Assembly: GCA_027623195.1 (NCBI GenBank)
Contig: JAQBUT010000014.1
Location: 21,881 to 85,880, forward strand
Length of the DNA: 64,000 nucleotides
Direction of reading: 5' to 3'
From: Chloroflexota bacterium
GTDB taxonomy: Bacteria > Chloroflexota > Dehalococcoidia > Lucifugimonadales > JADFKI01
Below the pieces are notes generated by a model. That model was not told the DNA's origin. It made no database searches and saw nothing but the letters and a program-made list of their open reading frames with translations. Each line of letters opens with the position of its first letter. The stretch's first letter is position 1. The position numbers and the translations under genes were made by a program. Shown here piece by piece: positions 1 through 64,000 of this stretch.

Positions 1-1762
1 CCTGCGGCGCAGACTCCAGCCTGTTGCCTGGAATAGGCCGTGTAACCTCGGCCAGTTCAGACTCCGTGAAGTACGTCTGCACGTAACCCTGCTGAATCTG
101 TGCAACCTCGCCGCTGGCGAAGGCAGTCAGCGCTCGGTACTCGTCGGAGTTGCCTGATTCGCGGGCAGCGCGACGGAGGTCGGACACGAAGAAGACCTGC
201 TCTTGCACCCCTGCCAGGAACACGCTGGCGTAGCTCAGCTCCTCCGCCGGGCCGAGGTTAGGAGCATCGCTAAGCACGTATAAACGTCCGCTGGCGTCAT
301 CGAAGAGCGCCGTCACCTGTTGAAGGAACACCTCTCGGGTAATGTCCTCGAGGTCGTCTTCCGGCTGAAGCAGGCCCAGCGTTTTGTAGAGTTCCTCCGT
401 CTGAAAAACCTGGTCTCGTAGAAACCTGCGCTTGAAGTGGGCATCGGCCAGGTCTTGAAGCTTGTCGGTCGTTTCCAGGTTGCTTTCGATAGGCGTTACG
501 GGAGCCAGCCCGCGAAGTGATGAGACCCTACTCTGCACAAGGGCCACCGTCTGATTGAATGCGGCCATGGCTTCTGCCAGAGACATCTCAGGGGTTAGGT
601 CCGCTTCCGTTCCTTCTATGGATTCAGAAGGCGTCGGATCAGAGGCTGCGGGCGTTGCGGGGGCGTTGCTTATCGGCTCTACCCCCGGCGCAGACGTAAT
701 TCCTGAAGCTAAGGGGCTTTCAGAATCGCCGGCCAGTGCCAGGGCTACCATGATGACGGCTACGACTCCAGCGGCGATTCCAGTTGCAACCAGCAGCCTC
801 CGACTCAGTCCAGGCAAAAGCCTCCGCAGCGGATGTCCGCCTGTGCTGCTAGGAGCCTCCTGATAATCTGGCGCGGAGTATGCCCAAGCGTTCGGTAGGA
901 CGACGGTCGGACTGTCCAAAACGACGGGAGCCATTTGTGGGCGCGGAAGAGACGCGGCCAACGCCTCCACCAGTCCCATGGCCGACTGATATCGGTCGTC
1001 GGGATTCTTTGCCATGGCTTTCAGCAGGGTAGCCTTCACTCCTGGGAGAAGGTCCACGTCGTCGCTCTCGGAAAGAGGCAAGGGCTGATGAACGTGGGCC
1101 ATCATAGTTGCGGCGGCGGTGTTGGCATGGAACGGCACCTCACCAACCAAAATCTGATAGCAGAGAATACCAAAGGCGTAAAGATCGGAGCGACTGTCCA
1201 CGTCGCGACCCATTGCCTGCTCAGGGGACATGTATTCCGGGGTGCCAATGGCCTCTTGCGGAGCTGTGATGTGATACACCTGCTCCATGACTACAGAGAG
1301 GCCGAAGTCGGCAAGCACAGGCTCGCCTTCGTCCCTCATCAGCACGTTGGATGGCTTAATGTCTCGGTGAACGATGCCGTTGGAGTGGGCGAAGTCCAGC
1401 GCTTCAGCTAAAGGCCGCAGAATGCGAAGCGCCTCTCCCAGGTCGTGGGGACTCCCCAGTCTTTCCAGCAGAGTGCCTCCGGAGACGTACTCTGTGACGA
1501 TGTAGGTAAAGCCTTTGTCTTCTCCAACGTCGTAGACTTGAAGTATGTGAGGGTGATTAAGCCGGGCTATTGCCTGGGCTTCGCGGCTGAACCTTTCACG
1601 AAAGGCAGGCTCGTCTGCCCGTAAGAAAGCCAGCACTTTGATCGCAACAGTCCTGTCGAGACTCGGATCACGTGCCTTGAAAACAGTGGCCATGCCACCG
1701 CTGCCCAACTTCTCCTGAACGTAGTACCGACCTAGCCGGCCGCCTTCAAGAATGGAAGCCAT
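1..1762 (-). CDS. Hanks-type Ser/Thr protein kinase with TM helix and extracytoplasmic zincin-like domain (3' end runs off the window)
   Basis: Not in the ORF track because there is no stop in the window. Manual translation from ATG 1762 gives MASILEGGRLGRYYVQEKLGSGGMATVFKA...VAIKVL...HRDIKPSNVL...ADFG...GTPEYMSPE. The TM segment (LLVATGIAAGVVAVIMVALALAG, ~730-796) and the ectodomain are in the same frame. Confidence 0.92.
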   Translation of the reverse strand, partial: MASILEGGRLGRYYVQEKLGSGGMATVFKARDPSLDRTVAIKVLAFLRADEPAFRERFSREAQAIARLNHPHILQVYDVGEDKGFTYIVTEYVSGGTLLERLGSPHDLGEALRILRPLAEALDFAHSNGIVHRDIKPSNVLMRDEGEPVLADFGLSVVMEQVYHITAPQEAIGTPEYMSPEQAMGRDVDSRSDLYAFGILCYQILVGEVPFHANTAAATMMAHVHQPLPLSESDDVDLLPGVKATLLKAMAKNPDDRYQSAMGLVEALAASLPRPQMAPVVLDSPTVVLPNAWAYSAPDYQEAPSSTGGHPLRRLLPGLSRRLLVATGIAAGVVAVIMVALALAGDSESPLASGITSAPGVEPISNAPATPAASDPTPSESIEGTEADLTPEMSLAEAMAAFNQTVALVQSRVSSLRGLAPVTPIESNLETTDKLQDLADAHFKRRFLRDQVFQTEELYKTLGLLQPEDDLEDITREVFLQQVTALFDDASGRLYVLSDAPNLGPAEELSYASVFLAGVQEQVFFVSDLRRAARESGNSDEYRALTAFASGEVAQIQQGYVQTYFTESELAEVTRPIPGNRLESAPQ

Positions 1763-1795
1763 GCGATTTGACCGTCACCGACTTCACGGGAGGTA

Positions 1796-2485
1796 TCATG
1801 CGTCCAGCTTGTAACCGAAGCCTCGGACAGTGATAAGGTGCTGAGGCTTGGAGGTGCTCTCCTCAACCCGCACCCTCACACGATGAACGCACTGCTCTAT
1901 CTCGTGATTGCCCACGTCGCTATCGGGACGCTCCGCCCACACGTGTCCTGCGATTTCGTCCCTGCTTACGGCCTCACCACGCTTGGCGTTCAGAAGCTGT
2001 AGCAGGTCGAACTCCTTCCGAGGCAGAGGCGGGTCCAGTCGTTTGCCCTTGACGTAAACCTGCCGGGCCTTGGAGTCTACAACCAGCGCGTCTATAGGAG
2101 CCTCAACCTTGGAAATGAGGACAGTCTTTGCGCCGCTGTACTGAAACATAAACGTAACGTCGCTGCCGCCCATGCGTACCAGGTCGCCGTGCGTAAGGGG
2201 AAACTCATCATCGAAGATGCGCCTGCGGTTGATGAAGGTGCCGTTGGTGCTGCCAAGGTCACGGATGTAGTACCCGTTAACCGTGGCAACGATTGCGGAG
2301 TGCTTTCGAGAAACGGGAGGCTCGTCTACCACGACATCGTTGTCCGGCTGACGACCGAGGGTCGTCACCTCCGCGAAGATGGCGATGACCTCCCCGTGAC
2401 GCGAACCGCCTTGCACGAGCAACGAGGCCTCGCTGCTTACGTCGATCTCTCGCTCGGGGGCGCTTCGTGCTTCTGCCTGTCCCAC
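1796..2485 (-). CDS. FHA domain + OmpR/PhoB-type winged-helix DNA-binding protein
   Basis: FHA motifs LGR, SRKH, DLGSTNGT; C-terminal EFDLL...SRDEI...VW...LITVRGFGYKL; AGGAG RBS upstream. Confidence 0.9.
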   Translation of the reverse strand: MGQAEARSAPEREIDVSSEASLLVQGGSRHGEVIAIFAEVTTLGRQPDNDVVVDEPPVSRKHSAIVATVNGYYIRDLGSTNGTFINRRRIFDDEFPLTHGDLVRMGGSDVTFMFQYSGAKTVLISKVEAPIDALVVDSKARQVYVKGKRLDPPLPRKEFDLLQLLNAKRGEAVSRDEIAGHVWAERPDSDVGNHEIEQCVHRVRVRVEESTSKPQHLITVRGFGYKLDA

Positions 2486-2618
2486 CGCCTCGCTCCTAAA
2501 ACCGCTAGTTTGGAGTTGGGCAATTATACCAAATTATGATTATTTGGCTAGGAGGCCGGATGAGCAGTAAGTGGCATGAATGGTCCGAACGCTGATTTCA
2601 AGTGTGTAGACGACTGCG

Positions 2619-3944
2619 CTAGTCGTCCCCGGAAGCAGGTTGGGGCTGAGGTTCGGGTTGGGTAGCGGCACGCTCGAAAGCCTGCAGGGTTGTCCCGATG
2701 TTTCTGGCCTTTCCGTTTAACATGGCCGGTCCTACCGCGAATGCAATGACGGCCAATCCACCGAATGCCACGGCGAAGGGTGCCCCCAAATGCTCGGCAA
2801 TGATCCCCGCCTGGAACCCCCCCAGAGGCATTATGCTCCACGTCATCCCGTAGAAGCCCATGACCCTGCCGCGCATACGGTCTGGGACCATGATCTGCAG
2901 GGAGCTCATTACGGAAACCATGTAAACAGAGTTAAAAACTCCCACAAAAAATATGATTACCAACGCCAATATAAACGAGCCGTGAAACTCCGCGCTAAGC
3001 GCGAATATCGTCAGAGCTGTTCCAAAGGCTATCGCGCCTCCAATTAACATGAGGCCCTTCTGGCGAATGTTTCCCAGCGATCCCAAGAAGAGAGTCGTCA
3101 CCAGAGCTCCAACGCCACTGACGCCCATAAGAATGCCCTGGCCCTCTGCACCTACTCGTAGGATATCCACAGCGAATATCGGCATCATGAAGATGTAAGC
3201 CAGACCAAAGAAGCTGTTGAAGAAGGTCATACCTATGAGGAACGAGAAGATGGAATTCTTCGCGATGAAGTTGACGCCCTCGAGCATGTCCTTGCCAGCG
3301 TGGCCGCTGCCGCCCCTCTCAATGTGAGGTATCTGCAGGGCTGAAATCACCAGAGCCATGATTACAAATCCAGCGCCTGCGATGAAAAACGAGATGGATG
3401 TCCCAAGGAAGGCGATAACAGCGCCAGCAGCGGCGGGCGCAACTATGCGCGTTCCCTGCCAAATTGCGGAGTTCATCGCCACCGCGCTCATCATGACTTT
3501 TCTATCTATCAGATGCGGGTAAAGGGCCTGCCTTGCGGGTTGATCAAATGCGTTAACGGCACCAGCAAAGAACGCGATGATGAGCAGATTGTAGATGTGG
3601 ACTACGTCCAGCATCGTCATGACGGCAAGCAAGAATATGAGCGAAGCGGTAATTAGTTGCGTAACCCGGATGAGCTTGCGCTTGTCGAAAAGATCTGCGA
3701 AGACACCGCCGAAGAGGTTAAGCGCGATGGCCGGGATGGCGTTGGCAAGCCCAACAAATCCTAAGAATAGGGGAGAGCCGGTGATCTCGTAGGCCAGCCA
3801 GAGCTGACCGAATTGGAACATCTGGAAGCCGCTAACCGACGCCAGGGTGCCTAACCAGTACGCTCGGTACGCGGGGTAACGCAACGCTGGTGGCACGCTA
3901 AAAAGTGACTGCTTCGCAGGCGTATCTGCGGCTGCTTGGCTCAA
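2619..3944 (-). CDS. MFS transporter (EntS/MFS_3-like)
   Basis: About 12 hydrophobic segments; GGVFADLFDKRK and PDRMRGRVMG motifs. Confidence 0.88.
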   Translation of the reverse strand: MSQAAADTPAKQSLFSVPPALRYPAYRAYWLGTLASVSGFQMFQFGQLWLAYEITGSPLFLGFVGLANAIPAIALNLFGGVFADLFDKRKLIRVTQLITASLIFLLAVMTMLDVVHIYNLLIIAFFAGAVNAFDQPARQALYPHLIDRKVMMSAVAMNSAIWQGTRIVAPAAAGAVIAFLGTSISFFIAGAGFVIMALVISALQIPHIERGGSGHAGKDMLEGVNFIAKNSIFSFLIGMTFFNSFFGLAYIFMMPIFAVDILRVGAEGQGILMGVSGVGALVTTLFLGSLGNIRQKGLMLIGGAIAFGTALTIFALSAEFHGSFILALVIIFFVGVFNSVYMVSVMSSLQIMVPDRMRGRVMGFYGMTWSIMPLGGFQAGIIAEHLGAPFAVAFGGLAVIAFAVGPAMLNGKARNIGTTLQAFERAATQPEPQPQPASGDD

Positions 3945-3967
3945 ACTATAGTCCCGAAGCGCACGGC

Positions 3968-4189
3968 TCAGTCTTTAACGGGTATTCTGCCCCAGGTAAC
4001 GGAATCAGCAGAAACGGACAGTTTTTTTTCTCGGATAACGTCCCGAATCGCCAGTAAGGTAGCGTTGACTTCATTGGTGACGTAAACCCAGTCCGGCTCT
4101 TCTGGAAACCAGTAGGGCGAAGTGATTCGGACTACCTTGCCATCCCCGGCGTTCAGGTAAATACCAAATTTAGAAACGTGAGATAACAT
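3968..4189 (-). CDS. small hypothetical protein (73 aa)
   Basis: ATG with GAGG RBS; fills the gap between co-directional glmS and the MFS gene. Confidence 0.65.
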   Translation of the reverse strand: MLSHVSKFGIYLNAGDGKVVRITSPYWFPEEPDWVYVTNEVNATLLAIRDVIREKKLSVSADSVTWGRIPVKD

Positions 4190-4270
4190 GGGTGACCTCT
4201 GCTTAATGCCCTTACGTTAGCACAGGCCAAACCCGGCTACAACCGGGCCCCATGTACCTAATGCATTTTC

Positions 4271-6121
4271 TTACTCAACCGTTACGGACTTGGCAAGGTT
4301 ACGTGGCTGGTCAACGTCGCACCCACGCCGCACAGCGATGTGGTAGGACAGCAATTGCATGGGAATAGACATAAGGATAGGCGTAACGTTGGATGAGGAT
4401 TTCGGGATGTAAATGGCATGGTCGGCCTTGTCCAAGACACCCTCGTCTCCCTCGGTGGCCACAGCTATCACCGTGCCGCCTCGGGCCTTTACCTCGTTGA
4501 TATTACTAAGCATCTTCTCGTAAAGATCGTCCTTGGGGATAAGCGCCACTACCGGCATCTCCTCGTCGATGAGAGATATCGGGCCATGCTTCATTTCGCC
4601 CGCCGGATAACCCTCCGCGTGGATGTAGCTTATCTCCTTGAGCTTCAATGCGCCTTCCATTGCCAGGGGATAATTGATACCCCGCCCCAGGAATAGGAAG
4701 TCCCGACGGCTGGAATATTCTCGGGCCAGCGACTCGTATACGGCCTCGTTTTCCTTGGTAAGCAAAGTGCCCATCATCTGAGGAAGATGGGCCAGTTCCT
4801 TTATCATCTCTTCGCGGCGCTCCTTGGAGAGGTGTCCCCTCCTAGAGCCTATGTACATGGCAAGGAGGTAAAGGGCGACAAGAGAGCAAACAAATGTCTT
4901 GCTAGAGGCCACTCCCACTTCCAGGCCAGCCCTGATGAGTATGGTACCGTCGGCGACACGAGTAGTCTGGGTGCCTTCGTAGTTGCACAGCGTAATTTGG
5001 CGAGCTCCCTTGGACTTGGCTTCATCCATGGCGGACAATGTGTCCGCCGTTTCGCCTGACTGGGAAATGGAAACCACCAGAGTGTCCTTATCGATCACAG
5101 GATCCCTGTACCGAAACTCCGATGAGTTATCCGCCTCGGTGGCTATGCCCGCCAGTGACTCCATCCAAAGCCTGCCGACCATGGCCGCATGCTGGCTAGT
5201 CCCCATGCCCACGATGACAACGCGCCTTATCTGCTTGAGCTCTTCGTCGGAAAACGGGAAGTGCTCCAGGTCCACAGTATAGTCGTCGAACGAGACTCGA
5301 CCGCGAAGGGCATCTATTATGGCCTCCGGCTGCTCATGAATCTCTTTCAGCATGAAGTGCTTGTACTCGCCTTTAGCTGCGGTGAGCGCGTCATAAGGCA
5401 TGTGCAAAGTCGACTTCTTTAGCTCATTGCCCTCCAGGTCGGTATAACTGACGTGGTTCTTGGTCACTACGACCATCTCGCCGCCGGCCAGGTATACAAC
5501 ATCTCGAGTGTGTGGCAAAAGAGCAGGAAGATCACTGGCCAAGAGCATTTCGTCTTTGCCGTAGCCAACAACAATTCCACCCGCGTTGCCCAACTTGAAG
5601 GATATTATCTTGTCGGGTTCTCGCTTGGATATAACGACAATTGCATTGGCTCCGCGAATACGGTTGGCGGTTGCCAGCACAGCGTCCTCAAGAGAATAAT
5701 CATCTTGCAGGTAGGACTCGATGAGATGAGGCACACACTCCGCGTCAGTCTGGGATGAGAAGACGTGGCCCTTTTCGGTCAGCTCCTGCTTTAGCTCCTG
5801 GTAGTTCTCGACGATGCCGTTGTGGACGACAATCACATCTTTGGAACAGTCGGAGTGAGGGTGTGCATTATCTTCAGTCGGTCCACCGTGGGTAGCCCAC
5901 CGGGTGTGACCGATTCCGGTACTACCATCTGGCAGGCCATTGCTGAGCACCTGCTTGAGATTGGAGAGCTTACCGGCCGCCTTGAAGAGCTGTGGCTTGC
6001 CAGCTTTGTCCATTACAGCGATTCCGGCGCTGTCGTAGCCTCGATATTCCAGACTGGTGAGACCTTCGAGGATTATGGAAGCCGCTTGCCGGCCCCCGGT
6101 GTAGCCTATTATCCCGCACAT
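4271..6121 (-). CDS. glmS: glutamine--fructose-6-phosphate aminotransferase
   Basis: N-terminal MCGI, EYRGYDSAG, GHTRWATHG, SQSGETADT, C-terminal PRNLAKSVTVE. Confidence 0.98.
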   Translation of the reverse strand: MCGIIGYTGGRQAASIILEGLTSLEYRGYDSAGIAVMDKAGKPQLFKAAGKLSNLKQVLSNGLPDGSTGIGHTRWATHGGPTEDNAHPHSDCSKDVIVVHNGIVENYQELKQELTEKGHVFSSQTDAECVPHLIESYLQDDYSLEDAVLATANRIRGANAIVVISKREPDKIISFKLGNAGGIVVGYGKDEMLLASDLPALLPHTRDVVYLAGGEMVVVTKNHVSYTDLEGNELKKSTLHMPYDALTAAKGEYKHFMLKEIHEQPEAIIDALRGRVSFDDYTVDLEHFPFSDEELKQIRRVVIVGMGTSQHAAMVGRLWMESLAGIATEADNSSEFRYRDPVIDKDTLVVSISQSGETADTLSAMDEAKSKGARQITLCNYEGTQTTRVADGTILIRAGLEVGVASSKTFVCSLVALYLLAMYIGSRRGHLSKERREEMIKELAHLPQMMGTLLTKENEAVYESLAREYSSRRDFLFLGRGINYPLAMEGALKLKEISYIHAEGYPAGEMKHGPISLIDEEMPVVALIPKDDLYEKMLSNINEVKARGGTVIAVATEGDEGVLDKADHAIYIPKSSSNVTPILMSIPMQLLSYHIAVRRGCDVDQPRNLAKSVTVE

Positions 6122-6214
6122 TTGATGCCCCTTGCCCGCCGAGGGCGGGTACGTAATGCCGATGTGACGTTAGAACTTGTCTCTGCTGCATTATCCGTAA
6201 CAATGGCCTTATTT

Positions 6215-6889
6215 TCAACGCCTTTTGGGGGCCACCGTAGAAGCATCTTTCCCTTTACCGTAGACCCCACGGTAATCTTCCGGAAGCAGCTGGGCAACCC
6301 GGTCCATAATCATATCCGCAAAGGAGTCGATAATCTCCTTATTGGGCTTTCCCTGCACGTCGGGAAGTGAAAAGACCGTGCCAATGTTTATCTTCAGTTT
6401 GCCGGTCGGAAAGAATACCCGAGTCCATGAGCCCATCGTCTCCGTGCCCGTTATGCCAATGGGTAGGATCGGGGCCTGAGCATGCAAGGCAATCTGCGCG
6501 AAGCCTGACTTGGCCTTGATCATGCCGCCAGGACTGCGAGTCCCTTCTGGAAAGAGGACTACGGGCTTGCCTTCCCTCAACTGGCTTAAGACCCACCTGT
6601 AGGCCGCTATGTCCACGTCCTTTTCGCGGTCCAGAGGAAAAGCGCCGTACATTGATAGGAGCCAACGGGTAATAAAATTCGAAAAGACTGTGGACTTGGC
6701 CAAGAACTGGATTCGCCGGGTAAGACTTGCCACCAGCATTGGAGGGTCCATGTTGCTCTGGTGGTTGGCTATGATTATCAGTGGGCCCATGGGGGGGATG
6801 TTCTCACGCCCCACGACCTCCCATTTTGCAAATAATTTCAGTGTGGCTCGCTGCAATAATCTGCAGGCGTAGAAAGGCAAGTCATTCAT
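6215..6889 (-). CDS. plsC: 1-acyl-sn-glycerol-3-phosphate acyltransferase
   Basis: NHQSNMD (HX4D) and FPEGTRS motifs; 4-bp overlap with cmk. Confidence 0.92.
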   Translation of the reverse strand: MNDLPFYACRLLQRATLKLFAKWEVVGRENIPPMGPLIIIANHQSNMDPPMLVASLTRRIQFLAKSTVFSNFITRWLLSMYGAFPLDREKDVDIAAYRWVLSQLREGKPVVLFPEGTRSPGGMIKAKSGFAQIALHAQAPILPIGITGTETMGSWTRVFFPTGKLKINIGTVFSLPDVQGKPNKEIIDSFADMIMDRVAQLLPEDYRGVYGKGKDASTVAPKRR

Positions 6890-7557
6890 CGCGAAGACTC
6901 AATCAGACTCATGAGCTTTTCGATTACCTCTTCCAGTCCAAGGTTGTCCGTGTCGATGGTCACGGCATCTTCCGCAGCACGAAGTGGGGAGTTGGCTCGT
7001 TCCGTGTCTAGCTTGTCCCGACGGGCAAGGTCCGCTTTCACCTGTTCCAAGTCGGCGCTCAGACCTTTGGCGATTATTTCCTTATGCCTGCGCTCAGCCC
7101 TCACATCAACCGATGCCCGCAAGAACGCCTTGAATCCGGCATCTTTAAGAACCACGGTGCCGATGTCCCGCCCAACCATAACTATGGGACCCCCATGCGC
7201 GATTTCTCTCTGGCGCTCCACCAAAGCCGCTCTGACTCTCGCCAGGGCGGCCACGTGAGACACGTTCCGTTCCACAGCAGCGTCACGAAGACGTTCTGTC
7301 ACGTCTACCCCGTCTACAAACAACCTGTCTTCAGATTCTCGAGGAACGAGCGCCATATGGACCGATTCAGCCAGAGCGGAAAGCTTCTGCTCATCTCCGA
7401 TATCCAGACCTCTGTACAGCGCAACCAACGTAATAGCCCTATACATTACGCCGGTATCCAGAAAGCGCATATCAAGCCTTTGGGCTAACTCTCTGCCAAC
7501 GGCGGTCTTACCGCATGCCACAGGCCCGTCGATGGCTATAGCGTTAGGAATGGTCAA
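6886..7557 (-). CDS. cmk: cytidylate kinase
   Basis: IAIDGPVACGKT P-loop, DTGVMYRA, VGRDIGTVV, RRDKLD. Confidence 0.95.
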   Translation of the reverse strand: MTIPNAIAIDGPVACGKTAVGRELAQRLDMRFLDTGVMYRAITLVALYRGLDIGDEQKLSALAESVHMALVPRESEDRLFVDGVDVTERLRDAAVERNVSHVAALARVRAALVERQREIAHGGPIVMVGRDIGTVVLKDAGFKAFLRASVDVRAERRHKEIIAKGLSADLEQVKADLARRDKLDTERANSPLRAAEDAVTIDTDNLGLEEVIEKLMSLIESSR

Positions 7558-7707
7558 ATGACTAGGTTGCGCGTCCTATCCGGCGGGAACGCGAATAATT
7601 ATGGTCGCACGCCCACTCAAGCTAGACCTGATTATAGGCTGGAAAGCATCACCTAACAAGGAATCTCCACATCAGTTATGCGAAGTTAATTTAGGGGCGC
7701 CTTCTTC

Positions 7708-9051
7708 TCAATCATTATGCGAACGAAGTTGCTGCTTGTAATCTTCTTCGTGGGAGACGATGAGGCCCCGTCTCAACTGCTCTTCCAGCGGGACGACTCG
7801 TGGGGGGCGGACGGTAGTTGGCCCAGTGCCGATGGAGCCTGACTCTTCCAGCAGTCCTATCGCATCATCGGACATGCCAAGGTGTTCGGCTAGTACATAT
7901 CTGTTGTGCTTCCCCATAGTCGGGGCTGCAGTACGAGCGCCTCCCGGCGTGCGGGAGAATTTCCAAGGCCGGCTGCTGTAAGGCAGGGGAGGCATCCCTG
8001 TGGTGTCGTCATGCTCGACGGTCTCGTAGAAGCCTCTCGCCTTGAGTTGAGGGTCGAACAGAAGCTGCTTGCCGTTTAGAACCGCGCCGGCGGGGACGCC
8101 CACTTCCTGTAACTGGCCCATCAACTGATGCGCGTCCCTATGGCTGGTCGCGGAAGACAGCGCTGCATCCAGCAGTGTCCTGTGCTTCACCCTGGCCGCT
8201 GCATCCTTAAAAGCTCCTTCGGAAAGCCATTCGTCTTTACCCATCACATGGCAAAGCGACCGCCACTGCTCATCCGTTTCCACCGAAATGGCTATCCATG
8301 AATCCACGCCTTCGCAGGGGTAGCAGCCGTGCGGCGAAATGGACGGATGCTCGTTTCCTATGCGCTGCTGAGTCCGTCCGTTCACCGTGAAGTCCAGCAT
8401 TGCCTCAGGAATCGTCGAGGTCAGCGTCTCCGATTGCGATACGTCTATGAACTGTCCTTCGCCGGTGTTTGCCCTGTGCACCAAGGCTGCCATTATCGCA
8501 AAAGCCGTGTGCTCGGCGGCGGAGTAATCGGCATAGGGAATCTCAGGAAGCTTAGGCGGACCGTCTCTGTAGCCTGTTAGCGACGCCAGACCGGATGCTG
8601 CCTCCGTGGTAAAGCCAATGGCTCCGAAGTCCGACCATGGTCCTACGTGGCCATAACCTGTAGAGGAAACCATAACGATATCGGGCCTGATCTTGCGCAG
8701 GTCTTCGTATTCCAGACCGAAGTTGCGCATAACCCTGGGCGTATAGTTCTCCGCAAACACATCGCTGACGCTGATGAGGTCCTTCAGTACGCCGAGGCAG
8801 GTCTCATCCGTCAGGTCCAACGTCAGGCTCATCTTATTGCGATTCTGCTCATAGAAGTTGGCGGCTCTATCCCAAAAGTTGCCTTCGACGCTGTTGCCGT
8901 AAAAGGACTGCATCCTGTAGTTATCCAGTCGAGCGCAGGTCTCGATGCGGATGATCTGCGCGCCCATGTCGGCCAGCAGCTTGGTGGCGTGGGGAATAGC
9001 TATGAGCTGCCCCATCTCAACAATGCGTATTCCGCTTAGCGGCAGACTCAT
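7708..9051 (-). CDS. family III CoA-transferase (CaiB/BaiF), subunit with catalytic Asp
   Basis: LLADMGA, NRNKMSLTLDL, ENYTP, PYADY. Start moved to ATG 9051 (MSLPLSG), right after the upstream stop. Confidence 0.92.
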   Translation of the reverse strand: MSLPLSGIRIVEMGQLIAIPHATKLLADMGAQIIRIETCARLDNYRMQSFYGNSVEGNFWDRAANFYEQNRNKMSLTLDLTDETCLGVLKDLISVSDVFAENYTPRVMRNFGLEYEDLRKIRPDIVMVSSTGYGHVGPWSDFGAIGFTTEAASGLASLTGYRDGPPKLPEIPYADYSAAEHTAFAIMAALVHRANTGEGQFIDVSQSETLTSTIPEAMLDFTVNGRTQQRIGNEHPSISPHGCYPCEGVDSWIAISVETDEQWRSLCHVMGKDEWLSEGAFKDAAARVKHRTLLDAALSSATSHRDAHQLMGQLQEVGVPAGAVLNGKQLLFDPQLKARGFYETVEHDDTTGMPPLPYSSRPWKFSRTPGGARTAAPTMGKHNRYVLAEHLGMSDDAIGLLEESGSIGTGPTTVRPPRVVPLEEQLRRGLIVSHEEDYKQQLRSHND

Positions 9052-9053
9052 GG

Positions 9054-10280
9054 CTACACTACCCCCGATGCGCGAAGTACCATCAGTTCGTCCTTTGACA
9101 GGCCTAGCTTTTCTCTGTAAATCCGTTGGTTGTCCTGGCCCAACATCGGCGCTGGACACGATGCCTCCCAAGGGGTACCGCTCATCCTGAACGGCGCACC
9201 GGGGTAGGTGGCCGGGCCTATCACAGGATGGTCGATCTCGGTGAAGTAGCCCCGATGCCTGTACTGCTCGCTGTCAACAACCTCTGCCGGACTCTGCACT
9301 ACGCCATAAATACTGCCTCGGCGTTTATGGGCCTCCTGGAAAAGATCGTATTTGTTCCATCTGCCAAATCCTCTTTCCAGCGCCTCGTGTAGCTCCTTGG
9401 CATGCTCCAACCTACGTTCGGGGGTGGAGAAGTCTTCTCGCTTTAAATCAGGTTCGCCCAGGAAATCGCTGGTGTCATCCCAGTCGACCGCGCCTCCGAA
9501 GTGTATCGGCACGATGTATCCGTCTTTGGCGGGCATAGGACTCCTGGGCATATCCCCTGAATAGGTATTCTGGCGCTGGCGGATTGCCCCGATGTAGCTG
9601 AAAAGTGACGCCGTGTCTCGAAGCGCAGACGCTACCGCCTCGTGAATCGAAACGTCGACATGCTGCCCATCGCCCGTGGTCAGGCGATGGAAGTAAGCAA
9701 TCAATGCAGCCGTGGCCGCGTTGGTGCCGGCCTTGAACTGGGTCTGCCTCAGCGCGTGCTTCAATGGCTCCCTGTCATGAGAGCCCAGGATGTACATCAA
9801 TCCGCCCAAGGCATATTCCACGATGTCGGTGGCCTTGTAGTCACGATAGGGTCCCGTCTGGCCGAAGTTGGAAATGGAAACGTATATGAGTTCTGGGTTG
9901 ATTCTCTGAAGCGATTCGTAGTCTAGGCCAAAACCAGGCATAACTCTGGGGGAAAAGTTCTCCACTACCATATCGGCGTCGGCCACCAGTCGTTCCAGCA
10001 AGCCCCTGCCTGTGGGGGATTTCAGGTCTAGTGTAATGCCGCGTTTGCTGGTATTGAGGTAGGCGAAGAGAAGGCTTGTATCGGGGTGAGGCTCGTCGTT
10101 AGGGAAGGGGGCCATGCCTCTAGCCGGGTCGCCCACGCCGGGCCGCTCAACCTTTGTGACCTCGGCTCCAAAGTCCGCCAGTAGCTTCGTGCAGTAAGGC
10201 CCCGCGACGTGGTGCGTCAGGTCCAGCACCTTTACGCCTGCCAGCGCCCTTCTGTCGTTATTCTTTGAATTCGAAGTCAT
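9054..10280 (-). CDS. family III CoA-transferase, subunit apparently lacking catalytic Asp
   Basis: AGPYCTKLLADFGA, NTSKRGITLDL, ENFSP; QTQFKAG at the expected Asp position. Confidence 0.9.
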   Translation of the reverse strand: MTSNSKNNDRRALAGVKVLDLTHHVAGPYCTKLLADFGAEVTKVERPGVGDPARGMAPFPNDEPHPDTSLLFAYLNTSKRGITLDLKSPTGRGLLERLVADADMVVENFSPRVMPGFGLDYESLQRINPELIYVSISNFGQTGPYRDYKATDIVEYALGGLMYILGSHDREPLKHALRQTQFKAGTNAATAALIAYFHRLTTGDGQHVDVSIHEAVASALRDTASLFSYIGAIRQRQNTYSGDMPRSPMPAKDGYIVPIHFGGAVDWDDTSDFLGEPDLKREDFSTPERRLEHAKELHEALERGFGRWNKYDLFQEAHKRRGSIYGVVQSPAEVVDSEQYRHRGYFTEIDHPVIGPATYPGAPFRMSGTPWEASCPAPMLGQDNQRIYREKLGLSKDELMVLRASGVV

Positions 10281-10418
10281 AAGCCCCGTTCGACCTATAT
10301 ACCAATTTATAAGAAATCTTCACGGGCTTAGCCACCCGCCAAAATACATGTGGGATAATATCACACCGTACCAGCCCATTATCGGCCCGGCTAAAACTAC
10401 CAGAGGTATTTTTAAGAA

Positions 10419-11738
10419 GTGTCAAAAAAGCCGCTTTTCGGTATTGTTGCCGACGATTTGACCGGCGCTATGGATTCTTCCGGAGCAATGGCTACGCACG
10501 GACTCTCGGCAGAGGTGTTGCCACATGGCGGCGATGTTCTCAGCCAAATTTCCGCCGATGTGATTTGCATCAACACGCAGAGTAGACTGCTGCCTGAAAC
10601 ACAGGCCCGCCAGGCGGTTGTCACGGCCACCGCCCGCCTGCTGTTGTTTGGCTGCGACAGACTTTACAAGAAGCTCGACTCGACGCTGCGAGGCAATGTA
10701 GGAGTAGAGCTTGCCGCAATGATGAGCGCATCTGGGGTAGAACACGCCTTCGTTTGCCCTGCATTTCCGGAGATGGGCCGCACCGTGCGAGATGGCATAC
10801 TGGAGGTGGATGGCCTCTCTCTAACCGTAACCCGAGAGGGCAACGACCCATTTAGTGGAGTAGGCGAGGCGTCCGTTGTCCGCTTGCTGCAAATGCAGAC
10901 CGAACACAGCGTAGGCCACGTGCCTATCGACCTGGTGGACCAGGGGCCGAACGCGGTGCTGGCCGGGGTGGAGAGCCTGCTGGCCGCCGGTAACACCTTG
11001 TTCGCGTTGGACGCCGTCTCGCCTGAGCACATGATTACGCTGGCCTCAGTTCTTAGGGATTTCTACCCGAATGATCTGGTGGCCGGTTCTGCAGGCCTAG
11101 CCTCTACGCTTGCCATGGCAACAAGTCATGTACAGGCGGACACGGTCGGCGAGCCGCTCACAAGGTCTGCCGGCGACTTTCTGGTCATCTCAGGTAGCCT
11201 GCATCCGGCCTCTTATGAACAGCTGAAGCGACTCTCCGAGGCCGCTAACGTCGCTTTGCTTCCCATAGAAACGGCGGCAATTCTGCAAAATTCCAAGGCG
11301 GGCCAGGAAACCGCCGCGTCTACGGTTCTGGAGGCTTTACGCCATTTCGCGAACAGAAAGCACGTCGTTTTATTCGAGGAAAGCCCAGAGTCAATCCAAA
11401 GCCTCCTGGACCTAATGCAAGACGCATCTTCCACTTTCGACCCGATACAGGCCATAGCCAATTTCTACCATCACGTTCTCACTGGCCTGCTTGACCAGCC
11501 AATCCTATCCGGCCTCGTGGTGATCGGAGGGGAGACAGCCCACATGGTGACCAAGGCCATCGGTGCAAAGTCCATCAGGGTCTTCGGCGACGTCCGATCC
11601 GGAATACCCGTTGGTCGCCTCAAAGGTGGCGCCGCCGACGGGAACTTGTTGGTAACAAAGGCTGGCGGGTTCGGCGCACCCTCCGCACTGGCCGAGGTTA
11701 TCGATTACCTGGAAGACGTTCCACAAACCGAAGCATGA
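10419..11738 (+). CDS. four-carbon acid sugar kinase family protein (DUF1537, DtnK/DenK-like)
   Basis: ADDLTGA, YKKLDSTLRGN, PAFPEMGR, GGETA, TKAGGFG. Confidence 0.92.
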   Translation: MSKKPLFGIVADDLTGAMDSSGAMATHGLSAEVLPHGGDVLSQISADVICINTQSRLLPETQARQAVVTATARLLLFGCDRLYKKLDSTLRGNVGVELAAMMSASGVEHAFVCPAFPEMGRTVRDGILEVDGLSLTVTREGNDPFSGVGEASVVRLLQMQTEHSVGHVPIDLVDQGPNAVLAGVESLLAAGNTLFALDAVSPEHMITLASVLRDFYPNDLVAGSAGLASTLAMATSHVQADTVGEPLTRSAGDFLVISGSLHPASYEQLKRLSEAANVALLPIETAAILQNSKAGQETAASTVLEALRHFANRKHVVLFEESPESIQSLLDLMQDASSTFDPIQAIANFYHHVLTGLLDQPILSGLVVIGGETAHMVTKAIGAKSIRVFGDVRSGIPVGRLKGGAADGNLLVTKAGGFGAPSALAEVIDYLEDVPQTEA

Positions 11739-11842
11739 GCGCTTATCTGCAAGGAGCGAAGCCGCGGTTGCCGGTTTGAACCGCTGCGCTTATAATCTGG
11801 CTACGCATATATATCGGTACTAGACCCGCTCAGGAGGATTAA

Positions 11843-12817
11843 ATGAGCGCAACAATCGCCAACTTGGCACCCAACGCCGACCAACTGGAGACGCTGCAAA
11901 GTCTGTCCCCGGAAGGAACCACTGTGAAGTGGGTGGACTCCACGCAGTCACTAGAGGAGCAGGCAAAGCAACTTGAGGGTATCTCGGCCGTCGTCGTAAC
12001 GCCTTCGGAGTACCCCGTAGAGCTTGCAGCGCTCACCAAAGACGTTAGGCTGGTGCAGACGGTAAGCGCCGGCACCAACATGATCGATAAGACAGCCCTT
12101 GGTGAACTGGGCATTCGTGTCGCCAACAACGGCGGCGGAAACGCCATCGCCGTATCCGAACACACCATCACCTTGATGACCAGCGTCTATCGCAAGATGC
12201 AGCTTCAATTTAAGTCTGTACAGGCGGGGGATTGGGCAGGGAATATCCGCAGCGACTGGATGTCACAGGCCCACGAGATAGCCGGCAAGACTGTCGGCAT
12301 TATCGGACTGGGTCGCATCGGCTCGAGAGTTGCCCGACGACTACAGGGGTGGGAGTGCGAACTCCTGTACAGCGACATCGAACCCGCTTCTCCCGAGCTA
12401 GAGGCGGAGCTTCACATAACGCGAGTATCCCAACAGGAGCTGTTGGAGAGGTCCGACATTGTGACCTTGCACGTTCCCTTAAACCGCAGCACTACAAAGA
12501 TGATTTCGGATGCGGAGTTCGACATGATGAAGCCCACCGCAGTCCTCATCAACGCGTGCCGTGGTCCGGTTGTAGACGAGGCGGCGCTTATCCGAGCCAT
12601 TGAGCAGAAGAAGATCATGTCGGCAGGCCTGGATGTTACAGAGGTAGAGCCCACGCCCAAGGACAACCCGCTACTGGGGTTCGAGAACGTGCTGATAACG
12701 CCGCACCTGGCAGCCTTCGCTCAGGAGTCCAACGAGCGCGCCCGCACCTTCGCAGTGAACAACTCAACGAGGGTCGCCATGGGACAGGAACCCGAGTCCA
12801 TTGTGTTGCCTGACTAA
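11843..12817 (+). CDS. D-isomer-specific 2-hydroxyacid dehydrogenase
   Basis: GIIGLGRIG, LHVPL, INACRG, LDVTEVEP, TPHLA; AGGAGG RBS. Confidence 0.92.
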   Translation: MSATIANLAPNADQLETLQSLSPEGTTVKWVDSTQSLEEQAKQLEGISAVVVTPSEYPVELAALTKDVRLVQTVSAGTNMIDKTALGELGIRVANNGGGNAIAVSEHTITLMTSVYRKMQLQFKSVQAGDWAGNIRSDWMSQAHEIAGKTVGIIGLGRIGSRVARRLQGWECELLYSDIEPASPELEAELHITRVSQQELLERSDIVTLHVPLNRSTTKMISDAEFDMMKPTAVLINACRGPVVDEAALIRAIEQKKIMSAGLDVTEVEPTPKDNPLLGFENVLITPHLAAFAQESNERARTFAVNNSTRVAMGQEPESIVLPD

Positions 12818-12860
12818 TTAGCCCGTCATAGGCGAATTAGCCATCCTGGAATCGCAAAAT

Positions 12861-12904
12861 ATTAAAAGCCCAGTCGTTCAAAGTCGGACGACTGGGCTTT
12901 TAAT
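12861..12904. terminator. bidirectional intrinsic terminator
   Basis: ATTAAAAGCCCAGTCGT / ACGACTGGGCTTTTAAT inverted repeat between convergent genes. Confidence 0.85.
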
Positions 12905-12963
12905 TTACATACTTAGATTTGGGCCTACTGTGGCGCTGTTCAACTACTAGCGCCAAATTTACC

Positions 12964-13662
12964 CTAGGGGTAGCTGACGCCGATTTTTTTTAGAACGTCC
13001 AACGGACTGGAATCCAGCAGCATGTTGGCCTCGTCTTCGTCCAGTCCGGCTCCCCGCGCGATCTTAAGGGCAAACTCCCTGGTTAGCAGGTCTTCCGGGG
13101 CGTGCGCATCTGAGTCCATTACTATTCTGGCCCCGGCCTCATTCGCAGTCCGAACCACATGACCGTTAGCGAATCCGTGGCCTTTTCTGGCGGAGACCTC
13201 CAGGAATATACCATTCTCGGCGGCTGTCCTGGCATCGTCAGGCGTTATCAATCCAGGGTGGGCAAGTATATCCACATGCTTGGAAGTGACGGCGGCGTGG
13301 TTGGTCCCGGACTCCACTGGCTCGACGACCGTCTCGCCATGCACGTTGACCATCTTTGCGCCAAGGGCTCGAGCGTCTCTAGCCATCATGTCGATGTCCT
13401 CTACGGGCGCGTAGGTAATCTCCACCCCGGGCAGCGCCAGTATGTCCCAGCGTTTGGAAGCCAACGCGCAGTCCGTTACCAGAGTTTTGATGACGAACTC
13501 CAGGTTGCCTGGCCCAACGTGGTCGGTCACCGCGATGACCTTGTAGCCGATGTGAACAGCCCTGCGGATAAGCTCAGTTGGGGCAAGCTCACCGTCGCTC
13601 AAAAACGTATGTGTATGAAAATCAAACAATTTCTTGTGTCCTCGGAATATTTTCCGCGCCAT
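12964..13662 (-). CDS. PHP-domain phosphoesterase (histidinol-phosphatase-like)
   Basis: DFHTHT, SDG, TDH, GVE, AHPG, SDAH metal motifs; start codon uncertain. Confidence 0.85.
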   Translation of the reverse strand: MARKIFRGHKKLFDFHTHTFLSDGELAPTELIRRAVHIGYKVIAVTDHVGPGNLEFVIKTLVTDCALASKRWDILALPGVEITYAPVEDIDMMARDARALGAKMVNVHGETVVEPVESGTNHAAVTSKHVDILAHPGLITPDDARTAAENGIFLEVSARKGHGFANGHVVRTANEAGARIVMDSDAHAPEDLLTREFALKIARGAGLDEDEANMLLDSSPLDVLKKIGVSYP

Positions 13663-13756
13663 CGCTGACCGCCGCAACCACTCGTACATAGACGGCCTCT
13701 GCCATCACGGTAGGCGTAACCGATGTTGCGAGCGACCAGCCTTCATGGATACGGCT

Positions 13757-14320
13757 TTACGCCTGCAGGTGTGCCATGAGGTCGCGCATCGCTTGGCCAG
13801 TGTTGCCCATGTAGAACGCTGGCACCTCGTTATCATGGTTGACCTTTAGAGAAACAAAGACCGGACCCTTGGCACTCATAACTTCAGGCAACTGCGTCAC
13901 CAGGTCCTCCAGGTTGTCGAACACGAAGGTCTCATTGAAGCCTGCCTCTCGTGCCATACCGGCCAAGTTGAACAGGCCCGCGCCAGGTATGGGCTGAGCG
14001 CCGGTGGTAAAGTAGACGCCGTCCTCAAAGACGAAGTGCACCAGGTTCTCCGGCTGCTGACCGGCGATGGTAACCAGAACTCCAAGGTTCATAAGCAGAC
14101 CGCCGTCGCCATCCAGTATCAGGACCTTCTTGTCGGGCTGCGCCAGGGCCAGTCCCAGACCTACCGACGACGCTTTGCCCATGGCCCCGAATATTGGGAG
14201 GTCCCGCTGCTTGTTCGTGGTTACAACATCCCAGTAGCGATTGGGGGTCATAGTGCTGACCACCAGAGCATCGCCTCTAACATGGCTAATGGCCTTGGCT
14301 GCGTCTGCCGATGAAATCAT
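13757..14320 (-). CDS. TPP-dependent decarboxylase beta subunit (ComE / phosphonopyruvate decarboxylase C-terminal-like)
   Basis: GAMGKASSVGLG and LDGDGGLLMN TPP-binding motif; 187 aa. Confidence 0.85.
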   Translation of the reverse strand: MISSADAAKAISHVRGDALVVSTMTPNRYWDVVTTNKQRDLPIFGAMGKASSVGLGLALAQPDKKVLILDGDGGLLMNLGVLVTIAGQQPENLVHFVFEDGVYFTTGAQPIPGAGLFNLAGMAREAGFNETFVFDNLEDLVTQLPEVMSAKGPVFVSLKVNHDNEVPAFYMGNTGQAMRDLMAHLQA

Positions 14321-14449
14321 CTTTTTGGATTCTCCGATATTCGTTTGGGATTATTCGAAAAGTAGCCTTTGGCACTCGGTTACTTTTGTGCCTAAGGAAT
14401 TGTAGAGCCTACCAAGATGCCGCACAAGGCGACGTGGCCAAGCCGTCTG

Positions 14450-15058
14450 CTACGCCCGGCCTGAAGGCCCCTCATAACGCATGTCATCAGGCAGCGCATC
14501 GGAAAGGCCCAGGGCATGGATGACGCGCTGCGCAACAAAGTCTGCGATGTCTTGCATCGACTTGGGCTTTAGGTAGAAGGGCGGCTCTGGCGGCAAAATG
14601 GTAACGCCCAACCTGGCTAGCGAGGCCATGTTCTCCAGATGAATGGCGTGCAGTGGGGTCTCTCGTGGCACTAGCACAAGGGGTCGGCGTTCCTTCATGC
14701 AAACGTCAGCGGCCCGCCGGACCAGGTTATCGGACATGCCATGAGCAACGGCAGCCACCGTGGCCATGCTGCACGGCACAATCGCCATACCACGCGTCGG
14801 GAATGTCCCGCTGGCGATGGGCGCGGTCAGCTCTCCAGGCTGGTAGTAGGCGAAGTCGCCGGTATCTTGCCAACGCTCCAGCGCGGTGCCGAAGGACTCG
14901 TCCATTTCCTCCTGCCAGACCATTCGGGCGGCAGAAGAGGCCGTGGCCATCACGGGCATATCCATTTCCAGGAGCGTGTCGATAACGCTTCCGGCCAGCA
15001 TAGCCCCACTGGCTCCGGTAATGCCCACAACAACCGGATGTCCTATTTGAGATGTCAC
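14450..15058 (-). CDS. ubiX: flavin prenyltransferase
   Basis: VGITGASG, ASGT, PCSM, RRAADVCMKERR, PRETP; GTG start with GGAGG RBS. Confidence 0.93.
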   Translation of the reverse strand: MTSQIGHPVVVGITGASGAMLAGSVIDTLLEMDMPVMATASSAARMVWQEEMDESFGTALERWQDTGDFAYYQPGELTAPIASGTFPTRGMAIVPCSMATVAAVAHGMSDNLVRRAADVCMKERRPLVLVPRETPLHAIHLENMASLARLGVTILPPEPPFYLKPKSMQDIADFVAQRVIHALGLSDALPDDMRYEGPSGRA

Positions 15059-15071
15059 GAAAATCCTCCGC

Positions 15072-15950
15072 CTATACCAGTAGAGCCAGAGCCGTGGCCA
15101 CAAAAACCGACGTGGACACGTACGCGTTCACCCTCATGAAGGCAATGCCCATACGAGAGGTGTCCTCCGGGGAGACTAGCCTGTGCCTGTATACCAGCAG
15201 GCCTGCCGCAACAATCACCCCGACGTAAAAGGGCCATGCCAGCGACATCAGCACGCCTACACCCGTCAGAGCGCAGACCGCCAGTACGTCCAGAATCTTG
15301 GAGAATCGAAAGGCGGCAACTACGCCGAAGCGGCTGGCAACCGAGTGCAGTCCTTCCTTTTTTTGGAAGTCGAAATCCTGAGTGTGGTACAGAATATCGA
15401 AGCTTCCGGCCCAAAGTGCCACAGCGGCAGAGAGCAGAACCGGAGCCCAGGTCAGGCTCCCAGTGACGCCGATCCACGCGGCAGAGGGAGCAATGGCCAA
15501 CGCCCACCCAATTAGAAGGTTCGAGGTCCAGGTGAACCGCTTTGTGTACGGGTAAAGGACCAGGTACGCCGCCGCAACAGGCGCCAGGGCAAATGCCAAC
15601 GGGTTAAGCCTGTACGCGGCGAACATGAACACAACGAAGGCCACCAGAGTCAGCGCCACCATCTCCGAGGTCTTGAGCAGGCCGGCAGGCAGATGACGTG
15701 CAGCGTTTCTCGGGTTCTTGGCATCTATGTTGCGGTCGACAATCCGGTTGACGGCCATTCCCACTGTGCGCGCTCCCACCATGGCGACGGTAATCCATAT
15801 GAACTGACCCAGCGTTGGCAGTCCTCGCGCCGCCAGTATCATTCCCGTGTAAGCGAACGGCAGGGCGAAGATGCTCTCCCGGTAGCGTATGGCGTCCAGA
15901 AAGTGGTTGAGCTTTTTGCCTGCCGCCAGTGGCATGCTTGCAGCCGTCAT
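15072..15950 (-). CDS. mqnP: UbiA-family polyprenyltransferase (MqnP-like, futalosine menaquinone pathway)
   Basis: FALPFAY, NRIVDRNID, YPYTKRF, FDILY; ATGA overlap with ubiD. Confidence 0.82.
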   Translation of the reverse strand: MTAASMPLAAGKKLNHFLDAIRYRESIFALPFAYTGMILAARGLPTLGQFIWITVAMVGARTVGMAVNRIVDRNIDAKNPRNAARHLPAGLLKTSEMVALTLVAFVVFMFAAYRLNPLAFALAPVAAAYLVLYPYTKRFTWTSNLLIGWALAIAPSAAWIGVTGSLTWAPVLLSAAVALWAGSFDILYHTQDFDFQKKEGLHSVASRFGVVAAFRFSKILDVLAVCALTGVGVLMSLAWPFYVGVIVAAGLLVYRHRLVSPEDTSRMGIAFMRVNAYVSTSVFVATALALLV

Positions 15951-17401
15951 ATGCCGTACTCTCCCCATTTGCCGTCTACCAGGCGTTTAATGTCGTCCGA
16001 CATTTCTATATCGGGAGGCCACTCCCGCTTAAACCCGTCCATTGGCCCTTTGGCAGTCGCGTCTATGCCCATCTTGCTGCCGTACCTGGGCATTGCGGAT
16101 GCGTGTTCCAGATCATCCAGGGGTCCTTCCGTGAATATGATATCTCTGCCGGGGTCTAGGTTGGTGGCGACCCGCCACGCAACTTCAGAGGTATTCTGGA
16201 CGTCCACGTAATGGTCCACGACGACGATGGTCTTGGCCAGCATCATGAGGCCTATGCCCCACAAAGCGTGCATGACTTTACTGGCCTGCCCAGCGTACTC
16301 CTTCTTGATGGATACAATGACAAGATTGTGGAATATGCCCTCCGCAGGCATATTTATGTCCACAACCTCAGGCAGCGTCATCTGCAAAGCCGGAAGCATG
16401 ATGCGCTCGCTGGCCTTGCCCATAAAGTAGTCCTCTTTGGGGGGCCTGCCTACAAAGGTCGTTGGGTAGATCGGGTCCTTGCGATGGGTAATGGCCGTGA
16501 GGTGGAAGATCGGGTAGTCCTCGGCGAGAGAGTAGTAGCCGGTGTGATCGCCGAAAGGCCCCTCCGGCCTCATTTCGCCAGGGACCACGTAGCCTTCTAA
16601 CACGAATTCGGACTGGGCAGGCACTTCCAGGTCCACCGTCTTGCAGCGCACCATGTCCACGGATTCGCCTCGGATGATTCCCGATACGCCTATCTCATCC
16701 ATGTCCGGCGGAAGAGGCATACTGCCCGACCACATGGTTGTGGGGTCGCCACCGATAGCCACGGCTACCTCCATGCGTTCCACGCCCTTTTCCTGGTTGG
16801 AGCGATAGTGCCGCGCGCCTACCTTGTGGCTCTGCCAGTGCATCCCAATGGTCTTACCGTCGAAAATCTGCATTCGGTAAATACCGACGTTGCGCCTACC
16901 GGAGTCGGGGTCGCGGGAAATAACCAACGGAAGGGTGATGTAGCGACCTGCGTCCAAAGGCCAGCACTTTAGCGCGGGCAGCATGTTCACATCGGCTTCA
17001 TCGCCTATCAGTACAACATCCTGGCATGGCCCACTTCGGACGACTTTGGGCTGAGTTCGGGCCAAACCTGCCAGGTCGCCAAGGGTACGCAGTTTGCTCA
17101 CGATACCGGTGGGTGGCGTTTGCGCCATGCCGATGATCTGACGCACGCGGTCGGAAAGCTCATCGATATGGTCGACTCCCAACGCCCAGGCCATGCGTTG
17201 GTGAGAGCCATAGAGGTTGATGACGACCGGGATGTCGTAACCATCTACGTTTTCGAAAAGAAGAGCGGGTCCGCCTGCTGCAACAACACGATCAGCGATT
17301 TCCGTGATCTCAAGCTCGCAACTGACGGGCGTCTTGATACGGCGTAGCTCGCCTTTGGATTCCAGGAACAATAGGAACTCCCGTAGGTCCTTGTATTTCA
17401 T
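15947..17401 (-). CDS. ubiD: UbiD-family decarboxylase (menaquinone biosynthesis, MqnL-like)
   Basis: YKDLREF, GGPALLF, RNVGIYR, EGPFGDHTGYY, SKMGIDAT. Confidence 0.93.
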   Translation of the reverse strand: MKYKDLREFLLFLESKGELRRIKTPVSCELEITEIADRVVAAGGPALLFENVDGYDIPVVINLYGSHQRMAWALGVDHIDELSDRVRQIIGMAQTPPTGIVSKLRTLGDLAGLARTQPKVVRSGPCQDVVLIGDEADVNMLPALKCWPLDAGRYITLPLVISRDPDSGRRNVGIYRMQIFDGKTIGMHWQSHKVGARHYRSNQEKGVERMEVAVAIGGDPTTMWSGSMPLPPDMDEIGVSGIIRGESVDMVRCKTVDLEVPAQSEFVLEGYVVPGEMRPEGPFGDHTGYYSLAEDYPIFHLTAITHRKDPIYPTTFVGRPPKEDYFMGKASERIMLPALQMTLPEVVDINMPAEGIFHNLVIVSIKKEYAGQASKVMHALWGIGLMMLAKTIVVVDHYVDVQNTSEVAWRVATNLDPGRDIIFTEGPLDDLEHASAMPRYGSKMGIDATAKGPMDGFKREWPPDIEMSDDIKRLVDGKWGEYGI

Positions 17402-17404
17402 GCG

Positions 17405-18553
17405 TTATCCAGGCGGCTTTCCAGAAAGCCTGAGGTCTGTAGACGAAATGTCACTACGGAACGCAGATTCTGGCACTTCGCGGAACATGTCTTTGAAATC
17501 GGCGGGCACCTCTACCTCGGAAACAGTATGGAAGCCCTCAGAATCGGCCCGGCCTGCCACCAGGAAACTGCATCCCAACGACCGCATCTCCTCCAACGCC
17601 AGCAGCAATTTCAACTCTTGGCCATCGTAGTACCGCGGATTCACAATACGCACGGCGGTGTCCCAACCAATTACAAAGGTGCAGCCTGGAAGAATACGTG
17701 CCTTTTTGAAAAACACAGGGACGCCTGTAAGGACGATAGGCCTTTTGCCTTTGAACTGGGCCACTCTGGCGCGGACTTCAGCTTCCTCAAGGGGAGGCTT
17801 GTCTACATTCGCGACGGAAAGCTCATAGCTGACCTGCGCCTTGAGAATGTCAGACGCAACCTCAGCAAGACTCTCATGGCCCTTGTGGAGAGGATTGAAT
17901 GAGCCAGGCAAAACGCCGCCCTGCATTGGAGCGTCTGCCGACATTGTGCCGTCAGGAAGGACCGTGGCGCTGTCCACATGGCCTGCCACAAGCGCCGCAA
18001 TCGGGTCCGCATACAGCTTGTGCTCAGCCTCTATTCGTTCGGCATCATCCAGTGCAGTGGGCACGTCGACGAACCCACCGCTGGCTTCGACAAGTGCCTT
18101 GAGAACCAGTCGACTGGCAATCTCGTCCTCGCCATCCCTGTCGCGGAGGCCTTTGTTGAACGTAAGACTGTAAGCGCGTACGCCGTCGGCACTCCACGCA
18201 GCGACATGGCACCGATGGTCGCCCCTCTTGGGCCTGTCAGTGGCTATAGTGGCCGTGCAAGCCACCCCGAGGACCGGAGTGTCGTCTTGGCGCAGAAAAA
18301 CTGCCCGCAGGTAGGCAGCACGTGCCATGTCCTTGGCCGCTTCTATTGAGACGAACTGCTCTGGTTCATGACCAACTAGGTCAACAAAAGCGGACGAAGC
18401 GTACGGCACCGTGATTTCCAGCACAGTGCGGGACGCTCCAGCGACACCCAGAAGCCATGCAATGGCCTGAGTGCCGGCGCCTGCCACCGCGAACACCGCC
18501 TGCGCAGGATGGTCGTGTATTTTCTGGACAATGTCCCTGATATCGTCATTCAT
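17405..18553 (-). CDS. CinA-C-like domain fused to an HxGH nucleotidyltransferase (NMNAT-like)
   Basis: GASRTVLE..VPY in the N-domain; GSFNPLHKGH, GWDT and ISSTDLR in the C-domain. Confidence 0.8.
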   Translation of the reverse strand: MNDDIRDIVQKIHDHPAQAVFAVAGAGTQAIAWLLGVAGASRTVLEITVPYASSAFVDLVGHEPEQFVSIEAAKDMARAAYLRAVFLRQDDTPVLGVACTATIATDRPKRGDHRCHVAAWSADGVRAYSLTFNKGLRDRDGEDEIASRLVLKALVEASGGFVDVPTALDDAERIEAEHKLYADPIAALVAGHVDSATVLPDGTMSADAPMQGGVLPGSFNPLHKGHESLAEVASDILKAQVSYELSVANVDKPPLEEAEVRARVAQFKGKRPIVLTGVPVFFKKARILPGCTFVIGWDTAVRIVNPRYYDGQELKLLLALEEMRSLGCSFLVAGRADSEGFHTVSEVEVPADFKDMFREVPESAFRSDISSTDLRLSGKPPG

Positions 18554-18667
18554 AAAAGAGTAGGAATTATCCCGGTTAAATGAGTTTCAGAACCTAATAT
18601 AAAGGCCTGCCAAATTGCCCGCAACAGATGGGCTCCTGGAAACCTGTTAGATGGGGTAGTTGTACAG

Positions 18668-19591
18668 CTAGTGAGTTGCCCGGTAATAAGCCACGACGTC
18701 ACCAATGCCGTCTTCAAGCTCCACCGTCGGAGACCAGCCAAGTTTGGCCCTGGCCCTGGCGTAATCTAGACTTGATCGGTCCACCTCACCGGGCCTTTTG
18801 TGAGCGTACTTAGGCTCCATATCCGAGCGCACGGCCTTGCGGACCGCCTCGAATACCTGGAGGTCTGTTATCTCCTTGCCGCCGGCTAGGTTATAGGTCT
18901 CGTTGTCGCCCGCGTCGCGAATGGCAAGCACGTTGCCCTTAACGATATCGCCTACGTAGACGTAATCGCGGGTCTTGGTGCCATCGCCAAAGATAGTGGG
19001 CTGCACGCCCTCAACGAACTGCTTGGTGAATATTGAGATTACTCCCGCTTCGCCGTCTGGGTTCTGGCGCGGGCCAAAGACGTTGCCGTAGCGGAGAATC
19101 TTGTACTTCAGGCCATAAGCGAGCGCGAACATCCGTATGTAGCCCTCGACCGCATACTTGGACGCGCCGTAAGCAGACTCCGGGAGGACGGGGTGGCCTT
19201 CGTCCATTGGTATGTACTGGGCCCCGGCGTAGACCGCGCATGTAGACGCAAAGACTACACGCTCCACCTTCTGTTCCACGCAGGCCCGGACCACGTTAAT
19301 GGAACCCAAAACGTTTACCGTAGCGTCCCGAACGGGGTCCGCCATAGAAAGCCTGACGCTGGTCTGAGCTGCCAAATGGCTGACCACCTGTGGCTTAACT
19401 TCGGCAAAAACCGACCGGGTGGCCTCGAAGTCAGTTATGTCAGCCTTGTGGAAATCGGCCCGAGGGTTGAGATTAGCTTCTGAGCCCGCTGACAGGTCGT
19501 CGATTACGGCGACTTCATGTCCCTCTTCGATTAGAGCATCGACCAGATGAGACCCGATAAATCCGGCGCCGCCCGTGACCAGAACTTTCAT
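18668..19591 (-). CDS. NAD-dependent epimerase/dehydratase (GalE-like)
   Basis: TGGAGFIG, YGASK, RYGNVFGP, GDGTKTRDY. Confidence 0.93.
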   Translation of the reverse strand: MKVLVTGGAGFIGSHLVDALIEEGHEVAVIDDLSAGSEANLNPRADFHKADITDFEATRSVFAEVKPQVVSHLAAQTSVRLSMADPVRDATVNVLGSINVVRACVEQKVERVVFASTCAVYAGAQYIPMDEGHPVLPESAYGASKYAVEGYIRMFALAYGLKYKILRYGNVFGPRQNPDGEAGVISIFTKQFVEGVQPTIFGDGTKTRDYVYVGDIVKGNVLAIRDAGDNETYNLAGGKEITDLQVFEAVRKAVRSDMEPKYAHKRPGEVDRSSLDYARARAKLGWSPTVELEDGIGDVVAYYRATH

Positions 19592-19688
19592 AGCGTTACG
19601 CCGACACAGACTATCGCAATAATTTCACGCGCTACGAGATTCGACGACATAAAGGGCCTCCACAAATATGAGCACGAGGTTACCGCGA

Positions 19689-20260
19689 TCAAAGAAGGTT
19701 GGTAAGCCTTGGCCGCAGCACCATGCGTATCAATGACATTAGCAAAGCACTCAGCAAAACGAAGAGCACCAGATTCCAGTCAAACCCATGAATAATCAGT
19801 CCCAACGCAGTGCCAGCAGCGGGAGGGTGTTCAGTGTTCGTGACTGCCATAAAGAGGATACTCAACCCCAGTGAAAGCGCGGCCATAATATCGAAAATTA
19901 TTCTGTTATGTTCCACCAGAGGATTCAAAAAATCTGAATGCAACAGCAGGCTTAACGCCCCCCCCCAATTAATATGGCAACGAGATGACCGCCGATGACT
20001 CTTCTGGGGGTGGCGGCAATGCTGTTGGGGACAACGAAGATAATGAAGGCGGTTGACGCCACGGCCACAATTACGGCAGCGTTAAGGACCGCGTCTTCCA
20101 CAACCAGGATTATTAAGAGAACCAGGGTTGCCATGCCGCACTGAAATAGGTACTGGGGTGCTAGAGTGAGTACTCTTCGATCCCAAAGCCCTCCATGAAT
20201 CGCCTGATTTAGGCTTTGCCATCCGAACTTTGCAGGGCCGGAGCCTAGTTTCATAAGCAC
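19689..20260 (-). pseudogene. HPP-family membrane protein interrupted by a frameshift in a G9 tract
   Basis: 5' part ASTAFIIF..P...ATPRRVIGGH (19952-20260) and 3' part EHPPAAGTAL (19689-19943) are in different frames, joined at C9 19958-19966. Confidence 0.8.
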
Positions 20261-20359
20261 GTCTTCTCAAAGGTTTTCGCGGTGCGCCCTATGTCGTGAA
20301 CCTTACAACAAAATCCCGACTGATTCAAGGAGATTACAAATATCTGTCCGAAACGGCGA

Positions 20360-20388
20360 TTGACAATGATTTTGGAGCCGCTTAGAAT
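20360..20388 (+). promoter_or_regulatory. sigma70-type promoter of the ktr cluster
   Basis: TTGACA-17 nt-TAGAAT. Confidence 0.7.
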
Positions 20389-20501
20389 CGCTGAGATGAC
20401 CTCTTTTTCGCCCATGCTTTCGGGTTTGTCCACGGCTGCGCACAGGTGTGCATCGAGGTGGCTGCGCGGCTATATCACCACGAATCCCGTAAAGGGGTAG
20501 A

Positions 20502-21932
20502 TTGAGCGAATCCTGGAGTCCCAAGCCAGCAGATAGGGTAGTCCGTCATCCGCGAGAGGATGACATCAAGCCCATACGGCTGACGGTGACCGCCCGTAGA
20601 GTACCTTCCAAGTTCGCCGCCACCCCATTGCTTATGGTGTATACCTTCCTGGGTTTGGTAGCCATAGGCACCCTCCTCCTCCTCCTGCCTTTTACACATC
20701 ACGGTTCCGGGCTCACGCCCATCATGACCGCTGTGTTTACGTCTACGTCAGCTATCACCGGGACTGGCCTGGTGGTGGAGGACACGGCACTTTACTGGAC
20801 CCGAATCGGACAGGTAATCATTCTTGGGCTCATCTACGTTGGCGGACTGGGGTTCATGACAATCGCCACCTTCATGATGATTCTGATCGGCCAGCGGGTC
20901 ACGCTGGCCCAACGGCTCCTCGTGCGGGAAAGTCTGATGATAAACCAGTTAGGCGGCATTGTACGCCTCACAGTGGGCATCGTCATCGTGGCGACACTTA
21001 TTCAGGTTATAGGCTTCTTGGCACTGTTTTCCCGGTTCTACTTCCTTTACCCAGTTCCCGAAGCTATCTGGCAGGCTGTATTTCATTCTGTTTCATCGTT
21101 CAACAGCGCTGGCTTTTCCGTCTTTCTCGAGGCAGACCAACTTATTGCTTTCCGTGGCGACATCCCGGTTATGGGAGTCATGTCGGTACTCACCTTCATA
21201 GGAGCGCTGAGCTATCTAGTGATAATCGATCTCGTAAGACTCAGAAAATTTTCCTTGTTCACTCTGAACACCAAGCTAGTCTTGGTTATGACATTGGCGG
21301 TTAGCGTCATTTCCATTGCCGGATTCATGATATCCGAATACAGCAACGTCGATACGATAGGCACGCTGTCTTTCACCGACAAGCTCGTAGCCTCCGTGTT
21401 TCAGGGCATAAGCCTTCGCAGTTCTGGGTTCACCATCGCAGACCTTGGCTACGCGAACCAGCACACTAATTTCCTGACGTCGGGCCTAATGTTCATCGGC
21501 GGCACGTCGGCTTCGGTTGCAGGGGGATTAAAGGTGAACACGCTCGCCATCATTCTATTAAGTGTTGTGGCGCTCATTCGCGGACGAAACCACGCTACAG
21601 CATTTGGAAGAGAGTTACCTGCTTCTCTAGTGCAGAGAGCCATGGTACTGGGAACAGTGTCAGTAGCCTTTATGTTTTTGGTCGTGTTCCTTTTGACCAT
21701 ATCAGAAGGTGCAGCAGATTTGAGCGCAATAGTATTCGAAGCTACCTCTGCCTTTGGCACGGTTGGCCTTAGCACCGGTCTAACACCTAACCTATCTGTA
21801 GTGGGTGAGTGGTTAATAATAGCTACGATGTTTGTCGGAAAGCTAGGTCCTTTAACGATAGGTCTCACGATGGCACAGAGGACTGAGCATGACCTCTACA
21901 GGTACCCCCAGGAAAGAGTTACAATAGGCTAA
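20502..21932 (+). CDS. ktrB: Ktr/Trk potassium uptake membrane subunit
   Basis: Four P-loop glycines (TGTGL, NSAGF, RSSGF, GTVGLS); C-terminal YPQERVTIG. Confidence 0.9.
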   Translation: MSESWSPKPADRVVRHPREDDIKPIRLTVTARRVPSKFAATPLLMVYTFLGLVAIGTLLLLLPFTHHGSGLTPIMTAVFTSTSAITGTGLVVEDTALYWTRIGQVIILGLIYVGGLGFMTIATFMMILIGQRVTLAQRLLVRESLMINQLGGIVRLTVGIVIVATLIQVIGFLALFSRFYFLYPVPEAIWQAVFHSVSSFNSAGFSVFLEADQLIAFRGDIPVMGVMSVLTFIGALSYLVIIDLVRLRKFSLFTLNTKLVLVMTLAVSVISIAGFMISEYSNVDTIGTLSFTDKLVASVFQGISLRSSGFTIADLGYANQHTNFLTSGLMFIGGTSASVAGGLKVNTLAIILLSVVALIRGRNHATAFGRELPASLVQRAMVLGTVSVAFMFLVVFLLTISEGAADLSAIVFEATSAFGTVGLSTGLTPNLSVVGEWLIIATMFVGKLGPLTIGLTMAQRTEHDLYRYPQERVTIG

Positions 21933-21960
21933 TTAATCAGGACCTCCAGGTGATACTGAT

Positions 21961-22617
21961 ATGAAAAAGCAAGTAATTGTAGTGGGGTTGGGGCGCTTCG
22001 GCTCCAGCGTTGCCACGTCACTTTACCATTTGGGCCACGACGTTCTCGCCATGGATAAGGATGAATCCAAGGTCCAAAATATGATGGGGCAAGCTACCCA
22101 CGCCCTAACTGGCAACGCCACGGATGAGCACGTTTTCAGGGAGTTGGGCATACCAGATTACGATGTGGCCATAGTTTCGATCGGCTCGGACCTGGTTTCC
22201 AGCGTAATGGCCTCCGTGCTTCTGAAGACCATGGGCGTCCCCTACATCGTGGCCAGGGCGCACGACGAACTGCACGGCAACACACTAGAGCGCATAGGTG
22301 TCAACAGGGTGGTGTATGCCGAGTCGGAAATGGGTCTTCGCCTGGCGCATACGCTCTTCAACCCGAACGTCCAGGAGTACCTGGAACTGACCCCAAACTT
22401 TGGGATAAGCAAGATTCTCGTCCCCAACAGGTTCGACGAGATGAGCCTCAAGGAGTTGGGGTTCTCCAGTCCTCGGGATAAATACGGCCTGGCCGTTCTG
22501 GCAATACGCCGTGGCAAGGACATAACCCTCAACCCGGACAGCGACGAACGTCTTCACGCTGGCGACTGGCTTGTGCTTGCCGGAAGAGACGACCTTCTGG
22601 ACAATCTCGACACCTAA
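21961..22617 (+). CDS. ktrA: Ktr/Trk NAD-binding regulatory subunit
   Basis: GLGRFG RCK_N plus RCK_C domain. Confidence 0.9.
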   Translation: MKKQVIVVGLGRFGSSVATSLYHLGHDVLAMDKDESKVQNMMGQATHALTGNATDEHVFRELGIPDYDVAIVSIGSDLVSSVMASVLLKTMGVPYIVARAHDELHGNTLERIGVNRVVYAESEMGLRLAHTLFNPNVQEYLELTPNFGISKILVPNRFDEMSLKELGFSSPRDKYGLAVLAIRRGKDITLNPDSDERLHAGDWLVLAGRDDLLDNLDT

Positions 22618-22662
22618 AATCCCCTTAAAGTGATTAGGTAATCGGCGTAGAAGGGCAGTGCC

Positions 22663-23115
22663 ATGGACATCTCAACTGCACTGGTAGCAGTACGAGGCGA
22701 CGCCAACGATGACGAAGCCGTTAGGTTGGCTGGAGAGCTGCTTAACAGCTCCAAGAGCACCCTGTACATCCTGTACGTCATCGAAATGGAGCGAGGCCTA
22801 CCTCTCGACGCTGAGGTTGGTGCTTCGACTGCCAAAGGCGAGCAGGTCCTGAAACATATGGAAGATGTGGCCAAGCGCTTCAAATGCAAGACGGAGGCCC
22901 ATCTGCTTCAGGCGAGGCAGGCCGGCGGCGCCGTCATTCAAGAGGCCGTCGAAAAGAAGGTCGAGGCCATAGTGATCAGCATGCCATACATTGGCCAATA
23001 TGCGGCATATTCGATTGGGGAAACGGTACCGTACGTCCTTAAGAATGCCCCCTGCCGCGTAATATTATGCCGCGGCGAGAGACCTGCCCCAGTCACCAAT
23101 GAACGAAACCGCTAA
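22663..23115 (+). CDS. universal stress protein
   Basis: USP pattern; IGETVPYVLKNAPCRV. Confidence 0.88.
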   Translation: MDISTALVAVRGDANDDEAVRLAGELLNSSKSTLYILYVIEMERGLPLDAEVGASTAKGEQVLKHMEDVAKRFKCKTEAHLLQARQAGGAVIQEAVEKKVEAIVISMPYIGQYAAYSIGETVPYVLKNAPCRVILCRGERPAPVTNERNR

Positions 23116-23149
23116 AGCCTTTCCATGATTCTTATATGTCAGCATACCT

Positions 23150-23596
23150 ATGACCACAAGTTCTAACGCCCGCACCAAGGGGCCACCCACGACGGTAATC
23201 ATGGGGTGCGGCAGGCTGGGCGCTTCCATAGCCCACAGCCTCCTGCAGGACGGCCATCGCATCTACATAATGGACATCCAGGCCAGCAACTTCGACAGGT
23301 TGCGCTCAGACCCAGTCCAATTAGGCCTCATCACCCCTATGGTGGGCGACGGCACGGTCTACGCCGACTTGCGGAAGACGCCAGTAAGAGATGCGGGTGT
23401 ATTCATAGCCGTTTCCGGCAGGGACACTCAGAACGCCTTGGCCGCGCAAATCGCCAGGCATATTTTCGAGGTTCCAAATGTGATATGCCGAATGAATGAT
23501 CCCGATCGACAGGCCATGTACCAGGAGCTGGGGTTAAAGGCCATCAGCGGCATTAAGCCTTTGACTGATCTGGTTGTTAGGGCGGCAAAGGACTAA
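23150..23596 (+). CDS. TrkA-N-only (RCK_N) protein
   Basis: IMGCGRLG, GDGT, DTQN. Confidence 0.85.
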   Translation: MTTSSNARTKGPPTTVIMGCGRLGASIAHSLLQDGHRIYIMDIQASNFDRLRSDPVQLGLITPMVGDGTVYADLRKTPVRDAGVFIAVSGRDTQNALAAQIARHIFEVPNVICRMNDPDRQAMYQELGLKAISGIKPLTDLVVRAAKD

Positions 23597-24015
23597 TGTA
23601 CGCTATCATCGTGGGCGCAGGTAGGACTGGACTGGCGATCGCAAGCTGGCTCCTGAATGGGGAGAATGAGGTCACCGTGGTTGACAGGTCAGTCGCAAAG
23701 TGCGAATCTTTGGAAGACCTGTTTGGCGGCGTGGCCGTACTGGGCGACGGAGCCGAATACGGAGTCTTGGCCAAGGCGGGAACCAACCGCGCAGACGTGG
23801 TGGTCGCCGCTACTGGAATGGATGACGTAAACCTTGTGACGTGCCAGATTGCGATGCACCGATTCGCAGTGAAAAGGACCGTGGCTGTTATTCAAAATCC
23901 CGAATACCAGGAGCTGTTCGAGACATTAGGGATCGGCACTGTCGTAAACGCGACCAGGATGATCACCGATAATATGATGAGCGCGCTGTCAGGCATTACC
24001 TCAGAAAGCCCATGA
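23596..24015 (+). CDS. TrkA-N-only (RCK_N) protein
   Basis: IVGAGRTG, GDG, TGMDDVN; 1-bp overlap with the previous gene. Confidence 0.85.
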   Translation: MYAIIVGAGRTGLAIASWLLNGENEVTVVDRSVAKCESLEDLFGGVAVLGDGAEYGVLAKAGTNRADVVVAATGMDDVNLVTCQIAMHRFAVKRTVAVIQNPEYQELFETLGIGTVVNATRMITDNMMSALSGITSESP

Positions 24016-24037
24016 CGGCCCTCTTAGGGACTGCCGA

Positions 24038-24874
24038 ATGAAGAAGCGCCTATCCTACCTAGGCCCCGAGGGAACCTACACAGAAGAGGCCGCAACCAAG
24101 TATGACCCCGACGCCTACCTCGTATCCTGCCCCACGATAACCGCCGCCGCTAACGCCGCCGAATCCGGCGATGCTGATGAGGCTGTGCTACCCATTGAAA
24201 ACAGTTTGGGAGGCGCGGTGGCAGAAACCCTGGACCTGTTGATTCACCAGTCCAAACTGCAAATTCGCAGTGAGATAGTCCTGCCTATTCACCACTGCAT
24301 TATGGCCAAGCACGACACTAATCCGGCCGATGTCAGCGTCGTGTTCTCCCATCCACAGTCGCTGGCCCAATGCAGAGGTTACCTGGAGCGCCATTACCCT
24401 AATGCCCGACTAGTCGCATCGTTGAGCAATTCCGCGGCAGTAGGGGAGATGCAAGCCAGCGAAGAGACTGCCGCAGCGATAGCAGGTCGGCGAGCGGCGG
24501 AGCTATATCAGGCAAACGTCCTTGACCGGGAGATTGAAGACAACCCCAGTAACGCCACTCGATTCGTCGTCATGGGCCACACCGATCACGAACCCACCGG
24601 TAACGATAAGACCTCGTTATGCTTCGACTTCAAATCAGACGCGCCCGGTATACTGGTCGTCGCATTAGGCGAATTCTCCAATCGAGACCTAAATCTCAAC
24701 AAGATAGAGTCTCGTCCTACGCGATTGGGATTGGGACGTTACATCTTCCTTGTGGACATCGACGGGCATAGGCAGGACGCTAAGGTGGTTGAAGCGTTGG
24801 ATGCCCTGAGGAAGCATGTTTCCATGCTGAAGGTGCTGGGATCGTACCCCAAGGAAGTCTCCTCCTCAATTTAA
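24038..24874 (+). CDS. pheA: prephenate dehydratase
   Basis: YLGPEGTY, PIENS, SHPQ, NATRF, KIESRP, LGSYP. Confidence 0.95.
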   Translation: MKKRLSYLGPEGTYTEEAATKYDPDAYLVSCPTITAAANAAESGDADEAVLPIENSLGGAVAETLDLLIHQSKLQIRSEIVLPIHHCIMAKHDTNPADVSVVFSHPQSLAQCRGYLERHYPNARLVASLSNSAAVGEMQASEETAAAIAGRRAAELYQANVLDREIEDNPSNATRFVVMGHTDHEPTGNDKTSLCFDFKSDAPGILVVALGEFSNRDLNLNKIESRPTRLGLGRYIFLVDIDGHRQDAKVVEALDALRKHVSMLKVLGSYPKEVSSSI

Positions 24875-24903
24875 ATTCTCCATTATCTGGCTTAGAAAAA
24901 TAA

Positions 24904-24938
24904 AACAGGCCCGGCATAATATGCCGGGCCTGTTCTTT
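24904..24938. terminator. intrinsic terminator
   Basis: AACAGGCCCGGCAT / ATGCCGGGCCTGTT stem between convergent genes. Confidence 0.8.
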
Positions 24939-24971
24939 GAGTTCAATTTCCATGGGCCGGATTGGGACTAG

Positions 24972-25316
24972 CTAGACCTGCTCTTCAGAAGTCGCCCCGT
25001 CGAGGCCAGCATTCTGACCATTCATTTCAGTGCCGGGCTGCGTGTCTGGAGTCTGAGCGATTACCGGGTTTACTGCAGGGCCAAACCGTCCTCGTACCCC
25101 AACGACGGCGGATTCGACGGAAGGTCCAACGCGCTCGCGCATGCTAGCGGCCATTTCATCAGCTCGGGAACGCCAAGTCTGGCTGCGTTCCGCCAGGTCA
25201 GATCTGGTTTCGGCACCTGCCTTGGGTGCCATCAGCATGGCTGCGAGAGCCCCAATAATTCCGCCAAGAATGAATCCTAAGGTAAATGAACCGCCATGTT
25301 CTTTATCGTCTGCCAC
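24972..25316 (-). CDS. YtxH-domain protein
   Basis: FTLGFILGGIIGALAAMLMAPKAGAETR signature. Confidence 0.88.
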   Translation of the reverse strand: MADDKEHGGSFTLGFILGGIIGALAAMLMAPKAGAETRSDLAERSQTWRSRADEMAASMRERVGPSVESAVVGVRGRFGPAVNPVIAQTPDTQPGTEMNGQNAGLDGATSEEQV

Positions 25317-25336
25317 AATTGTACCTCCTCTAGCGC

Positions 25337-25615
25337 TTATTCCTGCTTCTTACTGCCTCGTAGGAAGGCCACTACTTTCCCAACACCAAATGCCACGCCC
25401 GAACCCTTGGAGGCGGGGCCTACTATGTTATCTTGCACAGAGGCAACCATCTCCTCTGTTGTCTTGACGATACGACCTACAGAGCCTATGGCTTGGGACA
25501 CCTTGCGATATGTGAGGATCACTGTCGCCAGCAAAGCGAGCAACAGTACCAACATAATAATGTCTCGAAGAAGGCCTACATATACTGCAATTGCTTCGAC
25601 GGCCTCTGGGACCAT
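25337..25615 (-). CDS. small membrane protein (DUF948/YtxG-like)
   Basis: N-terminal TM then amphipathic helix; directly upstream of the ytxH-like gene. Confidence 0.65.
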   Translation of the reverse strand: MVPEAVEAIAVYVGLLRDIIMLVLLLALLATVILTYRKVSQAIGSVGRIVKTTEEMVASVQDNIVGPASKGSGVAFGVGKVVAFLRGSKKQE

Positions 25616-25913
25616 GAATCGGCTCCTGCGTATTTATACTTTAATCGTAGCATTCCCTAGAGACACCATCAATACAGAACCTGAAATCCATGCAGCCCGT
25701 TGCCAATGGCCTGCATCCCTCAACGTAGTGTGTCATAACATAAATGGCCAAAAGCTCTATTGAACGAGACTCAAAAAGCTCCGCATTTCCGAGGATATTT
25801 TCGAGTTTTGGAGAATTAGGCCGCTTGTAGAAGCAGAAAGCGCGTCGTCCAGCAATCCGAAATGTTGCGAGCAACGCGCTCTCTGGTTATTCAGAGGTTT
25901 TAAAGAAACGACG

Positions 25914-26903
25914 TTACGGTTGTATCAGCATCCTTACGAACCCAGCCGGATCTTTTCGCTGAGTGATGATGCTATGGTTTCGGTTCTCAGCCCAGACGAT
26001 TACGTCGTAGGTATTCAGCACGTCCGGTATGACAACTTCGACGAAGGACTTGGAGTCCTGACCAATTTGCTCGGTCAACGCTGCAATTATGCCCGCGCAT
26101 GTCTTGCCAGTGCCGTCGATGATTACCCAGCCGTTGTCCGAAGTGCCGTTGGTCCCATTTGTGCCATTGCCAGCAGACGCGTAAACGTCTACCTCACCAG
26201 TGAGGCGCATGTCCACCTGCCGCTTGAACTCGGCCACCGGCTCCCAATGCACGCTGGACTCTCGATCGCCCTTCGTGCAGGCGGCGCCGCGTACCCCGAC
26301 GATGTCCGGGTTGATGCGAGCGAGTTCATCCAGGTCCTTAAGGGCCAGATGACCGGAAAGAGCAGTACTCATGCCAGCTTCCTTACCCTCCAGGACCATC
26401 TCCTTCAACTCATCCTCGCGGACAAAGTCGAAAAGGTTTCGCCCGTCTTTGGTAAGGGTGTCCAACAGCCAGCCATCGCACTTGGTCTCCTTGGCCAGCT
26501 TATTCATGTAATGAGGTTCCAGGCCGCCGTACAGCATGTTATCGGCGAAAATACAGCCGATGAGCTTGGTTTCGAAGCCATCCAAGACCTCACGGCAGGC
26601 GTTCAGAGTCTCCGCCGCCACCGCGTATTCGGTGTCCATAAACCCCACCTTCACCGAGGTCGCTCGAAGAACGCCCGCAGTGTAGACCGCCATGGCCACG
26701 GTGCCAATCTGATTGGGGACTACGCCCAAGGTCACACTGGCGTGTCGATCCATGGGAATTGCGTTTCTCACGTCCCGCACTATGTGGGGGTGCGCTGACC
26801 CGACCCGAGCCTCCTGGAGGTTCTTGACGTCGACAATATCGGCCCCGCCCTTCAGTGCTTGAAGTGCTTCTTCCAGGTTCTGGACGCTAACCATAAGAAT
26901 CAT
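25914..26903 (-). CDS. mfnB: (5-formylfuran-3-yl)methyl phosphate synthase-like (DUF556) protein with C-terminal TusA/SirA-like domain
   Basis: LMVSV, GGADIVDVKN, VKVG, LDTLTKDG, LSGHL, PDIVGVRGAAC; NGT-repeat linker, then IDGTGKTCA...YDVIVWAE. Confidence 0.82.
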   Translation of the reverse strand: MILMVSVQNLEEALQALKGGADIVDVKNLQEARVGSAHPHIVRDVRNAIPMDRHASVTLGVVPNQIGTVAMAVYTAGVLRATSVKVGFMDTEYAVAAETLNACREVLDGFETKLIGCIFADNMLYGGLEPHYMNKLAKETKCDGWLLDTLTKDGRNLFDFVREDELKEMVLEGKEAGMSTALSGHLALKDLDELARINPDIVGVRGAACTKGDRESSVHWEPVAEFKRQVDMRLTGEVDVYASAGNGTNGTNGTSDNGWVIIDGTGKTCAGIIAALTEQIGQDSKSFVEVVIPDVLNTYDVIVWAENRNHSIITQRKDPAGFVRMLIQP

Positions 26904-26922
26904 TGTTTTATCTCACTAAACT

Positions 26923-27894
26923 CTATATTTTCTGCAAGGCCTCTTCTACGTCCTGTTTCACCTGCGCCTTGATCTCGTCGGTGAAATTGATGTGTGGCTG
27001 GCGTACGTGTCCGCCGGCCATACCCATAAGCTCGCCCCAGTACTTACAAAGAGGAGCGGGCAGGGCACCATTGGCCATCTCGACCGTCCGCTTCCACCAT
27101 TTGTCTGAAACATCCTTGATAGGTTTCACGTGGGTGTCGTAGAACGCCCTGTCCAGATCGCCTCGCATGGCCTTGTCGATGAACTGGTTGTAGTAGTTCT
27201 TCTCAGGGGTGTCGAAACGCCAATCGGACGTATTGGCGAACATTACCTGCTGTTCAAAGCCCATCTCTTTGCCTTTGAACATGATCCACTCGTCCGGTGT
27301 GCTAATGATGGCGTCGCGGCCCAACCTGGTGTGGGCCTCTATGGACAGCTCCGGATTGAAGCTGGCTTCCTTTACGCCTACGACATTGGGAATCTCGCAT
27401 ATAGAACCCAAGCCGTCTGCGCTCATAACGATGCCAAACTGTGGAGAGTTGTAATACATAATTGCGAGGTCGGTGTTGTCGGCCAGCATCTTGACCCAGT
27501 CGATAACCTGTCCCTCAGTTTTGGTGACCATGTAGGGCGCGGCCACTATGAGGAGATCGAATCCAACACCCTCGGCATGCTTGGCCAGGGCAATCATATC
27601 CTTGTACGAGGTATGGGTGACGTGGGCCGCTATGGGCCACTCCCCGCCAGCCTCGTCGGCCGAAACGCTGTACACACGAAGCCGCTCTGCCATCGTAAGG
27701 CTCCAGAATTCACCCATTGCCCAGGTGCAGCCTCCGCCCTGGGTACCCAGGGAGCGGACATGTCGAATATTATGCCTGAGGCCCTCCTCGTCTAGCTCGT
27801 CCTCCGGAGTAAAGGGCGTCATCAGAGTAGTCCACTGGCCACGCAAATTCTCGCGGGCCCAATCCATTGCTTCAGCTTTAGTATATTCAGCCAA
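26923..27894 (-). CDS. dihydrodipicolinate synthase/NAL-family aldolase (divergent)
   Basis: TPF, GEFWSLT..ER, APY, MYYN, VGVKE (Schiff-base Lys); GGAGG RBS. Confidence 0.88.
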   Translation of the reverse strand: MAEYTKAEAMDWARENLRGQWTTLMTPFTPEDELDEEGLRHNIRHVRSLGTQGGGCTWAMGEFWSLTMAERLRVYSVSADEAGGEWPIAAHVTHTSYKDMIALAKHAEGVGFDLLIVAAPYMVTKTEGQVIDWVKMLADNTDLAIMYYNSPQFGIVMSADGLGSICEIPNVVGVKEASFNPELSIEAHTRLGRDAIISTPDEWIMFKGKEMGFEQQVMFANTSDWRFDTPEKNYYNQFIDKAMRGDLDRAFYDTHVKPIKDVSDKWWKRTVEMANGALPAPLCKYWGELMGMAGGHVRQPHINFTDEIKAQVKQDVEEALQKI

Positions 27895-28001
27895 CCCCCA
27901 CCTCCTTTTGGCGCTTTCGCTTAAGGCACCTTAGCCAGACTTCAGGGTAGCCAAAAATCGGCACAATTCCCCAACGTAAAAGGCCGGTTTCATCGGAGTT
28001 T

Positions 28002-28030
28002 ATGATAGCTACGGCCCCTGCCTATGTCAA
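28002..28030 (-). promoter_or_regulatory. sigma70-type promoter of the aldolase-mfnB operon
   Basis: Minus-strand TTGACA-17 nt-TATCAT. Confidence 0.65.
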
Positions 28031-28126
28031 CATTAAGGCGTCGAAATACGGCAGAAACCCAGGAGCGGGTCGTCAGTCAATTGGGGCGTATAAACGCGAG
28101 GGAAGTCTATCGGGAAAGGAGGGGTT

Positions 28127-29380
28127 TTATTCGGAGTCCCAGAGCTTGAAAAGATCCCTAGCGGCCAGCAAATGGGACTTGTCTACGCCCCGTTTGAGAG
28201 CTGAGGTGGGGTCGTGCAAAAGCCTATTCACGATGGATTTCGTTAGAGCATCGACGGCGCTCATCTGATCCTCAGAGAGTCCTTCTAATTTGGACACCGC
28301 TCTGGACATCTCTTTCTGGCGAATATGTTCTGCCTGCTTTCGGAGGGCCCGTATAGTAGGCAGAACATCCAGCGTGTCCCACCAGGTCATGAACTTGGCC
28401 ACCTCTTCGGCAACGACCTTCTCTGCTTCGACTGCGGCCCGCTTGCGCTCCTCGAGGTTCTCCTCTGCGATGGCGGAAAGGTCGTCGATATTGAAAAGGT
28501 TTACGTCCCGCATTGATGAAACGGCCGGGTCCACATCCCTGGGTACTGCCAGGTCAAACAGAAACAGAGGGGCTTCCCTGTTTCCGGAAAATGCCTGACT
28601 AACCATGTCCTGAGTAACGATGAAGCTTGGAGAGTCGGTTGCAGAGATGGCTATGTCCGCCTGACTGAGGCTGTCCGTTATCTCATCAAAGGGAATAGTC
28701 CGGCCATTCAGGTACTCCGCAAGCTCCTCGGCCCGCTCCAGCGTACGATTGGCGACCATCACGTCGGCGACACCGGATGTTCGCAGAGCGCTAGCCACTA
28801 GTCTGCCGGCCTCTCCCGCACCAATAAGCAACACTCTGGAGGATTCCAGTTTGCCTAAAGTGCGCTGCGCCAGCTTTACACCAGCGTAGCTTATGGACAA
28901 CGGGTTTCGACCCACGGAGGTCTCTTCCCGTACACGTCGACCAGTCTGGATAGCAGAGTGGAACAGCCCCAGGGTTGAGACTTCCACCGACTGGGCCTCT
29001 GAGGCGGAGCTTAACGAGTCCCGCACCTGGCCCAATATCTGCGATTCGCCAACGATCATAGAGTCCAACCCACCGGCTACTCTAAATAAATGGTGTACGG
29101 CGTCCGCCCCAGTGTAGTCATAGAAATGCGGCGAGACAGCATCCCGTGAGAGGCCATGAAATTCCGTAACGTAGGCGTGTACCTTTGCTGCGGTTTTGGA
29201 GGGGTCTGCCGTTATAGCGTAAATCTCCGTCCTGTTGCAGGTGGAGAGAATTACGCATTCCCCGACCCTTTCCTTAAGACCGGAAAGGGCGACGGGAAGT
29301 TGATCGTTTAGAAATGATACGGATTCTCTGACTTCCAGAGGGGCGGTTTTATGGCTAAGACCAACCAGCAATATCTGCAA
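28127..29380 (-). CDS. hemA: glutamyl-tRNA reductase
   Basis: SHKTAP, STCNRTE, GLDSMIVGESQILGQ, GAGE, DLAVPRD. Confidence 0.97.
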   Translation of the reverse strand: MQILLVGLSHKTAPLEVRESVSFLNDQLPVALSGLKERVGECVILSTCNRTEIYAITADPSKTAAKVHAYVTEFHGLSRDAVSPHFYDYTGADAVHHLFRVAGGLDSMIVGESQILGQVRDSLSSASEAQSVEVSTLGLFHSAIQTGRRVREETSVGRNPLSISYAGVKLAQRTLGKLESSRVLLIGAGEAGRLVASALRTSGVADVMVANRTLERAEELAEYLNGRTIPFDEITDSLSQADIAISATDSPSFIVTQDMVSQAFSGNREAPLFLFDLAVPRDVDPAVSSMRDVNLFNIDDLSAIAEENLEERKRAAVEAEKVVAEEVAKFMTWWDTLDVLPTIRALRKQAEHIRQKEMSRAVSKLEGLSEDQMSAVDALTKSIVNRLLHDPTSALKRGVDKSHLLAARDLFKLWDSE

Positions 29381-29386
29381 GGGCGA

Positions 29387-29578
29387 TTAGCCTTTCATTA
29401 ATTGCTTATAGTGGGTTCGCAAGCAGCGAGTGCACAGACTCTGCTTTTTCGCTACCCCATTCTCATGTATGGTCATTTTCTGCACATTCGGAACCCAACG
29501 AGTGCGAGTATGACGCTTTGAATGGCTGACGTTGTTGCCGGATTGCCCGGCCTTGTTGCACCTTTGGCAAACTGCCAT
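29387..29578 (-). CDS. rpmB: 50S ribosomal protein L28 (Zn-binding form)
   Basis: CQRC..GNNVSHS..TRTRWVPN..CTRCL. Confidence 0.95.
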   Translation of the reverse strand: MAVCQRCNKAGQSGNNVSHSKRHTRTRWVPNVQKMTIHENGVAKKQSLCTRCLRTHYKQLMKG

Positions 29579-29735
29579 GATCGCACCTTTGACTCATGTA
29601 TAATGATAAAGAAGAATTGGGCAGAATCACTTCAAAACTCAATCTTCAGGTCACATTTTGCCCGTATTTTGCCTGCACGAACTATCGTGAATTACATAAC
29701 AAAGATAGCATACCAATGAATAAACGGCAACGCTT

Positions 29736-31406
29736 ATGAACCAATCTTCGAGCCTACATCCGACCTCCCAATCGCTGAACGGCGCAGACCTATTTTCAAT
29801 GTTTTCCGCAGCCACCAGTGCGCTAAGGAAACACGCGGAATTAGTGAACCGTTTAAACGTCTACCCGGTGCCGGACGGCGACACAGGAACCAACATGCTT
29901 CTGACGCTGGAACGAATGCTGGTTTCGGCCTCGAGCGCAAATAGCGAATCCGCTTCCCAAGTTGCCGACGCCATGTGGAACGGAGCCCTTCGCGGCTCAG
30001 GCGGCAACAGTGGAGTAATACTGGCCCAGCTTTTCAAAGGCATGTCCGTGGCGTTCGAAGGCGAAGACAGAATTGGCGCAGTCCACATCGCGAATGCTCT
30101 GAAGCAGGGCCGGGACTTTGCCTATTCAGCCGTCGGTAACCCGGTGGAAGGAACGATGCTCACCGTAATGACAGAGTCTGCCTCCGCTGCGGCAAAAACA
30201 GCTGCCAATGCGGAGACCATTCTTCAGGTAATTGACGCGACGTGCGATGCGGCGGCTAAGGCCGTGGAGAACACTCCGAACCTACTTGCTAGGCTACGTG
30301 AGGCGGGAGTGGTAGACGCTGGAGGGCTCGGCTACTGGCTGGTCCTGGAAGGCATACGCCTTCACCTCAGCGGCGAGGATGCGTCCACAGGCGCAGTGCT
30401 ACCTGACTTCGTTGAGATTTCAGACGCTGCTACAGTTCTAGCCCAGGAGTTCCTCCATTCGACGGAGGACGAAGAGTACGGCAACTGTACCCAATTCACC
30501 GTAGAGGGGCCATCGTTAAGCGTTGATGCCATCATTGCCGCCATGAACGAAATGGCCGCATCTACTGTGGTCGTGGGCGACGGCAACATCGTTAAAGTGC
30601 ATGTCCACACGGAAACTCCGGACGAGGTGTTGCAGTACGCCCGCAATCTGGGCGTTGTAGATCAGGTTCGCGTCCAGAATATGAACGACCAGCGACGCGA
30701 TTATGCCGAGGGTTGGCGTCAATTGGCAGCTAACGCTAATGAAACGGCACAGGTGCCGATAGCAGTTGTCGCAGTTGCGTGGGGTGACGGCCTGGTGCGT
30801 ATCTTCCAAGAACATGGCGCCACCGTGCTAATCGCTGGCGACACCATGAATCCCAGCGTTCAGGAGATAGCCGACGCCGTGGAGGCCGCGCCATCCTCCA
30901 ACGTGATTTTCCTTCCTAACAACCGCAACATACTTCCGGCGGCAGAACAGGCGATAGCCATCACCGAAAAAAACCTCAGGGTGGTTCCTACCGGCAACAT
31001 CCCGGAGGGAATCGGAGCGCTCCTCGAATTCGTCCAGACACGGGCCCTGGACGAAAACACTGAAAGCATGACCGAGACAATCTCCAACATACAATGCGCG
31101 GAGGTATGCTCAGCGGTACGCTCGGTGAATCTCGATGGGGTGGAAGCGGCGGAAGGCCAGGTTATAGGCCTTCTCGAAAGAAAAATGGTAGTCTCCGGGG
31201 ATGACCCTGGGGCAGTGTTGATGGAGCTTCTCACCAAGGCAATCACCCCTGAATCAGAGCTGGTGACGCTATATTGGGGCGGCCCCATCCATCAGAAGGA
31301 AGCGGAGCTAGCGGCCGAATCGGCAAGTGAGCAGTTCGCTGATGTAGATTTCGAGTTGCTCCATGGGGGACAGCCCCACTACCATTTTATAATTTCTGTA
31401 GAGTGA
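29736..31406 (+). CDS. fakA: DAK2-domain fatty acid kinase subunit A
   Basis: LNVYPVPDGDTGTNM, GNSGVIL, PVEGTMLTV, VVDAGG, TMNPS, GGQPHY. Confidence 0.93.
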   Translation: MNQSSSLHPTSQSLNGADLFSMFSAATSALRKHAELVNRLNVYPVPDGDTGTNMLLTLERMLVSASSANSESASQVADAMWNGALRGSGGNSGVILAQLFKGMSVAFEGEDRIGAVHIANALKQGRDFAYSAVGNPVEGTMLTVMTESASAAAKTAANAETILQVIDATCDAAAKAVENTPNLLARLREAGVVDAGGLGYWLVLEGIRLHLSGEDASTGAVLPDFVEISDAATVLAQEFLHSTEDEEYGNCTQFTVEGPSLSVDAIIAAMNEMAASTVVVGDGNIVKVHVHTETPDEVLQYARNLGVVDQVRVQNMNDQRRDYAEGWRQLAANANETAQVPIAVVAVAWGDGLVRIFQEHGATVLIAGDTMNPSVQEIADAVEAAPSSNVIFLPNNRNILPAAEQAIAITEKNLRVVPTGNIPEGIGALLEFVQTRALDENTESMTETISNIQCAEVCSAVRSVNLDGVEAAEGQVIGLLERKMVVSGDDPGAVLMELLTKAITPESELVTLYWGGPIHQKEAELAAESASEQFADVDFELLHGGQPHYHFIISVE

Positions 31407-31409
31407 TTT

Positions 31410-32270
31410 ATGCCAGTCAAAATCGTTACCGATAGCACGGCAGACATCCCCGGCGATCTAGTCAGCGAGTTTGGAATCGAGGTCGTTCCGCTCAAGGTGC
31501 GCTTTGGCACGGAGGAGTTCTTCGACGGAATTGATCTGCCCAAGGATGAGTTCTATCGACGTCTGATTGATGGCCCAACGCTGCCGACTACTTCCCAACC
31601 CTCTGTTGGCGAGTTCGCAGAGGTCTACCAACGACTGGCGCAAGGCGCCGACGGCATCTTGTCATTTCACCTCTCTGCCAAACTTAGCGGCACTTACAAC
31701 TCCGCGCGGCAGGCTGCAGAGCAGGTTTCAGCAGGGGGAACTTCAATTTGCCCAATTGAGGTCGTCGATAGTACACAGACATCAATGACCTTGGGCCTGA
31801 TGGTTTTGAGATTGGCGCGGGAAGCCGCTGCCGGTTTGGACATAGGTGAACTCTCGGCCCTAGCCAATGATCTGATCAGCAGATCTGAATTCTTTGTGCT
31901 TCTGGATACTCTGGAATACCTGCAAAAAGGCGGGCGGGTCGGGAAGGCAAGAGCCCTAATAGGGGGCATACTGAAGATCAAGCCAATGATTATCCTTCGT
32001 GAAGGCGAGGTTCATGAACTAGCCAAGGAGCGCACCAGGCGGCGCGGCATCGCCCGCCTCCTTAGCACTGCAGCGGACTTCGGCCCAGTGGAAGATATGG
32101 CCGTCCTGCATAGCACCACGCCCGAGGAGGCCGAATCGCTGGCAAACGAGCTGACCGCCATGATGCCGGAAGGCCGCAAGCCAATCATATCCAGGGCAGG
32201 CTCGGTGATAGGCACACACGCCGGGCCAGGGGCGCTGGGCATTTCGTTACTTAAAACCACAGCCCACTAA
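31410..32270 (+). CDS. degV: DegV-family fatty acid-binding protein (FakB)
   Basis: VTDSTAD, TSQPS, LSGTYNS, YLQKGGR, HAGPG. Confidence 0.93.
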   Translation: MPVKIVTDSTADIPGDLVSEFGIEVVPLKVRFGTEEFFDGIDLPKDEFYRRLIDGPTLPTTSQPSVGEFAEVYQRLAQGADGILSFHLSAKLSGTYNSARQAAEQVSAGGTSICPIEVVDSTQTSMTLGLMVLRLAREAAAGLDIGELSALANDLISRSEFFVLLDTLEYLQKGGRVGKARALIGGILKIKPMIILREGEVHELAKERTRRRGIARLLSTAADFGPVEDMAVLHSTTPEEAESLANELTAMMPEGRKPIISRAGSVIGTHAGPGALGISLLKTTAH

Positions 32271-32366
32271 AACCAAAGGGCTAAAATCGACAAGTGCCCT
32301 AATATTGGAATATTTTCGTTAGTATTTGGTACAACACTCGTACCTCTCTTATGTAGAATCTGAGCG

Positions 32367-34832
32367 ATGGCCACCTCATCCAAATCCGCACCAACAACAG
32401 GCAAGAACCCCAAACTGGAAGCCCTCGCCAAAATGCTGTTGCAGGAACGGGACAACGGCTGGCAGGACACCACCGTCATGGGAGGCCTGGACGAGTTTCT
32501 GAAACGCTGGGCCAGTGATCTGACCCCTGCTTTGGGAGAACATCCCTCTTACACAGACCTATCCCCAGAGGAACGTGTCAAGTGGGCGGACGTAGCAATG
32601 AAGAAGATGGGCCTTGCCTCAATAGGCAAGGGGAAATCCACCACCTCCGGAAAATCCCGACCTGCCGCCAAGCCTGCCAGCGATAAGAAGCCGCCCTCGC
32701 CGCGAAGTGCCACCGCCAAGGTAGACCTGGACGACGATATTATGGCGCTGCATTCCGTGACCAAGCGAAACGTCGCCAGGCTCAAGCGTTTGGGAATGAA
32801 CACGGTCAGAGACCTGGTATTCCACTTTCCGCATCGACACAACGACTTCGCCAGGCTACGAAAAGTCGCAGACCTCGTTCCCGGGGAGGATCAGACCGTT
32901 TCCGTCACTGTGTGGGAGGCCACGCAGACCGGCCACCCGAAGCGAAAGTCGACACAGGCAATACTGGGCGACGATACCGGGAATTTCAAGGCTTTGTGGT
33001 TCAACCAGCCGTATTTGGCCAAAACGCTGGCTTCTGGGTCGCAGGTGGTCATAAGCGGGCGTCCTGAGATATACCAAGGACAGATCGTCTTCAAGTCCCC
33101 AGAGTACGAGCTGCTTAGAGGTCAGGAAGAGCTTGTCCACACCGGTAGGCTAGTTCCGGTGTACTTCTCAACCGTAGGACTGCCGCAACGTACATTGCGA
33201 AGGGTCGTAAAAGAAGCTGTCGACTCCTGCTTGGGCCAGGTTCACGAATTCCTGCCACAGGATATGCTAACCAGAGCGGGCTTGATGGGGCTGTCTAAGG
33301 CCATCTCACAAATGCATTACCCTGACTCGGCATCCGAATTGCAGCCCGCTCGACGTAGGCTGGCCTACGACGAGCTATTCATGCTGCAATTGGCGGTCAT
33401 AAGCCGCAGGCAAAGCTGGCAGGAGGCGGGAAGAGCGCTCCCCTTAGATGCTGCCTCCAAGGGCCTGGACGCCTTCTTGAACTCTTTGCCGTACAATTTG
33501 ACCGGCGCCCAACAAAGGGTGTTAGGCGAGATTTCGAGCGACATAGCCAAGGACTGGCCCATGAGCAGGCTTATCCAGGGCGACGTGGGCAGCGGCAAAA
33601 CGGTCGTCGCGACGGCTGCTCTGCTGGCAGCGGTTTTCAGTGGTCAGCAGGGCGCGTTCATGGCACCGACGGAGATTCTCGCCGAGCAGCACTTCATTAC
33701 CCTGGCGGCCTTGCTCTCTGGCTCAGGCGCGGGAGAGGAAGGGCAAAATCCTATCACTATCCCTGCAAACCCACTGCCCAGGCCGGTAACCATAGGCCTT
33801 CTGCTGGGCAGCCTGCGCAAGAAAGACAAAGAGCGTATGCATCAGCTCATCGCTGAGGGGGATGTGGATATTGTCATAGGAACGCAAGCCCTCATTCAGG
33901 ACGCTGTGGACATTCCGAATCTAGCGCTGATAGTGGTGGATGAACAGCACAGGTTCGGGGTAATCCAGCGGGCGTCGCTGCGGGAAAAGGGTGTGCGGCC
34001 TCACGTGCTAGCCATGTCGGCCACCCCCATACCCCGTTCGCTGGCGTTGACGCTGTACGGCGACCTGGACGTGTCGGCCATCGACGAGTTGCCGCCAGGC
34101 AGGCAGCCAATCCGCACCAAATGGGTGGAGCCCGAGAAACGCAATGCGGCCTATGGCTTCATTCGCAAGCAGGTTGAGGAGGGGAGACAGGCCTTCATCG
34201 TCTGCCCGCTTATCGAAGAATCGGAATCGGTACAGGCGAGGGCAGCTACTGTGGAGTTCCAGCGCCTCTCAACGATTGTATTCTCGGATCTGCGCTTGGG
34301 TCTTCTTCATGGGCGGATTAGCCTGGCCGAAAAAGAACAGATTATGAATACGTTTAAAGCCGGAGATTTGGATATCCTGGTATCTACGCCTGTCATAGAA
34401 GTGGGCATAGATGTGCCTAATGCCTCCGTAATGCTAGTGGACGGCTCGGACAGGTTCGGCCTATCTCAATTGCACCAGTTCCGAGGGCGGGTAGGCCGGG
34501 GCAAGCACCAGAGCTACTGCCTTCTCCTGTCAGACTCCCCCGGCGCTGAGGCCCGTGAGCGCCTGAAGATTGTGGAGCGGATTAGCGACGGCTTCCAGCT
34601 CGCCGAGGAGGACCTCCGCTTACGCGGGCCGGGTGATTACCTGGGAACTCGCCAGAGCGGCCTGCCGGACATGAAAGTTGCCCGCATAACTGACCAGGAC
34701 ATCTTGATGTTGGCAAGGCAAGAGGCAATCCAGCTTCTGGAGGCTGATCCCGACTTGGCAGACGGCAAGCACAAAGCACTTGCCGAAAGATTCCACGAGT
34801 ATTTCGCAGGCGTTTCCGGTGAGATGAGCTAA
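32367..34832 (+). CDS. recG: ATP-dependent DNA helicase RecG
   Basis: QGDVGSGKT, DEQHRFG, SATPIPR, QFRGRVGR, DLRLRGPG. Confidence 0.97.
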   Translation: MATSSKSAPTTGKNPKLEALAKMLLQERDNGWQDTTVMGGLDEFLKRWASDLTPALGEHPSYTDLSPEERVKWADVAMKKMGLASIGKGKSTTSGKSRPAAKPASDKKPPSPRSATAKVDLDDDIMALHSVTKRNVARLKRLGMNTVRDLVFHFPHRHNDFARLRKVADLVPGEDQTVSVTVWEATQTGHPKRKSTQAILGDDTGNFKALWFNQPYLAKTLASGSQVVISGRPEIYQGQIVFKSPEYELLRGQEELVHTGRLVPVYFSTVGLPQRTLRRVVKEAVDSCLGQVHEFLPQDMLTRAGLMGLSKAISQMHYPDSASELQPARRRLAYDELFMLQLAVISRRQSWQEAGRALPLDAASKGLDAFLNSLPYNLTGAQQRVLGEISSDIAKDWPMSRLIQGDVGSGKTVVATAALLAAVFSGQQGAFMAPTEILAEQHFITLAALLSGSGAGEEGQNPITIPANPLPRPVTIGLLLGSLRKKDKERMHQLIAEGDVDIVIGTQALIQDAVDIPNLALIVVDEQHRFGVIQRASLREKGVRPHVLAMSATPIPRSLALTLYGDLDVSAIDELPPGRQPIRTKWVEPEKRNAAYGFIRKQVEEGRQAFIVCPLIEESESVQARAATVEFQRLSTIVFSDLRLGLLHGRISLAEKEQIMNTFKAGDLDILVSTPVIEVGIDVPNASVMLVDGSDRFGLSQLHQFRGRVGRGKHQSYCLLLSDSPGAEARERLKIVERISDGFQLAEEDLRLRGPGDYLGTRQSGLPDMKVARITDQDILMLARQEAIQLLEADPDLADGKHKALAERFHEYFAGVSGEMS

Positions 34833-35088
34833 TTTTGGATCTCGCCTCACCTCCACGTTCCACTCTCATTTGATTGCTCTTTGCCGCGTATTCAACGAAA
34901 ATAATAAATGTGCACTTGAAGTTATCCAGACCCATATATTGCCCTTGCCCATCGAATCGTATTTGACAGGGCTGGGAAGGAACCTTATATTGAGTGCGCC
35001 AATTTTTGATTCGTCTAGAACTTATCAAATTCTTTCTGCTGGCCCGTGCCTAAACGGGACGCGGACGTTCCGTTAACAGAGGAGGATT

Positions 35089-35517
35089 ATGGGAAAAATA
35101 AAGCACATCGCTTTGGCGACCCAGGAGCCCGAGAAAACGGCCAATTTTTATAAAGATGTGTTCGGCCTGGAAGAGGTTGGGCGCGTGAGCAACGACAATG
35201 CCGAGGGCTATTACCTTAGCGACGGCAACATAAACATAGCAATTTTACGTTTTAAGAATGAAATATTGGTCGGCGAAAAGTTCGACATCAACTACAGCGG
35301 CATACATCACATCGGCTTTCAGGTAGACGACGCCGAAGCAGCGGACTCGAAATTAAGGAAGGCAGATGCCTTTCCAATGGAGGAGATAAACAGCACGCTG
35401 CATGCTGGTATGAGTAGAGGGCACGGCGGGAAAAACGTTGAACTGAAGTACAACGGCCCCGATGGTGTGATGATCGACATATCGCAAACGGGATGGGTTG
35501 GCACCGAAGAAGAGTAA
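35089..35517 (+). CDS. VOC/glyoxalase family protein
   Basis: KHIAL, FYKDVFGL, HHIGFQVDD, GPDG; GGAGG RBS. Confidence 0.88.
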   Translation: MGKIKHIALATQEPEKTANFYKDVFGLEEVGRVSNDNAEGYYLSDGNINIAILRFKNEILVGEKFDINYSGIHHIGFQVDDAEAADSKLRKADAFPMEEINSTLHAGMSRGHGGKNVELKYNGPDGVMIDISQTGWVGTEEE

Positions 35518-35542
35518 CAGTCTCGAAATCAAGACAAAAACG

Positions 35543-35572
35543 AAAGGACTCGGCATGTAGCCGAGTCCTTTT
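35543..35572. terminator. intrinsic terminator
   Basis: AAAGGACTCGGC / GCCGAGTCCTTT. Confidence 0.8.
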
Positions 35573-35639
35573 GCATTCGAAAGCATTTTAGCCTAATTGT
35601 GGACTTTTTCTTATCCACGGAGCCGATGGCCAACGGCGG

Positions 35640-36308
35640 TTATTGAGCCTTATTGGCGATCTGCACCAGGCTCTCGGGGCTACCGCCCATTACACTGGAT
35701 TTAACTATACTGACTAAGGTGTCGATTTCGTAGGCGTCCCCGATCATTGCCTGCATCCCAGCCTTAAGGTCGATGCCAACCATATCCCCAATGAGACCGG
35801 TGTAGCTATGGCAGCCCTCGCTGCTTGCAGATCCCGTTGAGGAGCACCACGGTATTGAAGGCGAAACCAGCGATGCCTTTGTGACCGCAGGCGCTAGACG
35901 AGAGGAATCTAAAATGTCGCGCGTAGCCGCTACATTAATTCCACTCAAGAGGTACATCATCGTACCCAGCATAACAAGGCCGACGACAATACCGCCAAAA
36001 GCGCCCACTGCATGGTCGGCCGGTCCCATCTTGAACATGGGAAGTGCCCTCGTCAAAGCTATAGAGGCACCCTTAACTAAAGCGAACACGAGGACGGCAA
36101 TGATGGCAAAGCCCACAAGACGCGCCAGTGTATCGCCATTGAGGTGAGGAGAAAGCAGACCGGCCACCTGAGCCTGGTAGTTCAGACCAAGAATAACCCC
36201 GAGTACTATACCGCCAATACCGGATGCGGGCCTTATTATTCCGCCCCGGAGGCCCACTACGGCTAGCAGCCCTATGGAACCTATAATGATCAGGTCTACT
36301 ACGTTCAT
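35640..36308 (-). CDS. cvpA: CvpA-family membrane protein with C-terminal extension
   Basis: MNVVDLIII..GLRGG, DHAVGAFGG, SRL; start set at ATG 36308, which has a GGAG RBS. Confidence 0.78.
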   Translation of the reverse strand: MNVVDLIIIGSIGLLAVVGLRGGIIRPASGIGGIVLGVILGLNYQAQVAGLLSPHLNGDTLARLVGFAIIAVLVFALVKGASIALTRALPMFKMGPADHAVGAFGGIVVGLVMLGTMMYLLSGINVAATRDILDSSRLAPAVTKASLVSPSIPWCSSTGSASSEGCHSYTGLIGDMVGIDLKAGMQAMIGDAYEIDTLVSIVKSSVMGGSPESLVQIANKAQ

Positions 36309-36561
36309 ACCCCGCTCCCAATACTCCAAACCAACCCAGGTATACGTATTTACTTTGTATAAAGGGGCCAACATATCAAGCCCCAATGCGTTGTTTTGTA
36401 ATTCGTGTGGGGACAATTGTGGCAAAGTGTGGGGAAAGCTGGCACAAAGGTCGCAATAGAATGCGGGTGGTTGCTACCCAAGTCTTCTACAAGCGCCAAG
36501 GGGGTATCTGCACCCAGACATCGTTGGTGGCCAGCCGCCAAGGGTAGTCATAAATGGAGGC

Positions 36562-36593
36562 AAAAAAAGGGCGGGCCTAAATGGCCCGCCCTT
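36562..36593 (-). terminator. intrinsic terminator downstream of aconitase
   Basis: AAGGGCGGGCC / GGCCCGCCCTT with a minus-strand U-tract. Confidence 0.8.
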
Positions 36594-36615
36594 ATAACAT
36601 ACGGCTTGTTAACCC

Positions 36616-38895
36616 CTAGTTGTTCTGGTGGAACAGGTTGAGGGCTGAGCCCAACCTGAACCAGTCCAACTGAGACTCCCCAAACGTGTGATTGAGGTAG
36701 AGAACCTCGGAGGTTCCGTCGGCGTGGGCTATTCTACACTCGACAGGCTTGCCGGGTGCAATATCGGAAAGGCCTACCAGACTAATGCGGTCATCTTCCT
36801 GAATTTTGTCGTAATCGGCAGGATCCGGGAAGGTTAACGCCAGAAGGCCTTGCTTCTTTAGGTTGGATTCGTGGATTCGAGCGAAGCTGCGCACGATAAC
36901 AGCCGCACCTCCCATAAGCCTGGGGCAAAGCGCTGCATGCTCTCGGCTGCTGCCCTCACCATAGTTGGCGTCGCCGACGATCACCCACTTCACGCCCTGG
37001 GACTGATAATGTCGCGCTATCGTGGCAATGGGCTGGGCTGCCTCACCTGTCAGCACGTTCTTACCGACGCCAGTCTCACCGGTGAAGGCATTTATGGCCC
37101 CCATGAGGGTGTTCTCGCTGAATTTGCCAAGATGACCACGGTAGCGAAGCCAAGGGCCCGCAGGAGATATGTGGTCGGTTGTGGTCTTACCCTTGGTCTT
37201 CATCACGACGGGCATGCCCTCGAGGTCATTGCCATCCCAGGCCGGCCAAGGCTGCATAAGTTGGATTCGCTCGCTGTCGGGGGCAACCGCCAATTCGATG
37301 CCTGAGCCGTCCGCTGGAGGCGCTTCGTATGACGAATTTCCCGTTGCAAAGTTACTGGGGGGAACCTCAGGCGCCTTCTTAGGAGGATTCAGCTTGAACT
37401 CGGTGCCATCGGCAGCCGTTAACGAATCCGTAAGCGGATTGAACGAAAGCCGGCCTGCCATGGCCATGGCTGTCACAACCTCCGGACTGCCAATGAAGTT
37501 CATCGTGGACGCTGAACCATCGTTTCGAGCTGGGAAATTTCGGTTGTAGGAAGTAAGGATGGTGTTGGCATGGTCCGTCTGCTCTTTGGCCCTTCGCCAC
37601 TGACCTATGCAGGGACCGCAAGCGTTGGCCAGCACGCTGCCGTCAATATCCCTTAATGAACCCATTTGCCCGTCCCGCTCGATGGTCGCGCGGACCTGCT
37701 CGGAGCCAGGGGTCACCATAAATGGCACCCGGGACTTCAGACCGTGGGCCTTACCCTGCTCTGCCACGTCGGCGGCTCTGCTCATGTCCTCGTAGGAGGA
37801 GTTTGTGCAGCTACCGATGAGCGCTGAGGATATTTCGTCGACAAACCCGTTACTGGGGTCGGAAACTTCCGCTGCCATCTTGGAAATCGGGCGAGCGCGA
37901 TCCGGCGAGTGCGGACCTACCAAGTGCGGCTCTAAAGTAGAGAGGTCTAGCCTAACTACGTTATCGTAATACTTCTCCGGGTCCGCCTCCACCTCTTCGT
38001 CAGGAGCGAGCAAATGCTTGTACTTTTCTGCCAAAGGAACTAGCTCAGCGCGGTTGGTAGCTCTCAGATACTGGCCCATATGGTCGTCGTAAGGGAACAT
38101 CGACGTGGTTGCGCCTAATTCGGCTCCCATATTGGTAATCGTAGCCTTGCCCGTAGCGCTGATTGTTCTGGCGCCCGGCCCTATGTACTCGACGATGGCG
38201 TTGGTGGCACCGGAAACGGTTAGCGCGCCAGCCACATACAGGATTACATCCTTGGGTGCCGTCCACCCGCTTAACTCGCCAGTCAGGTACACCGCGATGT
38301 GCCTGGGATAAAGAACCTCCCAAGGCAATCCGGCCATAGTCTCCACAGCATCTGCACCGCCAACACCCACGGAGCATGCTCCCAGGCCACCGGCGTTAGG
38401 TGTATGGGAGTCCGTCCCTATCATCAGCTCTCCGGGGAATGCGTAATTCTCCAGAGCCACCTGATGGATAATGCCAGCACCCGGTCCCCAGAAACCCGCA
38501 CCGAATTTGGCCGCTGCGGATCGCAAGAAGTCGTAGACTTCGCTGTTCTCTTGTAGAGACTCCTTAAGGTCAACAGAGCCTTCTACCCGAGCCTGAATCA
38601 GGTGGTCGCAATGGATGGACGTAGCCACAGACAACCTTTCCTTCATTGTCTGCATGAACTGGAGCATTGCAGTTTGGCCGAGTACGTCCTGCAGAAGAAC
38701 CCGGTCCGGACGAAGGAAGAGGTAGCTTTCACCTGGAACCATTTCCTGATTTTCAGGATCGTCCAGGTGCCCCAGCATCACCTTGTCCGCCAATGTGAGG
38801 GGCTTCCCCAGACGGCCACGGACGATTTTGAGGTTCGCCTCAATAGTCTCGTAGACTTTTGCCGCCATTTCCGGTGTAGATTCGATTGTTACCAT
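36616..38895 (-). CDS. acnA: aconitate hydratase (mitochondrial-like subtype)
   Basis: HCDHLI, GIIHQV, DSHT, GSCTNSS, CGPCIG, NRNF, TTDHIS, GEGSSRE. Confidence 0.93.
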   Translation of the reverse strand: MVTIESTPEMAAKVYETIEANLKIVRGRLGKPLTLADKVMLGHLDDPENQEMVPGESYLFLRPDRVLLQDVLGQTAMLQFMQTMKERLSVATSIHCDHLIQARVEGSVDLKESLQENSEVYDFLRSAAAKFGAGFWGPGAGIIHQVALENYAFPGELMIGTDSHTPNAGGLGACSVGVGGADAVETMAGLPWEVLYPRHIAVYLTGELSGWTAPKDVILYVAGALTVSGATNAIVEYIGPGARTISATGKATITNMGAELGATTSMFPYDDHMGQYLRATNRAELVPLAEKYKHLLAPDEEVEADPEKYYDNVVRLDLSTLEPHLVGPHSPDRARPISKMAAEVSDPSNGFVDEISSALIGSCTNSSYEDMSRAADVAEQGKAHGLKSRVPFMVTPGSEQVRATIERDGQMGSLRDIDGSVLANACGPCIGQWRRAKEQTDHANTILTSYNRNFPARNDGSASTMNFIGSPEVVTAMAMAGRLSFNPLTDSLTAADGTEFKLNPPKKAPEVPPSNFATGNSSYEAPPADGSGIELAVAPDSERIQLMQPWPAWDGNDLEGMPVVMKTKGKTTTDHISPAGPWLRYRGHLGKFSENTLMGAINAFTGETGVGKNVLTGEAAQPIATIARHYQSQGVKWVIVGDANYGEGSSREHAALCPRLMGGAAVIVRSFARIHESNLKKQGLLALTFPDPADYDKIQEDDRISLVGLSDIAPGKPVECRIAHADGTSEVLYLNHTFGESQLDWFRLGSALNLFHQNN

Positions 38896-39032
38896 GCTTT
38901 TGATCTCCTTACGTCACATGCCTAAATGCCAACCCAATTCTTGACCACATGCCTCATGCGTTAACGTCGAAATACCACCCTAATATCAAGGCGAAAAGCC
39001 CTTCAATAGAATGGTTACGAATTAGAATTGGC

Positions 39033-39071
39033 CAAAAATAAAGGCCCGGACTTTTTAGGTCGCCCGGGCCT
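39033..39071 (-). terminator. probable intrinsic terminator after the ferredoxin gene
   Basis: AGGCCCGG / CCGGGCCT stem preceded by an A-tract on the + strand. Confidence 0.55.
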
Positions 39072-39158
39072 CAAGTTATCTCTAAATGGCATAGGCTTTA
39101 AAGGCGAAACATAACGTTTCACCCAAAACCAGTCCCTTAACCACCTTTGGCGACGGGC

Positions 39159-39407
39159 TTACCGGGACAGGCCAAAGTACTCGTAGTTCATGTCAATGTA
39201 CTTGCGCCACTCCTCCGGGGTGTCATCCTCGGCGAAAATCGCCACCACGGGGCAAACCGGCTCACATGCCGCGCAGTCAATGCACTCATCAGGGTTGATG
39301 AAGTACATGTTGTCGTCATCGGTGGTATAGATACAATCCACCGGACAGACGTCTACACATGCAGCGTCCTTCAGATCAACGCACGGCTCGGCGATAATAT
39401 ATGTCAT
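39159..39407 (-). CDS. 7Fe-type ([3Fe-4S]+[4Fe-4S]) ferredoxin
   Basis: MTYIIAEPC..ACVDVCPVDCI..CIDCAACEPVCP; AGGAGG RBS before ATG 39407. Confidence 0.93.
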   Translation of the reverse strand: MTYIIAEPCVDLKDAACVDVCPVDCIYTTDDDNMYFINPDECIDCAACEPVCPVVAIFAEDDTPEEWRKYIDMNYEYFGLSR

Positions 39408-39538
39408 CTCTTGTGGAAACCTCCTGCTCGGCAATGCAGCGTTCTGCTGCGCCCATAGATTATAAATGTGTGCCGCATCCGCTTTCAAGCATTTCACGCA
39501 TGGGCATCCATTTTCTGGCTTCAGTCTACACCTTTATC

Positions 39539-40816
39539 TTATCGGATTACACCCTTTTGTCTTAGTTCATTTAACTTCTGATCGTCGTAACCCAAACCTC
39601 GGAGGATATCTACGGTGCTCTCTCCAAGCGCAGGGGAGGCGCTCTGCGCTTCCAGAGGCGTTTCGCTCATCTTAACCAGCGGCCCTACCATAGTTACCTT
39701 GCCCGCTTGGGTGTGCTCCAGCTCCACAACAAGACCATTAGAGACCACCTGCTCGTCAGCCAGTAACTCTTCCACAAAACGAACGGGACCCGCAGGCACA
39801 CCAGCTGCGTCCAATAACTCTAGCCAATCCGAGACGGTCTTTTTCAGAAATATTTCTTCCGCCTGGCCCACAAGGCGCAAATTGAAGGCCTGAGTCTCCT
39901 CGCTGTACATGTCATATCCTGGCTGAAATCTGATGTCATCCAGGCCGAGTACGTCTACCATTCGCTTACGCAGTGGGTCGCTAAGGCAACCTACGGCCAG
40001 GACGCCGTCCTTGGCCTGATATGTCCTGTAGTAGGCATTTTCCGCCCGACGACGCCCGGGGTCGAAGGTATCCAGGTAGTGCTGATGGACATCCTTATAG
40101 GGTGCGCCAGCTTCTCGCAAAAGTGCCAGGGACTCCAAAAAATCGCCCGTACGCTCCCGATCAACCATGTCCACCTGCGTAAAGCGCATAGCTTGGAGGG
40201 CCAACGCGGTACCCAATAAGGTTGTCTCTACCTTCTGGCCTTTGCCCGTCTGCTCTCGGCTGTAAAGGGCAGCGCAGACCGACCAGGCGATGGTAATGCC
40301 CGTCGAAAAGTCCGCCAGAGGCGTAGACTGCACCGGCTGCGGCACGCCATTGGCAATCTTGTCCTCTGCGGCCATCAACCCCGTCATGGCCTGGGCAATG
40401 ATGTCGTAGCCTGGGCGGTCACTATGAGGGCCATGCCTGCCGAAGGCCGTGGTTTCGCAGTAGATAAGAGCAGGGTTAATTTTGGATAAGGTCTCGTAGT
40501 CGATTCCCAGGTTGTTGGGCACATCCGGGCGAGAATTAATTATCACCACATCCATATCGGGAACCATCTTATAGACGATTTCCCTGGCCTCAGGCTTAGT
40601 TAAGTCCAGCGTTAGACTCTTCTTGCCGCGATTGATCCCAATAAAAGTCTTGCTTTCGTTAGGCATGAAGGGCTGCGCGAACCTCCAGGGCTCACCCCAG
40701 GGCGGCTCCACTTTAATTACGTCCGCCCCCATGTCGCTTAGCAGCATGCCGCTAAATGGGCCGGCAATGATTTCCGTGAACTCCAGCACCTTTACGCCAT
40801 CCAGTGGTCCCGGCAT
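39539..40816 (-). CDS. family III CoA-transferase
   Basis: IAGPF..LSDMGA, NRGKKSL, PGYD, LADFSTG. Confidence 0.92.
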   Translation of the reverse strand: MPGPLDGVKVLEFTEIIAGPFSGMLLSDMGADVIKVEPPWGEPWRFAQPFMPNESKTFIGINRGKKSLTLDLTKPEAREIVYKMVPDMDVVIINSRPDVPNNLGIDYETLSKINPALIYCETTAFGRHGPHSDRPGYDIIAQAMTGLMAAEDKIANGVPQPVQSTPLADFSTGITIAWSVCAALYSREQTGKGQKVETTLLGTALALQAMRFTQVDMVDRERTGDFLESLALLREAGAPYKDVHQHYLDTFDPGRRRAENAYYRTYQAKDGVLAVGCLSDPLRKRMVDVLGLDDIRFQPGYDMYSEETQAFNLRLVGQAEEIFLKKTVSDWLELLDAAGVPAGPVRFVEELLADEQVVSNGLVVELEHTQAGKVTMVGPLVKMSETPLEAQSASPALGESTVDILRGLGYDDQKLNELRQKGVIR

Positions 40817-41194
40817 GCCATTTCCTCTATTTATGTATCACAAGGCGGTTTTACACAGCCCCATAAAGCCGCGCACAGCCTAGTCTGAAGTAGTATGCAG
40901 CCTCTCACACCTATGTCAAGCGCATAGGAAGGGCTGCCATGGAAGGGCCTTTTACCAGTCTACGAACACTAGAACGTCTGATTTTTAAGGCCAATCGCCA
41001 TTAGGTTACGAGGCACAAAGACCCTTATCTACCCATTCCACACCAGTCTCATTCCCCAGGCCAACGTGGGAGTATTCCAGGCGAAGTATTATACCTTCAG
41101 GATGCCTTCCACGCCTTTACCATACGGCGGCATTACATCGGGTACTTAGTTGAGACTACAGCTTGAGGTACATTCCACCCCAATTACGTGCTGT

Positions 41195-41241
41195 TCACAA
41201 ACCTCTCACAAACCCGTTGCACACGAAATGGCTGGTACTTT
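41195..41241 (+). promoter_or_regulatory. direct-repeat operator and putative extended -10 upstream of the peptide gene
   Basis: TCACAAACC at 41195 and 41206 (11-bp period), then TGgTACTTT. Confidence 0.5.
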
Positions 41242-41351
41242 ACTCGAAACGAGCTTGAAAACACGGCGACTGAGCCAGTAATCAGGCTTCAAATTCGGTT
41301 CCAATTGCCACCCCGAATTAACGAGGTGAGTAAATTAGGAGGAGGAAAGAA

Positions 41352-41597
41352 ATGACACAGTGGTTGAAGAAGGCGAAAATCACGGTTGCGACCGGAGCAA
41401 TGGCTCTGGTTCTAGTGGGCACTGCTGCACAGGGCATCGTTCAGGCGGGCTCTGCTGAAGCTAGCCTTGGTCACGATGCCGAACTGGTCAGCGGCACGGT
41501 GTACCACGATCAGGACGCCAAGCGTGGCGAAAGGTTCAAGAAAAGCGACTCCGACAGCACTTTTGGGGTTGGTGGACGACGCTGGAGCAGCGACTAG
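41352..41597 (+). CDS. small secreted peptide precursor (81 aa), putative signalling peptide
   Basis: Strong AGGAGGAGG RBS; Sec-type signal (KKAK, hydrophobic core, VQA/AEA); polar tail ending GGRRWSSD. Confidence 0.8.
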   Translation: MTQWLKKAKITVATGAMALVLVGTAAQGIVQAGSAEASLGHDAELVSGTVYHDQDAKRGERFKKSDSDSTFGVGGRRWSSD

Positions 41598-41616
41598 TCC
41601 TTAGGGATTAAAGCAA

Positions 41617-41664
41617 TAGGTCACTCATCAGCCGCCGCATTGTCGTGGGCTGATGAGTGACCTA
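41617..41664. terminator. 17-bp perfect hairpin between the peptide and kinase genes
   Basis: TAGGTCACTCATCAGCC / GGCTGATGAGTGACCTA; no U-tract on the + strand. Confidence 0.65.
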
Positions 41665-41717
41665 AAGAATCAATCGTAAAACGACTCATCATAAATTCTG
41701 TTTATCGGTTATTTAAG

Positions 41718-43223
41718 TTGAACAAGCAATTTAGAACATGGACATATATATCGGCAGTGGTTGCGGTCTCCGCATCCATTGTGGGTATCACGGCCACGAT
41801 CTGGCCCTTGTCGGAAAGCAGCACGCCTATCTGGATGCTGCTTATGCTGACAGGCCTGGTCACCCTGGCCGGCCGATTCCCAATCCAACTGTCCATACAG
41901 GCAGACGCCTCTTTGCGCGTTGTGCCTATGTTCATGGCTGTACTGCTTGTTAGCCCTGCGGAGGCAGCCCTCGTAGGCGCTGCAGGTGCAATAGTCTCTG
42001 AAGTGCTTCTGAGGACGCCCGTTCGGGCCGTCCTATTCAACTCCGGCGTCGACACCATAGCGACTGGCGCCGCAGCTATAGTTTTCATCAGTCTACGGCC
42101 AGAGGCGGCAGCGCTGTCTCTTACGGCTGGCCAGATGCTGGCCGCCGGTGCCGCAGCCCTAACTATTTTGACTTTGAACCTGGTTCTGGTGGACATCATG
42201 GCAATCGTCCGCCGCGGCTGGGAGTTCCTGAACCACTGGAAGTTCAACTACTACCTGGTTGAGGCCCCTCAAGAGGCCGGTTTCCTTACCATTGGTCTTA
42301 TTGGGGCCCTGCTTACGGCACAAGCCCCCTGGGCGCCGATAATAGTGCTTATACCTGCCGTGCTCACATTCTTTGGCTTCAAATTCGTGGTGTCTGAGGC
42401 GGCGGAGAAAACCCGCTTGGCTTCGGACCTACAGGCCAGCCTGAATGAGCTGAAAGAGGTCCAGGCCCACCTTATCAATTCCGCCAAGATGGCTTCTGTT
42501 GGTACGCTTGCAACAGGTATAGCGCACGAGATTAACAATCCTGTGTTTGCCATATCCGGTAGGGCAGACCTGCTGATAAAGGGCGCAGATAAGCACCTGG
42601 CCTCGGAAAAGGCGCTGGAATATATATACAACGTCAAGGAAATGGCAACCCGCATATCCAAGATAACCACGCATCTTATGGAGTATGCGCAGCCTGGCGA
42701 GGACATGAATGAGATCATCCTCAGTGAGGTTATGGAGTCTGCCGTTACTCTGATGGGCAAGAATGCCAAGTCGGTTCGCATAATCCGCGAATACGAAGAC
42801 GCGCCTATCATTAAGGGCGTGCAGGCACAGATGCAGCAAATATTCCTGAATCTACTGTCCAACGGCGCCGAGGCCGTGCCCGACTGGGGCAGCCTAACCA
42901 TAGGCTGTAAGGTCGAAAACGACACAGCCGTGGCATACGTCAAGGACGACGGCATAGGCATGAAGTCTGAGCTCCTCGAGCGAATCTTCGAGCCTTTCGT
43001 GGGCAGTAAGGACGTCAACAACAGGGTTGGCCTTGGCTTGGGTCTTTACACCTGCCACAAGATTGTGACCGCTCACGAGGGTGAGATCACCATCGACAGC
43101 GAGTCAGGCAAGGGAACGACCGTTACCATAAGGTTGCCTCTATATGGCACCGCCATTGTGCCGGACGATGACGTGGACGCAGACGATCTGGACATGCCAA
43201 TGGCAGTTGGCATGCAGGACTAA
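41718..43223 (+). CDS. membrane sensor histidine kinase with multi-TM N-terminal input domain
   Basis: About 230-aa hydrophobic N-domain; H-box AHEINNP, N-box NLLSNG, DDGIG, IFEPF, GLGLGL. Confidence 0.93.
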   Translation: MNKQFRTWTYISAVVAVSASIVGITATIWPLSESSTPIWMLLMLTGLVTLAGRFPIQLSIQADASLRVVPMFMAVLLVSPAEAALVGAAGAIVSEVLLRTPVRAVLFNSGVDTIATGAAAIVFISLRPEAAALSLTAGQMLAAGAAALTILTLNLVLVDIMAIVRRGWEFLNHWKFNYYLVEAPQEAGFLTIGLIGALLTAQAPWAPIIVLIPAVLTFFGFKFVVSEAAEKTRLASDLQASLNELKEVQAHLINSAKMASVGTLATGIAHEINNPVFAISGRADLLIKGADKHLASEKALEYIYNVKEMATRISKITTHLMEYAQPGEDMNEIILSEVMESAVTLMGKNAKSVRIIREYEDAPIIKGVQAQMQQIFLNLLSNGAEAVPDWGSLTIGCKVENDTAVAYVKDDGIGMKSELLERIFEPFVGSKDVNNRVGLGLGLYTCHKIVTAHEGEITIDSESGKGTTVTIRLPLYGTAIVPDDDVDADDLDMPMAVGMQD

Positions 43224-43324
43224 CGTCGGCCTTCACTCACGTTTCACCCCCGCAGACCGAGTTTAATTGCCTTTTAGGAGCGGTGCGCCGGCAAAGTGCA
43301 TCAATATCCTCCTGAAAGGCCATT

Positions 43325-43747
43325 ATGTCCCAAACCGTGCTGATAGTCGAAGACGAGTACATCACCCGAGACATCCTGACCACATGGCTGGAAGAGGCCG
43401 GGTATAACACCTGCTCGGCGGCCAACGGCCTGGAAGCCCTCCTGGAGGCCAGAGAAAAATCTCCCGATCTCGTGGTTGCGGACATAATGATGCCCCAAAT
43501 GGATGGTTATGAGCTCTGCAAAATGATGCGTCAGCTGTCCAGCACCCCATTCATGTTCCTAACAGGATTCGGGTCTGAAAACCATAAGAGACAGGGGTTC
43601 CGCATGGGAGCCAATGAATTCCTGGTCAAACCTGTTGATATGGATGTCTTCCTACAGCGGGTTTCCGAGCTGCTCAGCAAGTCTTACCCATCATCCCCTC
43701 CCACTATCGAGCCGTTCCGCCGCACAAGCCCTGAAGAAGCTGAATAA
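43325..43747 (+). CDS. single-domain response regulator (receiver)
   Basis: VEDE, ADIMMP, FLTG, VKP; no output domain. Confidence 0.9.
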   Translation: MSQTVLIVEDEYITRDILTTWLEEAGYNTCSAANGLEALLEAREKSPDLVVADIMMPQMDGYELCKMMRQLSSTPFMFLTGFGSENHKRQGFRMGANEFLVKPVDMDVFLQRVSELLSKSYPSSPPTIEPFRRTSPEEAE

Positions 43748-43906
43748 GGTTAAATTTACCGGACTACCCTTTGAGGCCCTTTTCACCGTTTCTCGACGGG
43801 GGGCCAGCACCCACCGGCCACTGATAGTCTTCGCGTGGAATAGAGGGCATGCACTCACAGTACTCAAATACTGCCCTGTTAGTATGAAATCACACCAAAA
43901 GACCAT

Positions 43907-44359
43907 GTGAGCGGTGAACGTGCGCAGATGACAATAGGCTTCGCAGAACCAAAAACTACATCAGCCCTGCAAGAGCAGACTCAAAAGACCCCTTTGGAGC
44001 ACCCCTCCATACTGGTTGTGGAAGACGAAGAGGGAGTACGAGACCTGCTGGTCCAGCTTCTCCAAATGGGAGGCTACAGCGCCATAGCTGTCGACAACGG
44101 CCTGGATGCTATAGCTAGTTTCAAAGAGGAGCATTACGACCTTGTGTTCACAGACTATCGAATGCCCGGCATATCCGGCGCAGAGGTAACCCGCGCGATA
44201 AAGGCTTTCGATTCCCGAATCCCAGTAGTTGTCGTCACGGGATGGGACCCGGAAACCTTTAAGGACGAGCTTGAGTGCGCAGGTGCGGACCATATCCTCC
44301 AGAAGCCATTCGACATGGACGATTTGCTCGAGCTGGTTTCCAGCCTGACATCCCGCTAA
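43907..44359 (+). CDS. single-domain response regulator (receiver)
   Basis: VEDE, TDYRMP, VTG, QKPF; start uncertain. Confidence 0.9.
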   Translation: MSGERAQMTIGFAEPKTTSALQEQTQKTPLEHPSILVVEDEEGVRDLLVQLLQMGGYSAIAVDNGLDAIASFKEEHYDLVFTDYRMPGISGAEVTRAIKAFDSRIPVVVVTGWDPETFKDELECAGADHILQKPFDMDDLLELVSSLTSR

Positions 44360-44393
44360 TATCAACCAAACGCAGGAGCTTCCTCGTTTGACC

Positions 44394-44431
44394 AGGCCAG
44401 GACTACTAAATTAGTTCTGGCCTATTTTTTT
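44394..44431 (+). terminator. intrinsic terminator closing the peptide/HK/RR locus
   Basis: AGGCCAGGACTA / TAGTTCTGGCCT followed by a T7 tract. Confidence 0.8.
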
Positions 44432-44668
44432 GCCTTGGTCTTACAGCCTCATAGCGTACGGATGTCGCTTTCCCAACGCACATTGCCCCAATTGACAGGC
44501 TAGAATGGCCCTGCTAGCTTACCGTCTGAATTTGCACGTCGACGCCCTCTACGTCAACAAGCGGCTATCCATCCAAGACATGAACAAGAAAATACCCAGG
44601 CTGCATGTATTTATTATTGGGAACAAACGTGCTATAAATACCATCAATAACCGAGGCGAGGAGTCTGA

Positions 44669-45424
44669 ATGAAAAAGGTTCTGATTACTGGAATGAGCGG
44701 CCTGATTGGGGGTCTTCTAGGAAGACACCTGCAGAATGTCGGCGGATACGAGATAACGGCCCTTAACAGAAGCAAGGTCGAGGGCGTCAATTGTGTTCAG
44801 GCCGACATCGCCGATCTTGAAGCCATCAAGCACGCATTCCAGGGACAAGATGTGGTCGTGCATCTAGCGGCATACCTGGGCAACGACGATTGGCCGGGGC
44901 AGCTCAACGGCAACATAGTCGGTATGTACAACGTATTCGAGGCGGCCCGGCTTGGAGGCGTTAAGCGCGTAGTATTCGCCAGCAGCGGCAACGCTATTCG
45001 AGGTTACGAGAATGTCGAGCCCTACAAGGCACTGGTGGAAGGTCGTTACAATGACTTGCCTGCCGTTATCCCGATGGTTACGCATACAATGATTCGGCCT
45101 GAGGGCATTTACGGCGCTGCGAAGGTCTTCGGTGAGGCCTTGGCCAGCTACTACTCCGACGCCTACGGCATATCGTTTCTCAACGTGCGAATCGGCCGTG
45201 TCAGGGCCGACAATACTCCAACGGATGTCCGCGAGCGCTCGATTTACCTTAGCCACGACGACGCTGTGCAGATATTGCACAAGTGCATCGACGCACCCGA
45301 CGATCTGATGTACGACACATTCTTGGCGACCTCCGACAACAAGTACACCTACCGGGACCTGACCCATCCTAGAGACGTGCTGGGTTTCGTCCCCAAGGAC
45401 TCTGCCGACTCTTATTTCGAATAG
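44669..45424 (+). CDS. NAD(P)-dependent oxidoreductase (extended SDR, uronate-dehydrogenase-like)
   Basis: TGMSGLIG, HLAA, FASS, YGAAK, RIG. Confidence 0.85.
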   Translation: MKKVLITGMSGLIGGLLGRHLQNVGGYEITALNRSKVEGVNCVQADIADLEAIKHAFQGQDVVVHLAAYLGNDDWPGQLNGNIVGMYNVFEAARLGGVKRVVFASSGNAIRGYENVEPYKALVEGRYNDLPAVIPMVTHTMIRPEGIYGAAKVFGEALASYYSDAYGISFLNVRIGRVRADNTPTDVRERSIYLSHDDAVQILHKCIDAPDDLMYDTFLATSDNKYTYRDLTHPRDVLGFVPKDSADSYFE

Positions 45425-45451
45425 CCAGACATTGCCGAAAGGGTCCCTTAA

Positions 45452-46558
45452 ATGAAAAGCATAACCATAGATAGGTCCAAACGCCTGAAGGACGAGCCTG
45501 AGAAGGGGCACAATCGCTGGCACCCAGACATCACGCCGATTCTAGAGGTAGATCCTGGAGAAGAAGTGCTGCTGGAAACCCGCGACGCCTCGGACGGCCA
45601 GATAAAGCCGGGTATGTTGCCTGCCGATCTGGAGGGACTGGCCTCCAAGGTGGCTCATCCGTTGACGGGCCCTGTTTACATAAAGGGTGCAGCGCCGGGC
45701 GACCTGCTAGAGATCGAGTACGTAGACATCACGCCACAACCATATGGCTGGACTCGCATTCGGCCAGGCGCAGGCTTCCTGAGAGACCTTTACACCCAGC
45801 CGTACGTCGCCCACTGGACGATCTTAGACGGATGGGCAACATCGCCTCAGATACCAGGCGTCCGGATACCAAATGGCTCCTTTATGGGGACTGCCGGACT
45901 AGCGCCGTCTCACCAGCAGATGGAGGAATGGCGACTGCGCGAGGCGAGGGTGGCCGACGAAGGCGGCATAGCTGCTCCACCCGATCCGGAGGACGCCGTG
46001 CCCCAAAGCGAACCCATAGCGAGCCAGGGCCTGCGCACGCTGCCGCCGCGTGAGAACTGCGGCAACGCGGATGTAAAGCAACTCACCACCGGCTCTCGAT
46101 TATTCGTGCCCGTAGGCGTCGAGGGCGCGCTTTACTCTGCCGGAGACGGCCATTTCGCCCAGGGCGACTCCGAGTGCTGTATTACGGCTATCGAGATGGG
46201 GGCGACTTGCACCGTAAGGTTCACATTACATAAGGGCGAGGCTGCTGAAAAGAACATCAAGTTTCCGCGATTTTCCCATCCAGGCTACTTTCTACCGCCT
46301 GAGTGGGCAGCGCCACGAAACTTTATCGCAACTATGGGCATGCCAATAAGGGAAGACGGCGTTAACGAAGGCGAGAACCTGACTCTGGCCGCCCGCAGCG
46401 CAATCATCAATATGATCCAACTGTTGGGTGAGCGCGGATTCAGTCCAGAACAGGCTTACGTTATATGCAGCGTGGCCGTGGACCTCAAGATAAGCAACAT
46501 TGTGGACCTGCCCAACGTAACCGTCTCCGCTTTCCTGCCCGAGGATATTTTTCAGTAA
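45452..46558 (+). CDS. acetamidase/formamidase family protein
   Basis: HNRWHPD, HPLTGPV, GNAD, GDGHFAQGDSE, AIE. Confidence 0.92.
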   Translation: MKSITIDRSKRLKDEPEKGHNRWHPDITPILEVDPGEEVLLETRDASDGQIKPGMLPADLEGLASKVAHPLTGPVYIKGAAPGDLLEIEYVDITPQPYGWTRIRPGAGFLRDLYTQPYVAHWTILDGWATSPQIPGVRIPNGSFMGTAGLAPSHQQMEEWRLREARVADEGGIAAPPDPEDAVPQSEPIASQGLRTLPPRENCGNADVKQLTTGSRLFVPVGVEGALYSAGDGHFAQGDSECCITAIEMGATCTVRFTLHKGEAAEKNIKFPRFSHPGYFLPPEWAAPRNFIATMGMPIREDGVNEGENLTLAARSAIINMIQLLGERGFSPEQAYVICSVAVDLKISNIVDLPNVTVSAFLPEDIFQ

Positions 46559-46608
46559 CAAGCAGTTATTGGGCTAATAAGATGCCATGAATTAGATGAG
46601 AGGCCGCT

Positions 46609-47727
46609 ATGGAGATAATTTCGCTTGTCCTATTAGTCTGTGGTTTGGTCGTAGGCGCATTGATAGGTGGCCTAGTCAAGTGGTCAGCCCTTAAGGGCAA
46701 CGCCTCAAAGCAGGCAGAGGAACACGAAAACATGTCCAATGCTTTCAAAGTCTTGGCCACGGATGCCTTGAGGCAAAATTCCGAGGACTTCCTTAAGAGC
46801 GCAGGCAAGAACGTGGAAAGTCTCGTTAAGCCGCTCGCCGAGCATCTGAGCAAAATTGAAAAGGACGTTCAGTCAGATTATGGCGGAATCCGGCAGCTCA
46901 TGGCCGGCGTGACGGAAGGCCAAAACAGGCTGGCCGGCGAGACCAGAGGATTGACGCAGGCCCTCCGAACACCACAGGTCCGAGGACGCTGGGGAGAGCT
47001 GACCCTCCGACGCGTGGCTGAGCTGTCCGGGATGGTGGACCGTTGTGACTTCCAGGAACAGGCTTCCTTAGTTTCTGAGGGATCGAATCTTAGGCCGGAC
47101 ATGGTGGTCATGCTTCCCAATGAAAGACGTATCGTAGTAGATGCCAAGACACCGCTTGACGCGTATCTGGATTCCTTGAATTCGGATACGGAGGAAGCCA
47201 AGGCTGTGGCCTTAAAGCGCCATTCAAGGCTCGTCAAAGATCGAGTTACAGAGCTAGCTCGAAAGTCGTACTGGGATGCCCTCGGGTACACCCCGGAGTT
47301 TGTCGTCCTGTTCCTGCCCGGAGAATTCTTTCTCGGGCCAGCACTGCAAGAGGATGCAAATCTACTAGATTACGCATTCGGCCAAAAGGTAATTATCGCA
47401 TCCCCCGCCACACTTATGTCGCTACTGCTTACCGTGGCGCACGGCTGGAGGGAAGAGCGTCTCGCAGAAAACGCGAGAAAAATCAGCGAGATGGGTAAGG
47501 AAATACACGATAGGCTGCAGACCTGGGCGGACCACTATTCCAGAGTTGGAAAGTCACTAAGTAGTGCTGTAGACGCGTTCAATAGCAGCGTCGGCTCATT
47601 GGAAAGGTCTGTCATGCCGTCCGCCCGAAGATTCAAGGAAATGGGTGTCAGCAGCAGTAAGGAAATCCCGGAACTCAGCCCCATAGACAGGAGCCTGCGA
47701 CTTCCTTCAATTATAGAGTCCGACTAG
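46609..47727 (+). CDS. rmuC: DNA recombination protein RmuC
   Basis: N-terminal TM; RGRWGE..L, RPD, VDAK, KSYW, PEFVVLFLPGE, SPATL. Confidence 0.93.
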   Translation: MEIISLVLLVCGLVVGALIGGLVKWSALKGNASKQAEEHENMSNAFKVLATDALRQNSEDFLKSAGKNVESLVKPLAEHLSKIEKDVQSDYGGIRQLMAGVTEGQNRLAGETRGLTQALRTPQVRGRWGELTLRRVAELSGMVDRCDFQEQASLVSEGSNLRPDMVVMLPNERRIVVDAKTPLDAYLDSLNSDTEEAKAVALKRHSRLVKDRVTELARKSYWDALGYTPEFVVLFLPGEFFLGPALQEDANLLDYAFGQKVIIASPATLMSLLLTVAHGWREERLAENARKISEMGKEIHDRLQTWADHYSRVGKSLSSAVDAFNSSVGSLERSVMPSARRFKEMGVSSSKEIPELSPIDRSLRLPSIIESD

Positions 47728-47765
47728 CGCCGAGACCAAAGGGGGAAAATCTTCGCCTCTGCCAA

Positions 47766-48785
47766 TTATTGGACCAGGAACGGCGCCATGTCTTCCGGCG
47801 AGAACAGGAACTGGCTCCAGTAAGGCGCAGCCATAAGGCCAGCGGCCTCCTGCCATACCTCAGCCAATGGCGTTCCGGCGTGGCCCTGGTACTCGTCCGA
47901 CAGGCTACTCATCAGCTTATCCAGGTCGGTTCGGAAATCGCCAACGCCTGAGTAGGACCGAGACCGAATCCGCTCCAACATGGTGCGAGCTTCGTTTCCC
48001 CCGTCACTGGAAACATTCGCAGCGAACCCCCTCGATAGTAAATCCAAGTCGCCATTGAATTGCGTGACTGAGTCCATGCCGTGCGGTTCGGCGTAAGCAG
48101 CCGCGTCTTGCGGAGGAGCTACCGAAGGCACGTACCACTTGAGCAGTTCCAGGTAGAAGTCATGCATGTCCAGCGCAGCGTGCCGTCCAGTGGCCTCCCG
48201 CGCCTCGGTGATGTTGCCCACGTCTATGACATTGATGCACGCGGTGGAGGGATCGAAGAAAATATTCTGGGGCCGCAGGTCCAGTAACACCACACCCTGC
48301 GAATGGAACGCCTCGGCGACCGCCAAAATCTCCCCCGCGATGGTGAAGGCGCCCTTTTCAGGATGAGCGTTGACTGGATGCAGCGCGAAAAGGTTCTGAG
48401 GCAACCCAATGGGGTGACGCTTGATGCCGTCCAGCGCGCTGCCCACCAGCGGCACCCCCACGGCCCTGGCGTCGACTAGCACCGTGTATCGCTCGTCTAT
48501 GCCGTCGCCGAAGTAGCCCGCGTGCGACTCCTGGGCAGTGTACGCAAGCATTTGCGCAACGTGAGGCAGTCCCTCTCCCAGACGGTCCTTAATGCCAATA
48601 GCCTCCGCAGTCCGCCTCTCCACGGCCCGGTGCTGGCCTCGCTCCAGCAAAGTCGGGTGGGGCCGCTTTACAACCACGGACGCACCAGTCTGCGTATCCG
48701 TAGCGGCGAACACTTCTAGATCAGCGCCCTCCCCGAGGATGCCGCCCAGTTCGAAGCGTTCCAGGTCTTTGGAGTCTATTTGCAT
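47766..48785 (-). CDS. atypical protein-kinase-fold protein
   Basis: LGEGA Gly-loop, VVVK, LLDLRPQNI catalytic loop, IDVG in place of DFG. Confidence 0.7.
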   Translation of the reverse strand: MQIDSKDLERFELGGILGEGADLEVFAATDTQTGASVVVKRPHPTLLERGQHRAVERRTAEAIGIKDRLGEGLPHVAQMLAYTAQESHAGYFGDGIDERYTVLVDARAVGVPLVGSALDGIKRHPIGLPQNLFALHPVNAHPEKGAFTIAGEILAVAEAFHSQGVVLLDLRPQNIFFDPSTACINVIDVGNITEAREATGRHAALDMHDFYLELLKWYVPSVAPPQDAAAYAEPHGMDSVTQFNGDLDLLSRGFAANVSSDGGNEARTMLERIRSRSYSGVGDFRTDLDKLMSSLSDEYQGHAGTPLAEVWQEAAGLMAAPYWSQFLFSPEDMAPFLVQ

Positions 48786-48843
48786 AAAGCCCCTCAGGCA
48801 AACAAATTAGGAGTCATAACCCCTTACTCAGCGAAAGCAAGAC

Positions 48844-49542
48844 TTATTGACAATTATTGTGCATCTTCCATAGCTCTGGGTCGTGGCCCGCCGGAACCTT
48901 TGCACATGGGTCGTCACCCGAAGCATAGCCTCTTAACGAATTGTATTGGACAACCTGAGATGGAGTCAGGACGTCTATCATAGACAGGTGCGTGCTCAGA
49001 TGAATTACTCTTAGACGGCCATAAAGGTCACCGCTCTCCAAGGCCATATCTCTTAGTGATTCTTCTGTGACAATGCCACTCGAAAAAGCATTATCAATGG
49101 ATTCTTCAAGCTCAACTATAAGCTCTCCAATTCCAATCGCTTCGGTACGCATACCTTCGTAAAGGTGTTCAACCTGTTCAAGTTGCTCGCCAGTCGTATG
49201 AAACTCTCCAGACTCTACTGCGTCCAATACGTGACGTGGGCCCGGATAACCGTTCAATTCCGCAGGCTTGGCCAATCCACCAAAAGGAGTTCCTGCGCCG
49301 TGAAGCAGGCCCTCGATATCCTGGGGTGACAAGAATTTAATCTTTCTGGTCTCTTGCCCTACGTACGGAGACTGTATAGAACTCGTGGATGTTGGTGGAG
49401 GGACATACGTTGGTTGGCTATTAGTTGACGAATCTTCCAGAACTTTAGTGGTCGCTGGTTCCTCTCTGGAACAAGCGACAGCCAGGAGGGCAATTAGGGC
49501 AACGAAAAATATCGTTATCCGACTCGAATGATGAAAATTCAA
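48844..49542 (-). CDS. lipoprotein, helical Spy/CpxP-like domain
   Basis: Lipobox LAVAC; KPAELNGYPGPRHVL motif, LTPSQ..Y..LRGY; C-terminal Cys/His. Confidence 0.7.
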   Translation of the reverse strand: MNFHHSSRITIFFVALIALLAVACSREEPATTKVLEDSSTNSQPTYVPPPTSTSSIQSPYVGQETRKIKFLSPQDIEGLLHGAGTPFGGLAKPAELNGYPGPRHVLDAVESGEFHTTGEQLEQVEHLYEGMRTEAIGIGELIVELEESIDNAFSSGIVTEESLRDMALESGDLYGRLRVIHLSTHLSMIDVLTPSQVVQYNSLRGYASGDDPCAKVPAGHDPELWKMHNNCQ

Positions 49543-49697
49543 TTGCGGTGTCCTTTCGATTTCCCTGTACAGCTTTCGCTAGATGGAACCGGTGCCATCG
49601 CGAAAACTATTGACGACTTTTATTCTAGCGTAGCCAGCGGACTTGGCAGCAAATGCACTCCAGGGTATTATCCAGTTCACTAGCAAACGTTTAGTAC

Positions 49698-50378
49698 GTG
49701 AGAACAGGAAAAATGCCACTCATCATAGGGATAACGGGCTCCATAGCCGCAGGCAAGAGTATTGCATGCGAGGCCATCACTGCACTGGGGGCGACCCACT
49801 GCGATGCCGACCGCCTGGTGCATCGGCTGTACGACCCTGGCAAGCCTGCATTCGACCGCATCGTGGCCGCCTTTGGCAATGAGGTTGTGGGCGAGGACGG
49901 TTTCGTAGACCGCAAAGTCTTGGGCTCTAAGGTATTCGGCAACCCCGTGGAGATGAGCAGGCTAACCACAGCTATCGGCGATATCGCGAAGGCCATCAAG
50001 GACGTGGTGGACGAGTGGAACGTATCTCTTGGGGCTGAAGACGTGGCGCTACTGGAGGCCGTTAACCTCATTGAAGGCGGATATGGCCGGTGGTGTAACC
50101 AGGTGTGGCTTTTGGCCTGCGAGGATGAGGTGGCCCGCGCACGGCTTATGGAGCGGAACCAGATGAGCGAGGATGACGCCAACCAGAGGCTGGCCAGCCA
50201 GCGAAAATGGCAGGATCGAGAGCCCGCGGCCGACCTTGTGCTTGTCAACGATTCTGGTATCGACGAATTCCGAATAAAGGTGGAGGGCGAATTCACCAGC
50301 GCCAGGGACCTTTGGCTGTCCGGTAAACTTCCGCCCTCCAGGTATTACCAATGGTGGGAATCTAGAAACGCAGGCTAA
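49698..50378 (+). CDS. coaE: dephospho-CoA kinase
   Basis: IIGITGSIAAGKS, DAD, VDRKVLG..VF, RLMER..RLASQ. Confidence 0.9.
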   Translation: MRTGKMPLIIGITGSIAAGKSIACEAITALGATHCDADRLVHRLYDPGKPAFDRIVAAFGNEVVGEDGFVDRKVLGSKVFGNPVEMSRLTTAIGDIAKAIKDVVDEWNVSLGAEDVALLEAVNLIEGGYGRWCNQVWLLACEDEVARARLMERNQMSEDDANQRLASQRKWQDREPAADLVLVNDSGIDEFRIKVEGEFTSARDLWLSGKLPPSRYYQWWESRNAG

Positions 50379-51562
50379 TCGTCGGCGGTCACCGGCTCCG
50401 TCCTCTTACTCTTGAACGCCGGCATGACCTCCTCGGAGAACTGCTCTAACTGCTCGATTATTACACTCTGCGGCGTACCCACCGGCAGACCCAAATTAAT
50501 CTCTTCGAGGCCGGGGTACTGCTTCTGAATTTCCATCAGCTTCTCGGTGATCATCTCGGGCGTGCCGACCAGCCACGCGCCGGAGTCTATAGCCTGCTCA
50601 ATTGTCGGCAGCCCGGCAGAGTTGATGCGCTTGGGATCGCCCAACGCGCTGATCTGATCGTCGGTGAGGCCTCTAACGAAACCTAGAGGACCGAACATCT
50701 TCATGTTCTCCTGGAAATACTTCCTGCAATCCTCGATTGCCTTTTCCGGGCTCTCCGCGATGTAAATCGATATCCCCACGATGAGGTCCTCGCCTAGCTC
50801 CTGCTCACGACCGTGCTTGGCCTGCACATCTTGCCATGCTTTCACAACTGAAGACGCGGCTCCACCAGTGGCCGCTCCTCCGCCGATGATGCCCTTGATG
50901 CCGTGCTTTGCCATGAAATTCAGGCCGCGCTCGCTGGCGCTGACCACGGGCTGCCAGCACTCGACAGGGTTCACAGGCCTTGGAACCAGGGTGATTTCCT
51001 CCAGTTGATAGCCTCTGTAAGGAACGCTGGGGGGAAGGGTGTAATACTTGCCCTGATGGGAAAAGGACTCCTCTTTGAAGGCCTTAAAGATTATGTCCAC
51101 CTGCTCTTCAAACAGCTCCCGGTTGGCGTCACCGTCAATCATTGGCGCACCGAATACCTCAACCTCACGGGTGTGGTAGCCGCGACCAACGCCAAAGATG
51201 GTCCGACCGCCGGTCAGGATATCGGCGGTGGCGTAATCCTCGGCCAGGCGCAGCGGATGCCACATAGGCGCGACGTTAAAGCCGCAACCGATCTTAATGT
51301 TCTTGGTGATGTGAGACAGGTGTACGGCTTCCATAAGTAGGTTGGGGATGCACTCGTACCCCTCGCGCTGGAAGTGGTGCTCGGCCATCCAGAAGGTGTC
51401 GTACCCCTTCTTGTCCATGGTCGTTGCGATGGCGTCTGTCTTCTCAAACACCGTCACCAGCTTTTCGTTGGAATAAAACCTTTCGTTGGCCGGTGTAGCG
51501 TCGAACCCCATGTCCGGCAGGTCTATGTGACCCGCGAACAGGCTTCCGAATCTCTTTATCAT
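50375..51562 (-). CDS. LLM-class flavin-dependent oxidoreductase
   Basis: WMAEHHF, HPLRLAED, GRTIFGVGRGY, VGTPE, EEVMP. Confidence 0.92.
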   Translation of the reverse strand: MIKRFGSLFAGHIDLPDMGFDATPANERFYSNEKLVTVFEKTDAIATTMDKKGYDTFWMAEHHFQREGYECIPNLLMEAVHLSHITKNIKIGCGFNVAPMWHPLRLAEDYATADILTGGRTIFGVGRGYHTREVEVFGAPMIDGDANRELFEEQVDIIFKAFKEESFSHQGKYYTLPPSVPYRGYQLEEITLVPRPVNPVECWQPVVSASERGLNFMAKHGIKGIIGGGAATGGAASSVVKAWQDVQAKHGREQELGEDLIVGISIYIAESPEKAIEDCRKYFQENMKMFGPLGFVRGLTDDQISALGDPKRINSAGLPTIEQAIDSGAWLVGTPEMITEKLMEIQKQYPGLEEINLGLPVGTPQSVIIEQLEQFSEEVMPAFKSKRTEPVTADD

Positions 51563-51724
51563 GCGTGCCTCCTATATGGCGCTGAAAACGTTATTTAAGC
51601 GGTTTGCAGCCCAATTGTAGAGGAGTGAGGTAGGCTGTCAAGTACGCCCCTATAAAGAAAGGAAGCCTCTGGTATAATCCCCGCGTAATTTCAAGCCATT
51701 GACTCGATTATTGAGGAGAGAAAG

Positions 51725-52087
51725 ATGCCGTTTCAAGGTAACTACATATTCACAGCCAGAATGGACGTTGCTCCAGAAAAGGAGCAGCTTTTCCACGAAG
51801 TTTATGACACGGAGCACGTTCCGCTTCTGAGCAAGGTCCCGGGCGTTATATCCATTGCCCGCTTCAAGACACAAGAGCTGGTGCTGGCCATCGGCGGTGA
51901 GCGCCGCACGATGGTTGTAGAGGGCGAGCCGACCTTTAGCGCTATGTACGAGGTCGAGAGTCCCGACGTCATGTCTAGCGACGCCTGGATGGAAGCATCT
52001 GAAAAGGGACGATGGGCTGACGAGGTTCGGCCATACACAAGCAACCGCAAGCACACCCTTCGTAGACTCATCGTGCCGGGTCAGTAG
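51725..52087 (+). CDS. dimeric alpha/beta-barrel protein (EthD/DUF4286-like)
   Basis: FHEVYDTEHVP...VPG....RF, AMYEV; GAGGAG RBS. Confidence 0.75.
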   Translation: MPFQGNYIFTARMDVAPEKEQLFHEVYDTEHVPLLSKVPGVISIARFKTQELVLAIGGERRTMVVEGEPTFSAMYEVESPDVMSSDAWMEASEKGRWADEVRPYTSNRKHTLRRLIVPGQ

Positions 52088-52127
52088 ACCGCTTGAACCG
52101 TCTTTATAGATTTCAAAAGGCCATAAC

Positions 52128-53597
52128 GTGCGCCTGACCCTGGACCCGGTCAGCGCCGTGGCCCGAAGCCCGCACTACAAGTGGTGGGCGTTCACATCCA
52201 TTGGGCTTGGCCTTTTTCTGGTCGTGGCAGATCAGTCTGGCATAAACATAGCTCTTCCGCGCATCGCCGAGGAGTTTGGGGCTGACCTGCCGACGGCCCA
52301 GTGGATCGCCTTGGGCTATATCCTGGTGACCAGCATCACGTACATGCCGTTGGGTCGCCTATCGGACATCGTCGGGCGAAAAGCCGTTTACATGGGGGGC
52401 TTCGCCGTCTTCATCACCGGAGCGCTGGTCGGCGGAACGGCAGAGGCCTTTCCCGTAATCGTTGCCGCCAAACTGGTGCAGGGCATCGGAGTCGCTGGGA
52501 TCGAAGCCAACGGAATGGCTATGGTGGCGGACATATTCCCAGAGCGCGAGCGAGGCAAAGCCCTGGGTTTGTACATGTCCATCATCGGCGCGGGGGCCAT
52601 TGGCGGTCCAACCCTAGGCGGCCTTCTTGTGAGCACCCTGGGGTGGAGGTCAGTATTCTTATTCGGATCAGCTGTCGGCGTTGGCGCCCTGATTTTTGCG
52701 GTGCTGGTGCTGCAAGCCAAGGTTGGAGCGAAGGATAGGGGCCCAGTTCGGTTCGATTGGCTGGGCGCCGGCTTATCTGCCGCTGCTCTTATCAGCTTCC
52801 TGGTGGCAATTACCAACGGACACAGGGTGGGATGGGATTCTCCGGTGATCCTGGTAGGATTCGCTGTCACTCTCTTCCTATTTGCAGCATTCGTGTGGTG
52901 GGAGAGCAGAACCAAAGACCCCATGCTGGACCTAAACTTCTTCAGGAGCCGTGTATTCTCCCTGGGCGTATCCGCACGTTTCCTGTCCTTTATGGGGATG
53001 TCGTCAGTCTTCTTTCTTTTGCCCTTTTACCTGGTGCAAGGACTGGGACTGGAGCCCAGCAGGGCAGGCCTCCTAATGGTGCCTGGCGCAATTAGCATTG
53101 CCGTCCTTGGGCCTATAAGCGGGCGCTTCTCGGACAAGGTAGGCACCCGGTGGCTGACGGTGGCAGGGATGGGGCTGTCCGGGGTGGGCATACTCATGTT
53201 CTCAAGGCTCACTGTGGACTCTACCAGCGCCTACATCATCGCCGGTATGCTGGTGCACGGTATCGGCGTAGGGATCTTCTCGTCTCCAAATACCAGCGCC
53301 ATTCTGACGGCCGTTCCTAGCGAGAGATTCAGCTCGGCATCGGCTTTTCTTAATCTGACTCGAACCTCCGCCAGCCTGGCCGGCATATCCATGACGACCG
53401 CCGTCGTAACGCTAATTATGGGATCGATGGGTTTCGAGCCAAGTCTGGCCGCAGTTACAGAGGACGGGGGAGAAGGAATAAAGCAGGCTTTCGTTGCGGG
53501 GTTGGGTAAGGCCTACCTGGTAGCGGCAGGTCTACTACTGGTGTCCATGATCATATCCGCATTCCGAGGAGAGAATCCGTCGTCGGATGAAGTCTGA
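52128..53597 (+). CDS. MFS transporter, DHA2 (14-TM) family
   Basis: GRLSDIVGRK, ERGKALG, GPTLGG, WESR..PMLDL. Confidence 0.92.
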   Translation: MRLTLDPVSAVARSPHYKWWAFTSIGLGLFLVVADQSGINIALPRIAEEFGADLPTAQWIALGYILVTSITYMPLGRLSDIVGRKAVYMGGFAVFITGALVGGTAEAFPVIVAAKLVQGIGVAGIEANGMAMVADIFPERERGKALGLYMSIIGAGAIGGPTLGGLLVSTLGWRSVFLFGSAVGVGALIFAVLVLQAKVGAKDRGPVRFDWLGAGLSAAALISFLVAITNGHRVGWDSPVILVGFAVTLFLFAAFVWWESRTKDPMLDLNFFRSRVFSLGVSARFLSFMGMSSVFFLLPFYLVQGLGLEPSRAGLLMVPGAISIAVLGPISGRFSDKVGTRWLTVAGMGLSGVGILMFSRLTVDSTSAYIIAGMLVHGIGVGIFSSPNTSAILTAVPSERFSSASAFLNLTRTSASLAGISMTTAVVTLIMGSMGFEPSLAAVTEDGGEGIKQAFVAGLGKAYLVAAGLLLVSMIISAFRGENPSSDEV

Positions 53598-53621
53598 TCG
53601 CCTAATTCAGTAATCGTATGG

Positions 53622-54128
53622 TCAGGTGATGGTGAAGTCGCGTTTAGTCCGAACGTAGAGTTTTATCAACTCGTCGGCTTCGGCGCTTTCCGCACCGGAG
53701 AAAAACACCGGCACGTCCCGAGATCCAATCACGGAGAATACCACCGAGGTATAAGGCTTAACTCTGAGCAGGCTTCCCAGAATCAGGTATAGGCTTACGA
53801 CGATGCCCAGAGCTCCCGCCAAAAACAGCAGCAGTTCCATTAGGTTAGGCATGACGTTCGTTGCCACCAACTGGACCAGCATGAGAAATACGCCAACTCC
53901 CAAGAGTTTGAGGGCCATATTCATCCGGCTCTCCTGGCCACCGCTAGCCTTCTTGAAGTTGCTCACTTTCCCCAGGGAAACATCGTCGGTAACTACATCC
54001 CTATTCCTTTTATCCAAGTTTGCCAGCAGGCGTTGGCTGGTTAAAACGGCTCTTACCGTTTCGAAGACCAACTCTTCATCCTGCTTCAACTGTACGTTCA
54101 GTGCACACATTTCGTCACCACTGGGCAT
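53622..54128 (-). CDS. hypothetical membrane protein (2 TM)
   Basis: 168-aa ORF with two central hydrophobic helices. Confidence 0.7.
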   Translation of the reverse strand: MPSGDEMCALNVQLKQDEELVFETVRAVLTSQRLLANLDKRNRDVVTDDVSLGKVSNFKKASGGQESRMNMALKLLGVGVFLMLVQLVATNVMPNLMELLLFLAGALGIVVSLYLILGSLLRVKPYTSVVFSVIGSRDVPVFFSGAESAEADELIKLYVRTKRDFTIT

Positions 54129-54558
54129 AATGTTTTGGGGAGATTATACCCAATTCGTCAACAGCAAAGCACAGCGCCGCCGTCATATCGCTTCCCCGCT
54201 GTCCCGACAGGCCTCAGACATCAGGGAGGCCATTCGCCAAAAACCAGTGCCGAAATTGATTCTTCCCTTAATTAATAGGCGACCAGAAATTGGAGACCAG
54301 TTCATAGGTTTGTTGCCAATTGCCGGGGTAAGATACTGGTGGGCTTGGGCTCCTGAGCGCGTTATCCTCTTAAGTTGGAATTTGCTTACGTTATTCCTGA
54401 CCTTCAGTCCCAAGAATTTTTTGATACAGGATCCGAAAAAGTATGAGGGTTCAGCCAGGCAATACGCCCCTACGCCCGCCTATTAAGGCGCGTAGCGCGA
54501 CAAACTAAAGAGTGAATAATAGAGTTCGGTCGAATCTTGGAAAGCCTAATTAAAACCC

Positions 54559-54587
54559 TTGACTCCCCTGGGAGCAGTAGATATAAT
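54559..54587 (+). promoter_or_regulatory. sigma70 promoter of the 23S rRNA unit
   Basis: TTGACT-17 nt-TATAAT with AT-rich upstream sequence. Confidence 0.85.
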
Positions 54588-54680
54588 TTCCCTTAGTGTC
54601 AAAATGAATATTACCAAGAACTAGCACACAGCTTTCTAGGTAACCCCCCTGACGGTGGGTTTACCCGCCGTCTTTTTTTA

Positions 54681-54693
54681 GTTCTTTAACAAC
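54681..54693 (+). promoter_or_regulatory. boxA antitermination element
   Basis: GTTCTTTAACAAC matches rrn boxA. Confidence 0.75.
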
Positions 54694-54753
54694 TGAATAT
54701 GTCCTGCGAATTAAAATTAACAATACCGAGTTAAGTAAATAATCCTTAATGTG

Positions 54754-57855
<3,102 letters not shown>

Positions 57856-57947
57856 CACATTAAGGGTTATTTACTTTTTGTTAATGCAGGATATTTTCAG
57901 TTTTTGAAGGTTTTCAGTTGGTGGCCGTGTGCCACCAGCTTTAACGG

Positions 57948-58022
57948 CGCGGGGTGGAGCAGCGGCAGCTCGTTGGGCTCATAACCCAAAGGTCACAGGT
58001 TCGAGTCCTGTCCCCGCAACCA
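57948..58022 (+). tRNA. initiator tRNA-fMet (CAT)
   Basis: C1:A72 mismatch, GGG/CCC anticodon stem, CAT anticodon, GTTCGAG T-loop, encoded CCA. Confidence 0.96.
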
Positions 58023-58039
58023 TGAATAATTAGGCGATT

Positions 58040-58079
58040 AAGGCCCCTGAGGTTTCTAATCTCAGGGGCTTTTCTTTTT
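58040..58079 (+). terminator. intrinsic terminator of the rRNA/tRNA unit
   Basis: AGGCCCCTGAG / CTCAGGGGCTT followed by a U-tract. Confidence 0.85.
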
Positions 58080-58196
58080 GTCGGCGAAGCCGGAGCAGCG
58101 GTCCGTCGCGGACGAACCTTGTCAGGATTCAGCCGCCTGTGGTTAAGGTTTCCATTTCTAAGCATAGACGCCTCTGTCATACGGCGAATGGCAAAC

Positions 58197-58225
58197 TTGA
58201 CTGCCGAATTTCCAGTTCATATAAT
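58197..58225 (+). promoter_or_regulatory. sigma70 promoter of the ABC permeases
   Basis: TTGACT-17 nt-TATAAT. Confidence 0.7.
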
Positions 58226-58285
58226 GCCTCCACTCCACACAGGTGGATGTCACTAGACCAGAGTTCGGAGGGAGACTCACCAGGT

Positions 58286-59275
58286 ATGCTGGCTTTCTTA
58301 GCCCGTCGCGTTGTCGTAGCAATTGGAACCCTCTGGGTTGTCTCTGTCATTGCCTTCGCCATCATTCAGCTTCCCCCTGGAGATTACGTCACCGCCTATA
58401 TAGCCGCATTGGCATCGTCCGGAACTATAGTAACGGACGGTGAGGCCGAGACCCTTCGCGAACTATATGGTCTGGGCGATCCTATTTTCGTCCAATACTC
58501 CAAGTGGATATCTGAGGTCGTTAAGGGCGATTTTGGACAGTCGTTGGAGTACAAGTTACCCGTCACCGAAGTCATCGGCGACCGTTTGTGGACGACAATT
58601 GCCGTCGCAGGGGTCGCCGTGCTATTTGTATGGATTGTGGCCCTGCCCATCGGTATCTACTCGGCTGTAAAGCAGTATTCGCTGGCCGATTACGCCAGTA
58701 CTTTCATAGGGTTCCTGGGTCTCGCAGTGCCCAATTTCCTTCTCGCCCTGGTGCTCATGTACCTGGCTTTCAAGTACTTCAACGCCAATATCGGTGGGCT
58801 CTTCTCACCTGACTACATCGACGCCGAGTGGAGCTTCGCCAGGGTTGTGGACCTCATCAGCCATTTATGGCTACCGGCAATCGTACTTGGCACCGCAGGC
58901 ACGGCACAACTCATCCGGATAATGCGGGCCAATCTGCTCGATGAGTTACGCAAGCCATATGTTGTGACCGCACGCGCTAAGGGCATGTCGGAATGGAAGC
59001 TCATCCTGAAGTATCCGGTAAGGGTTGCGCTCAATCCTTTTGCCAGCACCATCGGCTATATTTTCCCCTACATTGTTTCAGGAAGCATTATCGTTTCGGT
59101 CGTTCTCAGCCTGCCTACGGTGGGCCCATTACTCTTGAGGGCGCTACTCGCCCAAGATATGTTCTTGGCGGGGACGATTATTCTGCTAATCGGTGCCATG
59201 ACTGTTATCGGAACGCTTATTTCGGACCTGGTGCTGATGATAGTTGACCCACGCATCCGATTTGGGGAGCAGTAG
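58286..59275 (+). CDS. peptide/nickel-type ABC transporter permease (OppB/DppB-like)
   Basis: LPPGD, GDFGQS, YVVTARAKG, VDPRIR; start set at ATG 58286. Confidence 0.93.
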   Translation: MLAFLARRVVVAIGTLWVVSVIAFAIIQLPPGDYVTAYIAALASSGTIVTDGEAETLRELYGLGDPIFVQYSKWISEVVKGDFGQSLEYKLPVTEVIGDRLWTTIAVAGVAVLFVWIVALPIGIYSAVKQYSLADYASTFIGFLGLAVPNFLLALVLMYLAFKYFNANIGGLFSPDYIDAEWSFARVVDLISHLWLPAIVLGTAGTAQLIRIMRANLLDELRKPYVVTARAKGMSEWKLILKYPVRVALNPFASTIGYIFPYIVSGSIIVSVVLSLPTVGPLLLRALLAQDMFLAGTIILLIGAMTVIGTLISDLVLMIVDPRIRFGEQ

Positions 59276-59280
59276 AAGAT

Positions 59281-60411
59281 ATGGCGGAACAAGCCCTAGT
59301 TGCTCAGATTGACGCCGCCGTCCAGGGACAAATTAACTCAGCCACTCAATGGCAGCTCATGTGGTGGCGCTTTCGGAAGCACAAGCCAGCGATGGTCGCC
59401 GGTGTCGTACTGATCCTATTTTATGTCGTTGCAATATTCGCGGAGTTCGTTGCGACGACCGAGACCAGGCTATCAGACGCCAATCGGTCATTTATCAGTC
59501 CCCAGCCGATTCACTTTTTCGATGGATGGAAGTTCAGTCCCCACGTGTTTCCTGTGGCGGGCGAACGAGATCCCGTGACCTTCATCAGGGTATACACCGT
59601 CAACAGCGAGGAAAAGATACCTATTCGGTTGTTTGCCCATGGATTCGAGTACAAGTTTTTGGGCGTGATTCGTACCGATCGTCATCTGTTTGGCGTCCCC
59701 GAAGGTTTCGAGGCTTACGAATCCATGAGTATTCTCGGGACGGATAAGCAAGGACGCGACCTGTGGTCGCGCCTGATCCTCGCGACCCGTGTCTCCATGA
59801 CAATTGGGCTTGCCGGGGTTGGTTTTAGTCTTATCCTGGGCGTTTTCCTGGGCGGAATTTCAGGTTTCTATGGAGGCATCGTTGACACCGTCGTACAGCG
59901 AATCATAGAGATAGTCCGGTCCGTGCCTACCATTCCCCTGTGGATGGGCCTGGCGGCATCCCTGCCGAGGGACTGGTCGGTCCTAAGAATCTACTTCGCC
60001 ATAACCATTATTATCTCGCTATTTGCATGGACTGAGTTGGCGCGGGTAGTGCGTGGTCGATTCCTCTCGTTGAGGGACGAGGACTTCGTTACCGCAGCGG
60101 AGTTGTCGGGCGCTAGCCGCATGCGCATTATTTTCCGGCATATGGTGCCTTCGTTCATGAGCCACATCATCGCCGCGACGACCTTGGCCGTTCCGGAAAT
60201 GATAATAAGCGAGACGGCCCTCAGTTTCCTGGGCCTCGGCCTGCGACCTCCCGCCGTCAGCTTCGGAGTGCTGCTGCAACAGGCGCAGAATATCCAGACA
60301 GTAGCCCTTTCCCCTTGGCTGATGTTGGCCGCCGTCCCCGTGATTATTGCCGTCCTGGCCTTCAACTTTCTCGGAGACGGTCTAAGGGACGCCGCCGACC
60401 CCTATGGCTAG
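59281..60411 (+). CDS. peptide/nickel-type ABC transporter permease (OppC/DppC-like)
   Basis: LGTDKQGRD, FVTAAELSGAS, ETALSFLGLG, GDGLRDAADP. Confidence 0.93.
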   Translation: MAEQALVAQIDAAVQGQINSATQWQLMWWRFRKHKPAMVAGVVLILFYVVAIFAEFVATTETRLSDANRSFISPQPIHFFDGWKFSPHVFPVAGERDPVTFIRVYTVNSEEKIPIRLFAHGFEYKFLGVIRTDRHLFGVPEGFEAYESMSILGTDKQGRDLWSRLILATRVSMTIGLAGVGFSLILGVFLGGISGFYGGIVDTVVQRIIEIVRSVPTIPLWMGLAASLPRDWSVLRIYFAITIIISLFAWTELARVVRGRFLSLRDEDFVTAAELSGASRMRIIFRHMVPSFMSHIIAATTLAVPEMIISETALSFLGLGLRPPAVSFGVLLQQAQNIQTVALSPWLMLAAVPVIIAVLAFNFLGDGLRDAADPYG

Positions 60412-60516
60412 CTACCTGACCCGACGGGAGCTGAATGAAACTTCGATGCCCCTTTGGAAGTGTCGGAGCACGCAGATATCCCGCGCTGAAATGGCTATGA
60501 TATGAGGTGTCCCGCC

Positions 60517-60546
60517 TTGACATAAACATGCGATATATACTACTAT
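60517..60546 (+). promoter_or_regulatory. putative internal promoter for the solute-binding protein gene
   Basis: TTGACA-18 nt-TACTAT in an AT-rich spacer. Confidence 0.5.
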
Positions 60547-60650
60547 CCACGACAATCATTGGGTTTAAAAACGAGAATACCACTGTTTTATACTTTGACT
60601 GTTTAATTACCCATATTAGGTCAACGATTTATAGGAATTAGGAGGATGTT

Positions 60651-62795
60651 ATGAAGGTATTGCCGTTCCGCATAGTATTGCCACTGGTCATCGCTATATT
60701 CGCGGTCGCCTGTAGCGCTCAGCCTGCCGCTCCGGCGCCTGATCCTGTGGTGATAGAAAGGGAAGTCATCAAGGAGGTACCGGTCGATAGGGTCGTAACT
60801 GTTGAGAAAGAGGTAATAAGGGAAGTAATCAAAGAGGTCATAGTCGACTCCGGTGCCAAGGCTCCGAGGTCTCCCCTGATTGGAGAGATTGAAGGCGTAA
60901 CGGTTCTCAGGGACTTCACACCCTCGAAATATAACGAAGCTCCCGAGTTGGCTCAGTTAGTTAGCGAGGGCAAACTGCCACCCGTCGAAGAGCGTGTCGG
61001 TCCCGAGCCGCTGGTTTTGAGGCCTATTCATGAGATCGGCAAGTACGGTGGAGTGTGGCGACGCGGATTTATCGGCCCTAATGACACTGCGAACGCCATA
61101 CGGGCGGTCAACCACGACAGGCTTTTGTTCTGGGACCCCACCGGCACAGAAATTGTGCCGCATATGGCAAAGGGTTGGGAAGTTAGCGACGACGGCAAGA
61201 CCACAACTATCTTCCTTCGCAAAGGGCACAAGTGGTCCGACGGAGCGCCCTTTACTGCGGATGATTTCATATTCTGGTACGAGGAAATGTACCTGAACGA
61301 TGACCTTAACCCCACAAAAAGGGCTGAGTTGACAGTCGCCGGCGAGCAGGTGCTATTCAAGAAAGTGGACGAAACAACGGTTCAGCTCATTTCCAAGGAG
61401 CCTTACTACGTTCTCCCCACGTACCTCTCCAGCACGTCGGCTCTAAGCGGTCACGCCAGGTGGGGAAACCTGGCTCTCGGAGGTTTCGCACCTGCCCACT
61501 ACCTGAAGCAGTTCCATCCGGATTACGCTGAAGGCGGGCTAGAGGCCATCGAAAAAATGGCTGACGACGCGGGCTTCGCAAACTGGATAGACTTCTTCAA
61601 ACAGCGGAACAGCGTATTCCTCAACACGGAACTGCCGACAATAGCCGCCTGGATGCTTGAAAAGCCCATCACCGATACTGTCTGGGTAATGACGCGAAAT
61701 CCTTATAGCATCTGGATGGATGAGGCGGGAAACCAGTTGCCTTACATGGATAAGGTGCGGATGACTTTGGGTGAAGACCTGGAAGTCCTGAATCTGCGGG
61801 CGATTTCCGGTGAGTTCGACCAGCAGGCCCGACACATGGACCTGCAGAAGCTGCCGGTAATGCTTGAGAACGCTGCGGCCGGCAACTACACGGTTCGTCT
61901 AGACCCCACGCGACACGGAGGGGACGCCGTTCTTTGTCCCAACCTGAACTACGACTCCGATCCTGAAATCGCAAAGTGGCTGACGAACACGGACTTCCGC
62001 AGGGCTCTATCCCTAGGGGTTGACCGCACCCAGATCAATGAGGGTCTGTTCCTAGGGCTTGGCATTCCAGGGTCTATAGCCCCCGGTGACGACACAATTT
62101 ACAGCCCTGGGCCCGACTCTGTGTACCGCAACCTGTGGTCCACCCACGATCCCGAGACGGCCAACCAGATGCTGGATGGACTGGGTCTAACCGAAAAAGA
62201 CGCTGAAGGGTTCCGCATGAGGACCGACGGCAAGGGCCGGCTGGTCATTGAGGTGCAAACCTACCTCTCCTTCATGAATTTCACCGAGCTGGGCGAGATG
62301 GTCAAGGAGCACTGGAGGGAAATCGGAATAGACCTGGACGTGAAGGAGATGGAGCGCAGCCTTGCCACCCAGCGGCGCACTTCCAATCAACACCAGTTCC
62401 ACGTTGAGGTTACCTGGGGCGCTGAAGATATGTACGGTCATCCGATCGGCTTCTTCCCGGACGGTAGTGCCTCTTGCTTCGGACCGGAGTATGGCAAGTG
62501 GTTCCAGAGTAACGGCCAGGTTGGCAGGGAGCCTCCGCCCGAGCTGGCCAAGGTCTTCGACCTTTACCGGAAAGGCATGACGCTGCCGGACAAGGCGCGC
62601 CAGGAAACGGGTAAGGAGCTTTGGAGAATCGTCCTGGACGAAGTGTACGGGATAGGCACAGTGGGCCAAAGCCCGGCAATACAGGGCGTCCGGATTGTCA
62701 ACAACGACCTGGGTAACACGGCAGCCAGGCACATCAATAGCGCTGCCAAGGATAATCCAGCCTCGTCTCACCCGGAACAGTACTACTTCAAGTAA
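60651..62795 (+). CDS. family 5 ABC solute-binding lipoprotein
   Basis: Lipobox AVAC, V/E/K-rich repeat, GKLPPVEERV, LRKGHKWSDGAPFTADD, RNPY, FRRALS; AGGAGG RBS. Confidence 0.93.
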   Translation: MKVLPFRIVLPLVIAIFAVACSAQPAAPAPDPVVIEREVIKEVPVDRVVTVEKEVIREVIKEVIVDSGAKAPRSPLIGEIEGVTVLRDFTPSKYNEAPELAQLVSEGKLPPVEERVGPEPLVLRPIHEIGKYGGVWRRGFIGPNDTANAIRAVNHDRLLFWDPTGTEIVPHMAKGWEVSDDGKTTTIFLRKGHKWSDGAPFTADDFIFWYEEMYLNDDLNPTKRAELTVAGEQVLFKKVDETTVQLISKEPYYVLPTYLSSTSALSGHARWGNLALGGFAPAHYLKQFHPDYAEGGLEAIEKMADDAGFANWIDFFKQRNSVFLNTELPTIAAWMLEKPITDTVWVMTRNPYSIWMDEAGNQLPYMDKVRMTLGEDLEVLNLRAISGEFDQQARHMDLQKLPVMLENAAAGNYTVRLDPTRHGGDAVLCPNLNYDSDPEIAKWLTNTDFRRALSLGVDRTQINEGLFLGLGIPGSIAPGDDTIYSPGPDSVYRNLWSTHDPETANQMLDGLGLTEKDAEGFRMRTDGKGRLVIEVQTYLSFMNFTELGEMVKEHWREIGIDLDVKEMERSLATQRRTSNQHQFHVEVTWGAEDMYGHPIGFFPDGSASCFGPEYGKWFQSNGQVGREPPPELAKVFDLYRKGMTLPDKARQETGKELWRIVLDEVYGIGTVGQSPAIQGVRIVNNDLGNTAARHINSAAKDNPASSHPEQYYFK

Positions 62796-62837
62796 CTGCC
62801 TGAGAGGGGCGGCTCCCCAAACTAAGTCGAGCATCGG

Positions 62838-62880
62838 GAAACAGAAATGGGCACCAATACAGCGCCCATTTCTGTTTCTC
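62838..62880. terminator. bidirectional terminator
   Basis: GAAACAGAAATGGGC / GCCCATTTCTGTTTC. Confidence 0.8.
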
Positions 62881-62926
62881 TCTGATTTAGGAAGGCGAGA
62901 TCCTCCCGCCGCCAAAGCGGTCCTAC

Positions 62927-64000
62927 TTAGAGCCTGGCCCGCTTGCTGTGGATTCCGGTGGCTCCGCTGGGACGATTGCCTTGCTCCTTTTCAATCTGCG
63001 GGAAGCCGTCACCCTCAGCGCAACGCACCTCGAACTCGTGATCGCCAGCCTGATATGGCCAGTCATAGCGCCAGATTACCCAGGTGGTTTCCGAGAGAGG
63101 TGAGCGCAATTGGGCCTCCTGCCAGGGGCCGCCATCCACCCTGATTTCCACCCTGGAAATTCCCCGAGCGCCCGCGAATGCAATGCCGCCAATCGGAACC
63201 AGTTGCTGATTGTCCCTTTCGAAGACGCTTTCGACGGCGACGGTATCGATCACAGATGTTGCCTTCATTTGGGCCACCTCATCCCATCCTCGCTCTACCC
63301 AGTACCCTTCCCGGTAGTCGGCCGTAACCTCCATGGATGTGATCCACTTGGGCTGCTTCATGCCGTATCGGTCGGGCAACCAGATGCGCAGAGGAAAGCC
63401 GTGATCGAAGGGAATCGGTCGACCGTCCCAGGCGTGGCACAACATGATGCGGTCGTCGGATGCGATCAGGTCTAGATCGACCGTCTCGTAGAACCCATCT
63501 CCCGAGCTGATTACCAGGTAGCGCGCCTCACTCTGCAGTTGTGCGTCGGCCAGCACATCCTGCAGGGGCACCCCGGTCCACTGCGTCGTGCTGATGAGAT
63601 CTGTGCCGATACGTCCGGATATACAGGAAAGGGTTACGAACTGGTCTCTAGACTCGTAGTTGTTCCGGATATCTTCTATGGTCAATAGCAAGGGGTTATC
63701 GACCAGTCCTGTGATGGGAAGGGACCAGGTCGCAATATCTATCAAAGTGGGCTCGGTCCTCAGGAAAACCTGGTAATGGTCCTCCACCGGCGTGTATTCC
63801 AGACGAGTACCGGGCGCCGGTATCACAGGATTACTAGGGTCCATAACGATCTGACCGGCAGTCAGTTTTGACTTTTCGATGGACGCGGCGATAGCTTCGT
63901 TTCGCTGCCGCCGTTCCGACTGGGCCAACAGGGCGCCGAGACCTCCGCCGAGTACCGTTATCGTCGCAGTCGTTGCGCCCATTCGGATGAGGAACTGTCG
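62927..64000 (-). CDS. sulfite-oxidase-family molybdopterin oxidoreductase (5' end outside the window)
   Basis: TLSCIS Mo-Cys, WTGV, HGFPLR, YGMKQPKW, GYWVERGW, Ig-like C-domain; frame stays open to the edge (RQFLIRM). Confidence 0.9.
   Translation of the reverse strand, partial: RQFLIRMGATTATITVLGGGLGALLAQSERRQRNEAIAASIEKSKLTAGQIVMDPSNPVIPAPGTRLEYTPVEDHYQVFLRTEPTLIDIATWSLPITGLVDNPLLLTIEDIRNNYESRDQFVTLSCISGRIGTDLISTTQWTGVPLQDVLADAQLQSEARYLVISSGDGFYETVDLDLIASDDRIMLCHAWDGRPIPFDHGFPLRIWLPDRYGMKQPKWITSMEVTADYREGYWVERGWDEVAQMKATSVIDTVAVESVFERDNQQLVPIGGIAFAGARGISRVEIRVDGGPWQEAQLRSPLSETTWVIWRYDWPYQAGDHEFEVRCAEGDGFPQIEKEQGNRPSGATGIHSKRARL

Follow-up and report, generated by a model that had tools for sequence, protein, structure and literature searches.

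A Dehalococcoidia locus joining a candidate secreted peptide to a MASE9-like membrane histidine kinase

Closest described systems and layout of the locus

In agr and comCDE systems, a small peptide gene lies beside the gene for a multi-pass membrane kinase, and allelic peptides track the sensor domain. The RRNPP propeptides are described as 50-120 aa long, exported by Sec, and the source of a C-terminal pheromone of 5-10 residues that is imported by Opp (PMC11343458). For the MASE9 domain (PF20972), eight predicted membrane segments, two of them short, and conserved aromatic and Asn residues have been described, and an intramembrane ligand site has been proposed; the main text of that paper gives HD-GYP and GGDEF-EAL fusions, names no ligand, and mentions neither peptides nor neighbouring genes (10.1101/2021.11.05.467447). 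ECF transporter S-components and the 5TMR-LYT kinases BtsS, YpdA, and KinB have a helix H6 that ends in the cytoplasm and a pocket that opens outward, according to a study with no mention of 'MASE' in its main text (PMC11109136).

The window analyzed here is the whole stretch of 64,000 nucleotides from contig JAQBUT010000014.1 of a Chloroflexota bacterium. Within it, a peptide ORF and a hairpin come before the gene for an eight-helix membrane histidine kinase; genes for two receiver-only proteins follow, and a terminator closes the locus (Table 1). Coordinates and domains agreed with the anatomy given in the initial annotation, namely an 81-aa ORF with a strong ribosome-binding site, signal peptide, and dibasic sites, a multi-TM kinase, two receivers, and a terminator. 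The kinase contains HisKA (residues 262-326) and HATPase_c (368-475). Receiver 1 was 45-47% identical to full-length regulators of genomes G174 and G122 but was without their winged helix; having no DNA-binding domain, it would work by touching other proteins or by handing its phosphate to them. Orthologues of receiver 2 come after receiver 1 in G001, G002, G004, and G078. AgrB, Peptidase_C39 (PF03412), and LytTR gave no match in the 87% complete genome, which agrees with the earlier statement that an AgrB/ComAB-type processor or exporter is absent. Family-5 solute-binding proteins were matched 13 times in the genome and subtilases twice; Opp-type systems are common, and their presence proves nothing specific.

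Table 1 Features of the locus (positions in the window)
Feature	Position	Strand	Basis
Three-block promoter-like DNA motif, 8/5/7 bases at fixed spacing	41217..41251	+	Function inferred
Strong ribosome-binding site ahead of the peptide ORF, AGGAGGAGG	41337..41345	+	Sequence; kept in 4 loci
81-aa propeptide gene	41352..41597	+	Orthologues; dN/dS 0.21-0.39
Sec signal peptide (predicted; residues 1-37, cut after Ala-Glu-Ala)	41352..41462	+	Hydropathy, site conservation
Dibasic pair K57-R58, candidate processing site	41520..41525	+	Conservation; cleavage inferred
Last seven residues GRRWSSD (Trp-early allele), candidate ligand	41574..41594	+	Tail conservation
17-bp RNA hairpin in the peptide-kinase intergenic gap, without U-tract	41617..41664	+	Folding score
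501-aa histidine kinase, TTG start	41718..43223	+	H270, N, G1, F, and G2 boxes intact
Eight-helix MASE9-like sensor domain, predicted ECF S-component fold	41718..42410	+	Homologues and predicted model
Receiver-only protein 1, truncated OmpR-type relative	43325..43747	+	Identity to full-length regulators
Receiver-only protein 2, ATG start favoured over GTG 43907	43928..44359	+	Domain match, orthologues
Intrinsic terminator-like stem (44394-44423) and T run	44394..44433	+	Sequence

The three-block motif and the hairpin were additions to the initial annotation. Blocks and spacing of the motif were identical in all four peptide loci (G000, G001, G002, and G004), and it formed a single site in G000 even when up to four mismatches were allowed. 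OmpR-type 11-bp direct repeats upstream were also considered; their spacing varied between genomes and both patterns matched nothing, the locus included, and hence this idea was replaced by the fixed three-block motif. The hairpin is perfect (z -6.0), and hairpins of unrelated sequence occupy the equivalent place in G002 (z -2.2), G001 (z -1.2), and G004 (z -5.5). It is likely a stabiliser or a partial stop favouring the peptide mRNA; together with the strong ribosome-binding site, it suggests a large excess of the peptide. Rfam gave no match at E<=1 over 39500-45500, and the riboswitch reading of the leader was therefore dropped.

The propeptide and the genes upstream of related sensors

The propeptide has a basic N-region (K6, K7, and K9), a hydrophobic stretch at approximately residues 10-23, and Ala-Glu-Ala at 35-37. 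Its signal peptide was called by eye from hydropathy and cleavage-site conservation, and a cleavage site of this type was kept in 37 of 38 homologue clusters. Two inner dibasic pairs follow, K57-R58 and K63-K64; the former was invariant (16/16 sequences), and D-x-[KR]-R occurred in 37/38 clusters. Orthologues lie 5' of the kinase in G001, G002, and G004, and the order is shared by all four genomes with the peptide. Three pairwise comparisons gave dN/dS values of 0.21, 0.39, and 0.38, indicating that the propeptide is under purifying selection.

GRRW, or G-x-x-W, had been put forward as the conserved C-terminal motif, but GRRW was found in only 7 of the 38 clusters. The conserved unit is instead a tail of seven residues with Gly-Arg at -7/-6 from the C-terminus (38/38) and one aromatic residue. 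Its length is fixed, the linker before it spanning anywhere from 12 to 32 residues, so that the notion of a C-terminal tail behind a variable middle held. Three tail alleles were distinguished: GRRW (7 clusters), Phe (11), and Trp two positions later (20). These counts exclude 4 of 42 clusters, two truncated (P0013 and P0206) and two with foreign C-terminal halves (P0207 and P0210) that are probably assembly artefacts. In agr peptides, a Cys or Ser closes a C-terminal thiolactone or lactone ring; the propeptide contains no Cys, and the Ser residues of the tail are not conserved.

The peptide profile had no match in a sample of 400 further genomes of the class Dehalococcoidia. A metagenome scan recovered four peptide loci, all from the population of G001; in these contigs, as in G001 itself, an intact peptide gene lies beside a broken kinase gene. 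No relative was found in the viral contigs searched, and the Atlas matches to the peptide scored within the chance range (0.80-0.81).

Genes upstream of homologous sensors were then compared. As had been anticipated, a secreted-protein gene was present directly 5' of the sensor in 34 of 40 informative loci, and the remaining 6 had no upstream partner gene; however, the usual partner was not a small ORF but a folded protein of ~150 aa (beta protein), which took the peptide's place in 29 of the 40, with locus L010 counted as subtilase because one seed of the beta profile was its subtilase tail. Three unrelated secreted kinds share one slot: the beta protein, the short peptide, and a Trp-repeat subtilase. 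When beta genes were found independently, a sensor with kinase or HD-type output lay right behind in 21 of 24. The beta partners bear Cys, and in 48/54 Trp is the fourth residue of the predicted mature protein (N-terminal x-x-x-Trp), where it begins a predicted strand. G078 carries a 67-aa peptide whose end equals this N-terminal pattern. Mature parts of the peptide and the beta protein showed no homology, the alignment being limited to the signal regions. No Pfam family was common to more than 1 of 31 beta members, a fold search returned nothing above Z 4.9, the Atlas gave no usable match, and no beta copy was found in G000.

The sensor domain

Kinase residues 1-231 matched no Pfam or NCBIfam family: the score against PF20972 fell below the Pfam cut-off, and PF07694 (5TMR-LYT) gave no match. 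PF20972 was matched by 18 of 38 aligned sensor homologues at E<=0.01, several of them passing the cut-off. The eight membrane segments, two of them short, and the conserved aromatic and Asn residues of MASE9 are present, with F107, N108, N154, and W174 conserved among homologues. Judged from its homologues, the sensor domain is a divergent MASE9 relative, which upholds the initial assignment even though the protein itself escapes the model.

The predicted structure (pLDDT 94) has helices at residues 3-28, 38-53, 68-77, 80-97, 102-126, 137-166, 176-202, and 207-230. Its best fold match was 4hzu_S (Z 15.2, with an rmsd of 3.6 A across 162 residues), and the 14 top structure matches were all S-component-type chains (Z 11.0-15.2, model residues 4/30-206); the best Foldseek E value was 2.3e-3, and the sensor profile, run against the sequences of solved structures, gave 0 matches. 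A six-helix ECF S-component core is predicted from the model. The face carrying loops L1, L3, and L5 and both termini bears 10.6 Lys/Arg as compared with 1.4 on the opposite face. Because this pocket face is the positive one in 144/144 sequences, the pocket is likely cytoplasm-facing, and the core topology is likely inverted. All seven conserved polar columns fall in the L1/L3/L5 half, and the candidate pocket residues are R67, N108, D112, N154, D159, E182, and E186. R67, D112, and D159, positions picked by eye, occur jointly in 10 of 144 sensors, every one in the peptide clade; they may balance the charges of an Arg-rich tail that ends in a free carboxylate and are counted as support for the mechanism proposed below, although confinement to one clade makes this a single event.

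Sensor domains clustered according to tail allele (86/87 and 97/96); kinase cores showed no such grouping, in a comparison of six peptide-sensor pairs, four of them linked solely through equal length of the longest contig. For the kinase core, a Trp-allele clade was rejected at p-AU 0.0495 only and a Phe-allele clade was not rejected (0.45). Adjacent DNA recombines together, which counts against allele tracking as evidence of pairing.

Proposed mechanism, alternatives, and known systems

What is observed comprises gene order, selection on the peptide, the fixed-length tail, kinase and receivers whose motifs are intact, and the pairing with upstream genes. A ligand-receptor pairing of some kind between peptide and kinase is probable. 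For its form, we tentatively favour a Phr-like cycle, to which we give somewhat less than an even chance. The 81-residue product would likely be exported by Sec as a propeptide, its seven-residue basic tail would probably be clipped off, and the tail would probably return through an oligopeptide permease. Its predicted binding site is the neighbouring kinase's pocket, likely open to the cytoplasm, and binding would alter phosphorylation of the two receiver-only proteins, either up or down. Several observations run against this cycle: the folded beta proteins, the usual partners, are not importable whole; there are partnerless loci; the G001 peptide is intact beside its broken kinase; and 5 of the 10 sensor positions diagnostic of the allele lie on the outer face.

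The peptide or the beta N-terminus might instead dock on the outer loops or slide between helices, as in agr and com, with the inward pocket as a signalling element. The folded, Cys-bearing beta partners with their fourth-residue Trp are best placed to act outside, and the outer face holds the conserved W205 and P80 along with the outer diagnostic positions just mentioned. The outer half, however, has no conserved polar column, its loops are just 5-11 residues long, and the charges particular to the peptide clade are in the inner half. We regard this reading as unlikely, and the agr/com picture, with outer-face binding, fits a likely cytoplasm-facing pocket poorly.

The reading in which the peptide never contacts the kinase, but is an output or accessory transcribed along with it and serves a separate purpose (surface, antimicrobial, or binding), appears distinctly unlikely. 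The broken kinase of G001, the non-homologous mature parts, and the partnerless sensors are in its favour; three unrelated secreted kinds in the same slot, the sensors right behind independently found beta genes, and the G078 peptide ending speak against it. Less probable still is a cell-autonomous monitor, in which the kinase reads the precursor or fragments of its own cell, for instance unexported precursor when Sec or signal peptidase falters, or fragments from envelope proteolysis, and no pheromone exists. An unexported precursor would meet the inward pocket directly, and the suggested peptide excess and the lack of a detected dedicated processor or exporter would suit such a monitor, but the beta motif is exposed only once signal peptidase has cut, and the way tail alleles follow the sensor domain resembles, weakly, kin specificity. 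Decay of an ancestral beta-protein gene is largely refuted and highly improbable, for although the ORF is low in complexity and, by synteny, stands where the beta gene would be, its dN/dS is well below 1, 38 clusters keep an intact tail with an invariant start, and the ribosome-binding site and promoter blocks are conserved.

In a broader reading of the Phr-like cycle, one we hold as doubtful, MASE9-family sensors would be upside-down transporter-fold receptors that read short aromatic-bearing peptides from the cytoplasm. Their donors would be interchangeable (beta N-terminus, subtilase Trp repeats, or propeptide), and this Dehalococcoidia family would have a true three-group pheromone, a hybrid of agr-type kinase and Phr-type re-import. 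If the inverted pocket binds the tails, a membrane kinase would sense an imported peptide from inside, and uncultured Dehalococcoidia would gain a candidate case of peptide signalling. Our literature search found no paper on such signalling in these bacteria or on the pairing of MASE9-type sensors with an upstream secreted gene. MASE9 is without a known ligand in the main text of its defining paper (10.1101/2021.11.05.467447); the three tails, each seven residues long and matched by a receptor allele, are natural candidates that make the ligand question testable with synthetic peptides.

Among known systems, agr differs in having AgrB and LytTR, neither found in this 87% complete genome, whereas the present peptide is without Cys, the kinase is of HisKA type, and the receivers have no DNA-binding domain. 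ComCDE and other double-glycine peptides differ in their leader, which is of Sec type here, and in the C39 peptidase exporter (PF03412), likewise not found in this incomplete (87%) genome. The CbiM/NikM group I S-components (4m5c and 5x3x) align over H0 and the core (model residues 4-205) but are metal transporters; their own N-terminus enters the pocket. The likeness to S-components and 5TMR-LYT kinases extends to the six-helix core, a central cavity whose lining comes from L1/H2, H4, and H6, and the extra N-terminal H0 (PMC11109136); 5TMR-LYT has seven helices and an outward NXR-motif pocket, whereas here the core would be inverted, given its additional eighth helix and its charge bias. With MASE9, the sensor shares membrane architecture but scores below the Pfam model. 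RRNPP and Rap-Phr systems of Bacillota resemble the locus, by sequence layout, in the Sec-type propeptide adjoining the receptor gene, the short C-terminal peptide, the lack of a dedicated exporter, and the proposed re-import (PMC11343458). Unlike their cytoplasmic RRNPP/TPR receptors, the receptor proposed here is an eight-helix membrane histidine kinase, and its host belongs to Dehalococcoidia.

Organization of the locus and the peptide tail

The initial annotation described a peptide ORF with a strong RBS, a kinase, two receivers and a terminator, and all were located on the forward strand of the window at 41352–44423. Residues 1–231 of the kinase are hydrophobic and matched no Pfam or NCBIfam model. 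Receiver 1 is derived from an OmpR-type regulator whose winged helix it has lost, so the predicted output of the module is not direct transcription control. Receiver 2 may have its own promoter, from a possible extended −10 element. The peptide–kinase spacer contains a perfect 17-bp hairpin (z −6.0) lacking a U-tract. The equivalent spacers of the related genomes G002, G001 and G004 also carry hairpins, unrelated in sequence (z −2.2, −1.2 and −5.5, respectively), whereas two short spacers taken from beta-protein loci as controls had none. Upstream of the peptide, three DNA blocks were identical in sequence and spacing across the genome of the window (G000) and these three genomes; the motif occurs once in G000.

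Features of the window and of loci (L) in related genomes
Feature	Position	Strand	Remarks
Peptide ORF, 81 aa	41352-41597	+	strong RBS ahead
Histidine kinase, 501 aa	41718-43223	+	HisKA and HATPase_c; H270 and N, G1, F, G2 boxes
Receiver 1	43325-43747	+	
Possible extended −10 element	43870-43890	+	in 180-nt gap ahead of receiver 2; by eye only
Receiver 2	43928-44359	+	
Terminator-like stem	44394-44423	+	
339-aa protein	47766-48785	-	sole protein-kinase match partial, below threshold
232-aa probable lipoprotein	48844-49542	-	no Pfam match
Family-5 solute-binding protein match	61149-62444	+	about 17 kb downstream of module
Subtilase, about ten Trp-containing five-residue repeats	L010:72-1307	+	directly ahead of 261-aa MASE9 protein without output domain
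Beta protein, unannotated, secreted, ~150 aa	L011:2278-2733	-	plus 53 relatives; model pLDDT 90
67-aa signal-bearing peptide (G078)	L067:1148-1351	+	ahead of three beta genes
63-aa signal-bearing ORF (G028)	L005:3019-3210 region	-	ahead of broken beta gene; no aromatic tail in present frame

A profile search yielded 42 peptide clusters, of which four truncated or chimeric ones were removed; the remaining 38 are not independent because many are near-identical. An Ala-x-Ala site and the motif D-x-[KR]-R were each present in 37/38, followed by a linker of 12 to 32 residues. The tail comprises seven residues (one cluster has an extra one) and begins with Gly-Arg in all 38 clusters, with a second Arg in 36, in line with the proposed constrained tail after a variable middle. 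The conserved C-terminal GRRW also proposed did not hold, because the tails come as three alleles: Trp at −4 (e.g. GRRWSSD, n = 7), Phe at −2 (e.g. GRRGRFD, n = 11) and Trp at −2 (e.g. GRRSRWG, n = 20).

Upstream partners of related sensors

Within the order, 34 of 401 genomes encode the sensor, the N-terminal membrane domain of the kinase. Two of the 42 loci examined begin at a contig end, leaving 40 informative. A secreted ORF ahead of sensor homologues had been expected to be small, and a short peptide was indeed found in four; the usual partner was the ~150-aa beta protein (29 loci, two broken and several in tandem). One locus carried the subtilase, and no partner gene was found in six. 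Sensor outputs across the group included plain and hybrid kinases as well as HD-type domains. In four genomes (L012, L013, L016 and L030), the gene directly ahead of the module encodes an oligopeptide-type ABC permease; two of these loci have no partner gene. In G242 (L044, L037), sensor genes are duplicated and partly broken, and remnants of insertion sequences separate the beta gene from the sensor.

Peptide-paired sensors formed a single clade (support 97) inside the beta-paired sensors. The locus G078:C72, whose partner is a beta gene, has a CoA-transferase, a truncated receiver 1 and a receiver 2 in common with G000; its upstream SDR gene is shared with G004 (64% identical). Because of this nesting and synteny, the short peptide has most likely taken over the position of the beta gene. 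The two proteins could be aligned in their signal regions only.

The search was also run in the opposite direction: 20 of 301 genomes of the class contained beta genes, 24 in all, and a sensor lay directly behind 21 of them (one of which belonged to the training set); among the others, one was at a contig end and two had no sensor within 1.5 kb. Across the class, a MASE9-like sensor nearly always follows the beta gene directly, and beta genes sometimes occur in two to three tandem copies. One column is Trp (52) or Phe (2) in all 54 beta proteins, and this residue is the fourth after a small-x-Ala/Gly site in 48; other registers gave 2, 6 and 1 (neighbouring) and 27 (two further out). Since the Trp starts a strand in the model, it may have a structural role. 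The fold had no structural match above Z 4.9. The last eight residues of the 67-aa peptide of G078 repeat the N-terminal Gly-x-x-Trp pattern of the following beta proteins, making it a candidate independent short peptide.

Sensor fold and the proposed signalling route

The suggested MASE9-type input domain was recovered among relatives (18 of 38 aligned homologous sensor domains matched PF20972), but not in the kinase of the window itself. The available part of the MASE9-defining preprint gives the domain eight membrane segments, including two short ones, and an intramembrane ligand site with no known ligand. The sensor profile matched 6136 representatives at E ≤ 0.001. An AlphaFold2 model (144 sequences; pLDDT 94, pTM 0.90) had eight membrane helices and resembled ECF S-components (best Z 15.2, rmsd 3.6 Å over 162 residues; 14 such chains at Z ≥ 11, next unrelated rows < 7); these also topped the Foldseek ranking, though at no better than E 2.3e-3. 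Per sequence, 10.6 Lys/Arg fall on the face with L1, L3, L5 and the two termini vs 1.4 on the opposite face, and the former was the richer one in 144/144 sequences. Because the positive-inside rule predicts the orientation of membrane proteins, this bias on the model suggests that the sensor core is inverted, with its pocket opening to the cytoplasm.

We tentatively propose the following route. The propeptide would be exported by Sec and cleaved behind residue 37. General proteases would trim it at the dibasic sites or close to them, and its tail would re-enter the cell via an oligopeptide-family transporter (G000 has 13 matches to the binding proteins of such transporters). The tail would then bind the inward pocket, and the kinase would alter phosphorylation of both receivers. 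The cavity of S-components and 5TMR kinases is situated close to the outer side, and their H6 terminates in the cytoplasm (available part of PMC11109136). In our sensor, H6 is followed by an eighth helix, which connects to the kinase. Binding of the peptide at the outer face appears unlikely; all seven conserved polar columns of the sensor fall within the Lys/Arg-rich half.

The candidate pocket residues R67, D112 and D159 were found jointly in 10 of the 144 sensors, and these make up exactly the peptide clade (partner gene known for eight). Such residues would suit a tail rich in Arg and ending in a free carboxylate, but their co-occurrence represents one evolutionary event. In G001 (L003 / L053–L056), stops and frameshifts disrupt the kinase gene in four metagenome contigs, all from a single population, beside an intact peptide, promoter-like blocks and both receivers; this counts against peptide–sensor matching. 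That the peptide has an unrelated role is nonetheless rather improbable.

Four peptide–kinase pairs of the genus were matched through equal lengths of the longest contig; sensor domains of the Trp-early carriers shared 86–89% identity with one another and 74–80% with those of Phe carriers. Sensor-domain trees clustered by tail allele (support 86/87 and 97/96). Kinase cores were not sorted by allele, their tree rejecting the Trp clade only marginally (p-AU 0.0495) and not the Phe clade (0.45). This grouping resembles pherotype cassettes, and linkage could be its alternative cause. To a cell-autonomous monitor we assign little probability. The notion that the ORF is a remnant is scarcely credible: it is a real gene, preceding the kinase in exactly the 4/27 family genomes that have the kinase (G000, G001, G002 and G004), with pairwise dN/dS of 0.21, 0.39 and 0.38 (vs 0.094 for the kinase of G000/G002). 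The locus is a real, conserved peptide–sensor module.

Comparison with known systems

An agr/com-like system had been envisaged, and the receptor side presumably does work like agr/com. The peptide side would work like that of Rap-Phr, as described in the available part of PMC11343458. The module is a member of neither, because no RRNPP receptor gene adjoins the peptide, and AgrB, C39 exporter and LytTR had no match in the 87% complete genome, which agrees with the earlier remark that an AgrB/ComAB-type processor or exporter is absent. Our literature search, within the text it returned, found no publication on a secreted peptide–MASE9 sensor pairing. The present analysis adds as new elements a basic tail that is single-copy and comes in three alleles, the beta-protein partner that the peptide most likely replaced, and the predicted inverted S-component pocket.
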